64,000 nucleotides of DNA from Octopus vulgaris. Taxonomy: Eukaryota. Positions 1 to 64,000 of the stretch are shown here, piece by piece. How positions within the stretch are numbered: position 1 is the stretch's first letter; each line of letters starts with the position of its first letter. Under the pieces are notes generated by a model. The model was given only the letters and a program-made list of their open reading frames with translations. It was not told the DNA's origin and made no database searches. The translations under genes were made by a program, and so were the position numbers. The stretch covers positions 18,910,001-18,974,000 of the forward strand of contig OX597834.1 of NCBI GenBank assembly GCA_951406725.2. The letters are read 5' to 3'.

Positions 1-76
1 CACTGCTGCCAGCAGTCGAACTCAGAAACTTATGACCATGAGCCAAATGCCCAAATCACTAAGTCACGTGCCTCCA
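1..76 (-). mobile_element. tRNA-derived SINE head (family D-like), truncated by window edge
   Basis: Reverse strand reads tggaggcacgtgacttagtg...gagttcgact with A/B-box-like motifs; similar to the head at 10925. Confidence 0.6.
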
Positions 77-993
77 TAAATGTATGAATAAAGTGTTTAT
101 TGCAATATACAAGCTAAAGAAATTTGTTTAAACATAGCATTAAAGGTTGAAACGACTTCATTAACAATACTGGGAGAGTATTTTCTATGGAAAATTTGCC
201 AAAGAATTTAATCTGTCTCATGTCAGGGACAGCCATTGCAATGATTTCTACACATTATGTTTTGCTATAAAAACAGACACTGAACAGGGAATGGATGGGT
301 GAGAGAAAGTCAGAATGGAGCCATTGATCTCCTGTAAATGTAACAAATTTTCTCCTAATAAATTATAGAATACGAGCAAAAGAACAGATGTTGGAAACAT
401 AATTATTTTAACTAAAACAATTTTTCACGTCTTTAGACTTGCAAATGTTTCCATAACACTTTCTATATATATCCTTTTTTAACAAAATCATTTTCTATGG
501 AAAATTTGCCAAAGAATTTAATCTGTCTCATGTCAGGGACAGCCATTGATATATCTTCCTAAGCTTTAGTTTACTAAAGCTTCTCTTTCCCATGCCTACG
601 TTTATAGGTATCATCAACATTATTCTTAATGCAGCTCACATATTTAGCATGACATCCTGTGACTTATTACTATTGATGAATCTAATGGCTTTTATCGGAA
701 GCTTTATATCTCCAGGAAATAATTCTCCTGCAATATTGAGTTCAGTCATGATACAGCATCCATTAATATCACCAGCACAACATTTTTTTATGGCTCAAAA
801 TATATGCAGTTCTGTTCCTATATGTAAAATCCTATCCACTGGTGTGCAGGCTTGAGTAGATGATACCATACTGAGGAGGTCAAACAGACTGAAACATGTC
901 CTTATTTAGCCCTTGCCTGAAAACAAACATCAGATTGCTTTTTCCCTAAATACATAAATTGACTTCAGAAATTTGTTCTTAATTTTTGAAAAT

Positions 994-1308
994 TGGCACG
1001 TAAAAAGCACCATCCGAACGTGGCCAATGCCAGTGCCGCCTTGACTGGCTTCTGTGCCAGTGGCACATAAAAAGCACTGATCCGACGTGGCCATTGCCAG
1101 CCTCGCCTGGCACCTGTGCTGGTGGCAGGTAAAAAGCACCCACTACACTCACAGAGTGGTTGGCGTTAGGAAGGGCATCCAGCTGTAGAAACACTGCCAG
1201 ATCAGACTGGAGCCTGGTGCAGCCTTCTGGCTTCCCAGATCCCCGGTTGAACCGTCCAACCCATGCTAGCATGGAGAAAGGATATTAAACGATGATGATG
1301 ATGATGAT
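994..1308 (+). mobile_element. Family C retroposon (5'-truncated, (GAT)n tail; probably RTE-LINE dependent)
   Basis: Repeated gtgcc-N3-ggcac-gtaaaaagcacc units, then ggcgttaggaagggcatccagctgtag, ending in (gat)n; about 10 copies in the window. Confidence 0.85.
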
Positions 1309-1444
1309 CGCTCTTTGTCTTTGAGACTTGCTAACAACTGTAACTAGTTTTATTTTCCCTCGTTTCCAACTCAGAGAATAAAATTGCAGTTTATTGTTTG
1401 TGACATTCATTACCGTTTAGTTCAGCAATACTAATGTCAAATTT

Positions 1445-1640
1445 TGGCACAAGGCCACCAAGTTCAGGGATTGGAGTTAGTCAATTACATCAACCCCAGT
1501 GCTCAACCAGTATTCATTTTATTGGCTCAGAAAGGATGAAAGGCAAAGCTGACCTCAGCAGAATTAGAACTCATAGCATAAAGACAGAAGAAATGCCACT
1601 CAGCACTTTGCTTGGTGTACTAATGATTCTGTCAGCTTGC
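1445..1640 (-). mobile_element. Family B SINE, old copy
   Basis: Reverse complement of the B core (gctttgcctttcatcctt...aatactgg...ctggggttgatg). Confidence 0.7.
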
Positions 1641-1650
1641 TGCCTTTTTC

Positions 1651-2020
1651 AGCTTGCTTACCAACCACATGGTTCCGGGTTCAGTTCCACTGCATTGCAC
1701 CTTGGGCAAGTGTCTTCTGCTATAGCCTCGGGCCGGATAAAGCCTTGTGTGTGGATTTGGTTGACGGAAACTGAAAGAAGCCGGTCGTATATATATGTGT
1801 GTGTGTGTGTGCACGTTTGCCCCCCCCCCCCCAACATCACCTGACAACTGATGCTGGTGTGTTTACGTCCCCATAACTTAGCAGTTCAGCAAAGGAGACC
1901 GATAGAATAAGTACTAGGTTACCATAGAATAAGTCCTGGGGTTGATTTGTTCGACTAAAGGCAGTGCTCCAGCATGGCCACAGTCAAATGACTGAAACAA
2001 GTAAAAGAATGAAAGTAAAG
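1651..2020 (+). mobile_element. Family A tRNA-derived SINE (head slightly truncated)
   Basis: B-box ggttcagttcc, ttgggcaagtgtcttc core, internal TA/TG microsatellite, tail gctccagcatggcc-cagtcaaatgactgaaacaagtaaaag. Confidence 0.9.
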
Positions 2021-2297
2021 AAAGAAAATTAATTTGACTCCACTTAAAGAATTTCCATATTTTGTCTTATTTTACTGAATTTTATTTTCACATTTTCTCC
2101 TTTATACTTCAAAGAAGGTACTCTTAGCTCATGGCACCCTGGAGAACTGCCTGAGTGGTTTGTACCTTCAACTAGCCCTGACCTGATTCTTCACCTTTTC
2201 TCTGTTACGATCTTTTCAGCTTCACAGGAGCTATGTTGATCCCACATGCAAACAAAGAACAGACCATATTAAAAAGAAGGCTATTTGATTGTTTGAC

Positions 2298-2680
2298 TTC
2301 ACTGTTTAGCATTTAAGCCAAACATATCCGACCAAAATATTCTATCAGTTTTGTGTTCAAACTGACTTGATCCAGTTTCTCACACCTACCCTACAATGTC
2401 AGACTACAAATAAGTAATCGAGTGGTTGTATACTGTCAACTTAACATGACAGTAAGGGGGAGGGGGGAATTACACCACCGCTGTTTAGCCCAAGGAAGCA
2501 TCGACGCTTCCTGTCGGCCTTGACACATTTCCTGCGTCCTTATATATTTACGAAGGGGAGACAAACACCCCCAACAGCTCACATCATTGAAATCTGAAGG
2601 CTACAAGATAATGTGAGATAAATTAAAAGCAAGGTGAATAAATAAGCATTGCATTTGATTGAGTGACCTGAACGCTAAAC
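2298..2680. mobile_element. Degenerate piggyBac-like MITE (family P1) interrupted by a ~160-bp insert
   Basis: Colinear with 20204-20431 on both sides of 2420-2578. Confidence 0.7.
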
Positions 2681-3535
2681 CTGAATGCTCACCTGATTCA
2701 TAAAAACCAAACGTTTTTTCATACAGTGTTTTCTTCTGTGACAACAAGAAAGTTTGCTCCACAAGCTGTATACACCTCTCCACCCATGCCTACCTGGCAC
2801 ACATCTCTTCTTTTGCTGCCCCTACTATGTCTCCCCCACTCAGACTAAGTATTTTTCCCCCCTCTTAAGAACTGAAGCTTTCTGTAACCCCAACCCTGTC
2901 TCTACATGTTTCCTTCAAGCATGTCCCTATTGAAGTTCAAACTGAACATCAACTGTATTGATCTCACGTGTCTGGGTGAGTTTAACAAAGGTCAAGGGGA
3001 ACTGCTGTGATTGATTGAAAAAAACGTTATTGATTCCAAGTATTTAATTAGAGACGAATTATCGAACGGAATTAGAAAACTATTGAAATAATAGCTGATT
3101 GTAAAACTGAAGAACGTTTGACATCGTTTAACAAAATGTGGATTCTTTGATAACAACATAAACACACACCAATGATGAAAAGGTGTCAAAGTTATTGAGT
3201 GAAAAGTCTATTCGAGGTACACGGAACTAAGAAGTATGTTAATTCATCTTTTTACATAGATTTTAGTCTTTGTAACTTTTCAACTTCAATAGCTTTGCTG
3301 AACATTTTCTTACTGAATACATCATGTATGATGTTATATTTTGGAGACTTCCACACCTTAATAAAGGATGAAGGTCTCTCAACTTCATGATATTAGTAGA
3401 GAGACAGAACACAAAATTGAAGATTTACAAAAGATAATGGGGATATTCTTGGTATACCATTGTGAAGTGTCAGAGTAGGAATCTCCATTCTCCAAGAGAA
3501 AGTATAACTCAAAAATGGTATTGCAGCGAGCAATA

Positions 3536-3933
3536 GGGTGGTGAGCTGGCAGAAACGTTAGCATGCCGAGCGAAATGTTTAGTGGTATTTCATCTTCCAT
3601 TACGTTCTGAGTTCAAATTCCGCTGAGGTCGATAAATTAAGCACCAGTTACACACTGGTGTCGATATAATCAACTTAATCTCTTTGTCTGTCCTTGTTTG
3701 TCCCTTCTGTGTTTAGCCCCTTGTGTGTAGTAAAGAAATAGGTATTTCGTCTGTCATTATGCTCTGAGTTCAAATTCTGCCGAGGTCAACTTTGCCTTTC
3801 ATCCTTTCAGGGGGTCGATAAATTAAGTACCAGTTATGCACTGGGGTCGATGTAATTGACTTAATCCCTTTGTCTGTCCTTGTTTGTCCCCTCTATGTTT
3901 AGCCCCTTGTGGGCAATAAAAAAAAAAAAAATA
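3536..3933 (+). mobile_element. Family B SINE, head plus tandem second unit
   Basis: gagctggcagaaacgttagc head, gagttcaaattcc B-box, two copies of the body; flanked by direct repeat aatggtattgcag. Confidence 0.9.
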
Positions 3934-4349
3934 AGAATGGTATTGCAGAGGGTTTGTATTTATATGAAGTATAACTTCTTGTGAGTGTTATGAAAAAGTT
4001 TGTTGGTAAGTGGGGGAGAAAAAAGACTGGCTGTTGGTACTGGCAATTCGAGCAGTTACCCCATGTGTCATATGCTTTGGGGTGTTCTGTCAGTTGTTTT
4101 AGATCTTTGAAATAAAAAATAAAATAAAAAGAAACAAATACTTTATTCTTATATTTTGATAAATTGTGATAAATACTTTATTCCAACATTTACAGGGTTT
4201 TATACCTTATGAAAATTTAAAAAACATTTATCAAAATATTGATACCCAGCTTGTTAAGGGTACAAAAAATTCAGTCTTTCTGAGTGCTAGCAACCCTAGG
4301 GGCCAGCCCTGGTTGGGAAAACAGTATTATAAGTTCTGTTTTTTTTTTC

Positions 4350-4675
4350 TTTTTTTACTGGTTACAAGCATTAGATTGCAGCCATGCTGGAGCATTGCCT
4401 TGGGGAATTTTAATTGTATGAATTGACTCCATTACCTTTTTCTTTTTTTAAGCCTGGTGCTCATTCTATCAGTCTGTTTTGCTGAACTGCGAAGTTCAAA
4501 GGATGTAAACACACCAATACCAGTCGTCAAGCGGTGGTGGGAGACACACACATGGCGGGCTTCTTTTAGTTTTCGTCTACCAAGTCTGTTCACAAGGCTT
4601 TGGTTAGCCTGAGACTTTAGTACAAGACATTTACCAAGGTGTCATGCAGTGGGACTGAACCCGGAACCATGCGTT
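4350..4675 (-). mobile_element. Family A SINE (diverged)
   Basis: Reverse complement of A tail, core and B-box. Confidence 0.8.
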
Positions 4676-5464
4676 TAATTTCTCTGACTATCTTGTTAAT
4701 TAGGGTGTGTTGTCTCTTCTGACACTTTCAGAATTCTTTTAGCAGCTTTGGGGGAAAAATCTGGATCCAGAAAAGGTATCAAAGCTCTTGTTTCTACTTG
4801 CATCTATGTTGGAAAGCAAATCTTCAAGTGATAATGGAGGTAAACAGAGTTAAGTAGATTCATATCTTTGAAAAGAGAAACACTGTTGTTTTGGATGAGA
4901 TGATATGTTTGGCATTTTATTCAGTTTAATATTGTATTATTGTGTTTTGTGTTGCATGGCTATTAATATGCTTTAGATATATATACATAAAGCAATATAA
5001 ACTACTCCCTAAGCCCTGCAAGATTTTATGTGCTAAGCTTTGGTTTCATATATAATGTTGTCGAGATATAACACCTTTTTCATTTAAAAGATGCTGGTTT
5101 ATCATAAATAACATTCTTGGGTGATCTGCTACTTAAATCAGAATTAAGTGATATAGAATACAGTGTTTTACTCAAATAACAAAATAAACAAGAGGAAACA
5201 ATATTTGGTCTTCTCAGCTTATCCAATACTTTATCCATTTGAGCATTTTGTGTCTCCATACACTTGTGCACTTTTTCTTATGGGTGTTTGTATGGCATGA
5301 GTTTTATTAAGTTTTAGGATCTTGATGCAGTATGCTCTACAGATATTTGTTGATAGGTGCCTTGCAACCATATAATTTCAGGTTCAGTCCTCCTGTGCTC
5401 CACCTTGTGCAAGCGTCTTCTACTGTAACTCTGTGTTGGCAAAATCCTCAAGAGTGAAATTGTG

Positions 5465-5665
5465 TGTCATCATCGTTGTTGTCTTCATGCTTACTTTTTC
5501 ATGCTTGCATGAGTAAGATGGAATCCCTTGAAGTGTCCTTCCTCTAACCAACCCTTACCTATTTCAAAGTAAGGTAATGTTTCCCCATGGCTGGAAACAA
5601 GAAACACCTTGTGTATGACAGAGAGGTACTCACAAACAACAATCATGCAGAGTCAAGACATGAAA
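5465..5665 (-). mobile_element. Family F SINE 3' part (diverged)
   Basis: Reverse complement similar to 38600-38846. Confidence 0.55.
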
Positions 5666-5819
5666 CACACACACATGCATGCTCACACACACATGCATGC
5701 TCACACACACATTCATGTGCACAGGCATATGCACAACACAAACATACACATATGCCCATATATGCATGCATTCACACATTCATACTCTCACAAACACATC
5801 TGCACACATGGACAGATGT

Positions 5820-5856
<37 letters not shown>

Positions 5857-5922
5857 GACGGATGTGATGTGCACACACACACACACACACACACACACCC
5901 ACACAAAGTATGCATATGTATG
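5665..5922. repeat. (CA)n / CATG compound microsatellite
   Basis: Directly visible. Confidence 0.95.
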
Positions 5923-6119
5923 TGACAATTTCCTTTCAGTTTCCCTCTAGCAAATCTACGTTTGGTCAGCCCAGGACTATACTAGAAAATGCTTGCTCCA
6001 GTGCCACACAATAAGACTGAACACCAAACCTTGCTGGGAATAAAATTTTTGAATGATAGAGTACAGCTGCACTTAACTGCATGTGCACGCATGTGTGTGT
6101 GCATATGCACATGAGCATG

Positions 6120-6360
6120 TATTTGCGTCACCTTGTTTTGACATCATGCGGTTGTTGCCAACAACCATTCACTGTCATACAAACTGCTGTGTATTTGCAA
6201 TCTTCTGTGAAGAACATCTGGATTAAGGGCAGATATCACCTTGCATTGAAGACTGGTGAAGGGCTTGCAACAACAAGATCATCTATCCATTGAAAATCTG
6301 CCTTAATTAATTTTATCTGACCAATGCAAACACGGAGAAACAATAATAATGATGATGACT
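6120..6360 (+). mobile_element. Family F SINE 3' part (diverged)
   Basis: Colinear with 38600-38846; ends in gatgatgac. Confidence 0.55.
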
Positions 6361-6436
6361 ATTTAATGTTGCATTAATTGTCATTTGATGATGTTTGTTA
6401 AATAAAAGTTACTCCCAAACAATGATCAGACTTGAC

Positions 6437-6850
6437 CAGTGGCTCTCAACTGGGGTCTGCTTGACCTTTGGGGGTCTATGTAAGATTTTGTCGTTAAAAT
6501 TTATGCGCAATAAATTGGTGGTACTTCTACAATACATAAAATATTTTAATTTTGTCCCACTGCGTGGCAACTTGGGCAAGTAACTTCTACTATAGCCTCG
6601 GGCTGACCAAAGCCTTGTGAGTGGATTTGGTAGACAGAAACTGAAAGAAGCTTGTTGTATGTATATATATATGTGTGTGTATGTTTGTGAGTCTGTGTTT
6701 GCCCCCCCCCCACCATTGCTTGACAACTGATGTTGGTGTATTCAAATTCCTGTAACTTAGTGGTTCGGCAAAAGAGACTGATCGAATAAGTTCTAGAGTA
6801 AAACAGAAATCAAATGAGTTTCATAGGTAAAAAATGGTTGAGAACCATTA
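6437..6850. mobile_element. hAT/Charlie-like MITE interrupted by a family A SINE fragment (6555-6790, +)
   Basis: TIR cagtggctctcaac ... gttgagaaccatt; right flank ctctagaa matches the Charlie-type NTCTAGAN target. Confidence 0.65.
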
Positions 6851-6989
6851 CTCTAGAATATTTTCAAAATCTCTTTGTTGTAGAAGTAATCATCTTTTAG
6901 CAAGCACAAATGGCTTAGAAGATGCTAAAAGCCTTATGTCATCCAAGGAGAGGTTTATCATTTGCTGCTGACTGCTAGTGAACATGACA

Positions 6990-7560
6990 GTTAGCAAGGT
7001 AATAGCATTCGTATCTAAAGATAACCAACATCCGCCATTATCACCATGACCACCACCACAGCCATCATTAATCATCATCATTAGTTGAAATATAATAATG
7101 ATGATGATGATGGTTATCATCATTATAGTTAGTCACAAGTTTGCCAAGATCGTCATCTGCTTTATCAACAGAAACATAATTACCAGTATCAAATAGCTGC
7201 AGTGACATTAGTATTATAGCGTTAATGTCGCCCTCATCAACGTATGTATTATCATCAATAGCGTAACCATCAACCCTATCACTGTTATCGCCGCCTCCCG
7301 GCTCCTCACGCCACCACCGCTACCACTGCCACCATAATCACTGCAAAAATTAATGTCGCCGAGATCAGTAGACCATCGTTAGCATTGCTGTCACCAAGAT
7401 TATCATCATTCCCTTTAGTGAGACCATCACCCCCCCCATCACCCCCACCACCACCACCATTTGCTATCATTTGTAATAGCTTTGCCATCACTGGTGACTC
7501 CATTGCTAATGTTGATATTAATATCATTACAATTACAGTCAGAAGTCATTTTCCCCCACC
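6990..7560. repeat. Degenerate CAT/CAC trinucleotide low-complexity tract
   Basis: Cryptically simple atc/acc-rich sequence. Confidence 0.75.
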
Positions 7561-7749
7561 ACACACACACACATATACACACACAAACACACACACATAT
7601 TGGTGCATGCACAACGCACTCACATACAAAAACATACATAGTACACATACAGCAATTGCACATACATGCACACCACATATAACACTTGAACAGCACACAC
7701 TCACACACACCGACATACAACACACACACACGTACGTATATATATTGAT

Positions 7750-7788
<39 letters not shown>

Positions 7789-7882
7789 GGTAGATACATG
7801 TGTATATATATATATATATAGATACATATGTATATATATATATATAGATACATATATATATATATATATATAGATACATATA

Positions 7883-7942
<60 letters not shown>

Positions 7943-7958
7943 TACATATAGATACATA

Positions 7959-7996
<38 letters not shown>

Positions 7997-8025
7997 GATA
8001 CATATATATATATATATATAGATAC

Positions 8026-8057
<32 letters not shown>
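7560..8057. repeat. (CA)n grading into a long (TA)n tract with periodic GATAC interruptions
   Basis: Directly visible. Confidence 0.95.
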
Positions 8058-8266
8058 TCTTTTATTCTTTTGTTTGTTTGTCATTTGATTGTGGCCATGC
8101 TGGAGCCACCGCTTTTTGTCGACCAAATCAACTCCAGGAATTATTCTTTGTAAGTCTAGTAATTATTCCATCTGTCTCTTGCTGAACTGCTAAGTGATGG
8201 GGATGTAAACGCATCAACATTGGTTGTCAAGCTATGGTGGGGTGGGGTACAAACAGACACAAACAA

Positions 8267-8302
<36 letters not shown>

Positions 8303-8466
8303 TCATATATATGATAGGCTTCTTTCAGTTTCCGTCTACCAAATCCACTCACAAGGCTTTGGTTGGCCCAAGGCTATAGTAGAAGACACTTGCCCAAGGT
8401 GCCACGCAGTGGAATGAGAACCCAGAACCATGTGATTGGTAAGCAAGCTACTTACTACAGAGCCAT
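8058..8466 (-). mobile_element. Family A SINE, near full length
   Basis: Reverse complement of 37853-38262. Confidence 0.9.
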
Positions 8467-8468
8467 AA

Positions 8469-8506
<38 letters not shown>

Positions 8507-8787
8507 GTATGTATGTATGTACAAATATTGCCATAGTCTGAAAACAGCATGAAACACCTGATGAGCATCACAAATATTGCTATCACAATTGTCAACCTTA
8601 GCATCAAGAATCAGCAAAAGTACCGGATCAGCTTTATCTTTTAATTTCCTCATTTCATTACTTTTGTATTTAAGATGAAACTGAAGAAATTCGTAAAATC
8701 TCAAGTTAGTTAATCTGGGTAATAAAAATGAAGGAGGAGAGTATTAATTGCTTGAAGTCTGGTTAACCTTATCTTGTTGAGTATGAT

Positions 8788-8798
8788 TGTTATTATTA

Positions 8799-8856
<58 letters not shown>

Positions 8857-8857
8857 C
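8788..8857. repeat. (TTA)n microsatellite
   Basis: Directly visible. Confidence 0.95.
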
Positions 8858-8969
8858 ATAACTATAGTGCCGCCATAGAAATATCGCAGTCAGTTATTAT
8901 AACGTTATCAAACAAGGATATCAAGCATGTTATTTACTTTAAAAGGTCACCATTGTCAACTGGTTAGTG

Positions 8970-8981
8970 TGCACATGTGCA

Positions 8982-9020
<39 letters not shown>

Positions 9021-9123
9021 GGGAGAGATAGAGCAAATATATGCACATGCCTATAAACTTACTCATATTGTGAGAAGAAAAGAGATACATGTGTGTGTGA
9101 ATGTGTGTGTATGAGACTGAACA

Positions 9124-9189
<66 letters not shown>

Positions 9190-9224
9190 CATATATATAT
9201 ACATATATATATATACATATATAT

Positions 9225-9267
<43 letters not shown>

Positions 9268-9447
9268 AAAATGTACGTACCCAAGAATATCTGTGCAAAA
9301 TGGAGTTTGTGTAAGATATATATATATATATACACATATATACACAGATGAGTGAGTGTGTGTGTGCATGAGGGATGAATGGATGGATGGATGGATGGAT
9401 GAGCTGTGCACATAAAAATGAGTTAGTATGTATTTGCACTTTTATGG

Positions 9448-9490
<43 letters not shown>

Positions 9491-9527
9491 TGGCTGAGGA
9501 TTCATGTGAGTATGTGTGTGTGTGTGT
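8970..9527. repeat. Cluster of (TG)n, (TA)n and (GGAT)n microsatellites
   Basis: Directly visible. Confidence 0.9.
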
Positions 9528-9964
9528 TCATGGAAAAGACTCGAATTTAGTGATGCCTGAGAAGATTAAACACCAACAAAAATTGTAATGAAAATTCCAG
9601 GTCTATCTCATCTGACACTCATGATGGCATCGACTTTCATATCCATCATGTTATTATGAATTGATAACAATGTGTCTGGGGTGAGTGAGTGAATGCAGCT
9701 GTTAAAAGGCGTGGTTGGGAAACTGTAAGTGTGTATTTCAGAGACATTTTATTAATTTCACTGATTCCAATACAAGTCACCTCATTTAATTCTGCCTTTA
9801 TTGAACTCAAAGTCTGTTATTGTCAGGGAAATGAGTTTAATGATCCCAGAATACACCTGTATTTTTATCATTAAAATAGAGTATAATTGGATCATATGCA
9901 TGGGAGATTAATATGCATAGAAAGATTTAGATGGGAATATTGTGTGTGTGTTTGCATATGTATG

Positions 9965-10131
9965 AATTTTAATGTCTTACATGAGGTTGGTTTAAAACAC
10001 ATGGAATAATGAATCATCCCGACTTACAATATTGTAACAATGAGAATGCAATTTTAATGTCTTACATGAGGTTGGTTTAAAACACATGGAATAATGAATC
10101 ATCCCGACTTACAATATTGTAACAATGAGAA
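9965..10131. repeat. Tandem duplication, period 85 bp
   Basis: aattttaatgtcttacatgagg...aacaatgagaa occurs at 9965 and 10050. Confidence 0.95.
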
Positions 10132-10307
10132 GCAAAGCAAGATGTTTATTTGTATAATATCATAATTCAACCCTAATACATTACCGGTACTAATTTTATT
10201 GATCAGTTAACTGTCAAAGAACTGTTTAGTCCGAGCTTAACCTTCTTAAGCAGATCTATGGATCAACGGATTTCTGGCCTTGACTGACTCAGCACCTTTT
10301 CCAGATT

Positions 10308-10628
10308 AGCGCCGCTTAGACTGGCTTCCGTGCCGGTGGCACGTAAAAAGCACCATCCGAATCGTGGCCGATGCCAGAGCTGCTTTGACTGGCTTCCGTG
10401 CCGGTGGCACGTAAAATGCACCAATCCGATTGTGGCCGGTGGCATGTAAAAAGCACCCACTACACTCACGGATGGTTGGCGTTAGGAAGGGCATCCAGCT
10501 GTAGAAACACTGTCAGATCAGACTGGGCCTGGTGCAGCCTTCGGGCCTCCCAGACCCCAGTTGAATCGTCCAACCCATGCTAGCATGGAAAGCGGACATT
10601 AAACGATGAGGATGATGATGATGATGAT
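10308..10628 (+). mobile_element. Family C retroposon with a 101-bp target-site duplication, inserted in a family E repeat
   Basis: 10207-10307 is repeated at 10629-10729; (gat)n tail. Confidence 0.9.
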
Positions 10629-10924
10629 TTAACTGTCAAAGAACTGTTTAGTCCGAGCTTAGCCTTCTTAAGAAGATCTATGGATCAACGGATTTCTGGC
10701 CTTGACTGACTCAACTCCTTCTCCAGATTTCACTATCCAATGTGTATTCCATTTGTTTTTAAAATTTGTAGGGTATGATTTGGGAGGGTTTTGGCTGCTA
10801 TTTCTTTCAAGGTGATTTTTCTATAAAGAGCTTAGTATTTTTACTGTTTGCATATTCTCCATCTTCCTGCAAGTAGTGATGTTGTTGTTCTTCTTGTTTA
10901 GCCCCTGGTAATCCTATGATAAGT

Positions 10925-11227
10925 GGAGGCACATGGCCTAGTGGTTAGAGCAGCAGACTCGCGGTCGAGGGATCGCAGGTTCAAATCTCAGACTGGGCGA
11001 TGTGTGTGTTTATGAGCGAAACACCTAAGCTCCACGCGGCTCCGGCAGAAGGTAATGGCGAACTTCTGCTGACTCTTTCGCCACAACTTTCTCTCACTCT
11101 TTCCTCCTGCATCTTGCAGCTCACCTGCAACGGACCAGCGTCCCATCCAGTTGAGGAACCTATATGCCAAGGAAACCAAGAAAAATCCCTATGAGCCAGG
11201 TGTGGCTCCTGAAGGAACAAACAACAA
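10925..11227 (+). mobile_element. Family D tRNA-derived SINE, full length
   Basis: A-box tggcctagtgg, B-box ggttcaaatct, cctgcaacggaccagcgtcccatccag (V-domain-like by recall), (caa) tail, 13-bp TSD aatcctatgataa. Confidence 0.9.
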
Positions 11228-11565
11228 TCCTATGATAAAAGTTATTCTAGCCAAGGTGTCACACAGTAAGACTGAATCCCAAACATTTTTTTACCACACA
11301 ACCACACTTGCATTTTATATATACATATGTACATCTGTGTTGTTGCTGCATACTACTATAACTTGGTGTATCAAGTAATATCCCCTTATAACAAAAAGGT
11401 AACTTTGACCTTTGAATAAACAGGGCTAGATAAAATAAGTATCAGATTAAAATAAGTCTGGGATTAGATATTAACAATTTAATAAATAAAACATATGAAT
11501 ACATACATACATATATGTACATACCTACATCTATATGTATATATACATGCATATATATATATATA

Positions 11566-11740
11566 TGAGTACAGGACACCACAAATAAACGTAGAACATG
11601 AGAAACGAAAACATAAAATCAAACAAGGAAATGGACTTTTTTTAACAACGAAAAACAGAGTACAAGACAAACAATACAAAGAATATTCCCCTTCATCAGC
11701 TGTCCCTGTTTCGACCCAATGCGTGTTTCGAAGGTACCAT
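11566..11740 (-). mobile_element. Probable Penelope-like remnant abutting (TA)n
   Basis: Minus strand has cgaaac...ctgatgaagg, then a T-rich tract ending at a TA run, like 35442 and 55842. Confidence 0.4.
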
Positions 11741-12617
11741 GAAATGACTTGAAAGCTGTGCTACAGTATGGCCAGAGTCCAGTGACTGAAACTAGTAAAA
11801 GAGTGAAAGAAAGTGTATGGCTAGCTATAATTGAACCAATAATTAATTGAATCTACAAATCTTCTAAATCTTGATTCACATCATTATAACCTTAAATGCT
11901 AATACTGTATCTTCTATGACCTAATCCATAGGACAGCGCATTGAATACAGGTAGGATGACCATTACTGGAAAGCTAACTGAATAATATAATTTAATCAAA
12001 TACATGTTGGACATTATGCCAAGTCATTAGAAAAAGGAAAACTTCAGGTCAAGGTAATATAATTGAGTAACTTTTGCGAATTTGCTTAATAACACAAGAG
12101 TTTAATAACATGAATAACTAATATCGAAATTAATATTTTCAATACTGTATGCAAAGGATCAAGTCCTCCCAAGATTATTTAAAAAAATCATTTTGGGATT
12201 ATATTACTGATGGAATACACTGTTTTAATTAATTTTGAATATAATCAAGACTATGGAAAGACCAGTGTTTGGAACATAACTTACCAAACGTTTCCTTGCC
12301 TAAAATTATCCTGGAAGACTTTGATTTAAATACAAATACTTTGAAATGCAGTTTTGATCATAGAATTGGTGAAGGTGCAATGGCTTAGTGGTGAGGGTGC
12401 TGCACTCAGAATTATGGGTTTGATGCCTGAACTGGGTGGCATGTCGTGTTTTTGAGCAAAGCACTTCATTTTACATTGCTCTGTGGGTGGGAGAGTGGCA
12501 GAATTATTGAGGCATCAGCAGAAATACTTTATGGCATATCTTCTGGCACTACAATCTGAGTTCAAATCCCACCAACCAGGAGAAGGCAACAGAGAACTAC
12601 TCCAGTATTCATCTATG

Positions 12618-12926
12618 CTGAGGCACAAGGCCTTGTGGTTAGAGCAGCAGACTCGTGGTTGCGGGATCGTGGTTTCGAATCTCAGACCGAGCGATGTGTG
12701 TGTTTATGAGCGAAAACACCTAAGCTCCACGTGGCTCTGGCAGAAGGTAATGGCGAACTTCTGCTGACTCTTTCACCACAACTTTCTGTCACTCTTTCTT
12801 CCTGCATCTTGCAGCTCACCTGCAACAGACCAGCGTCCCGTCCAGGTGGGGAACCTATATGCCAAAGAAACTGGGAAACCGGCCCTTATGAGCCAGGCAT
12901 GGCTCGAGAAGGAACAAACAAAACAA
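12618..12926 (+). mobile_element. Family D SINE nested in an older SINE
   Basis: Highly similar to 10925-11227; TSD cagtattcatcta. Confidence 0.9.
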
Positions 12927-13244
12927 CAGTATTCATCTAAAGTTTAGTCAGCATTGCCAAAGTTCCAGTAATCTATCTAATGGTGACAGGTGGGGGGGGG
13001 GGTATGGGCCCTCTCAGATTGTATAGAGAGTGCTGGGGAAGGTTCACATGCATAGGACCTGCTCAAGGGCAAAGACAGACCACCACTAGACTAGAGGTCA
13101 GAATTAAAGTTAATCTTACATAGATTAGTATCAATGGTTTAAACAATCATATATTGGATCTTATTTCATAAACAGGAAAATATAGACATGAAAGGGATTA
13201 TGTATTGAATACATAGACTTATTTGTAATTATGAATAACTATGA

Positions 13245-13953
13245 ACATGTTACTGGGCCCCATGGTGGTGATGACAAGTAATTGAGAACTTGACAATAAG
13301 CTGTGCTTGAGAAGACTTATCAGGCCAAGTGAAACTGTAGCTGTGGTCATTGCCAGTATCATGTAAATGGAACCTGTGAAATCGTAATCATGACCGTTGC
13401 TGGTCGCATGATCTTTGAATGTTGGGCCTCACGGAGATGATGACAAGTGACCAAGACTTTGGCGATATGCTGTGCTTGAGAAAACTCATCAAGCCAAGTG
13501 AAACCATAGTGATAGTCGTTGCTAGTGTCATGTGAATGACACCTGTGAAATCATAACTGTGGCCATTGCTGGTAGCATGATCTTTGAATGTTGGGCCTCG
13601 CAGAGGTGATGACAAGTGACCAAGACTTAGGCGATATGCTGTGCTTGAGAAGACTCTTCAGGCCAACTGAAACCATAGTCATGGCAGTTGTCTGTGCCAT
13701 GTAAGTGGCACCCATGAAAACATAGTTGCGGCTGATGCTGGTGTCATATAAATGGCACACCTGTTGATGGCATGTAAAATGCACCCATTACACTCTTGGA
13801 GTGGTTGGCATTAGGAAGGGAGTTCAGCCATAGAAACCAAGCCAAATCAGACCGGAACCTGGTGCAGCTCCCCGGCTTACCAGTTCCGGTCAAACCGTCT
13901 AACCCATGCCAGCATGGAAAGCAGATGTTAAATGATGATGATGATGATGATGA
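13245..13953 (+). mobile_element. Long family C copy with three ~169-bp internal tandem units
   Basis: Units start near 13254, 13421 and 13590, followed by the C 3' end and (gat)n. Confidence 0.8.
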
Positions 13954-14913
13954 CTTTACTGAATTTGATAAAAGCAAGAGTTTCAGTACATTGTTTTTCT
14001 TCTATAACTCCATTAATAGAATGAGTTTGAACTCAGAACTTTTATTTCTAATGCAGCTGCAACCACCTTCTGACCCACCACACAAATAGCAATTACATCT
14101 CATTTGAGAAATGCTGGCCATGTTGTGTTTAGGTTAGTGCTGAGTTTACTGGTTTCCTGTTAGCACATTATGAATTAGTCTCTTGAGTGCATGTATCTCA
14201 CCTCTTCCATTTTCTTGATGCATTGTTTAAAATTGAAATCGTTCCAAAACGATATGTGATTTCCCATTTTAGACAGCATAAATTTTTTTTAACCATTCAT
14301 GACTTTAGTATTTTCTCTTTGATCAATGCCTTTTGATGTTCTACTCTAATCCCTAGGTGGTCGCCTAGGGATTAAAGTAGAACATACATGTTTATACCAC
14401 ACACATGCATGCACACAAGTATATGTATATATGTGCTAAAACACTCACATATAAACACACACAATTGCATATGTATGGGTGCAGTAGGCTACAAAACAAA
14501 AATTCTGCATAAAACGAAGCCCTAGAAATGTTAGGAAAAGAAAACAACACAGCAGACTGCCTCAAATTCTCTAAAAACAGTCAGGAATACAGAGAAAAAT
14601 TAAAAAGAATTCCAGGGATTCTCCAGTTAAGGTTCCTGGGTGAATGTCTGCACATAATCACACATACATCTGGAGTTCCCCACTCCACATTCACACACAC
14701 ACACAATAATGAAACATATACTCCTGTGTAGTAATGTAACATACACATTCACTACAGGCATGCACACACATTCACCTGCACACACATGTTTACACATATG
14801 TATACACGCTAACCCTTTCAGGTGACCACAAACTCCCAACTGCTGAGTTGACTTGAAAAAACCCTTGCCACATTGTTCATGACTTGCTTGAATCCTGCAA
14901 AAGACAAAAACAC

Positions 14914-15142
14914 TTAACCCTTTTGTTACCATATTTATTTTGAGATGCTCTGTGTTTCTTTCAATTATTTTAAATATAGCAGAAAATTTAGTAAAATAAC
15001 GTAGTTATCATTAAGCTAGTGTTAGGAACATAAATTGTGACTAAGGTTTGGTGGAAGATTCTAATTCAAAATTTATGAAAACAAGACATTTGTACTACAG
15101 AACCAAAGCTGGTTTCAGCCGGGCTGGTAATGAAAGGGTTAA
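14914..15142. mobile_element. piggyBac-like MITE (family P2)
   Basis: TTAA-ccctttt-gttacc ... ggtaatgaaaggg-TTAA; inverted homologue at 50331-50550. Confidence 0.85.
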
Positions 15143-15230
15143 ATATATCTCCTTAAAATACATAAATACATATATATACCTGCATGCACACACACACACA
15201 CATGCAATACAGGTATATTGGTGCAAATAT

Positions 15231-15420
15231 CATCATCATCGTTGTCATTTAACATCTCCTTTTCCATGATGGTATGGGGTGGATGGTGTGACAAGAACAG
15301 GTAAGTCAAAGGGCTGCACTAGATTCTATATCTGCTTTGATATGGTTTTTACAACTGGATGCCCTTCCTAATACCAAACACTTAGGGATGCTTTTTATGT
15401 GGCACCAGCACTGGTGGGGT
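15231..15420 (-). mobile_element. Family C, diverged
   Basis: catcatcat start and ctggatgcccttccta motif. Confidence 0.75.
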
Positions 15421-16042
15421 AACCAAGTACCTACAAGATATGACCCCTCAACTGAGGGGGATATAGAATGGAGGAATAAGAAACTACGATAGAAAGAAAA
15501 GTGGCAGGTGTCCTACAGAAGAAGGGTGTGTACGGCTTGCCCACCCGAAAAGAAAGAAAGAGAGAGATATGAGGTCCAGGTACATGGTGAATACTTTTAT
15601 AGCTATTGTACTACATCTCAGAACAAAGCATATAATTCTACTCAGTCCAGTTAGTGTGACTATGTGGGAGAAAATGCTCTGCTTAATGACTGATGGGAGA
15701 AAGGGCAATCACCTTTAAAAACAATTGCTTTCTCATAAACAACCCCACAACCCAACCTAAGTGGATTAAAAAAAAAAAAAAAAATTAATATGCATTCATT
15801 AGTTTCTGATAATTGTTTTCTGGGCTACATGTGGCAGTACCTAAGCTATAATTTGTCTTTCATTAGAATAACGAACCTGACCTGGTATATTATAAAAAAT
15901 AAATTGAAATAAAGCAAATGGTAACTTTCCTAATGGACCTTATAAGACTCACGTGATCTGTTAGTTAAGCTGTAAAGAACAGAAACCCTGTTCATTAACA
16001 ATTGCTACTGGACTATACAGTATATATAGTCCAGTGTGTGTC

Positions 16043-16085
<43 letters not shown>

Positions 16086-16241
16086 TATATATATATGCAT
16101 GATAAAAGAGCCATTATTTATATGTATTGCTTTTATTTTGCATGATATAGCTAAAACCATTTTCAAGTCTCTCAGGAAGTGGGTTAGTCAATGAATTATT
16201 GATTCACTGAAATGTTTTGTTACCTTTGATCTCGCTTGTTT

Positions 16242-16454
16242 CTGGGAAACAGAGGGAGACAAAAGTAGGGACAGACAACAATACTATTCTTCTATCCTAT
16301 TTCTGTATTTCATATTTTCTGTCTATTTCACATTTTATAAACTCAATCTATTGTACTTTAATTGCAGCGCTGGGAAACAGAGGGAGACAAAAGTAGGGAC
16401 AGACAACAATACTATTCTTCTATCCTATTTCTGTATTTCATATTTTCTGTCTAT
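16242..16454. repeat. 85-bp direct duplication with 43-bp spacer
   Basis: ctgggaaacagagggagac...ttctgtctat at 16242 and 16370. Confidence 0.95.
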
Positions 16455-16690
16455 CATTATAGCTTTTCCCCGCTGAATTATTCATATTCAGGAATTGGAA
16501 TTTTGAGACCTAACTATTAAGTAACATTACTTTTATTCCATCAGTGGAACTGATTCTGTCATAGATATTCCTTCTTATATAGCATTTATTTTATAAAATG
16601 ATGTTCAAGTTTAACTTGACATTCTATTTCAGTATCCAAAGTATGGTACTAATGGCCTTGTTTGTCCTGCACTTCAACATTTTAACCATA

Positions 16691-16849
16691 GACACAGGTA
16701 TGGCCGTGTGTAAGAAGCTTGCTTCCCAACTACATGGTTCCAGGTTCAGTCTCACTGCCTGACACCTTGGGCAAGTGTTTCCTATTATAATCTCGGGTAG
16801 ACCAAAGCCATGCGAATGGACTTCGATGGAAACTGAAAGAAGCCTATTG

Positions 16850-16881
<32 letters not shown>

Positions 16882-17100
16882 CATATATATATCCATGTGT
16901 GTCTTTGTGTCTGTGTTTGTCCCCCATCACTACTTGACAACCGGTGCTAGTGGGTTTACATCCCCATAAATTAGCAGTTCAACAAAAGAGAACAATAGAA
17001 GTACTGAGATCAATTCCTTCAACTAAAAATTCTTCAATGTGGTGCCCCAGCATGGTCACAGTCTAATGATTGAATCAAGTAAACAATAAAGATAAAAGAT
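16691..17100 (+). mobile_element. Family A SINE
   Basis: Head, core and tail all recognisable. Confidence 0.85.
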
Positions 17101-17619
17101 TCAGCAATTGTACTTTTTATTTAATCTCAAGGAAATGAAATTTCTGACCAATTTTTTTTTTTAAATGTATGTAAGTTAGTCTATCTGAATTATAAAATCC
17201 ATTTTTGATAAATTTAAGGATTAAAGAATTTGATTAATTTTCTTTTTCCGAGCAAGGCTTTCTCATAGAATTGAACCTAAACTTAGTTTCTATTACAGAA
17301 ACCAATAAAAAAACACATCTTCCCTGGATAAAATGTTAGTCTGTTGCAGGTTTGTTATTGAGAAACCTTTTTGATGGTATTAAAGTTGAGATAGTAAATC
17401 ATCTGTTTTGTATATGCAACTTCCACTTTGTTTCAACATCCTGCCCCTATTTAAGTAATTCCATTTTTAGATTAGGTCTCATAATTACATTAGGGATCTC
17501 TTTTAGAGGAAGAGTAACATAAAAGATCACCTTAAATAGGATTTATACTGAAGAAATATAACCAAAATTATGAATGCTAATTCTTTTCTAATAACTTGAT
17601 TGCATATTAGAAGCTTCTG

Positions 17620-17905
17620 TATGGCTGTTCGACCTGCTCAAGCTAGAAATAGCAGCCAAATCTCTTTCCAATCACATTCTTGTTACCTTTAAAGAAAGAG
17701 GAGAGCAGCATGGTTTCTATGGCTGGATGCCCTTCCTAACACCAACCACTTTACAGAGTGAACTGGGTGCTTTATATGTGGCACTGCCATGAATGCTTTC
17801 TATGTGGCACTATTTATGTGTGTCCTTGTTTTTGTGTTTGTCCCCCATTCCCCACTGTTTGACAGCCTTAAAAGAACAGGATCAGGCTGACCTAGGGGAA
17901 ACAGT
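17620..17905. mobile_element. Family E repeat carrying a 155-bp copied insert
   Basis: gctagaaatagcagccaaatctc and ggctgacctagggg motifs shared with 53760-53965. Confidence 0.55.
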
Positions 17906-19665
17906 AACATCAATATAAAATTTTGCAAGTCTTAGACTATAAAATGCAATCAGAATTTTCAAAAGGTTTCAGTTTGTATTAATATAATTAGAATTGGTAA
18001 AATATTTAGTTAATTAGAAAGAATAAGAATCGAATGATTTTCGGTTTTAACTGTACTCCAACCTATCGATTGCCTAAAAAGATTTCTTAATCTCATTAAG
18101 TTTTCTTATTTCATCTCAGCAGTTAGATCTTGGATTAATTTTCCAGTGAACTGTAAGCATGCAGTCAAATTTGCAGCAAAATAGCGAAAAATAATAGAAT
18201 CTAAGGATTCTTGTTGTTTATATTAAAAAAAAAAAAAATAACAAAACAAAACATTTTAATGGTTAGTGCAAGTTCAACCAGATTAAATAGGGTTTAACTG
18301 GTATATTTCTAAGAAAAGTACCAGTAATTCATCTGCTGTATCTTTATTCCTTATGTTGATCTGAGTATTTAAATTATTTCTTAAGCTTTGATTAACTAAA
18401 TGGATCTTGGAATGGTAAAGAATTAAAGATTAAAAAAAAAATGAAAATACTAAAAAATAATAATAAAAACAGTCAAGTTAGCAAACATTCAAAATTTTTA
18501 TCCTAACATTCCCTTTGTTATTCTGGTTTTCAAAAAATTTCCCTTTGACAACAGCACGTTAAGAGTACCACCACTTAATGTTTTTTCTTTTTCTTTTTTT
18601 TCCTATCAATGCGAATCCTAGTATTGAGACACAGGTCAGCAATTCTGGAAGTTGGTTATTTGATTTTAGTCTCTTATTATAAACTCACTAGTTCTCATTT
18701 AACTTGTTTTATTATTTTTTTTTTCTTTGCTACCTGGCTCTATTTTGCAATGAGGTGTGGTCGTTTTTCAGTTGAGGAATTGTATCATTGGAATGGCACA
18801 CTGAGTAAAACATGAGTTTCCTAAAGGCATCGGAGAAAAAGATAATAGCGTAACAAAATTTTATCAATATTGTATCCTCTTCCACATTTTTGATACAAGT
18901 CACCAGCACTCTAAATACTAATTTCCCTTGCTTTGAATAATTTAGTTCAAAAATCAAAGCTACCATTTTTGATAAAATTGGTTTGATTAAAAAAAAAAAA
19001 ATTGGATTTCTTTTTATTTTCTTTGTTTTTATTTTTTTTTATTTCTTGTTCCTTTTATCTTTCTACTCTGTTTTGTGATAACTTTTCATTTTTTTTTTTT
19101 TTCACATTGCCTTTTGATAATTCTTGTCAAAGGTTGTCTTTTTTTAATGATGATGAAGTAAGGTGTTTCAATTGCATCTCTGTGTTGCTTTTATGGCTAG
19201 TAGCTTTAGGTTTGAAGCAAAAAAAATAAAAAAACAAAAAAAATATACAACCCAGAAAAAAAACCAACTTAAGTAAAAAAAATGTTGTGCAAGATTTAAA
19301 AAAAAAGAACAAAAATATAAAACAACAAAATACTTCCCAAAACAAATTGCAGTGACATGAGAAATATTTGAAGGCAATGATGTGAAGAGTTTGTTATAAC
19401 TGATATCAGCAGGTTGCAAAATGTGTCACTTCTTGCTACTACCTGCACATGATTTTAAAATTAAAACAACAGTGTGTAATATCAGTGTGTTGCTTTTGCA
19501 AAAATGACATGCAAATTCTAATGTTCTGAAAGCTTTCTGGTGACATATTCAACTACAAGTTTCAATTTGCTTTGCAATGTATAAGAATTTAGTTAAAAAC
19601 AAAGAAGATAGAAAAAGTAGAAGTATCTTTGGAATTCATTTAGAGTATTTCAAATTATATACTAA

Positions 19666-20140
19666 GTGCAGGCGAGACTGCGTGGTAAGAAGTTTGCTTC
19701 CCAACCACGTGGATCTGGGTTCAGTCCCACTGCATGGCACCTTGGGCAAATGTCTTCTATAGCCGAAGGCTGACCAAGGCCTTGTGAGTGGATTTGGCTG
19801 ATGGAAACTGAAAAAAGCATGTAGTGTCATCATCATCATATGACGTCGGTTGTTCATGCTGGTAATGGGTTGGATGGTTTGACCAGGGCTTGCAAGCTGG
19901 AGAGCTGTACCACACTGCAGTCTGATTTGGCATGGTTTCTATGGCTGGATGCCCTTCCTAACACCAACCACTTTACAGAGTGTACTTGGTGCCTTTATAT
20001 GTGGCACTGCCATGAATACTTTCTATGTGGCACTATTTATGTGTGTCCTTGTTTTTGTGTTTGTCCCCTATTCCCCACTGTTTGAAACCAGTGTTGGTGT
20101 ATTTATGTCCCCATAACTTATCACTTTGGCAAAAGAGGTA
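19666..20140 (+). mobile_element. Family A SINE with nested antisense family C copy (19828-20035)
   Basis: A head and core, then catcatcat...ggatgcccttcc, then A resumes at gtgtttgtcccc. Confidence 0.85.
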
Positions 20141-20203
20141 AATGAGAGGAAATAGAGGACCTTGCTTAAGGCACAGCACATTGGCCTAAAGTTTGAAATT
20201 CTA

Positions 20204-20431
20204 TTAACCTTTTAAGATTTAAACTGGCCATATCAGACCCAAATATCCTTGCTGTTTTATGTTCAACCCAACCAGATACAGCCTCTCACACCTATCCTAC
20301 AATGTTATTTTAAGAATAAACGATCACATCATTGAAATCTCAAAGCTGTGAGATAATGCTTGATTAGTTAGAAACAATGTGAATAAATAAGCAGAGTATT
20401 TGGCAGAATAATCTGAACATTAAAAGGTTAA
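20204..20431. mobile_element. piggyBac-like MITE (family P1)
   Basis: TTAA-cctttta ... taaaagg-TTAA; reverse of 44119-44348. Confidence 0.8.
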
Positions 20432-21075
20432 TGTGGTCGATAAAATAATTTAAGTTTAAGTGGCATAAATGAATTGAGTTCTGATGTCTTGAGCAGGGAC
20501 TTTCTGTGAAGAGCAGTGATGTGTGGTGGAACTTTGTGAGTGAGGTTGAGGAGTATGAGAAAAAAAAAATATAAAAGAGGAAAGCAAAGACAACATGCAT
20601 TGGCATAATAATGTTGGTGACAAGTTAATGGACTGACAAGAAAAAACCCCAAAAAAACGGGAAGTTAGAAGAATGTGTATGTACATAGATACAACAGAAG
20701 TATGTGTAGATACATATATTTACATGTGTAAGTAGAGTAAATGTGAAGAAAAGGATACGTAAATAAACAAGAAGTAGTAATTGTTAGTATAAGATAGAAT
20801 GAGGCTGACATAAACGTGTAAATATATGCATACGCATATATGAATGCATGGACGTATGTATAGAGTAAGACGTGTCCACAACACAGGAGGAAGAGGTGGT
20901 TAAGGAAAGAAAGAGGGAAGGTTTGGTAGAAGTGAATTGGTGGGGTGGAGGTGGTGGAGGGTGGAATAAATGCGAAACTAATGAAAAATGTTGATTCACT
21001 CAGAACTGTTGCTTCCAAGCAATTTAGAAAACAGTTCAAGTTGAGTTTCATAAAAATGCACAAAACCACCCCAGA

Positions 21076-21235
21076 AAAAAAAAAAAAAAACAAAAACAAA
21101 AAACCAAAAAAAAAAAAAAAAAAACAAAAAACAAAACAAAAGCAAGAAACAAAAAGTTAACGAACAAAAAACAAAAACAAAAAAAAAAAAACAAAAGCAA
21201 AAAACAAAAACTTAACGAACAAAAAACAAAGACAA
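21076..21235. repeat. A-rich (CAAAA)n low-complexity tract
   Basis: Directly visible. Confidence 0.9.
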
Positions 21236-21249
21236 ATCTTGAAATAAAA

Positions 21250-21530
21250 TTTCACTCTTAGATTTTAGAATTGTCGAGGCATGGAATAAATTATCTGCAC
21301 TGGTAGTTGTTTGTTATCAATACATCATATCCTTAAAAAATTCCATGCTTTCCAGAATTTGTCAACACTATTCCTGACATGCCCATACACCCTTTTCATT
21401 CTTGTATTTTATTCTTTGTACTCTTGGCTCTCATTGTTGTCTTTTGTACTTGACTTATTATTGCCTTTTTAACCCTTTTTTGTTAATTATGTACCTGAGT
21501 ACTGTATGCAATAAGCTCATAATTTTAAAA
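21250..21530 (+). mobile_element. CR1-type LINE 3' remnant
   Basis: Translates RIVEAWNKLSALVV (CR1 ORF2 C-terminal RVVxxWNxLPxxVV motif); downstream gtacctgagtactgtatgcaataag resembles 22646-22675. Confidence 0.6.
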
Positions 21531-21744
21531 CATCAGTTTTATCTTTCCAAATTAGTCCTGCTAATTTACCGTAGTATTTTGCGTTATTTTTCTTATCTGT
21601 AGATTTTCCAACATATTGCTCCACTTTAGAGTAAACAGCATTTTTGGTGTTTCTGGCAGGTGCTATTAATCAAAAAATTTCAGAAAAATGACTTCATTAA
21701 AAGTTGGAGCCCTATGCAGAATTTCAGCTACTTATATGCAAAAC

Positions 21745-22363
21745 TCATCTTCATCATCATCATTATCTTTTAACATCCATTTTCTATGCTGGCATGGGTT
21801 GGACGGTTTGACTAGAGCTGGCAAACCAGAGAGCTGCATCAGGTTCCAGTCTGATTTGGCTTGGTTTCTATGGCTGGATGCCCTTCACAATGCCAACCAC
21901 TTTATAGCATGTGATGGGTGCTTTTCATATGGCACTAGCATGCCACAATTTGGAACATGCAAACATCATCATCATTTAACGTCTGCTTTCCATGCTAGCA
22001 TGGGTTGGACGATTTGACTGAGGGTTGGCGAACCAGACTCCAATCTGATCTGACAGAGTTTCTACAGCTGGATGCCCTTCCTAATGCCAACCACTCCGAG
22101 AGTGTAGTGGGTGCTTTTACGTGCCACCGGCACAAGGACCAGTTTGGTGGTACTGCCAAAATGGTGCTTTTTATGTGCCACCTGCGCAGGAGCCAGTCCA
22201 GCGGCACTGGCAATGACCTCGCTCAAATGTTTCACGTGCCACCAGCACAAGTGCTAGTAAGGCGACACGGTAATGATCACACTCAAATGGTGTGTTTAAC
22301 GTGCCATCGGCACGAAGGCCAGCTTGTTGCTCCGGCAACGATCTCACTTGTATGGTACATTTA
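21745..22363 (-). mobile_element. Two adjacent family C copies (21745-21945 and 21964-22363)
   Basis: Two (cat)n-led copies; the second has four hairpin units. Confidence 0.85.
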
Positions 22364-22559
22364 AAAGTGAGACACGAATTGGTGAAGAAACAGCCGAGGT
22401 AACAAAACACTATGATGAGAGAATGAGGAGAACAATCCAAAATAAAAGCAGGCCTTGGAAGGCCTGTGAGAAATGCCAAACTCAACACAGGGAAAGCTGG
22501 GTCTCACAACTGATGACAAGATTACCATAGATAAATTCTTTATGACTCTTTTAATGTTC

Positions 22560-22695
22560 CCTTTTTTATTCTCTGTACTGTGCATGTACTTTTGGCATTA
22601 CTTGATTTATATGTCTACTTTCTAATGTCTCTTTTAAAAGTTGAAGTGCACCTGGGCACAGTGTACAACAAGCTCGTTATTATTATTTTTATTAT
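22560..22695 (+). mobile_element. CR1-like 3' UTR remnant with (ATT)n tail
   Basis: gtgcacctgggcacagtgtacaacaag followed by tattattatt; similar to 21488-21520. Confidence 0.4.
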
Positions 22696-23219
22696 AGCAG
22701 CTAGCTGGAAAAATCCCTGGTACTTTGGACAAAATGCTTAGTGTCATTTCTTCTGAAATTCTGTAAAGATCATCTTTGCCTTTTGTCCTTTCAGAGCCAG
22801 TAAAATAATTATCCGTTGAGTACTGAGGTTACCCAAATTCAAGGTGTTGTGCCCACAATACGAAGAATAATCATTATGACCATTTTTAAAAATATTATGA
22901 TGGCTTGCTGGAAGAATCATTAATACACTGGACAAAATGCTTTGTAGCATTTCTTTTGTCTCATTACATTCTGAGTTCAAATTGTGCTGAAGTCAACTTT
23001 GCTTGGCATCATGTTGAGGTTGGTTAACTAAAACACCACTTATTGAAGCAGATTTTCTATGGCCAGATGCTGTTCCTGTTGCCAAATATCACTTTTTAAC
23101 AAGTAAGGTTATATTTCTCTTAGCTGGACATATTTTCATGAATGACTGGAAATTGACTCTGCTTGTATGACTAAGTGATGCTTGCTTACAAATATCATGT
23201 AATGTCAAAACACACACAG

Positions 23220-23645
23220 TGGAGGCATGTCTTTAGGGTATTTCGTCTCTCGTTACGTTGTGAGTTCAAATTCCGCTGAGGTCGACTTTGCCTTTCATCC
23301 TTTCGGGGTCGATAAACTAAGTACCAGTTACGCACTGGGGTCTATGTAATCGACTTAATACCTATGTCTGTCCTTGTTTGTCCCCTCTATGTTTAGCCCC
23401 TTGTGGGTAATAAAGAAATAGGTATTTGGACTCATGATTGTAAGATTGTGGTTTTGATTTCTGGACCAGGCAACACATTGTGTTCTTGAGCAAGACACTT
23501 CATTTCATGTGCTCCAGTTCACTCAGCTGGCGAAAATGAGTAATCCTGCGATGGACCAGCATCCCATCCAGGTGGGGAATATATACGTCATGAAACCGAG
23601 AAACCGGCGCTTGTGAGTTGGTATGACTCGAGAAGGGAACTTTAC
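23220..23645 (+). mobile_element. D-related SINE with a family B unit (23237-23420) inserted in its head
   Basis: ggaggcatg...ggtattt|B unit|ggtatttggactc..., later cctgcgatggaccagcatcccatccagg. Confidence 0.8.
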
Positions 23646-24309
23646 CTTCACTTTTAAAACACTCATACACACACTTAGCATCTTTTAATTCTCATCTACC
23701 AAATCTGCTTATAAGGCTTACATTCACCTGGGGTTACAGCAGAAGACACTTGCTCTAGGTGTTTCATGCAGTAGAATTAAACCTTAAACTGTGTTGGAGA
23801 AGCAAACCTACCGATCACACTGCAATGCCTGCATTTACACACAGATATATTAACTTTATATATTTAGATAATAAATACTATTATTATAGTTGTAATACTG
23901 TTGTAAATTAGTTGATTGACATGCAAGTCTTAGACTCGTGGGCATTGCAGCAAAGCTATTTCTATCATTGCAGCTTCACTTGGCAAAATTATCGAAAGTC
24001 TAATGAATAACTAACTGTTCATTATATACAAGCTACTGCATTCATCTCTAGAAACAATCTTAACAATGCTTCCATCCAGTTCATGATCTAAACTTCCAGC
24101 CAAATGAACAAATGGATTTAAAGCTATGGTGATGGCAAAGTTCTAATAGTAATTTAATTGAGAATTATTGTTGTAACAGTAGGCGCAGTTTCGGCCGAAT
24201 GGTAAAGAAGTTCATTTTGTAAACTCAAGGCCTTCGACTTCATACTAATGCAGGATATTAGGGGCAAGTATCATTTTCTATAACCTTGTGAGTGAAAATG
24301 GGCAGATGG

Positions 24310-24525
24310 GGACATAAACATGCCAACACCAGTTGTCAAGTGGTGATGGGGGACAAACACACACACACACACACACATGACAAATTTCTTTCAGTTTCTG
24401 TCTGCCAAATCCACTCATAAGGCTTTGGTCAGCCCAAGGCTAAAGTACAAGTTACCTGCCCAAGGTGCAACACAGTGAGATTGAACCTGGAACCATGTGG
24501 TTGGGAAGCAAGCTTATCTATTACA
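24310..24525 (-). mobile_element. Family A SINE 5' half between ~190-bp direct repeats
   Basis: Reverse complement of A head and core; 24120-24309 is repeated at 24538-24726. Confidence 0.8.
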
Positions 24526-24824
24526 TACACATTCTTAAAAGCTATGGTGATGGCAAAGTTCTTATAGTAATTTAATTGAGAATTATTGTTGTAATAGTAG
24601 GTGCAGTTTAGCCAAATGGTAAAGAAGTTCATTTTGTAAACTCAAGGCCTTCGACTTCATACCAATGCATGATATCTTGGGCAAGTATCATTTTCTATAG
24701 CCTTGTGAGTGAAAATGGGCAGATGGAAACTGTATGGAAACCTGTCAGTGGGATTGTAGTTGTAATTTAAAAGTGGCACAACCTAGTCACAGAATATGCC
24801 ATGCTGATTCTACCTGGAACTTCA

Positions 24825-25275
24825 TTAACCCTTAAGTATTCAGCTTAGTCTGTGTAATGCGAAACTTGTTTATTCACATTCTTTTGAATTAATTATGCAT
24901 TACCTCAAAACTGTGAGATTTTGATAATGTAATTGATTATTTTTTAGAATGACATTGTAGGTTAGGTGAAAAAAGCCAGATGTGGTCGGTTTGAACATAA
25001 AACAAATAGAATAGTCAGGATAGATATGGCCTGTAAAATGCTAAGGGTTAACCCTTAAGCATGCAGATTATTCTGTTAAACGTAATGCTTATTTATTCAG
25101 ATGTGTTTTGAATTAATCATTCATTATGTCATTGCTTCAATATTTTGATAATGTGATTGTTTATTTGTAGAATGAAATTGTAGGGTAGATGGGAGAGGCC
25201 AGATCTGGCCTGTTTTAATGTAACACAGGTAGAATATCTGGGCCAGATATAACAAGTTTAAATACTTAATGTTAA
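24825..25275. mobile_element. Two tandem piggyBac-like P1 MITEs sharing one TTAA (25048-25051)
   Basis: TTAAccctt...aagggTTAAccctt...gTTAA; each is colinear with 44119-44348. Confidence 0.85.
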
Positions 25276-25569
25276 GGCTACATGTGTGTGTTAATTCAGG
25301 GACAGTAACTCAGTTGATTGAACAACTAAATTCTCATAGTCAAATGATGGAGATCCACCATAGTTGTAAGTGTTAGATTAATGTGACCCTTCCGAAATAT
25401 GGGATTGTAGTGGTTTCTGTGGTCACAGTTTAGCTGAATGGTTTCAAAGCCCTGGTTTTAATCCTACTACATGGCATCTTGGGAAAAATGTTATTTTCTA
25501 CAACCTAAGAGTGACTCACAGCCTTGTCGGTGAAACTTGGGGAGATGGAAACTGTATTGAAACCCATCA

Positions 25570-25700
25570 GAGCCTAGTACTTATTCTTTTGGTCTATTTT
25601 GCCAAACTGCTAAGTTATGGGAAGATATACATGCCAACACCAGTTGTCAAGTGGTGATGGGGACAAACACACACACACCCACACACAAACATGACAATAA
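25570..25700 (-). mobile_element. Family A SINE fragment
   Basis: cctagtacttattc...ggggacaaacac. Confidence 0.75.
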
Positions 25701-26023
25701 ATAGAATACTAGTCATACACAGTGATTGATTCTTCTTCTCTCTCTTTTTCATTCTCATTTTCTTTGCTCAAAATGAAGAGAGATATTCTTTTCCAGGTTT
25801 AAAATGCCAAGGACACCCTATACATTGCAACAGTGTCCCTCCAACTCCTACAAAAGTCGAACGCTCTAATTTACACACATGCACACATACACACATACAC
25901 ACAGACAATCATACATGCATGCACATACACACACACACAAAGGGATTTTGTATAATTTCTTTCTGCCACATTTCGCCTACAATATGTTAGACAATCTAAA
26001 GCCGTAGTCGATGACATTTGCTT

Positions 26024-26622
26024 AAGATGGGGCTTGAACCCAGAACTATATGTGATTGCGAAGCAAACTTCCTAACCACTGAGCTATGCTTGTACCTAAT
26101 GTTCCTTTATTTTATCTACACATTTACTACCATCTGTATCAGTGTCCTCTCAAAAATCAATATGCACTTCACCTTTTACCAAGATTTGCAAATCTGTTGT
26201 AAAACATCTCTGTCACTTAATTCAAGATGGGGCTCGAACCCAGAACTATATGTGATTGCGAAGCAAACTTTCTAACTACTGAGCTATGCTTGTATTTAAT
26301 GTCCCTTTATTTTATCTACACATTTACTACCATCTATATAAGTGTCCTCTCAAAAATCAATATGATCTTCACCTTTTACCAAGATTTGCAAATCTGTTGT
26401 AAAACATCTCTGTCACTTAATTCAAGATGGGCTTGAACCCAGAACTATATGTGATTGTGAAGCAAACTTTCTAACCACTGAGCTATGCTTGTACCTAATG
26501 TCCCTTTATTTTATCTACACATTTACTACCATCTATATCAGTGTCCTCTCAAAAATCAATATGCACTTCACCTTTTACCAAGATTTGCAAATCTGTTGTA
26601 AAACATCTCTGTCACTTAATTT
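26024..26622. repeat. Tandem repeat, 3 x 200 bp
   Basis: aagatgggg-cttgaacccagaac at 26024, 26224 and 26424. Confidence 0.95.
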
Positions 26623-27299
26623 CAGCCTGGTTAAAAGCAGGCGAGTTTGATTTAAGTATCCTGTCAAAAGTCCCAGTACAGCATTTATGCTGAGATATGG
26701 ATCGAGTGCTCATCAATCTGTTTGGTTGACAGCTCATTTCCTTTTATTATCCATGTTACTTTATTTACTTAAATTATGTTATGTATCTTATACTGTTTGC
26801 TTAGGTTGCTTAGAATAGATGGAATGTAGGGAGATACCTATTTAGAAAGCGCAATTTAATTTGAAGAATCATGCAACCAAATCTTCTCCCGAAACATTTC
26901 GTGTTTGTACATTAACCCTTTCATGACAATATTTCTAAGAAGAAATAGATTGCCGATAATGGGTTTCAATTAATTTTCAGAGAGATCTAAAACCTGGAGA
27001 GGGTTTAGGTAAATTAACTCTAATCTTTTATTTATTGGTATATTAAGCTAGTTATATTAAGTTAGAGCACATGGATGACAAAGCCCAGATCAATTAAGAG
27101 GAAAACTATATTTGAGAGGAATGAAATTTAGCGTGCAAAAACGATGATTTTTACCTCAGTTTTTCTCTTCTCAAAAGTATGCTAAAACCCTTTGGGAGTT
27201 CCAAGATATTTTTCCCAAATTTCCTGCTGTCTTGCTTTCCTTACCTCCCTCATTCTCTCCTCATTTCTTGCACTCCATCACCCCATTAGTGTGAGTGTG

Positions 27300-27349
27300 C
27301 ATATATATATATATATATATATATGCATACATAAATACATACATATGTA

Positions 27350-27380
<31 letters not shown>

Positions 27381-27627
27381 GCATACATAAATACATACAT
27401 ATGTATATTTATATATATATGTATATATATTTATACATATATATATATGTATATATATTTATACATATATATATACATATATATATTTATACATATATAT
27501 ACATATATATATTTATACATATATATACATATATATATATTCATACATATATATTCATATATATATATTTATACAGAAATATACATATATATATATATAT
27601 TTATATATATATTTACACACACACACA

Positions 27628-27679
<52 letters not shown>

Positions 27680-27718
27680 GAGAGAGAGAGAGAGAGAGAG
27701 ATTTATGCATATATATAT
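27300..27718. repeat. Long compound (TA)n/(CT)n/(GA)n microsatellite
   Basis: Directly visible. Confidence 0.95.
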
Positions 27719-28144
27719 GGCATCATTACTTTTTAATGCCTGTTTTGGATGAGTGTGTATGTGCATAGTTGTTTGCAATAGGCATTCGGTAGATGACAAG
27801 AGAGACAACCCTCTCTGGAGTACAGCTTTCGGAATTAAAAAATAAAAAGTGAATGCATTTTCCAGTCTTCAAATTTCCAGCGTGCATGCTCTGAACAGAG
27901 TGGGGAATGACTTCCAGGCAGTTGTCATTTTTGGAAAATTCTGGTCTGATACAAATACATACTGATTTTACAGCCTGATAAGGTCCCCAGTATTTTCTGT
28001 ATTATTTTGGGATTTCAAACCAGTTGTTGTTTTGTTAAGAATTTTAATATATTTCTGAATCAATAATATAATTGTGTCTAAAGCTGTCTCTATAGCAAAG
28101 TGTTTGAGAGTGAGTGTGTATGGGTATATATAGATACAGATAAA

Positions 28145-28375
28145 GGCGGGGAGCTGGCAGAACCGTTAGCACGCCGGGCGAAATGCGTAGCCGTATTTCG
28201 TCTGCCGTATTTCGTTCTGAGTTCAAATTCCGCCGAGGTCGACTTTGCCTTTCATCCTTTCGGGGTCGATAAATTAAGTACCAGTTAAGCACTGGGGTCG
28301 ATTTAATCGTCTTAATCCGTTTGTCTGTCCTTGTTTGTTCCCTCTATGTTTAGCCCCTTGTGGGTAATAAAGAAA
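28145..28375 (+). mobile_element. Family B SINE, young full-length copy
   Basis: CpG-intact; core gactttgcctttcatcctttcggggtcgataaattaagtacc; 14-bp TSD atatatagatacag. Confidence 0.92.
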
Positions 28376-29882
28376 CATATATAGATACAGCAGTGTGAAT
28401 GTATGTCTGATATAAATGTATATATTTCTATAGCAAAGTGCTTGTATGTGTGTTTATGTATATTCACACACACACACACACACATTCAAATATGCAAAAT
28501 GAAAATTTCCTTACTATACGAAGCAAGTCATTTGAAGATTGCCAAACTCGTGTCGATTGGTTGATAAGCTAACAAGTGATTTAGCTGTGTTCCTCCTAAT
28601 CCATGGTATCTTTACTCCTAGAAAGAATCATAAACTGTGACAGATTACTCCAGCAAGAAGAGAAGTCTAATATTGCTGACTAATGAGACATTTGCTTATT
28701 AAATAGTTCTGTTGCGGCTTCCAGTACCTGTTTTACAGGTGAGTGAACTGAGCCAATAAAAGCCATAGTACAAAGTGAAATGTTAAACTTTAAACCCCGA
28801 CAGACTGACACACAGCAATATTTATTTATGATTATATTTGTGAAAAATTATAGGGAAAAGTATAAGTAGGAGTAAAAGATACTTCTGTTTCAGCAAAAGA
28901 TTACATCTGTGTGTGTGTGTGTGTGTGTAGTGTGTACATGTTTTCTGTTTAGTAGAGCTATGCAATTAAGGACAAGTGTCTGAAACGTTGGACATTTCAC
29001 TCCTCCTTGCAAATTATCTCACTTTTATTCCTCTTCTATCAACTTTTATATATTTAATAGATGGGTTGCATAATCAAGAAAGTCTAGCTATTCACACATG
29101 CCGGTAATAAGTTATTGATGAGACTTCAGCTGTAGGTTAACACGGTCTTCATCCTTCTCAAGTCAATAAATTGGGTAACACTATTGTTGGAGTGTAAAGC
29201 AGATGGATTAGTGAAAGTAACGAGAGTTTGAAATTTTAATGTGACGTTTGATTGGTTTAGAGCTTGAAGTTTGACATCCACTAGACATATTATTGACTGT
29301 ATTCTCAGGTCATGGAAAGGAGACCTATTTATTGTGATGCAATTTTGCTGCTTTATAAGGACTTAATTTTTTATTTATTAGACGTTGGAAATTGTAAGTC
29401 ATTCATTTGTGGGAAACACAATCACTTTAGCTATGTATCATTTAGAATTTCAGGGAATTTTGTATTTGAGATTTTGTTGTCTTGAGAATTTGTTGTCTTG
29501 AGAATTTTGTATCTATCATTGAGCGCTAAATTGCCATTACAGGATTATAGCATTTGATGCCTTGTGCGAGGCTGTTGTGAATTTAGACAGAAAATGAAGT
29601 TTGTTTGTTGGTGTGCATTGATGGAGATGTCAGCCACAATAAACACAGTCTTTTGAGAAATGATAAATAGGTTAATATATACAAAGATGAATAGTCAATA
29701 ATGAGGATTGTGCACGTGTGTGCCTTGAATGTCTCTGTCTGTCTGTCAGTCTCTCTCTCTCTCTCTCTCTCTCTCTTATACACATATATACGTACAAACA
29801 CATATTGTGCATGTGTTCTGCATGTCTTTTTGTCTCTCACACATCCACACTCACAGTCACACATATACACTCACACATACAT

Positions 29883-29917
<35 letters not shown>

Positions 29918-29989
29918 TCAGGCATTTGAGTTCTGTATGCATGTCTCCCACACTCTCTCTCTCACTCTCATAACTCTCTCTCTCATATA

Positions 29990-30214
29990 CCTATTTCTTT
30001 ACTACCCACAAGGGGCTAAACACAGAGAGGACAAACAAGGACAGACAAACGGATTAAGTCGATTATATCGACCCAGTGCGTAACTGGTACTTAGTTAACC
30101 GACCCCGAAAGAATGAAAGGCAAAGTCGACCTCGGCAGAATTTGAACTCAGAACGTAACGGCAGACGAAATACGGCTATGTATTTCGCCCTGCGTGCTAA
30201 CGTTTCTGCCAGCT
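29990..30214 (-). mobile_element. Family B SINE
   Basis: Reverse complement of 28145-28375; flanked by ctctctctcatata(c/t)ctat. Confidence 0.9.
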
Positions 30215-31447
30215 CTCTCTCATATATCTATATGTGTATGTGGTTATTTCTAAGCAGTTCTTTGTCTGCTGTGGTGAAAGCACTGAAAGTTTTAAACCAG
30301 CCGAGCACCTGACAGCATCAAAAAGCATTCATAAATTAAGCAGGGACAAATTATCGCATAACAGTTTATTTATTGTCAGAATTAAATTTGAATATAGATG
30401 TGCAATAAAACTTTCCTGCTTTTACAGTATTTATTCCCACAATAATTCACAATTCAGAAAACAATTACTCTTAACGTCTCAGCATTTACTTTTCCAACAT
30501 TTCAAAAAAAAAAAAAAAAAATTTGCACTGAAGCACATTTTTGTGTTTGCCAATTCATTAACCATTTTAAACGTTGATGCTTCCTGGCCCTCGTTTCTTT
30601 TATTCTCACTGCAAATGGTAAATATATTGGTTGGCTGAAAGGTATTTATAACAATCCCCGCTATGCTAATGTCATAGCCAAGAAACCTTGAAACAGAAAC
30701 CGAAGAAAGATGACTGAAATGGGCTATAATTCACTCTCTTGATATTTCTCTGGGGACTTGTGTTTTGGGAGAAATAAATATTCCTGGCACTTAATTAATG
30801 AATAGGTCTACCGAAAATTGCTGGGTCAGAGACAAAATGTCAGCCTGTTTGGGCTTTAAAGATGGCAATATGTATTGCTAAGGGTTATCTCGTGGGACTG
30901 TGGGGTTTGGAGAGGTGTTAAGTTGATAGTAAAGACAATTCCCTTCTTCACATTTTATTTTCCCCTAAATATAATATTAAATCAATTGACCAATCAGCCT
31001 AATTGACAGGCCAATTAATATAATCAATTTATCAATATATATTTCCATAATGATACTAAAAGTAATCAGTTTTTAATTCACTAAGCAAAGTGCTGGAATC
31101 TTCCTGTCTCCTATTCCCTCCCTCAATAATGTATTAAATCATATATGATTTAATGGTAATTTATATATAAATTATAAATTACCATTCTGCCTTGCCACTT
31201 CACATGAATTTTCAACTGTAGACTCAGTAGATGATATTGTTATGGTAACAACAACTGAAGCTATTATATTTGCCCGTGTGACCACTGTCATGAAACAATG
31301 ATACTACTCAATCAAAGTATAGTAAAAGCTGGTTTTTTAAAACTAGCATCATTACTTTTATTAGTATTATTATTATTTGCCCTTCGACCTTTCAGGGTCA
31401 ATGAATTACATACCAGTCTAGTATTGGTGTCAATATAATCAACTAAG

Positions 31448-31639
31448 CCCCTTCCTCCAAAATATTTCAGGTTTGTGCCTATAGAACAGGGGTTCTTTTT
31501 ATCTATGGACCCCTTCCTCCAAAATATTTCAGGTTTGTACCTATAGAACAGGGGTTCTTTTTATCTATGGACCCCTTCCTCCAAAATACTTCAGGTTTGT
31601 GCCTATAGAACAGGGGTTCTTTTTATCTATGGACCCCTT
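31448..31639. repeat. Tandem repeat, 3 x 62 bp
   Basis: ccccttcctccaaaat at 31448, 31510 and 31572. Confidence 0.95.
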
Positions 31640-32207
31640 TGATTACTATTTTCTTCTGATGGACCCTGTAGCCATTCAATGTTTAAAAACTAGTTTTATA
31701 GAAATTTCTTTCAAAATTCCTATTTTGCTTTTAACACATTAACTTGTGTCAGGTTGAATTATGTAAAATGCCACTGAAAGAAACCAAGCTATTTCTTGCA
31801 AAATTTTTTCAAAGGCCCATAAAATACTATTCTCTCTCTTTTACTCTTTTACTTGTTTCAGTCATTTGACTGTGGTCATGCTGGAGCACTGCCTTTAGTC
31901 AAGCAAATCGACCCCAGGACTTATTCTTTGGAAGCCTAGTACTTATTCTATTGGTCTCTTTTGCTGAACCGCTAAGTTATAGTTTCTGTCTACCAAATCC
32001 ACTCACAAGGCTTTGGTCAGCCCGAGGCTATAGTAGAAGACACTTGCCCAAGATGCCACGCAGTGGGACTGAACCCGGAACCATGTGGTTAATAAGCAAG
32101 CTACTTAACACACAGCTACTCCTCGCCTACTATTGTGGAACCCTAATTTACTCTTTTGTTAGGTGGATCTCCAAAATTCTTATATGGACCCCGGTTGAGA
32201 ATAACTA
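31611..32207. mobile_element. hAT-like MITE interrupted by a family A SINE (31831-32125, -)
   Basis: Left end caggggttct after ctatagaa; right end ggttgagaataacta before ctatagta; internal atggacccc repeats. Confidence 0.55.
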
Positions 32208-32329
32208 CTATAGTAAGGATAGTAAGGATTATTGTTATTAGTAAGACAGCAAGCTAGCAGAATCATTAGTACACTGGACAAATTGCTCAGCAGTATTTCT
32301 TCCAGCTTTATGGTTCCATGCAAAAAGAA

Positions 32330-32572
32330 CCCATGCTGATGCCATGCACAAAGCACCAGTTCTGATGCCACATATAAAAGCACTGGAGCCACGTAAAAAA
32401 GCACCCAGCAGACTTTTAAAAGTAGTTGACATTAGGAAGGGCGCCCAGCCATAGAAAGCAGGCCAAAATAAGCAACTGGAACCTGGTGCGCACCTCCCAG
32501 GCTTCCCAGCTCCTGTCAAACTGTTCAAACCATGCCAGCATGGAAAGCAGATATCGAATGATGATGATGATA
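32330..32572 (+). mobile_element. Family C, diverged
   Basis: taggaagggcgcccagcc...catggaaagcag...(gat)n. Confidence 0.8.
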
Positions 32573-33562
32573 ATACTTTTTCCTTTATAAGTGAATAAAA
32601 TAAAATTGAGCACTCAAAAAAAAAAAGCTTTCGGATACAATTTGAATTTCCAGCCGACACACACCCTTTAACATCACATATCCTACTCTAGCATGAGTGT
32701 TACATATTCCTATGCATTCTTCACTATAACAACCGACTCCTCACAAGGAATTATTTCATTTGTATAGAAGTGCACTATCAACTAGGTTCGATGTCAGAGT
32801 GCATCTGAAGTGTTATAAATATCTATCCTCATGCTAAAGGAATACTCAAAAATACTGCCATAAATTTCTCTTGAGATGAAGCTTTTAAAAGTGTAAATTA
32901 AGTATTCACTTCTCTAACGTGGCTTTACTGTTTTTAAAGTACCGTCTGTCATGGCTCATTCATGTAAATATAAATGGACCAGCAACTACAATTACTATCT
33001 AGAATTTCTTTATTTTCGCAAGTAAAATTCCTTAATGTTACTTAGCACTTTTACGCTTACTTCTGCTTGGAGCATTTGTAATGGTTTCTTTGTCTTAGTA
33101 TTCCAGGTGAAATTCAATTGCCAACCAATCTAACCCTTTTAATGCTGCATTTCCAACATTTCAGTCTATGAAACAGTCATACGATTCAGAATAACTATCA
33201 CAGGTAATTCACAAAAAAAAAAAAAAGGGTGTTTTTTTTTACTCAACTGGTGTTAGTTCGAGACTAGCCCTTATTGTGCAGATCTATGATCAAAAACACT
33301 CTAGCTATGACCCTCTGCCTGTCTTTTTTTCTGACACTGTATCTAAGCCTTTTACTATTCAATGCTTCTTTACATTTTTAAGACATCGGCTATGATTTGT
33401 GGGATATTTATTTGTGGGATATTTATCTGCTACTTCTAGCAAGTCAACCATTGACACTGAGGCTTCTTTGTGGTTCGGTTGTAGTTACATAGGACAACTA
33501 TCTGATAAACCAACAAAAATTTCATAGAGAAATCTGTTTGGAAATTAGATTATTTTTATTAC

Positions 33563-33727
33563 TTAATCAGGAGGATGATTGGTGCTCATAACCCCTTTCA
33601 GGGTCTCTGACAGTGGTGTGAGGGGAAAAGGTGACTCAAACACTTCCAACGGAGTGGATGCATTTGCTTCATCTTCCTTCCTCTCACCAAAGAGTATCCA
33701 AGGTTCAAGTGTTTTTATTTCACTTGC
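33563..33727 (-). CDS. Candidate terminal coding exon (54 aa), product unknown
   Basis: Pyrimidine tract plus AG acceptor, only one open frame (ASEIKTLEPW...STNHPPD*), AATAAA immediately after the stop, non-repetitive; no recognisable homology. Confidence 0.3.
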   Translation of the reverse strand, partial: ASEIKTLEPWILFGERKEDEANASTPLEVFESPFPLTPLSETLKGVMSTNHPPD

Positions 33728-33999
33728 CTTCAAAAATACAGAGCAAGGGGACAATTTGTTGACAAAGAAATGACAAAGAAAGAATAATGTCCATAGATTA
33801 GTGATATTTTTTCAGTGCAGAATGTGCACATTCATATGCATCTGTACACACAAACAATCCCTCCCTTCTTCCCCCCACACACACACATGCACACATACAC
33901 ACATAAGCACATAAGACATGCTTTGTACATTTTCTTTCTACAAAATTTACTGAGAAAGTATTGGTCAGCTCAGGGCCTTGCAGTGGGATGAATCTATGA

Positions 34000-34320
34000 C
34001 AGAATTACGGAGATGTACTTGTATAGCAAGTGATTTGATCTGAGATCGTGTGCTGGAACAAAAACAATTGCAGCGTGGAAGGTGTTTGTAAGCCATTTAA
34101 GAAATACACAAAAGCTGTTCGATTCACTTCAACATTTAAGTTTATTTTGTCAAAATATTTTCGTCGCTATAAGACCGCGACCTGTTCACTGACAAAAATC
34201 CGAGATGCAGCACGGAATTTTGTCAGTGAACAGGTCACGGTCTTATAGCGATGAAAATATTTCGGCAAAATAAACTTAAATCTTGAAGTGAATCGAACGA
34301 CTTTTGTGTGTTTCTTGAAT
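34000..34320. mobile_element. Fold-back (Penelope-like) insertion with 108-bp inverted arms and hammerhead-like motif
   Basis: 34095-34202 is inverted at 34213-34320; flanked by direct repeat gaatctatga. Confidence 0.7.
34145..34197 (-). ncRNA. Minimal type I hammerhead ribozyme-like motif, G3:C8 variant
   Basis: UUUUGUCA GUGAACA G GUCGC-9nt-GCGAC GAAA AUAUUU UGACAAAA. Confidence 0.5.
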
Positions 34321-35441
34321 CTATGATACATGGCTGCAAAACAAACTTCTTAAATACCCAACCCTACATATGTTTCAATAATATATTCTAAAAAGAAACA
34401 TGCCTTAAAATTGTTTTAAAACAAAGATGACCACATACAATGCACTTCGCTACCAAAGAATACACATTTACTTGTATGGTACACTAAAAACATGGCTGTT
34501 TTCTAAATATCCTGGTATTTCTCATCTCACTCAAAAGCTTCTGGTACATCTGTGAACCATAAATATAATGTATGCCATGGTGCAGCAATTGAAAATGTCT
34601 GCCTTGATGGCTTAATCCTTCTGTTTTAGCAGTTTTATCTTTGCTTGTCTTGTATGCTTGCTTGGATTCTCTGGTTCAGCAAAAGAGATTAATAGAATAA
34701 GTACCAGGCTTTCAAAAGAAAAAAGTATTTCTGGGGCTCATCTATTCGACAAAAAATTCCTCAAGACAGTGCCCTAGTATGGCCACAGACTGAAAAAAAA
34801 AAGATAAAGATAACAAATAGTGTTTGTAAAGGTTTGAGCCTAGCCCCTTAACCACTTGATCACTTCACCTCTTTCCAGATATTATTTACAGCCATGGTTG
34901 TATCTTGTTTGTAATGTCTAGTGTTGATGGTTTATATTTCTGAAATCAGAAGTTGTGGACATCTATTTTGGTAGTTTACCCCTTTGTAGGGTTCATGAAT
35001 AATATATTAGCCAGTCAGATTCTAATATAAACTTAGAATAAACTCCCCTCTTTGTTGCAGAAAAAACAAAAAAAAAGAAAGTTTTCTGCATAAATAAAAC
35101 AAACAAATATAAACCTTTACATTTCAAATGCAGCATTTATTTTTAAGTGTGAAATGGCTATTAACTTTATACAAGATGGTTAGCTTCTGATTAAAAATAG
35201 ATTTCTTAACCCATGGGAAATGAATTCATTAATGTCAGTGTAACTATTGATTCCTAGATCTTTGGCCTCTGTTTCTATTTCTCTCTTTCTGTTCCTTTGT
35301 CTTTGTTTATTTCTGTCTGTTGCCTGTTTCTTGTAGAAATATACATTTATAGCACTTATAGCTGTCTGTCTATTTATTCATACTGAAGAATATCTACACC
35401 TATAGACATGTTTACTCACAGGTATATATATATATATATAT

Positions 35442-35647
35442 TCAAAATGTGACCACGTGTGTACCGTTGACGATTTTTTTTTTTCTCTGTCTTCCCTTCT
35501 CTGGATCTTTCCTTCTCCTATGTTTCCGACGAAGAGCTCCACTCAAAACGTTAAACCCTCCTTCTTTCCTTCTTTCCTGAGCGTCCAGTAATACTATATT
35601 TGTTCCATGTCCTCGTGTTGTGTTTTTTTATGCTTTCTTGTTTGGAT

Positions 35648-35651
<4 letters not shown>
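35442..35651 (+). mobile_element. Penelope-like remnant between TA runs with a decayed minimal hammerhead (35522-35556)
   Basis: gttt ccgacga a gagc tcc actc aaaac gt t aaac; same layout as 55912-55947. Confidence 0.55.
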
Positions 35652-35697
<46 letters not shown>

Positions 35698-35699
<2 letters not shown>

Positions 35700-36040
35700 A
35701 TCATCATCAACGTTTAACATTCGTTTTCCGTGCTAGCATGCGTTGGACAGTTTGACCAGGATCTGGGAAGCCAGGAGGCTGCACCAGGCTCCAGTCTGAT
35801 CAGGCAGTGTTTCTACAGCTGGATGCTCTTCCTAGCACCAACCACTCCAAGAGTGTAGTGGCTGTTTTTATGTGCCACCGGCATGGGTGCCATTGACCTG
35901 ACATTGGCCACGACTGTGGTCTCACTTGGTTGACAGGTCTACACAGCATGGTATAACACAGCATGGTATATCCCCAAAGGTCTTGGTTACCTGTCACTGC
36001 CTCCATAAGGCCCAATGCTCAAATGGTGCTTTTTACATGG
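35698..36040 (-). mobile_element. Family C copy including upstream unit
   Basis: (cat)n, C 3' end, then sequence related to the units at 13245-13750. Confidence 0.8.
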
Positions 36041-36117
36041 CATTACATAGTAATGATATCATTGTATCATTACTCTAATGATATATATATCATTATAGTA
36101 ATGAATATAGATATATG

Positions 36118-36262
<145 letters not shown>

Positions 36263-36865
36263 TGTAGGTGTGCATAACCTTACCAGTACATGTCAGGTTT
36301 CAGTAAACTGGGTGATTGGTAAACTCAAATTGGCCTTCATTTTATTCTGATTGCCAATGTGAAAGACAAAGGCACAAGTATAAGGAACTAAGGACTTTAG
36401 CAAAAACAAACAAACAAAAGCAAAAACCCAGAAGAAAGAAAAAAAAAGGCAACGGCAGTAATAAATGATGGAGATATTAACAACACGAAAGATAACATTT
36501 TCAAAAACAAAATAATAGCAACGCAATTAAATGATAGTGGTGGCCACAACAAGAACAATGTCAATACCAAAAGTAACAGATGAAAAAAGAAAAAAATAAC
36601 AGTTGCAACAAAAGCCACAACAATAATTGTAATTGAACAGCAAGAATAATAGCAAGAACAATAGAAAAATATCATCAAAACTGGAATTGGTATAAATATA
36701 AACAATAGCCATAATAAAAATCAAAGCATTTGTAACAAGAACTCAATAGAAACAACATGAACAAGGGAACAATAACAGTGTCCAAAGGAGAGAATGTAAA
36801 AGAGAAAGCATTTATTAGGACTGGAGTGTTTTATCAAAAGCCTCAGGTTAAACTAATGGTTAATA

Positions 36866-37036
36866 CTCTCTTTTACTCTTTTACTTATTTCAGTCATTTG
36901 ACTGGGGCCATGCTGGAGCACCGCCTTTAGTTGAGCAAATCGATCCCGGGTCTTGCCCAAGGTGCCACACAGCGGGACTGAACCCGAAACCATGTGGTTG
37001 GTTAGCAAGCTACTTATCACACAGCCACTCCTGCAT
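36866..37036 (-). mobile_element. Family A SINE with internal deletion
   Basis: Tail joined directly to head at gatcccgggtcttgcccaagg. Confidence 0.85.
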
Positions 37037-37229
37037 CTATACTGTGAATTTGGTCTTAACATATTTAATATTGTGAGCCAAAAATATGTTTTTTTTTTTA
37101 TTAATTCAACCCATTTCTGACCCTATTTTCAATAAAATGCACTATTTGTGTGGTTCAGTTAATTTTTTAAGATAATCAAAATATTTTAATGAAGCAATTA
37201 ACTCTTTTCCTTACTAAGCAAGTAATACG

Positions 37230-37630
37230 ATGGTGAGCTGGCAGAAATGTTGGTGCACTGGACAAAATACTTAAATTGCATTTTTTCTTTCAGCATTTTA
37301 CTTCTTTCAAAGTCGACAAAATAAAGTACCAGTGGAGTAGTGAGATTGATGTAAGCGACTAATCCCCTCCCTCAAAACTGCTGGCCTTGTGCCAAAAATT
37401 GAAAGAATTATTTAGCAGAGTATAGGATGATAGATTGGTGGACTTGTTAGAGCAGCTGGCAAAATACCATGCAGTATTTAGTTATGGCTTTTTATGTTCT
37501 GAGTTCAAATCCTGCTGGGGTCAACTTTCTCTTTCATCCTTTCATGGTTGGTAGAACCAAGGAACAGTTAAGTGCTGGAGTCTGTGGTATTGACTGAGCT
37601 TTCCCTTCAACATTGATGGCCATGTGCTTC
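37230..37630 (+). mobile_element. Two diverged family B SINEs
   Basis: ggtgagctggcagaa head; ctgagttcaaatcc...tttcatccttt. Confidence 0.65.
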
Positions 37631-37852
37631 TATAATGTTTGATGTATAACATAAGGTTCTTACATTAAAATTATGATGAGAGGACTTAAAAAGCATTTTA
37701 AAACAAGAACCAGAGGCAGTAACAGGTGGGTTGGTATCATAAGGGTTAACTTACACTCATGGTGAGGAGAAATAAATTACCCATTGGCTTAATTATCAAA
37801 TTCAGGGAACCAATCCTGAAATCTAATTAAATTAAATTAAAAGTTCAATGTA

Positions 37853-38262
37853 GGCACGGAGTGGCTGTGTGGTAAGTAGCTTGCTAACCAACCACATGGT
37901 TCCGGGTTCAGTCCCACTGCGTGGCATCTTGGGCAAGTGTCTTCTGCTATAGCCTCGGGCCGACCAAAGCCTTGTGAGTGGATTTGGTAGACAGAAACTG
38001 AAAGAAGCCTGTCGTATATATGTATATATATATGTATATAGGTGTGTGTGTGTGTTTGTGTGTCTGTGTTTGTCCCCCCAACATCACTTGACAACCGATG
38101 CTGGTATGTTTACGTCCCCGTTACTTAGCGGTTCAGCAAAAAAGACCATTAGAATAAGTACTAGGCTTACAAAGAATAAGTCTCGGGGTCAATTTGCTCG
38201 ACTAAAAATGGTGGTGCCCCAGCATGGCCGCAGTCAAATGACTGAAACAAGTAAAAGAGAGT
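37853..38262 (+). mobile_element. Family A SINE, full length (reference copy)
   Basis: A-box tggctgtgtgg, B-box ggttcagtccc, CORE-like ttgggcaagt, microsatellite, LINE-like tail. Confidence 0.93.
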
Positions 38263-38469
38263 AGGAATGAATTAGAGGAGAGTCAGCCTGATGTTAGGCA
38301 AGTATAGTGACAATTCTGGACATGTTCGAGTATCATTAGACCTTCTCAGCTGAACTTGACCATTTTGGAGTTATTTCCCCTGCCTTTCTTGGCTAGAATT
38401 GATCACTAATCTTATACTATTTTTTCTCCTCACTTTGAATGCAATCTTAAAAGTTTTTACCATGTTTAC

Positions 38470-38846
38470 AAACCATGTGTTCTTGGGTTCAGTCCCACTA
38501 CATGGCACCTTGTGCAAAAGTCTTCTACTATAGCTCTGAGCCAAACAAACCCTTGTGATTGGATTTGATAGACAGAAATAGTCGGTATATGTATGTGTGA
38601 TGTTTGTGTGTATCTTTGTCTTGATATCATGTGATGATTGCAAATAAACATCGCCATCATACAAGTCATGTTTTGGTTCCAGTCTTCTATGTAAAACATG
38701 TCTAGCTGTGGAGAAATATTATCTTGATTGGAAACAAGTGAGAGTTGGTGACAGGAAGGGCATCCAGCTGTAGGAGGCCTACCTCAATAAATTCCATCAG
38801 ACTCATGCAGGCTTGGAAAAGCAGATATTAAAATGATGTTGATGAC
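38470..38846 (+). mobile_element. Family F SINE (A-type head, C-type tail)
   Basis: gggttcagtcccact...; 3' caggaagggcatccagctgtag...gatgttgatgac. Confidence 0.75.
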
Positions 38847-39157
38847 TTAACTGTTTGTCTTTTATGCTGAAGGCTACCTGAGTTATTTCTCTCCAGTCGT
38901 TCTTTCCATGTGGTAAAAAAAAAAGGGGGTGGGGGCAGGAGACTGCTAAATAAATGTATTTCTTTTTGGTTTGTTTAAAGAGATGTTAAGTGAAAGACAC
39001 AAAGAAGGAAAAAGACAAGCATTGAATGAGAGATGTGTGGGAGATAGATGCACTACATAAAAAAAAAAGTGAATGAGAGATACTTGAAAAAGAGACAAGA
39101 AAAGAAGGTGCAAGAAACATAAAAAAATGAAATACAAAGGATAAAGAGACATGTGAA

Positions 39158-39322
39158 AGAGTGGCTGTGTGGTAAGTAGCTTGTTTACCAGCCACATGGT
39201 TCTGGGTTCAGTCCCACTGTGTGGCACCTTGGGCTAGTGTCTTCTACTATAGCCTCGGGCCGACCAAAGCCTTGTGAGTGGATTTTGTAGGCCGAAACTG
39301 AAAGAAGCCCGTCGTATATAGG

Positions 39323-39353
<31 letters not shown>

Positions 39354-39541
39354 TTGTGTGTCTGTGTTTGTCCCCCTAGCATTGCTTGACAACTGATGCT
39401 GGTGTGTTTATGTCCCCGTTACTTAGCGGTTCGGCAAAAGAGACCGATAGAATAAGTCCCGGGGTCGAGTTGCTCGATTAAAGGCGGTGCTCCAGCATGG
39501 CCGCTGTCAAATGACTGAAACAAGTAAAAGAGTAAAAGAGT
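39158..39541 (+). mobile_element. Family A SINE
   Basis: Near-identical to 46768-47179. Confidence 0.93.
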
Positions 39542-40354
39542 ATACACTGCATAACCTGAAAAATTTCTCATTTCTCAAAATTTTATCCAAATTTTCTGCT
39601 CTTTTATAAAATAGATCTTAATCACTTTCATAGAATCGTTTTCCTATTTCTTAGCTGGGAAGGGTTCTAAAAGCATACATCAATAAAGAAATGAATTTGC
39701 TGAGTGCTTTGCTTCCAACACAAATTTGTATATGCACTTCACAGATTTCCTTTTGAACTTGTTACTTTGAACACACCTGTATCATTTATTTCCATGTGCA
39801 CACATTTGCCAAATCCATAAACCTCAGTCAAACAAACTGACTAATCCTGACAACATTCCTTATATCGCTGTCAGCTTCTCTGCTGGTCCTCACCCTCAAC
39901 AAACTCTTCAACTTTTACTTTTCTCAGTATCTGCTACAATTTAGAGAAAAAAAAAATCAACAACAACATTGTGTTTCACTTCTCTGACCTTGCCATTTAA
40001 TAACTTGACCATGTCATTCTCAATTACTCAAAAGTGATTGATTTAATAATAAACAACTTTCTCTTTTATCTCTATGAGTTCCTTCTCTAATTATTGATCA
40101 CAAGTACAAGTTTTCAAATTGAAACAGAGAGAGAGAAAGAGAGACTGCAATCAGAGACCTAATTTTCCATAACACACTCCTACAGTTACTTACCCTTGAG
40201 AATTTTAATGAAAACCATGTGGTTGCCCTCATCGTTAACAAAGCCTTGAACTGTATAAAATCTCCTATCAAGTTAATCATTCATTATGTTCACCTATCTT
40301 TTTATATCTTAGATTCAAAATCTTCCTTTGTCTTGCTAGAGCTTTGTTCTCTAA

Positions 40355-40585
40355 TTTCTTTATTGCCCACAAGGGGCTAAACATAGAGGGGACAAGCAAG
40401 GAGAGACAAAGGGTTTTAAGTCGACTACATTAACCCCAGTGCGTAACTGGTACTTAATTTATCGACCCCGAAAGGATGAAAGGCAAAGTCGGCCTCAGTG
40501 GAATTTGAACTCAGAATGTAACGGCAGATGAAATACTGCCTAGCACTTCGCCCGGCATGCTAACGTTTCTGCCAGCTCACTGCCT
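40355..40585 (-). mobile_element. Family B SINE
   Basis: Reverse complement of B; flanked by tctctaattt. Confidence 0.9.
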
Positions 40586-40711
40586 TTCTCTCTAATTTTG
40601 TTCTCTAATCTGTAAACTTAGATTTGCTTCAGTGTTCAACTATTTGCCTCTTTATTAACAAATACTTCACTGTTATCTAAAGTATTTAGTACAGTGTCAC
40701 ACTTGCCTGAT

Positions 40712-41249
40712 GTCTTTTATCTTTTATATGTTTCAGTCACTAAAATGTGGCCATGCTGGGGCACTGCCTTGAACTTTTAGTCAAATGAATCGACCCCAGT
40801 ACTTATTTTTAAAGCCTGATACTTATGTTGCTGGTCTCTTTTGCTGAACTACAAAGTTACAGGGACACAAACACACTAACACCGGTTGTTAAGCGGTGAT
40901 GGGGGACAAACACAGATACAATGACAAGCACACATAGACGTTTATATACTTATAAAGATATTTATAGAAGACACTTGCCCAAGGCGCCGTGCAGTGGGAC
41001 TGAACTTGGAACCATGTGGTTGGAAAGTGAGCTTATCACACAGCTATGTTTATGCCTATGATATCTTACCTTACAATGGGCTTCTTTCAGTTTATGTCTA
41101 CTAAATTCATTCACAAGGCTTTGGTCGGCCTGAGGCTATAGTAGAAGACACTTGCCCAAGGTGCCATGCAGTGGGACTGAACTTGGAACCATGTGGTTGG
41201 GAAGTGAGCTTCTTATCACACAGCCATGTCTATGCCTATGATATCTTAA
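40712..41249 (-). mobile_element. Family A SINE with duplicated head segment
   Basis: tagaagacacttgcccaagg...atgatatctta occurs at ~40965 and ~41142. Confidence 0.85.
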
Positions 41250-41400
41250 CACTTTGTGGATTCCTGCTCATTTAGAACAGAGAGCCCCTCTTTCTCAGTC
41301 TGTAAATGTTTTCTCCACAAATATTGACCTGCTTAATTTCAATGACTGCAGGCAACATCCTTCTTTTTAATGTTGCTGTTGTTTCTAGAAATATAATAAT

Positions 41401-41694
41401 CATCATCATCATCGTTTAGCGTCTGCTTTCCATGCTGGCATGGGTTGGATGGTGCAACTGGGGTCTGGGAAGCCAAGAGGCTGCACCAGGCCCAGTCTTA
41501 TCTGGCAATGTTTCTACAGCTGGATGCCCTTCCTAACGCCAACCGCTCCATGAGTGTAGTGGGTGCTTTTTATGTGCCAGATGAGGCTGGCAAATGGCTA
41601 CAATCGGATGGTGCTTTTTTACGTGCCACCGGCACGGATGCCAGGCGAGGCAGGCAACGACCACGATCGAATGGTGCTTTTTACGTGCCACCGG
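41401..41694 (-). mobile_element. Family C copy
   Basis: (cat)n, C body, three gtgcttttta units. Confidence 0.88.
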
Positions 41695-42508
41695 CAATAA
41701 TAAAAAAAGGTGGAAGAGTAAGAGATACGTTAAAGAGGAAAGAGGGTATCAGATATAATGGAAAAAAAATGGATGAGAGTGAAAGAGTAAGGAGAACAAA
41801 GAGGGATAAGAGATAGACTTGTAAGAAAGAGGGATAGGCAAAGAGACATATTATGAGAAAGAAGAAGAAGAGAGAGAGGGAGAGAGAGAAAGAAGTTGAG
41901 AGGAAGATGAATTGAGAAAGAGAAAAATACTTGTTGAGAGAGAAAAATGATGAGAAAGATATACTCCAGAGAAAGATATGAAAGAGATATGAAAAAAAAA
42001 TTAAAAGAAAATTTTCCAAAATGGTATTAAAGAAAGGAAAGAAACAGCAAGTTATCTCTTTTGTAATTTGTAAATGTTGAATTTTACAATGAGTGTCTCT
42101 TCTATCATTTGTCTTCTCCATTCTCTCTGGCATTGTTTTCCAGGAAAGAAACAGAAAGAGTCATGCGTTATTCATATCATGAGAAGTTCTAATGTATGTA
42201 TATGTGTGTTAAAGATATTCAGGAAATTGTTACCTCTGTTGGTAGCTGAGGGTTTGTCTTTCTCTATTGCAAAAAAACAAAACCAAACAAAACTGAACAA
42301 AATCTCACATGACAAGACATGTATAAGCTGTGTGTTGTTGTGTAATAACAATGACATGTAGAATGGCAGCGGTGGGAGAGCAGTGAGCTGAGCACGATCT
42401 GTTGGATGAGTAATGTTAGACTGAGCATGAGTCAGCCGAGAAAGTGAATCGGCATTAAAGATAATGGCTTTTGTATTGATAATGGCCTTGTGCAAAAATT
42501 TGAAATCA

Positions 42509-42859
42509 TTATTACCTCCATCTTAGTGAAAGCAGAGGTATTGCTTTCAGTTGTATTTGTTTGTTTGTCCGTGGACAAAATATCTCAAGACCTGCCGGAT
42601 GGATTCAGATGAAACTTAGAGAGATGTTTGGCCTCATGACTGATATGAACTAATTAGATTTTGGGTTCGATCTGATACTGGACAAGGATTCTGGATTATT
42701 TTTCTAGATTTTTACTTAATTTTTTAAAGTGGCCAGGTTAATTTTAAGAATTCTCATTGTGAGAGCAGTCGAGTTTATTTCAGACTTTCTCATTTTAAAA
42801 ATCATCTCTGGCTAATCGTTGAGAGGACCTTGGTGTTGCACTCCCTGAGTGCTCTTGTT
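42509..42859 (+). mobile_element. Non-autonomous Helentron-associated element (HINE/DINE-1-like)
   Basis: 5' ttattacctcc...gaggta inverted repeat, (gttt)n/gtcc microsatellite, ggatggattc-gatgaaac and ttagattttgg motifs, 3' hairpin gcactc-cct-gagtgc, T-rich ends; family assignment from recall. Confidence 0.65.
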
Positions 42860-42890
42860 ATTATTATTATTATCATGATTATTATTATTG

Positions 42891-43430
42891 AAGGCAGCAA
42901 GCTGGCAGAATTGTTAGTATACTGGGCAGAATGCTTAGTGGTATTTTGTCTGTCTTTATGTTCTGAGTTCAAATCCTGCTGAGGTTGACATTGCCTTCCA
43001 CCCTTTCAGGGTTGATAAGTACCAGTTGAACACTGGGATTGATGTAATTGATTCACCCACTCACCCAGAATTGCTGTCTTTGTGTCAAAATTCAAAACCA
43101 TTGTTATCATCAGCATTACAAGTTGGCATTACAGAATTGTGAGTGTATCAGGGAAACTGCATTGGATCTGCAGACTGTATGAGGTGGCCACTTCAATAAT
43201 ATGTGTCTTTGTAAAAGGCAGCGAGTTGGCAGAATTGTTTGCATGCTACACAGAATGGTTATTGGAATTTCTTCCAGTTTTACATTCTAAGTTCAAATTC
43301 TGCTGAGGATGATTTTGCTGTTCATCTTTCTGGGTTGATAAGATGAAGTACCAGTTGAGCACTGGGTTAATATAATCGATTAGCCTCCTTCTACAAAATT
43401 TCAAGCTCTGTACCTGTAGTAGAAAGGATT
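42891..43430 (+). mobile_element. Two diverged family B SINEs (42891-43100, 43216-43430)
   Basis: gctggcagaattgtt heads, gttcaaat B-box, aagtaccagttg. Confidence 0.75.
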
Positions 43431-44118
43431 ATTATCATTATTAATTATTTATTTTGTGTATGTTTTGTCAGTAATGGTATGAAACAAGGATTTCTTCTCT
43501 AAGAAAGAAACAATAAAATTTCTATAGATTTTTTTTTCTTTTTTTATCCAGTTATGTTGTACAGGAGAGCGAAATTGGCTTCAGATTGTTAATGAATAAT
43601 AAAACAGAAAGTGATTAACCTGCAATAAAATAGCACAAGACACACACAACACACATAAAACAAATGCAAAAGAAAACCCTAACAAACAATAGGAAGCAAA
43701 AATACATTCCCTTAATGTTTGCTATTTTTCTCTCACCTCTAAACTGGCTCTGATTTAGGGATGATAAAATGGTTTTATAGTTAATAAACTTATCAATAAA
43801 ATATGTTAGGAAATTGCTCTAGCTATTTTATTTGATGGTTCATAAAAAAACAGAAAGCCTTGTAGGAATAGCCAATTATATTGGCCTACCATAGGACTTT
43901 TTATTTGTATAGATCAGTTTCGTTCTTTTTTTTTTATTATTCTAAATTAGCTTTTTATTTATATGTATATTTTTGAAAGCTCAGTCTGAAAGTAGGATAG
44001 TCTACATAAGGAATAAGTATATTAATGTTAGTGAGAAGAAGATCATTGTGATTTAGTTCTATTTTTCAATGTTGAAATAGTTCTTTTGTTAAAACTGCTC
44101 AAATGACTAATAGGTTAG

Positions 44119-44348
44119 TTAACCCTTTAGCATTCAGATTACTCTGTGTCAAACGTATTGCTTATTTACTCAAATTCTTTACAAGTAATCATGCATTATC
44201 TTGTTGCTTCCAGATTTCAATGATGTAATTGTTTGTTTTTAAAATGACATTGTAGGATTAGTGTGAAAGGTCAGATCTGGCCAGTTTGGACATAAAGCAT
44301 GTAGAATATATGGGCCAAATATAGCTGGTTCAAATCCTAAAGGGTTAA
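44119..44348. mobile_element. piggyBac-like MITE (family P1 reference)
   Basis: TTAA-ccctttag ... ctaaaggg-TTAA. Confidence 0.88.
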
Positions 44349-44721
44349 GATATTAATATTATTCTTAAGCTTTGTAGGCGCAGTATGACTGAATGGTTGT
44401 CTTGTAATCATGAGGTTCTGGGTTCAATCCTATAGCATGTCATAGCCTCAGGTTTGCCCATATCTTTTGAGTGAAGTTGATTTGATGGAAAATGTGTGGA
44501 AGCTTTTGGATGGATTGTACCTGCAATTCAAAGGTCCATCTTTACCACTATGTCCATGGAATACTCAGCCACTTTGATGTTAATTCAATGGTTGTTCTGC
44601 TGATTGAATAACTGTACACTCATCATGTTTCAGTCATTAGACTGTGGCCATGCTGGGGCACCACCTTGATGAATCTTTTAGTCAAATGAATTGATCCCAG
44701 TATTTACACACATACACACAC

Positions 44722-44753
<32 letters not shown>

Positions 44754-45473
44754 GAAACGAGATTCCACACAGTTTCTGTTACAAGACATTAGTCAGTCTG
44801 GAGCTTTGTTAGGAGACATTTGCCCAAGATACTGTGCAGTGAGACTGGACCCCCAAACCGTTTGGTTGCAAAGCAGGCCCTTAACTGCATAACCCTGCCT
44901 GAACCTATGCCAATTGCTTATATTAAAATATTGGATGGGTTTGTCAATAAATATTTTATCTAATTCATTATTAAATTTTTTTTCTCTGCATCTACCACAA
45001 CAATTAAAGGAAAAAAAAATCTGCATGCATCGATATATCTCATAAGGAAAATTGTGACTCATTTGTAAAATATTAGTCAAGTTTATATAAGTGACAAGCT
45101 ATTTTGAATTTTATTTATCTGCCTACAATATTTACTGCATAAACTTGACTTTTTATCCACCAGACATAAATAAAATAAGAACCACAATTTTTTTTGCTTT
45201 TTGCTTTAATATTTTAGATTTATTTGTCCATGCTTGCATAGATGTAATGGATTTTTTTCACCCTTGTTGAAATATTTGTTGTTTAGCCCAAGGCTAACCT
45301 TAATTGAACAGACCAATGATAAAATGCATTTCAACCATACCCATCCTAGATGAAGGGTGTGAGAAAAATTAAAAAAATATAATTTCAAAATTTACTAAAT
45401 GACACTTGTAAAGTGAAGAAATTTATTGAAATTTTACAAGTAAACACCATTTCTAAACATGTGGTGAGTCACT

Positions 45474-45882
45474 TATTATTCTCTTATTCTCTTATATGTT
45501 TCAGTCCAATGACTGTGGCCATGCTGGAGCACCGCCATTGTAATCATCTTTCCACTTTCCACCTTTGTCGGAGCGGCTTCTGGTGAAGGATGGAGTTCAA
45601 TGCTACTGTCCTCTTTTGAGTTTCTTTCTTAGATATTGGCTCATTGAGGATCTCGGCGAGCCAGAGGACAAATTTATGTTTGAAAACGTCTACACCCACT
45701 CCATGGATGCTCCTCAGATGCTTCGGCAGACAGTTAACCAGCTGTGGGCCCTTGAAACCCAAGCTATTGCAGTAAATCGTCCTTGCCTGAGATGAAGCAG
45801 TTGGCACAATGGGGACAGCGCAGTGACGTCCTGTTTGTGGTCTGGTAAACTATTGGCCACCTAAAGAATTAGCAGTTTATAT
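45474..45882 (-). mobile_element. 5'-truncated CR1-group LINE: ORF2 C-terminus plus 3' UTR
   Basis: 45849-45544 reads TGRHCAVP...NSLGFKGPQLVNCLPKHLRSIHGVGVDVFKHK...NEP...NSILHQ; (agaata)-type tail; possible TSD agtcact. Confidence 0.8.
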
Positions 45883-45944
45883 AGTCACTAGTTTTTTACA
45901 GTGTCCCCCAGTAAAAGAAAACCGAGATCTCAATAATATAGCAA

Positions 45945-46757
45945 TTAACAAATGTTATAAGAAACCACAGTGCATAGGCATAAACAGTAAAGGGATGCCA
46001 TGCATATTATACGGTTTCAATTTGGTCAACTTGCTGTGCTCCACCCGGATTTTCTCACAAATAAAATATATAGTAAACTGGGATCCTATTAAGAAGATAA
46101 TGTCTTACGACAGCTTAAGCCCATAACAATGAGCATCGTATTACAGTGTTATAGGTGGATAAGAGGAAAAGTATTAAAAAATTCAACGAATCAGGACACT
46201 GTGATGTTAAAATAACCAATTACTACAATCTTTGTGTTGTGCCTTTAAGTTAGATTTCCTCTTGTTTGCCTGACTGATGAAGCTGGATTCTGGAAGATTT
46301 GAGAGCTATTTCATGCAGGCTGAATGACCACGTAAGAACTTCTCCTTTTAGCTCACTGTCTTCTCAATAGGATATCAGTTTGTTATATAATTTGTTTATA
46401 TATAATAAACTCGCTCAAGATGGCTATGGTTGATAAGAGACTGCAAGTGGAACTCTTCCAGAGGTGAAATCCTCGCTACCCAACAAATGAAGGGTACAGG
46501 CTAAGGAGTGAAGCGTTTGTGACCCTGAGATACCTGCTGATGATACGGGAGGGTTTCCAGCATTGCAATGGATTTAGAAGAGCTTGCAAAATACTTGCCT
46601 AGCTCCTGTAGTTTCTGTATAGGGCAAAGCATCTCTAATGTTTATTTAACCTATGATAGAATTTCAATGGAGCACAGCAAGCTAACCAAATAGAAGTTGC
46701 ATAATATCCCTTCACCTTTTACAACCATGAGCTGTGGTTCCTTATAACATTTGTTAA
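45945..46757. mobile_element. Element with long imperfect inverted ends (Penelope-like or foldback)
   Basis: ttaacaaatgttataagaaaccacag / ctgtggttccttataacatttgttaa, plus two further inverted blocks. Confidence 0.6.
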
Positions 46758-46767
46758 CAGCTCTTTA

Positions 46768-47179
46768 GGCACAGGAGTGGCTGTGTGGTAAGTAGCTTGC
46801 TAACCAACCACATGGTTCTGGGTTCAGCCCCACTGCATGGCATCTTGGGCAAGTGTCTTCAGCTATAACCCTGGGCCGACCAATGCTTTGTGAGTGGATT
46901 TAGTAGACAGAAACTGAAAGAAGCCTGTCATATATATGTATATATATATGTATGCATGTGTGTGTTTGTGTGTCTGTGTTTGTCCCCCTAGCATTGCTTG
47001 ACAACCGATGCTGGTGTGTTTATTTCCCCGTCACTTAGCGGTTCGGCAAAAGAGACCGATAGAATAAGTACTGGGCTTCCAAAGAATAAGTCCCAGGGTT
47101 GATTTGCTCGACTAAAGGCGGTGCTCCAGCATGGCCGCAGTCAAATGACTGAAACAAGTAAAAGAGTAGAGTAAAGAGA
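46768..47179 (+). mobile_element. Family A SINE, full length
   Basis: Matches reference copy. Confidence 0.93.
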
Positions 47180-48350
47180 GCTATATGTATGGAGACCTCA
47201 GTTTTTTTGTTTTTTTTTACTAGGAACACTGTAAAGAACTAGTGACATTATATGAACCGTTAATTGTTTAGTTAGTAGGCCAATGGTTTAACTACTTCAC
47301 TAATGATGACTCATCACATATTCAAAAACGGAGTTTACTTGTCAAGTTTCAATAAATCCCTTCACTCAAAAAGTGCCATTTACTAAATTTTGAAATGATA
47401 TCTTTGAATTTTTCAGAATTCAATTTTTTATCTATATCTATCATATAAATTTTTGTTAATAAGTTGCATGCATGAAATTACATTTCCAACAGATATAAGT
47501 GAAAAAAAAAGCTACAAAAAATAGTAATTCCGTACAGATTTGTCAGTTTATTTGCATAATTTACAAGGTATAGATTCCATTTCATAAATGTATCCATTCA
47601 CATTCTAATGTCTCATTGTCTTCACTACTACTGACATTATTGTCATAACTTGATGAAAAAAGAAAAATGTACACATTGTTTGTTGTACTGGGAGAGAGAA
47701 AATAAAAGTCTAGACCAGACCATAGATAGTGCATTTTCCCCACACTTCCTATATCCAAGTTGCTAAAAGCTATCAATCATGTTTACAGTTGAGAGTTTTT
47801 ATTGTAAAGAAAGATTTGAACATCAGATTTTAAAGTTTGTGAGACTTTTTAACTCAACCTGAGACATACTGTTTACAAAATTGTCACTTTTCATCAGTTC
47901 CTTAATTTGTAGTTCAACAAAACAAAAAAATTGTTCCAGTTAGAATTCAAATTATGGTATAAGTATTTTCTTACTTTTCTCTCTTTATTAAGAGATTTTT
48001 ACAAAAATTTTCAAAAACCCCAATTTTATGTGTAGCAGTGTAAAATAACTTTACAAATATCTTTTCAAAAACTCTCAAATTTTGGGAAAAATTAATTTTT
48101 TGATAACTTATTTTTTCTGCACAAAATGACAGGTTTCAATTTTCCTATTTTAAAAATATTGACAACAGCAATATTTCCTGAAACTACCTGAAGGCTAAAT
48201 ATAATTACTTCGAAACAGTACAAACCAATCAATTGTGTGTATGATAGTTTATCATTTTTAACAGGAGTTCTAAGATTTTATATTTTTTAGAGAACTCCAC
48301 AAAGTATCTATCACAAAAATACAGAATGGTTCCAATATATAACTATACTA

Positions 48351-48563
48351 AGGTGGGGAGCTGGCAGAAATGTTAGCATACCAGGCAAAATGCTTAGTAT
48401 TTCGTCTGTCTTTACATTCTGAGTTCAAATTCCACCAAGGTCGAATTTTGCCTTTCATCATTTTGGGGCCGATAAATTACATATTAGTTGCATATTGGGG
48501 TCGATCTAATCGACTGGCCCTCTCCCCACAAATTTCGGACCTTGTGCCTAGAGTAGAAAAGAA
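48351..48563 (+). mobile_element. Family B SINE with alternative 3' tail
   Basis: B head and core but tail ccctctccccacaaatttcggaccttgtgcc; 16-bp TSD aatatataactatact. Confidence 0.88.
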
Positions 48564-48939
48564 TATATAACTATACTGCTTTCTCCTACCTTCCACGCTG
48601 TTCTGTTGGGTCTTTTGCATTAAATGACTTCTTGTTATTATAGAATTCCATAAATTTCTCCTTTATAAAACATTTTTGATCCTTAAGGTTGTGCAGCTTA
48701 TTTTGAAAGGTTTAATTCTCCTGTCACATCCTTCAAGTGAGCCCATCAGATTGGTTTAGGAGAATTTTCAGTAATTTTAGTTGTCGATTGTGACTCTTCC
48801 TCATCTTGATTTATTTCTTCATCAGTATCTGATGTAGAAATTTACCTGTTTTAAGGTACTTTCACTATATTATGTGGGGTTATGCAGGCCTAATCACCTA
48901 TTTCAAGTTTAGGTATCAAATTTATTTATCTATTTCATA

Positions 48940-49296
48940 GGTGCAGGAATGGAGTGGCTGTGTGGTAAGTAGCTTGCTTACCAACCACATGTTTCCGGGT
49001 TCAGTCCCACTGCATGGTACCTTGGGCAAGTGTCTCCTACTATAGCCTTGGGCTGACCAAAGCCTTGTGAGTGGATTTGGTAGACGGAAACTGAAAGAAG
49101 CCCATCGTATATATGTATATATATATGTATGTGTGTGTGTGTTTGTCTCCCCAACATCGCTGTGGTGTGTTTATGTCCCTGTAACTTAGCGGTTCAGCAA
49201 AAGAGACCGATAGAATAAGTCCTGGGGTCGATTTGCTCGACTAAAGGCAGTGCTCCAGCATGGCTGCAGTCAAATGACTGAAACAAGTAAAAGAGT
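48940..49296 (+). mobile_element. Family A SINE
   Basis: Matches reference copy. Confidence 0.92.
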
Positions 49297-50330
49297 ATTT
49301 CAATTATTGTTACACAGAATGTGTTCAAATCCTGCTGAGGTCAACTTTACCTTTCATCTCTTCTTAGTTTGACAAAATAAAGTACTGACCAAGTACCAGG
49401 GGTGATACAAGTGAATAGCACCCAAGCCTCAAAACTGCAGACCTTTTTTCTTTGTTAGATTCAGTTATTACTAAAGTTGGAAAATAAGAAGAGTGATGGG
49501 GGTTGGGGTGGGCAGGTGGTAAACAAGGCAAAAGATCTTTGAGTTAATTACATCATTTTATTTTCTGAGTTTGAATCCCATTGATAAAGCACCACATAAG
49601 GTAAAGTACCAGCCTTCTACTGGGTTCAGTTTCTCTGAAGATATCTTCTGCAAAATATTATAGCTTGTATCTTATGCTAGAAACCATTATTTCCAAAGTC
49701 TTTAATATTTGAAAACAATCCAGAAGGCTTTTATTACTTCCTCCAAAATTCAAAAATTTCTAAAAGTACACTTGTTGGAAGCCACTATTGAAACTTTGAC
49801 TCCAGAATTGCTGAGCAAAATATTTCAATCTTGATTCCTAAGTATAATCACAAAATGTACAAAGCATAGCTTTATCATGTTATGTTGTATTTGTCATTCA
49901 TTATTGGAAACAATCCTGAAAGAGTAACAAAAACAACAAAAACAAACGAAAGAAAAGCCCCAGAAAACTTGTGTGGTAAAGTAACACATGAAGAAGGTTT
50001 GTTGATATCTGAAAATACTAAGAGTACAGTAAACAAATTAATGTATTGAAGCACGAACATAATTCATAAAAACAGTAGAAACCCATTAAATGAAGTTATA
50101 ACAATATTAGACATAATAACATTTATATATACACACACATATGCAAAATAGGGAGAAAGGATTGGAAATAGGCTAAATATTTTATACATACATGTTTTGT
50201 TTAAATGAAACAAATCTTATTTTTTAACGTAAGGAATACATACTTTTTTTACCATAAATTTAAATATATGAAAGTAAAAATACTAAAATATTGTTTTCAC
50301 ATAACAAATGTTTTCATATAATAGTTTTAC

Positions 50331-50550
50331 TTAACCCTTTCGTTACCATTCCGGCTGAAACTGGCTCTGGCTCAGAGTACAAATGTCTTGTTTTCATCAG
50401 TTTTGAATTAAAATCTCCCACTAAACCTTAGTCAAAATTTATGTTCTTTACACTGATAACTAAGTTATTTTACTAAATTCTTTGTCTTAATTAAAGTAAT
50501 TGAAAGAAACACAGAGCATCTCAAAATAAATACAGTAACGAAAGGGTTAA
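50331..50550. mobile_element. piggyBac-like MITE (family P2)
   Basis: TTAA-ccctttcgttac ... gtaacgaaaggg-TTAA, perfect TIR. Confidence 0.9.
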
Positions 50551-50813
50551 AGTATGTTAGTGTATGTTTTCACAAGGTGAGTTGGACATATATAACACAA
50601 AAACGAAAAGAAAAAAAGAGGGAGAGAGAAAAACGATCACATGCTACTTAGATTTTATTTGAGAAAAGTTCTAGGGAATAAGTTTTTGTATATGTTGTGT
50701 CCTAAATAGATTTTGTATTAGAGGAAAATGCATTTTAAAACTGACTGGGATCTGGTTTGCACGGTCATTCTGCTCATCACAAATCTTGGTGATTCTTCCA
50801 TTGTATGTGAAGA

Positions 50814-50847
<34 letters not shown>

Positions 50848-51029
50848 TGATACTTCCAAATTTAAGAAATGATATACAAAATATTGGATAATGTATATCT
50901 TTAAAGAACCTCAATATGTAAATGAAATTGATTTTGATTTTTCACTTTGGCATTCTAAAAACAATCCCCCACCATAATACTGAATTCAAGATAAAAAAGA
51001 TTCTTGAAATTAACCAATATAATGGTGAA

Positions 51030-51201
51030 ATGCTTAGCAGTATTTCGTCTGCTGTTACGTTTTGAGGTCGACTTTGCCTTTCATCCTTTCAGGGTTGATT
51101 AAATAAGTACCAGTTACGCACTGGGGTTGATGTAATTGACTTAATCCCTTTGCCCTTGTTTGTCATTTCTATGTTTAGCCCCTTGTGGGCAATAAAGAAA
51201 T
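51030..51201 (+). mobile_element. Family B SINE, 5'-truncated
   Basis: B core and tail; flanked by aatataa(t/c)ggtgaaa. Confidence 0.85.
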
Positions 51202-51983
51202 AAATATAACGGTGAAAACCAACTGTACAATATGTGACATGGTTATTTGGTAGGTCGCATTGAATTGATATGATATGCACAAGCTTACAGTAAAGTCAGG
51301 TGATTGGCTATTTGAAGAAGGAATAACTCATTGCTAACAACAATACCAACTTCATGTCAATGATAGCATTTAGCTTTTGATTTTTTTGCATTGATACGAA
51401 GCAAGACAAAATGTTCTTTCAAAATAATGCTGGGTTTTGTGTTGCAGAATAACCTCTGTGATTCAAGAACACAACTTCATTATTATTGATAAATCTGTTT
51501 TCCTTACTCCATGGAACCACTTATTGACTAAGCTGTTCTTGTTAAATACAGAACTGTATTTAGATTAATCATCTACTTCACAGTAATGCCATAAGCAAAT
51601 TGGATTCCAATAATTTTAGGATTATTGTCTTTTTTTTTTTTTTTCATTTGCTATTATTCATTTTCCACTATTTTGTTTGAGAATAACTTTTTAATAATTC
51701 TTCTATAAAGTAACAAGATTTGAAATGGAAGATATAATTGATAAAAATGAAACTCTCTATCGGTATGTGCACTTATAAGTAGATGTGTGCATGTGTGTGA
51801 AATGTGTCTTTATATGTATGATATCAGTATATATATATACACACACACACAAGTATGTATACGAGATATGTTAATGAGGACACATACATGAATTATCAAC
51901 ATATTTGTGAGCCTGTTTGCCTCTTCACATACTTGATTCATGCCTACGTAAATGTGTGAAAAAAGGTTGTATATGAATGCATT

Positions 51984-52017
<34 letters not shown>

Positions 52018-53759
52018 TATATATTTGATCAGGTGTGTACATGTGTACATATGCATGTATATATATATATATTTATCTTTATTTTTGAGTATGCATGTAT
52101 ATGTGCAGATATAGATTATATATCTACATTTGTGTGTGTGTGTGTGTGTGTATGTACATACATCATACATACACACATGCACACACACATATATAAGATT
52201 GTATAAATGAATGTGAGTATATAAATAATGGTGATTGAAACACATTAAATGATATTCTAATTCATCCAATATATTAATGAAGTTTTCTCCTTTCAAAACC
52301 ATTTTACCAAATTTATTTATTTTTTTTCCCCCTGCTTTTAATTCTTTCCTCATAAATTTTCTCCACTCATATCACAAGAAGAAAACGGATCTTCTGAATA
52401 TCTGCTGAAGAATTTCCCTCACACTGCGTTGTGTAACCATAGAAACCTGGAGTGTAAATGTTGCTAGTATACATGCATAGATTTAATATTTGGTTGAATT
52501 CTATAACTTATAAATCTACCTTGCTGAGAGTATATGCCTCTCAGATATAACTGAATTCATAATATACTTGGTTTTGCCATTTACATCAAATAACTAACAC
52601 ACATGCACATACACACATATGTACTCTGTCTCTCTGTCTTTTACACACAACTCTCTCTCACTCTCTCTCTCATTCTTTCTCTCTCTCTCTCCCTCCATCT
52701 CTCTCTTTATATATCTCTCTCTCCCTTATTCATACACGCTGTATTACTCTGATATCAAAATAACTACATGAAAATGTTCTAAACCATAATTTGCAGGTGA
52801 AATGATACATAGACATAATTATTATTATCGGAAGATATACATGTATGTATATGTTTGTGTGTGCGTTTGAATAGGTGATTTATATAATCTGCCTGCGTGT
52901 GTGCATTATGTGTAAATGTTATGTGCATTTGTGGGTGGCGAATGCACATTAACATATGCATTAATGCCTTTGTGTATGTATGCATTGTGTATGCATGTTG
53001 ACATGTATTGCTTCCTTCAGTAAAAGTTAGATTCTTTAAAATCTATACACAATAGCTTCTTGGTTATATTGCTTTTTAAGTGGGAAATGAAGTACAACAG
53101 CTTCAAAAAATTCTTTTCAAACCTGAATGTATGATTGTGTGAATGTAGGCACATCACAGACGTGAATATGGTTGCAGTTAGGAGTTTGCTTGTAAAAGGT
53201 TAATAGTTAAGCTAGCAAACCTGTCACCTGACCTGTTCTTTAATTACACAAATGCAATACAGGAAGGAACCAAGACTTGCTTACCATCCACTCCGCTATC
53301 ATGATTAATGAATGCTGCTGTCACTGAACTCTGCCAGACCTAACTAATTGGACCTGTTGATACAACAGAAAGTGTTTTGCTCTTTGGCAGAGCTTCTAAC
53401 CAGATGCCTAGGCTGTGCAATACTAACAGTACAAATTTAAATATCAATCTCAGTTCTGTAAATTCATCACTTGGTGACAGGGGAATTTTGGTACTCTGTC
53501 TTTTGGGTTTGATAGTGAATGGCAAACAGACTTTTACGTTCAAGTTTAATAGTGTGTGCATGTGTGTAGGGGTTTTCCTTGTTGAAAACATCAAAATCAT
53601 TGTGTTTAGATGGATGTCAATTTGACCTTCAGACTTTTTATTCTTGGAGTCTTTTTCATTCACTTATTTTTCTCTGCTCCCTGATATGATGAAACTCCTA
53701 TATTTTGTTGAAACTATATCAAACATCAGATCCAGTCGCAATCTTTAATGTGAGATACT

Positions 53760-53965
53760 TTGTTGTTGTTTAATCTGCTAGAAATAACAGCTAGAGTTCG
53801 CTCACCAGCATCTTAAAAAAATAAATGAGAAGAAAATTTTATGACTACATTGCAAAATGTAAAGTTAGAGGCATGATGGCTGGAAAAAGGACAGCATGGT
53901 CATGACGGGACCACTTTTGGTCATATGCCTGATCAGTCAGGGCTTACCTAGGGTTAAACAACAAG
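53760..53965. mobile_element. Family E repeat
   Basis: ctgctagaaata...tcagggcttacctagggttaaacaacaa; homologues at 33250-33450, 45276-45345 and 63715-63910 in opposite orientation. Confidence 0.55.
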
Positions 53966-55249
53966 ACCAGCCATTCAGTGGTGGCCTGGAACATTTCTAT
54001 TTCTTTTACATCTCTTAATTGAACTACAGAGCCACTATTATATTTTTTGTTAATTTCAAGTTAAAACTCTGTCATGTATATATGTCACCCAAGGTTTGAT
54101 TTTTTCTTTGATTTTTTTATGACATGCCCTAGTCAGAGGAGGATGAAGTGTTCCATAGCCTTTGAGACTGGTAGGAGAAAGTTATGTCCTAGCCCAAGGC
54201 CGTGGTTGACTGTAGGCTGTGGTAAAAGACACCCAAACTATTATCTACACGAATTGAACCAAAACCATTTAGTTAAAAAGTGATTTTCTTAATCACACAA
54301 CCATATCCATGCCTATATGAAAGACCAAGAGAGAAGTCTGGTTTGTTACAAGCAACATTTTCAGATAGTTTAGTATTAATTCTCAATAATAATATGTGTT
54401 GAATTTATTTTGCTGTCTAAATATGCAACAGAACCCTTGCAATGGATTTGAACTTGTAGATGTTTAAGCCAATAATCCAATACCTTGTTCACTCAAGTCA
54501 TTTAATTTTATTTTCTAGAAATAGGCTGTAATTCAATATGAAAGAATGACGATGTCAAAACAATAAACAAAAGCTTATTTCTTCAAAAGCCATGAAATCA
54601 TAACTAAGTATATGGTACAACAATGCATTCTCCACATTAAAAGTTGTGTTTCCTCAACAATTATGTATTTTCAAATTTTTTTCCTGTGAAAAAATTTTGA
54701 TAAATGTTAGTTCTTTTGAGTTTAATAGCTTTTAGATTCACTTATAGATTTGCGAACAATTTTGTGGCACTGTAAAACAATGTTGTTACAGAAAACAATA
54801 TTTAAAAGCTTTTTAAATAATATCAAATTATTTTTTTCCATTTTAAAAAATCTTTCAACATCTTCCTCCTCATTACCATTGTCAGTTTATCTCTTATTTT
54901 CCTTGATGTTGCAAGTTGATAGGTTTTAAGCACTTCATGTTCATTCTGTATCATTTCCTTATTGAGACCGAATGTTTTCAGGTTTGATAGAATTATTTCA
55001 GCTTGGAACTATGACTAACTTCAATAGCTTCCAAAATAAATTTCAATTTGTTTACCAAACATACATCATCCAATTGTATTCGTATCCTGCCTCAGTATTC
55101 TTACAGTTGTTCCTACTAACAAAAATTTTTAGAGCACTCACACACACACACATTACATATAGATGCACACTAACAGTATTTACTATCCCTGCTGGTAATT
55201 GCTGCTAGTGTGTGTGTATGTGTGTGGGTATATATATCTTTTATTTTTT

Positions 55250-55585
55250 CTTTCACTTTTCCTTGTTTCAGTCATTAGACTGTGGCCATGATGGGGCACC
55301 ACTTTCAAGAATTTTAGCTGAATGAATCCACCCCAGTACTTCTTATTTTTTTTAAGCATCGTACTTATTCTATCAGTTACTTTGGCTGAACTGCTAAGTT
55401 ATGGAGATGTAAACACACCAACACTGGTTGTCAAGTGGTGGTGGGGAACAAGCACAAAGACACACTCTCTCTCTTTCACTCACACATATATACATGATGT
55501 GTTTCTTCCAGTTTCCATCTACCAAATACACTCAGAAGGGTTTGGTCAGCTTGAGGCTATAGTAGAAGACATTTTCTCAAGGTTA
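55250..55585 (-). mobile_element. Family A SINE lacking head
   Basis: Reverse complement of tail and core. Confidence 0.85.
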
Positions 55586-55841
55586 TATATACGTATACAT
55601 GCTATTATGTGTATCATCAATACATTAATATATTTATATATTTATAACTAAAATAAATACAATTCCATGAATTCCTTATATTTTGAATAAATTAATTTAA
55701 AATGTTATGACAACCATAAGTTGGGCCAACAGAAATTTTATATCCAAACAAGTCAAAATGTTTTAGCTTACACTTTATAAAAATTCAGTTTCCCTACAAA
55801 AATGTGCATGTGTATAAAATACACACACACACACACACAAA

Positions 55842-56040
55842 CATGATAGATCGTTAGCCACTACACACATTTTTTTCTCTCATTGTTTCTCTCCTTGTTT
55901 TTTCTGTGTCCCTTTCTGTAGAAGAGCGTAGGCTTGAAACGTAAAAGACTTTTTCTATTCCTGAGCATTATACTAATATATCTGTTTGTTTTGTACACCA
56001 CCTGTCTTCGTCTTTTGTTTTTTTCGTAAAGTCTCCCTAT
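55842..56040 (+). mobile_element. Penelope-like remnant with minimal hammerhead-like motif (55912-55947)
   Basis: cttt ctgtaga a gagc gtag gctt gaaac gt a aaag; ends at a TA run. Confidence 0.55.
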
Positions 56041-56994
56041 TTATATATACATATATCACAGTATCAACTAAACAATTGAATGTTATAGACTGTTGGTCAC
56101 AATGTTCTTCCTCACATTGTTGTAGCTTCCAAATGATGTCACTTTATAAAACTGTATATATGAACTAAAATAAATTTTACTATTTATTTTCAGGTAAAAC
56201 AAGCTCCTTTCTTTTCAACATATGGCATCAGTTTAAATAATTACTCGAAAGAAATTGTTTTTCTAATTAGTAAATTTCACCATCCATTATAGAACTTGTG
56301 AGGTATGTGATAATTTTAGTCCCTTTATTTCAGAACAAAGAAAGTAACAGAAAATAGTACACATTCCACAGTCTTCTCATTGCCAAGCTGCACTGTTATG
56401 CAACATTTTGGCTTCCTAGTTACTAAACCGTAGCTAGCAACATGGAGCATACTCACGTTCACCTTTCTGTATTACAACACACACAATTCATACACACAAA
56501 TATATACTGGGTGTTTCAAAAGTACCTTCAATACTTGACTGACATATAACATTTTTACCTTTTATAATGCCACAAATTTGTTTCTGTATATTTTTAGCAT
56601 TCTCTTTGTTATTTTCTCCCATGTGTGTGTGTGTGTATGTACATATATAATACATATCCATATATGGACAAATATGCATGCACACACACAAATCATTTAT
56701 ATATATATATATATATATATATTTTGTGAAATAGAAAGATGAATAATCTTGTTGCAGATTACTCAAAAGTTTAACCGATACCTTGGTAGCAAAAATCACA
56801 GCAGAAGACTGTATATATATATTATAAATAGATGAGTGTATTTTTACCTTGTTAACAATTAACACGGAAAAAATAAATAAATATCGTTTCGAAAATTCCA
56901 CTGATACTATTCTTTTGAATAGTATTATTCTTTTCGAAACATGTGTCGAAAGTAAAAATATTTGATTACACCTGCGTTAAACTCCATTTATTTA

Positions 56995-57048
<54 letters not shown>

Positions 57049-57296
57049 CAATAATAAATCTCGGAACGAGGTATAGACAGTAACTGCACAACAATGTGAG
57101 GTATATTTGCCATCTCAATATGGCTAACCACTAAGAGTGGGTTTTACTGTAGCATGTAGCCCCAGGAGAACATCTCCTCCAGCTGGTTATAGGCACACTT
57201 TCTGTGCCCTATCGGTATTTGCAAAGGGAGGTCATCCTTCCCTCGTCAACCTAAGTGATATATATAGCCATACTTGTGCCTATATATATATATATA

Positions 57297-57985
57297 GGCA
57301 CAAGTATGGCTGTGTGGTAAGAAGCTTGCTTCCCAACCACATGGTTTTGGATTCAGTCCCACTGCATGACATATTGAGCAAGTGTCTTCTACTATAGCCT
57401 TGGGCCAGCGAAAGCCTTGTGAACAGACTTGGTAGATGAAAACTGAAAGAAGCCTGTCATGTAAATAGGAGTATATGTAGATATATTTATGTGAGTGTGT
57501 GTCTGTATGTGTCCCTCTACCATCACTTGACAACTGATGGTGGTGTACTTATTCTTTCAGTCTCTTTTGCTGAAACGCTAAGCTTGTTTTTGTCTAAGGG
57601 TGGGTAGACAAAAACATACACATATAGATAATACATATATGTGTGTGTGTATATATATATATAAATATATATATATGTTTAAGATGTGTTTCTTTTAGTC
57701 TCTGTCTACCAAATCCACTCAGAAGGCTTTGGTTAGCCTGAGGCTATAATATTAGGTTGTCCCAAAAGTTTGTAAACACTTGCGAAAATTGAATTTTTAC
57801 TCGCCAAGTACTAACAAAAACAACAAAAATCATTCCTCAAAATAAAGACTATTATTTTCCAAGACTTTCTACGAACTTTTGGGACAACCTTATAGAAGAC
57901 ACTAGCTCAACGTGCCATGCAGTGGGACTGAACCATGAATGATGTGGTTGGGATGCAAGCTTCTTTACCATACAGTGGCTCCTGC
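57297..57985. mobile_element. Inverted pair of family A SINEs (+ 57297-57545; - 57546-57985)
   Basis: Sense head and core joined to antisense core and head. Confidence 0.85.
57752..57892. mobile_element. mariner-type MITE nested in SINE A
   Basis: TA-ttaggttgtcccaaaagtt ... aacttttgggacaacctta-TA; splits gaggctata/gaagacac. Confidence 0.88.
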
Positions 57986-58291
57986 ATATATATCTATATC
58001 TTTCTGTATATATATACATATATATATATATATTAATTCATTATTACTATCTTACTACACCTCAATTACACTCACCAAAGTTAAAATGTCAGTACTTCAG
58101 CTTTTGATACTGTGTGTTCTCTACTGGAAATGTAACTTACAAAATTGCCTCAGAAAATTATGTCCTAAAAAATTAACTGATTGTGTAATGGTTTTGATGA
58201 TAATTTGATGGTCCATTAATTGAAGTATTGTCATGTACAATCTAAAAAAAATATTCAAATAAAACTCAGTGTTGTTAAAGCTGTATGTGTG

Positions 58292-58345
<54 letters not shown>

Positions 58346-59000
58346 ATTCTGAATGATTTTTCATGTTTGTATGTGTCTATGTTGATTTCTACATAACATA
58401 CTCTCCGGCATGTTTGCATAAATATATTCCTTTTCTCTGTAGAAATCATTAGTGACTGAAGAACTCATTCTATTAAATTAAATTCATTGATAGATAACTT
58501 GGAACTGAAAGGCAAATATATGTTTATATCTAAACAGAATCTGGGTGCAAATATGAAGCATACAAACCAAGGTAGAACGTAAATGCATTGTGGTCGCTCG
58601 TTTTTTTCAAATCTTTTTCACATCATCTTTATTAAATACAACTTACATCATACACATACATGCATATTATAGTTTTGCGCAGACATGTGAGTGATTGTAT
58701 GTGTATTAGATAGCATATATGAAAACATGTGCACAGTGCCTGTTTCCACATCTAGTTCTTTGCATATATGTATATATATATACACAGCACTTGATATGAA
58801 AACGTACATTTACTAAATGTATACACATGTACACAAACAAAATAAAAAACATAAGCACATACAAAGATTATACATACACTTAGTAAATATGTTTTTATAG
58901 TTAGTGCTGTATATATACCTATATAAATTTCAATGTCTATGCATTTTCTTTATAACTATACATTCTTTTCTATGTGTGTTAACAGGTTATATATTTATAT

Positions 59001-59150
59001 AGGTGCAGGCACATCAAGAAGCTTACTTCCTAACTGCATGGTTCTGGGTTCAGTCCCACTGTGTGGCACCTTGAGCAAGTGGTTTTTACTCTGGTCTTGA
59101 GCCAACCAAAACCTTATGAGTAGATTTGGCAGATGGAACCTGAAAGAAGC

Positions 59151-59160
<10 letters not shown>
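59001..59160 (+). mobile_element. Family A SINE 5' half (tail remnant at ~60000-60080)
   Basis: Head and core up to the TA tract. Confidence 0.8.
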
Positions 59161-59194
<34 letters not shown>

Positions 59195-59375
59195 CTGTAT
59201 TTTAATGTGTACAATGAACACTCGTGTATAAGGAACCCCCTAATTTTGTGGGCTTAAAATTTAGAAAAAAAGTTTTTGTAAGAGATTATAATACTATCAA
59301 TGTATAAGAAACTCCTATATTTTTTTAAATCTAACTTTTGACAAAAAAGGGTCTCTTATACATGTTAAAATGCAG
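59195..59375. mobile_element. Tc1/mariner-superfamily MITE (Tc2/pogo-like TIR)
   Basis: TA-ctgtattttaatgtgta ... tacatgttaaaatgcag-TA. Confidence 0.7.
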
Positions 59376-59555
59376 TATATATATGTGTATATATGTGTGT
59401 GTGTATATATATGTAATAATAATAATAATAATATTAGGAAATAAATCCAAACTTACAGGGAAAAATTAGATTTAGGATAAATCCAATTTTATAGTATAAA
59501 TATATTATATTATATTATATTAAATTAGAGATAAAACCACTATTAGGCAAATCAA

Positions 59556-59587
<32 letters not shown>

Positions 59588-59593
<6 letters not shown>

Positions 59594-59947
59594 AAAGAGG
59601 ACAACAAACATTAAGGCAAAGCAAATATCTCAAGTCATATACATTAGTATTATTGAAAAAAAATTCAGTCTTGCAACTGATTCTGGGATGTCCCAGTGCA
59701 TGGGATATTCTGCCATGGTTTTACGCAAGATTGTACCAAGATTGGAAAGTTGAACTGAATTTTTGTGCTTCTTTTTCCTTCTCTTCCTTCATCTCCTTAT
59801 TCCTTTACTCCTGTCCTCTATGTCATCATTTCATTAATCTGTACTCTTCCCATTTTCCCTATTCTTTTTCCAATAATAATAATAATAATAATGTATATGA
59901 CTTGAGATGTTTGCCTTGCCTTAACGTTTGTTGTCCTCTTTAACAAT
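59588..59947. mobile_element. Element with ~65-bp terminal inverted repeats inserted in (TA)n
   Basis: attgttaaagaggacaacaaac...catatacatta mirrored by taatgtatatg...gttgtcctctttaacaat. Confidence 0.75.
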
Positions 59948-60253
59948 TATATATCCACTATATCGGAAATCTGCAATGGCTCCATAACTACTGTCTTGGC
60001 TAAAAATTCTTCAAGACAGTGCCCCAGCTTGGCCACAGTCTTAAACAACTAGTGACTTAAACAACTGAAAAATAAAAGATGTATGTCATATATGTATAGA
60101 AGAATACCTACCTTTGAGTGTGTGTAGACATATATATGACACAAATAAATATGAATATTCATGCATTTATGTATGTGTAGGTAAGTGTATGTGTGTATAA
60201 ATATGCATAGAAACATATGTATACACACATACATGTGAATATATATATATATA

Positions 60254-60311
<58 letters not shown>

Positions 60312-60367
60312 TGTGTGTTTGTATGTGCATCCTTGCTTTAAACTTAGTACAGTTCACACGTGCGCAC

Positions 60368-60408
<41 letters not shown>

Positions 60409-61169
60409 AATCAATTTCCTGTCTGTGCGTGTGTGGTTATATGTAAATAGGAATTATTGTGCTGCGCCATGTATAAAGTGAAGACAGACAGATATGTGGA
60501 TAGCCTAAGAGATAAAATATAAAATGCAAAGACACAAACATAGAGTGAAGTTAGCTGGTGGTGGGCCAACAGTCATGTTATTTATTGACTATTTATATTT
60601 ATAGTCCAGCTTAAGAGCTTGTATTAGTATTTCTTCAAGACATCCACAATTTATTGTCCTGAAGATATATATACGCGTGTATTGTTACTAAAATTTTTAA
60701 TCCTAATTTCCCAAAAGTCAAAATTTAAAAACTAGCCTGTTACAGTAGAAATAGTTAGCTATTTCTTTATTTAGTGCTGTTTTTATTTTAACCATATATG
60801 TTTTTTGCTTATATTTCTTTTATGTGTGTCTCTGGTATTTTTTAAAACTTGAAATAAATTAATGGTTGTATTTTGAAAGAATCGATATATAGTTTTATTA
60901 CTATTTTTTCCTTTTATAAAAAAAGCAAAGCACTAACTGAAATAAATACATAAAAATGAGATGTGTGCATGTGTATAAATATGTATATATAAATATGTGT
61001 GTGTGTGTGTGTGCATGTGTGTGTGTGTGGTGTATAAAATAACAAAGCAACATAGAATATTTAAAAGTTTTGGAATTAAGGTAAAGTAGTCGTAAACAAA
61101 ATAAACCAACTAGGAGAACCTCTGTAAATTGCTTTCACAAATTCTTGAATGTATTTGGCTTCCTTAGTT

Positions 61170-61300
61170 TACATATGTGTACATATATATATATATACAT
61201 ACATAAATATATATACACAAGTATGTACATATGTATGTGCATTTACATATATACATGCATACATATATATATATACACAAGTATTTACATATGTATGTGC

Positions 61301-61337
<37 letters not shown>

Positions 61338-61373
61338 AGTATGTACATATGTATGTGCATTTATATATACATG

Positions 61374-61404
<31 letters not shown>

Positions 61405-61500
61405 GTATGTGCATATGTATGTGCATTTATATACATACACACATATATATATACATATAGATAGATGTGCATGTGTGTATATAGATACATAAATATATGT
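61170..61500. repeat. Compound minisatellite (caagtatgtacatatgtatgtgcattt + variable TA/CA)
   Basis: Four visible units. Confidence 0.85.
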
Positions 61501-62359
61501 TTATTCAATCATATATTCTTTACACTTATATTTTGTATTGCACATTGGAAATTGTATTCATATATATATACACACACACACACACACAGAGATTTCTTTC
61601 ATATATGTAAATATATGGATATATTACTTTAAACATGTGTGTGTATGTTGCACGACTATATATAAATGATAGTTTGTATTTCACTTTGTCCTTTAAATGG
61701 AATTAGAATGTTTGTGAAACAAGTAAATATCATTTAAGGGTTTGACTTTGTAGACTATAATATTTATAGTTGAAAAATATTTCGTCTAATTTCTGCAGAC
61801 TCATGTGCTTTTAGCTCATGCACACACATGCATATAGTCACACACAGCCATCATGCAGAATTGCTTTTGTTTTTTACTATTAGATGAAAGAAAATAAACT
61901 GTAATAACATAGTTTACTAAATGCATTTTTATCACAAGATCTGGAAACATCTCAAGTTTAAATTTATCCATGTCGACTCTATAACTATTAATTGCAATAA
62001 ATTGTTACAGGAACAATAGTTATAAACTAATGTTCATCATTATATTTTTCGTAGCCATAGGCATGTGTTCTTTTAAGTGAGTTAGGTTAGAGCAGGTTGC
62101 CGTCACCAGTGAAATTGAATTAGTTTCTGGATAGTTTTGTGGAACATAGCAGAGAAAATGTCTCCAGTGAGAGAGGATGATTGTTACTGGGTTACTATGG
62201 AAACTGATGGAGCTCATCAAATATGCATGAGCTCATTGGGAAGTTCGGTTTTCTTGTCAAACTTTTGACAAAACAAATTTTTATTTATAATACATACACG
62301 TATACTACATATCTACAGGCACGTATATACATTTGTGCGCACTAACACATAGTACATGC

Positions 62360-62368
62360 ATATATATA

Positions 62369-62418
<50 letters not shown>

Positions 62419-62532
62419 AACTTATATATATATATACATATACATATATAAACTTATATATATATATACATATATAAACTTATATATATATATATATATA
62501 TATATAAAGTTATATATATATATATATATATA
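62360..62532. repeat. (TA)n with periodic aaactt interruptions
   Basis: Directly visible. Confidence 0.9.
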
Positions 62533-63249
62533 TGATTTGCATGAAAATGAAATAAATAATAATAAAATATATGTATATTCAGAAAACTTTCCATTCATTA
62601 TTGGCACTTTGCAATAAACCAGAAATCTGGATTAAATAGCAGCAGATATGATAGAAATAGATGATTTAGCTGTTTACCTAATTTGCATAAGTAATATTCC
62701 TGGGAACATGAATCAAGTAAAAAATTGACCAACAAGAATTTATACTTTATAGAAAAAGATGAGAATTTTTATTTTTAATTTTCCAATATTGGAAGATACA
62801 GTGCAGTATATAAATACTTCAGAAATTGTAGTGAATTTTCCATCCAAGCATGGAGATCATCCCATTAACTGAATTCTTGCAGGAAGGGAAGGTCCCTGAA
62901 GATTTAATTCAGTGCAGGAGAAATACATCATGTTTAATCAATAAAGAAATAAATAAAAAAAAAAATTAAGATTGATATCTTAAAAAAAATAATGGAGATA
63001 AGGCTGTCACATGTTTGATAATTTATCAAAATTTTGGAAATGAAAATTTCACTGTTAAATATCCATGCTTTATTTAGTATAACTTCTCACAACAATGAAA
63101 TATTCTGATTTTTCTAGCTTTCTCTCTCTCCTGAACTTGTCTTTATTTTTCCGTTAGATGTTTGCTGAGATAAGTTACACTTGTTGAAATACATATATAT
63201 GTATTATATGATAAAATCAGTTAATAATATTATTATATTAATGGTTTCT

Positions 63250-63673
63250 GGTTTTGGTTCAAGGCCAGTCAGTAATTTTTCTAGGGGTTTTGAGTTCGTC
63301 AACTACATTGACCATAGCATAATAAATGGCTCTTTATTTTAGCAGCCCTGAAATGATAAAAGGCAAAGCTGACATAGCCAAAATTTGAACTAACGATGTT
63401 AAAAACCGGAAGAAATACCTATTTCTTTACTACCCACAAGGGGCTAAACACAGAGAGGACAGACAAGGAGATTAAGTCGATTACATCGACCCCAGTGCGT
63501 AACTGGTGCATAATTTATCGACCCCAGTGCGTAACTGGTACTTATTTAATTGACCCCGAAAGAATGAAATGCAAAGTTGACCTCAGCGGAATTTGAACTC
63601 AGAACATAACGGCAGATGAAATACTGTTAAGCGTTTCGTCCGGCATGCTAACGTTTCTGCCAGCTTGCCGCCT
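63250..63673 (-). mobile_element. Young family B SINE (63415-63673) joined to an old B copy (63250-63415)
   Basis: Junction aagaaata-ggtatttc on the minus strand; small internal duplication atcgaccccagtgcgtaactggt. Confidence 0.85.
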
Positions 63674-64000
63674 TAATAATGTAGTTACAGTGGATAAGAT
63701 GAGACAGCTACAAGTGTTGTTTGCATCCAGATCATCTTTGATTGAGCAAATCTATGATCAAAGATATACTAGTTATGATCAACCTGATTTCTCTCTTGCT
63801 TTTTTGTCTCTTCCAGACAATGTATTTGGGACTACATTATTCAGTATATTTTTTCCTTTTAAAATGCTAAGGTGTGATATAAACGAAATTTGGCAGTTAT
63901 TTCTAAGAGATCAAATATTTGCAAAGATGCTCCCTCACTGGCTATTTACATCTGTGGCAGACATGGAAGCTGATGTATGGTTATAGCCAACATAGGAGAT

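What the first reader, a model, noticed from the sequence alone, without database searches (positions are those of the whole stretch)
33990..34328. Fold-back insertion encoding a hammerhead ribozyme with a swapped G3:C8 core pair
Seen: 108-bp arms (about 10 mismatches), a 10-nt loop and a 10-bp flanking direct repeat. Each arm reads stem I (8 bp in the left arm) - GUGAACA - stem II GUCGC/GCGAC - GAAA - palindromic AAUAUU - stem I'. Known: the hammerhead core is CUGANGA with a C3:G8 Watson-Crick pair, and Penelope-like elements carry minimal dimer-type hammerheads and inverted termini. Inference: a natural compensatory G3:C8 variant that CUGANGA-based searches would miss, present on both strands, within a long dsRNA that could mask it or be edited.
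Basis: partly seen in the sequence, partly recalled or inferred. Interest (0 to 1): 0.8.

Follow-up and report, generated by a model that had tools for sequence, protein, structure and literature searches.

The report
Penelope element's swapped-core hammerhead ribozyme
This fold-back is a short head-to-head insertion of an octopus Penelope-like jumping element, and its thousands of copies carry a hammerhead-ribozyme motif with two paired core letters swapped (G3:C8), likely a natural variant that standard search patterns miss, though cutting is untested.

Summary
The fold-back is real (104-bp arms, 9 mismatches, 10-nt loop, 10-bp target duplication, 33990-34326). It is one copy of a large dispersed family: 7,079 exact matches to the core pattern in the genome. 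I found the parent. The ~210-nt unit is the hammerhead part of the pseudo-LTR plus the first ~32 codons of a Penelope-like element with reverse transcriptase and C-terminal GIY-YIG endonuclease. An inverted, tail-less partner arm is routine (21 of 30 position-ordered copies). G3:C8 is the family state (95 of the first 100 listed). The sister family and five metagenomic relatives carry the motif at the same place with C3:G8 (five families) or U3:A8 (one), so position 3:8 covaries and G3:C8 is probably derived. Cleavage is untested. My literature searches found natural U3:A8 and engineered G3:C8 only, but two key papers were not available. This scan noted G3:C8 swaps before in phage and protist DNA. 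Verdict: new variant of a known kind.

The parts
33990..33999 (.). Left target-site duplication (10 bp)
   Evidence: family duplications of 8-17 bp in 22 of 60 loci, the rest in simple repeats or not found
34000..34202 (-). Direct, tail-bearing fragment of the Penelope-like element (unit positions 12-214)
   Evidence: 96-98% identical to best genomic copies; continues into the ORF in L185, L193, L205
34146..34196 (-). Intact minimal type I hammerhead motif with G3:C8: stem I 34196-34190 / 34152-34146, core 34189-34183, bulged G 34182, stem II 34181-34177 / 34167-34163, GAAA 34162-34159, palindrome 34159-34154; predicted cut between 34153 and 34152
   Evidence: homologous motifs in related families
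34000..34096 (-). ATG (34096-34094) and first 32 codons of the element's RT/GIY-YIG ORF
   Evidence: the same codons open the ~1,070-codon ORF in L185 and L193
34000..34063 (-). Penelope 'tail': the ~60 nt between the family's two preferred 3' ends (unit ~150 and ~205-214)
   Evidence: tail concept from PMC11167929 and PMC8557442
34203..34316 (+). Inverted, tail-less second fragment (unit positions 2-115); the 10-nt loop 34203-34212 is the element's short-copy 5' end
34219..34269 (+). Decayed second copy of the hammerhead motif: core letters intact, stems I and II damaged
34317..34326 (.). Right target-site duplication (10 bp)

Best explanation
The insert is a short head-to-head insertion of an endonuclease-bearing Penelope-like retroelement, and the motif in it is that family's pseudo-LTR hammerhead with a G3:C8 core pair, which is predicted to cut weakly as a dimer or with help from the element's protein. 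Shown: the unit is pseudo-LTR plus ORF start, G3:C8 is the family state, relatives have C3:G8 or U3:A8 at the same place, and one arm keeps the tail while the other lacks it. Inferred: an RNA starting about 23 nt upstream of the core was copied from both nicked target strands. One cDNA began ~95 nt into the ORF and the other further upstream; both ran to near the RNA's 5' end and were joined head to head, leaving a 10-bp duplication. Uncut RNA appears to be the usual template. This genomic copy is likely dead cargo; any ribozyme function belongs to the parent element's RNA.
For: Parent L205 reads unit - ORF - 3'UTR - unit; L206 has the same inverted tail-less + direct layout at kilobase scale. 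The ORF has an RT YVDD motif, a CX3CxxC linker and GIY-YIG (Pfam E 1.4e-4, 22.5 bits against a cut-off of 22.6; RVT_1 only E 0.05), with open frames up to 1,025 aa. Of 30 position-ordered copies, 21 have an inverted arm, 18 of these start at unit 146-154, 17 of 30 are flanked by (TA)n, and 19 of 30 reach unit 2-19 at the 5' end. G3 in 111 of 114 and C8 in 107 of 113 aligned copies. The sister family (54% aa) has C3:G8 in 14 of 14 loci, with stem II GUCAC/GUGAC against GUCGC/GCGAC here; 5 of 31 metagenomic loci have the motif after the ORF, 4 with C3:G8 and 1 with U3:A8. A quick tree pairs this family with the sister, SH-aLRT 100. All five columns of the 51-nt motif that vary in more than 8% of copies lie in the 9-nt loop II. 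An engineered C3G/G8C double mutant partly restores cutting in a Penelope hammerhead, whose protein extends both strands from internal start sites (PMC11167929).
Against: No cleavage data. Among 23 of 30 loci classed as 5'-truncated near the motif, 4 start at the predicted cut (unit 62) and 5 at unit 66: no peak. Copies are young, so conservation among them is weak evidence of selection, and the loop II changes are perhaps three events. Minimal hammerheads cut poorly in vitro even with the usual core (PMC4209133), the swap gives only partial rescue, and U17 is a less favoured cut-site letter (recalled). No intact full-length ORF copy was seen among the 30 loci. The tree is a quick search without bootstrap. 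The two-primer step and the transcription start are inferred from insertion shapes only.
Confidence: 0.75

Rival explanations
1. Same element and origin, but the G3:C8 motif is a catalytically silent hammerhead descendant, kept as a fold for protein binding or because it overlaps the internal promoter.
For: No pile-up of 5' ends at the cut site. Hammerhead mutants did not affect insertion in vitro, and no RNA reads ended at the cut site, in the anole element (PMC11167929). The sister family and one metagenomic relative already deviate at position 9, so this clade's core may be relaxed.
Against: Three different Watson-Crick pairs at 3:8 across seven related families, with no one-sided state in the motifs found (my descriptor required a pair, so this is partly built in). 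Reaching G3:C8 from C3:G8 needs two changes, and the 3:8 pair belongs to the active fold. U4, G5, A6, G12, A13, A14, A15.1 and U16.1 are kept.
Confidence: 0.25
2. The fold-back arose by snap-back of a single cDNA onto itself, or the short copies come from a spliced RNA, instead of two primed cDNAs from a capped RNA.
For: The same CCG|AGATG junction recurs in 5 of 16 short copies. Both arms here share one rare variant (unit 69, 2% in the family). The upstream sequence resembles a branch point and 3' splice site, and Penelope introns are known (PMC4209133).
Against: Snap-back alone cannot supply the tail that only one arm has. Inverted arms start at a fixed internal site next to the target duplication (18 of 21). 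No shared upstream exon beyond one G is seen in short copies (G in 12 of 16, against C in 33 of 36 long copies).
Confidence: 0.15
3. A domesticated double-stranded RNA at this locus that masks the ribozyme or serves as an editing substrate.
For: The whole insert folds at -158 to -166 kcal/mol and buries the motif.
Against: Such fold-backs are the majority state of the family (21 of 30). The arm differences are mostly G>A or C>T (7 of 13). I found no evidence that this copy is transcribed or conserved.
Confidence: 0.05
4. A DNA-transposon MITE or fold-back element whose arms are terminal inverted repeats, or a tandem retrozyme.
For: Long inverted arms and many short non-coding copies. One fragment lies inside a real MITE.
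Against: Arms vary in length and are absent in 9 of 30 copies, duplications vary from 8 to 17 bp, and the unit is contiguous with an RT ORF. Other copies of that MITE lack the fragment. No head-to-tail arrays were seen among the 60 short-copy loci.
Confidence: 0.02

Closest known systems
Minimal type I hammerheads of Penelope-like elements (Cervera and de la Pena 2014, PMC4209133)
   Same: Located in the pseudo-LTR; extra nucleotide between 9 and 10.1; G10.1:C11.1; palindromic 15.2-16.2; mostly dispersed single or opposite-strand pairs; natural 3:8 covariation known (U3-A8 in Schistosoma).
   Different: G3:C8, which the parts I read do not report and the 'cuganga' descriptor excludes; 7-bp stem I; U17.
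Poseidon element of Anolis carolinensis (Frangieh et al. 2024, PMC11167929)
   Same: Hammerhead near the ORF start; two internal reverse-transcription starts bounding a tail; AT-rich targets; uncut RNA as template.
   Different: Natural C3:G8 there, with G3:C8 only as an engineered rescue. Tail here ~60 nt, against the 30-40 bp usually cited. The ORF starts 57 nt after the predicted cut here, inside stem II there.
Neptune/Nematis clades of endonuclease-positive Penelope-like elements (Craig et al. 2021, PMC8557442)
   Same: RT then CX2-5CxxC linker then C-terminal GIY-YIG; partial tandems; adjacent inverted truncated copy; tail at one end; (TA)n targets.
   Different: Clade not fixed by a tree with named members; motifs look closer to Nematis by eye. 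Not a Naiad, because the endonuclease is C-terminal.
Animal non-LTR retrozymes (PMC7229834; bioRxiv 10.64898/2026.07.22.740005)
   Same: Short non-coding hammerhead-bearing repeats linked to Penelope-like elements.
   Different: Retrozymes are head-to-tail tandem units; these are dispersed truncation products of an ORF-bearing element.

Membership tests
EN+ Penelope-like element (parent) | Single ORF with RT and C-terminal GIY-YIG | tested here: met
   Pfam scores are just under or below cut-off, motifs visible, 143 homologues
EN+ Penelope-like element (parent) | Pseudo-LTRs as partial tandem flanking the ORF | tested here: met
   L205: unit 3881-4061, ORF to ~7170, unit 8820-9026
EN+ Penelope-like element (parent) | Tail at one end and adjacent inverted truncated copy | tested here: met
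   21 of 30 with inverted arm, none of the 21 with the tail; L206
EN+ Penelope-like element (parent) | Phylogenetic placement among named clades | tested here: inconclusive
   tree without named references; linker fits Neptune/Nematis, by-eye likeness to Nematis
Minimal type I hammerhead | Core CUGANGA | tested here: not met
   GUGAACA in 85 of 90 motifs; C3:G8 in 0 of the first 100 listed
Minimal type I hammerhead | Watson-Crick pair between positions 3 and 8, other core letters kept | tested here: met
Minimal type I hammerhead | Stems I and II, bulge before G10.1:C11.1, palindromic stem III, NUH site | tested here: met
   left arm and family; not met for the right arm
Minimal type I hammerhead | Match to an Rfam hammerhead model | tested here: inconclusive
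   no match here, but none either for C3:G8 relatives
Minimal type I hammerhead | Site-specific self-cleavage | not testable with these tools
   indirect test on insertion 5' ends gave no peak
DNA-transposon MITE | Fixed terminal inverted repeats and fixed duplication length | tested here: not met
Non-LTR retrozyme | Head-to-tail tandem units with a hammerhead in each | tested here: not met
   none among 60 short-copy loci; L015 has two copies split by a (TA)n run

The most novel reading that the evidence does not exclude
A catalytically active natural G3:C8 hammerhead, reached by a compensated two-step swap and amplified to thousands of copies by a recently active animal retroelement. It would mean CUGANGA-based censuses miss whole families, some elements reported to lack hammerheads may have swapped cores, and one octopus genome offers C3:G8, U3:A8 and G3:C8 Penelope hammerheads for a direct test of how cutting rate is tuned.
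Probability: 0.45. Interest if true: 0.6.

Novelty: new variant of a known kind. Interest (0 to 1): 0.42.

Why it matters
The role of hammerheads in Penelope-like elements is an open question. This family gives a natural core swap with a close C3:G8 sister family in the same genome, so the swap can be polarised and assayed. It shows a concrete blind spot in the published search descriptor. The many copies also record two internal start sites and a one-sided tail in vivo, matching the only in vitro study of such an element. The locus itself is an ordinary dead insertion.

Tried and rejected
Rfam found no hammerhead here or in C3:G8 relatives: uninformative. A 5.2-kb tandem holding the unit (L031-L033) is a duplicated block with a 316-aa ORF that looks like a fucosyltransferase by recall, not the parent. 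The first GIY-YIG search returned a different family with 781-aa frames. The one unit fragment near it sits inside an unrelated MITE, so I dropped my brief idea of a Naiad-type parent. Sequencing runs: no RNA holder listed; the four runs laid were contigs of uncertain kind and say nothing on start, cut or strand. The test for 5' ends at the cut site was negative. Three of 30 copies near the site had suggested a peak. In one search, 7 of 30 loci were set aside as intact or indel copies, one more (L284) looks misclassed, and the other 70 listed rows were judged by eye only. Editing signature rejected. The careful tree did not finish. Luense et al. 2017 (PMC5785218) and Przybilski and Hammann 2007 (PMC1986816) were not held.

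Full report
Observation. The insert spans 34000-34316 between two copies of a 10-bp repeat (33990-33999, 34317-34326). The arms are 104 bp with 9 mismatches, or 108 bp with 10 if extended into the right repeat, around a 10-nt loop. This far exceeds chance: 300 bits against at most 42.8 in 50 shuffles. On the minus strand the left arm gives a complete minimal hammerhead layout with GUGAACA in place of CUGANGA (z -2.9). The right arm keeps the core letters but has lost pairs in both stems (z -0.4).

Family. A search of the own genome gave 2,340 first-look candidates, 40 scored, the best at 96-98% identity. A 25-mer from the 3' part has 1,647 exact matches and the core pattern 7,079; reversed controls gave 0. 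The repeated unit is about 210 nt. I took the first 30 matches as a sample chosen by position; it is selected for having the 3' part. In it, 21 of 30 have an inverted arm, 18 of those 21 start at unit 146-154, and none carries the last ~55 nt. All 30 direct copies end at 205-210, 19 of 30 reach unit 2-19 at the 5' end, and 17 of 30 adjoin (TA)n. Non-simple duplications of 8-17 bp were found in 22 of 60 loci. The window's fold-back is therefore the family's usual shape.

Parent. Seven of those 60 loci extend upstream into shared sequence. [quoted passage not shown] In L185 and L193 the ATG at unit 118 opens this ORF of about 1,070 codons. L205 reads unit - ORF - 3'UTR - unit. L206 has an inverted tail-less copy head to head with a direct copy, the window's layout at kilobase scale. 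ORF copies are 98-99% alike and open frames reach 1,025 aa, but I saw no copy intact from ATG to stop among the 30 loci. The last four bases of the window's direct arm match the parent's continuation with one CpG-type change. The best protein relative is named Octopus vulgaris by NCBI and matches G000 at 100%, so the host is very likely that octopus. Partial tandems, an adjacent inverted truncated copy, a one-sided tail and (TA)n targets are described for Penelope-like elements (PMC8557442: passages, part 2 of 10 and supplement passages seen).

The swap. G3:C8 is the family state: 95 of the first 100 listed matches, 5 one-sided changes, no C3:G8 (counted by eye); G3 111 of 114 and C8 107 of 113. 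It is present in 3 of 6 older or other copies shown, including L212 and L214, whose ORFs are 74-87% identical to L205; L209, L210 and L217 are damaged there. The sister family (54% amino-acid identity, frames to 1,312 aa) has the motif at the same place in 14 of 14 loci with C3:G8, a C at position 9, and stem II GUCAC/GUGAC, a double change against GUCGC/GCGAC. Of 31 metagenomic loci, 5 show the motif just after the ORF: 4 C3:G8 and 1 U3:A8, all with the bulged G, G10.1:C11.1 and a palindromic stem III. Many of the other contigs end soon after or within the ORF. A quick tree joins this family and the sister (SH-aLRT 100) with C3:G8 and U3:A8 families outside, so G3:C8 is probably derived. Within the 51-nt motif, the five columns that vary in more than 8% of copies all lie in loop II. 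That is perhaps three events, so the support for selection is modest.

Mechanism. Inferred from copy shapes and from the anole element, whose protein cuts and extends both strands, starts at two internal sites bounding the tail, and uses uncut RNA (PMC11167929, parts 1-2 of 4 read). Short copies begin at AGATG, 23 nt before the core. A G precedes it in 12 of 16 short copies, against C in 33 of 36 long ones. This fits a capped start, but most of those Gs could also come from the other arm. Two cDNAs primed on opposite target strands and joined at their ends explain the one-sided tail and the duplication. The one rare variant shared by both arms fits a common template lineage or later conversion.

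Against activity. If cut RNA were often copied, 5' ends should cluster at unit 62. They do not: of 23 truncated loci among 30, 4 start at 62 and 5 at 66. Minimal hammerheads cut poorly in vitro (PMC4209133, parts 1-2 of 4 and passages of supplement file 2). An RNA spanning the whole insert would bury the motif. Of 13 departures of the arms from the family's commonest letters, 7 are G>A or C>T and 2 are A>G or T>C, so there is no editing signature.

Novelty. Natural U3:A8 is published (PMC3088659, section 8 and passages; PMC4209133). G3:C8 appears as an engineered, partly active rescue (PMC11167929; passages of PMC8495972 and PMC3884650). Searches for 'G3C8', 'G3-C8' (26), 'C3G'+'G8C' (94), 'GUGANCA' (100), octopus + Penelope + hammerhead (87) and natural core covariation (101) listed no report of a natural G3:C8. 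Passages of PMC7229834, PMC6155905, PMC6765202, PMC6962438, PMC13725137 and PMC10085705 and part 1 of 5 of bioRxiv 10.64898/2026.07.22.740005 showed none either. Luense et al. 2017 and Przybilski and Hammann 2007 could not be read and are known to me only from reference lists and recall. This scan's earlier notes list G3:C8 motifs in protist Penelope-like elements (with an extra core base) and in phages; I did not test them.

Verdict. The feature is real, its origin is explained, and the core is a new variant of a known ribozyme whose activity is untested. By the strict CUGANGA definition it is not a canonical member, but it is homologous to, and built like, Penelope minimal hammerheads. Interest 0.42.

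Noticed in passing
L257:58-95 and L252-L265 (G000 sister family): A very young Penelope-like family with open frames to 1,312 aa whose hammerhead has C3:G8 but C at position 9 and a non-palindromic stem III; metagenomic L223 has U3:A8 with C9.
   Followed up: partly
L041, L043, L044, L047, L052, L058, L062, L066: GIY-YIG elements with many 781-aa open frames (RT + GIY-YIG by Pfam); several loci from the same search carry a U3:A8 minimal hammerhead downstream. With further C3:G8 and U3:A8 motifs in L045, L214 and L216, this genome holds three 3:8 pair types.
   Followed up: partly
L062:930-1385: A ~400-bp MITE-like family with terminal inverted repeats in (TA)n; this copy has ~58 bp replaced by a 116-bp 3' fragment of the studied unit.
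   Followed up: partly
L022, L024, L114, L126, L131, L132, upstream of the unit: The parent's long 3'UTR is rich in (TACA)n and ends in a branch-point-like and 3' splice-site-like stretch right before the short-copy start; a donor-like GTAAG lies a few hundred bases upstream. Intron or promoter unresolved.
   Followed up: partly
L290/L291 and G000:C8:45699278-45699326: Head-to-head junctions in which both arms start at unit 62/63, exactly the predicted cut site; stem I complementarity could also explain them.
   Followed up: no
L031-L033 (G000:C28:25044001-25070000): A 5.2-kb tandem duplication with a 316-aa ORF resembling a fucosyltransferase (recalled, not searched), carrying a copy of the unit in each repeat.
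   Followed up: no
window 1623-1881, 37850-38108, 39150-39408, 46766-47024, 48943-49201, 57295-57553, 58992-59250: Dispersed ~260-bp SINE-like repeat family followed by microsatellites; resembles octopus SINEs by recall.
   Followed up: no
window 32490-32571 and 35700-35782: Two inverted pieces of another repeat family on either side of the finding, 77-81% complementary.
   Followed up: no
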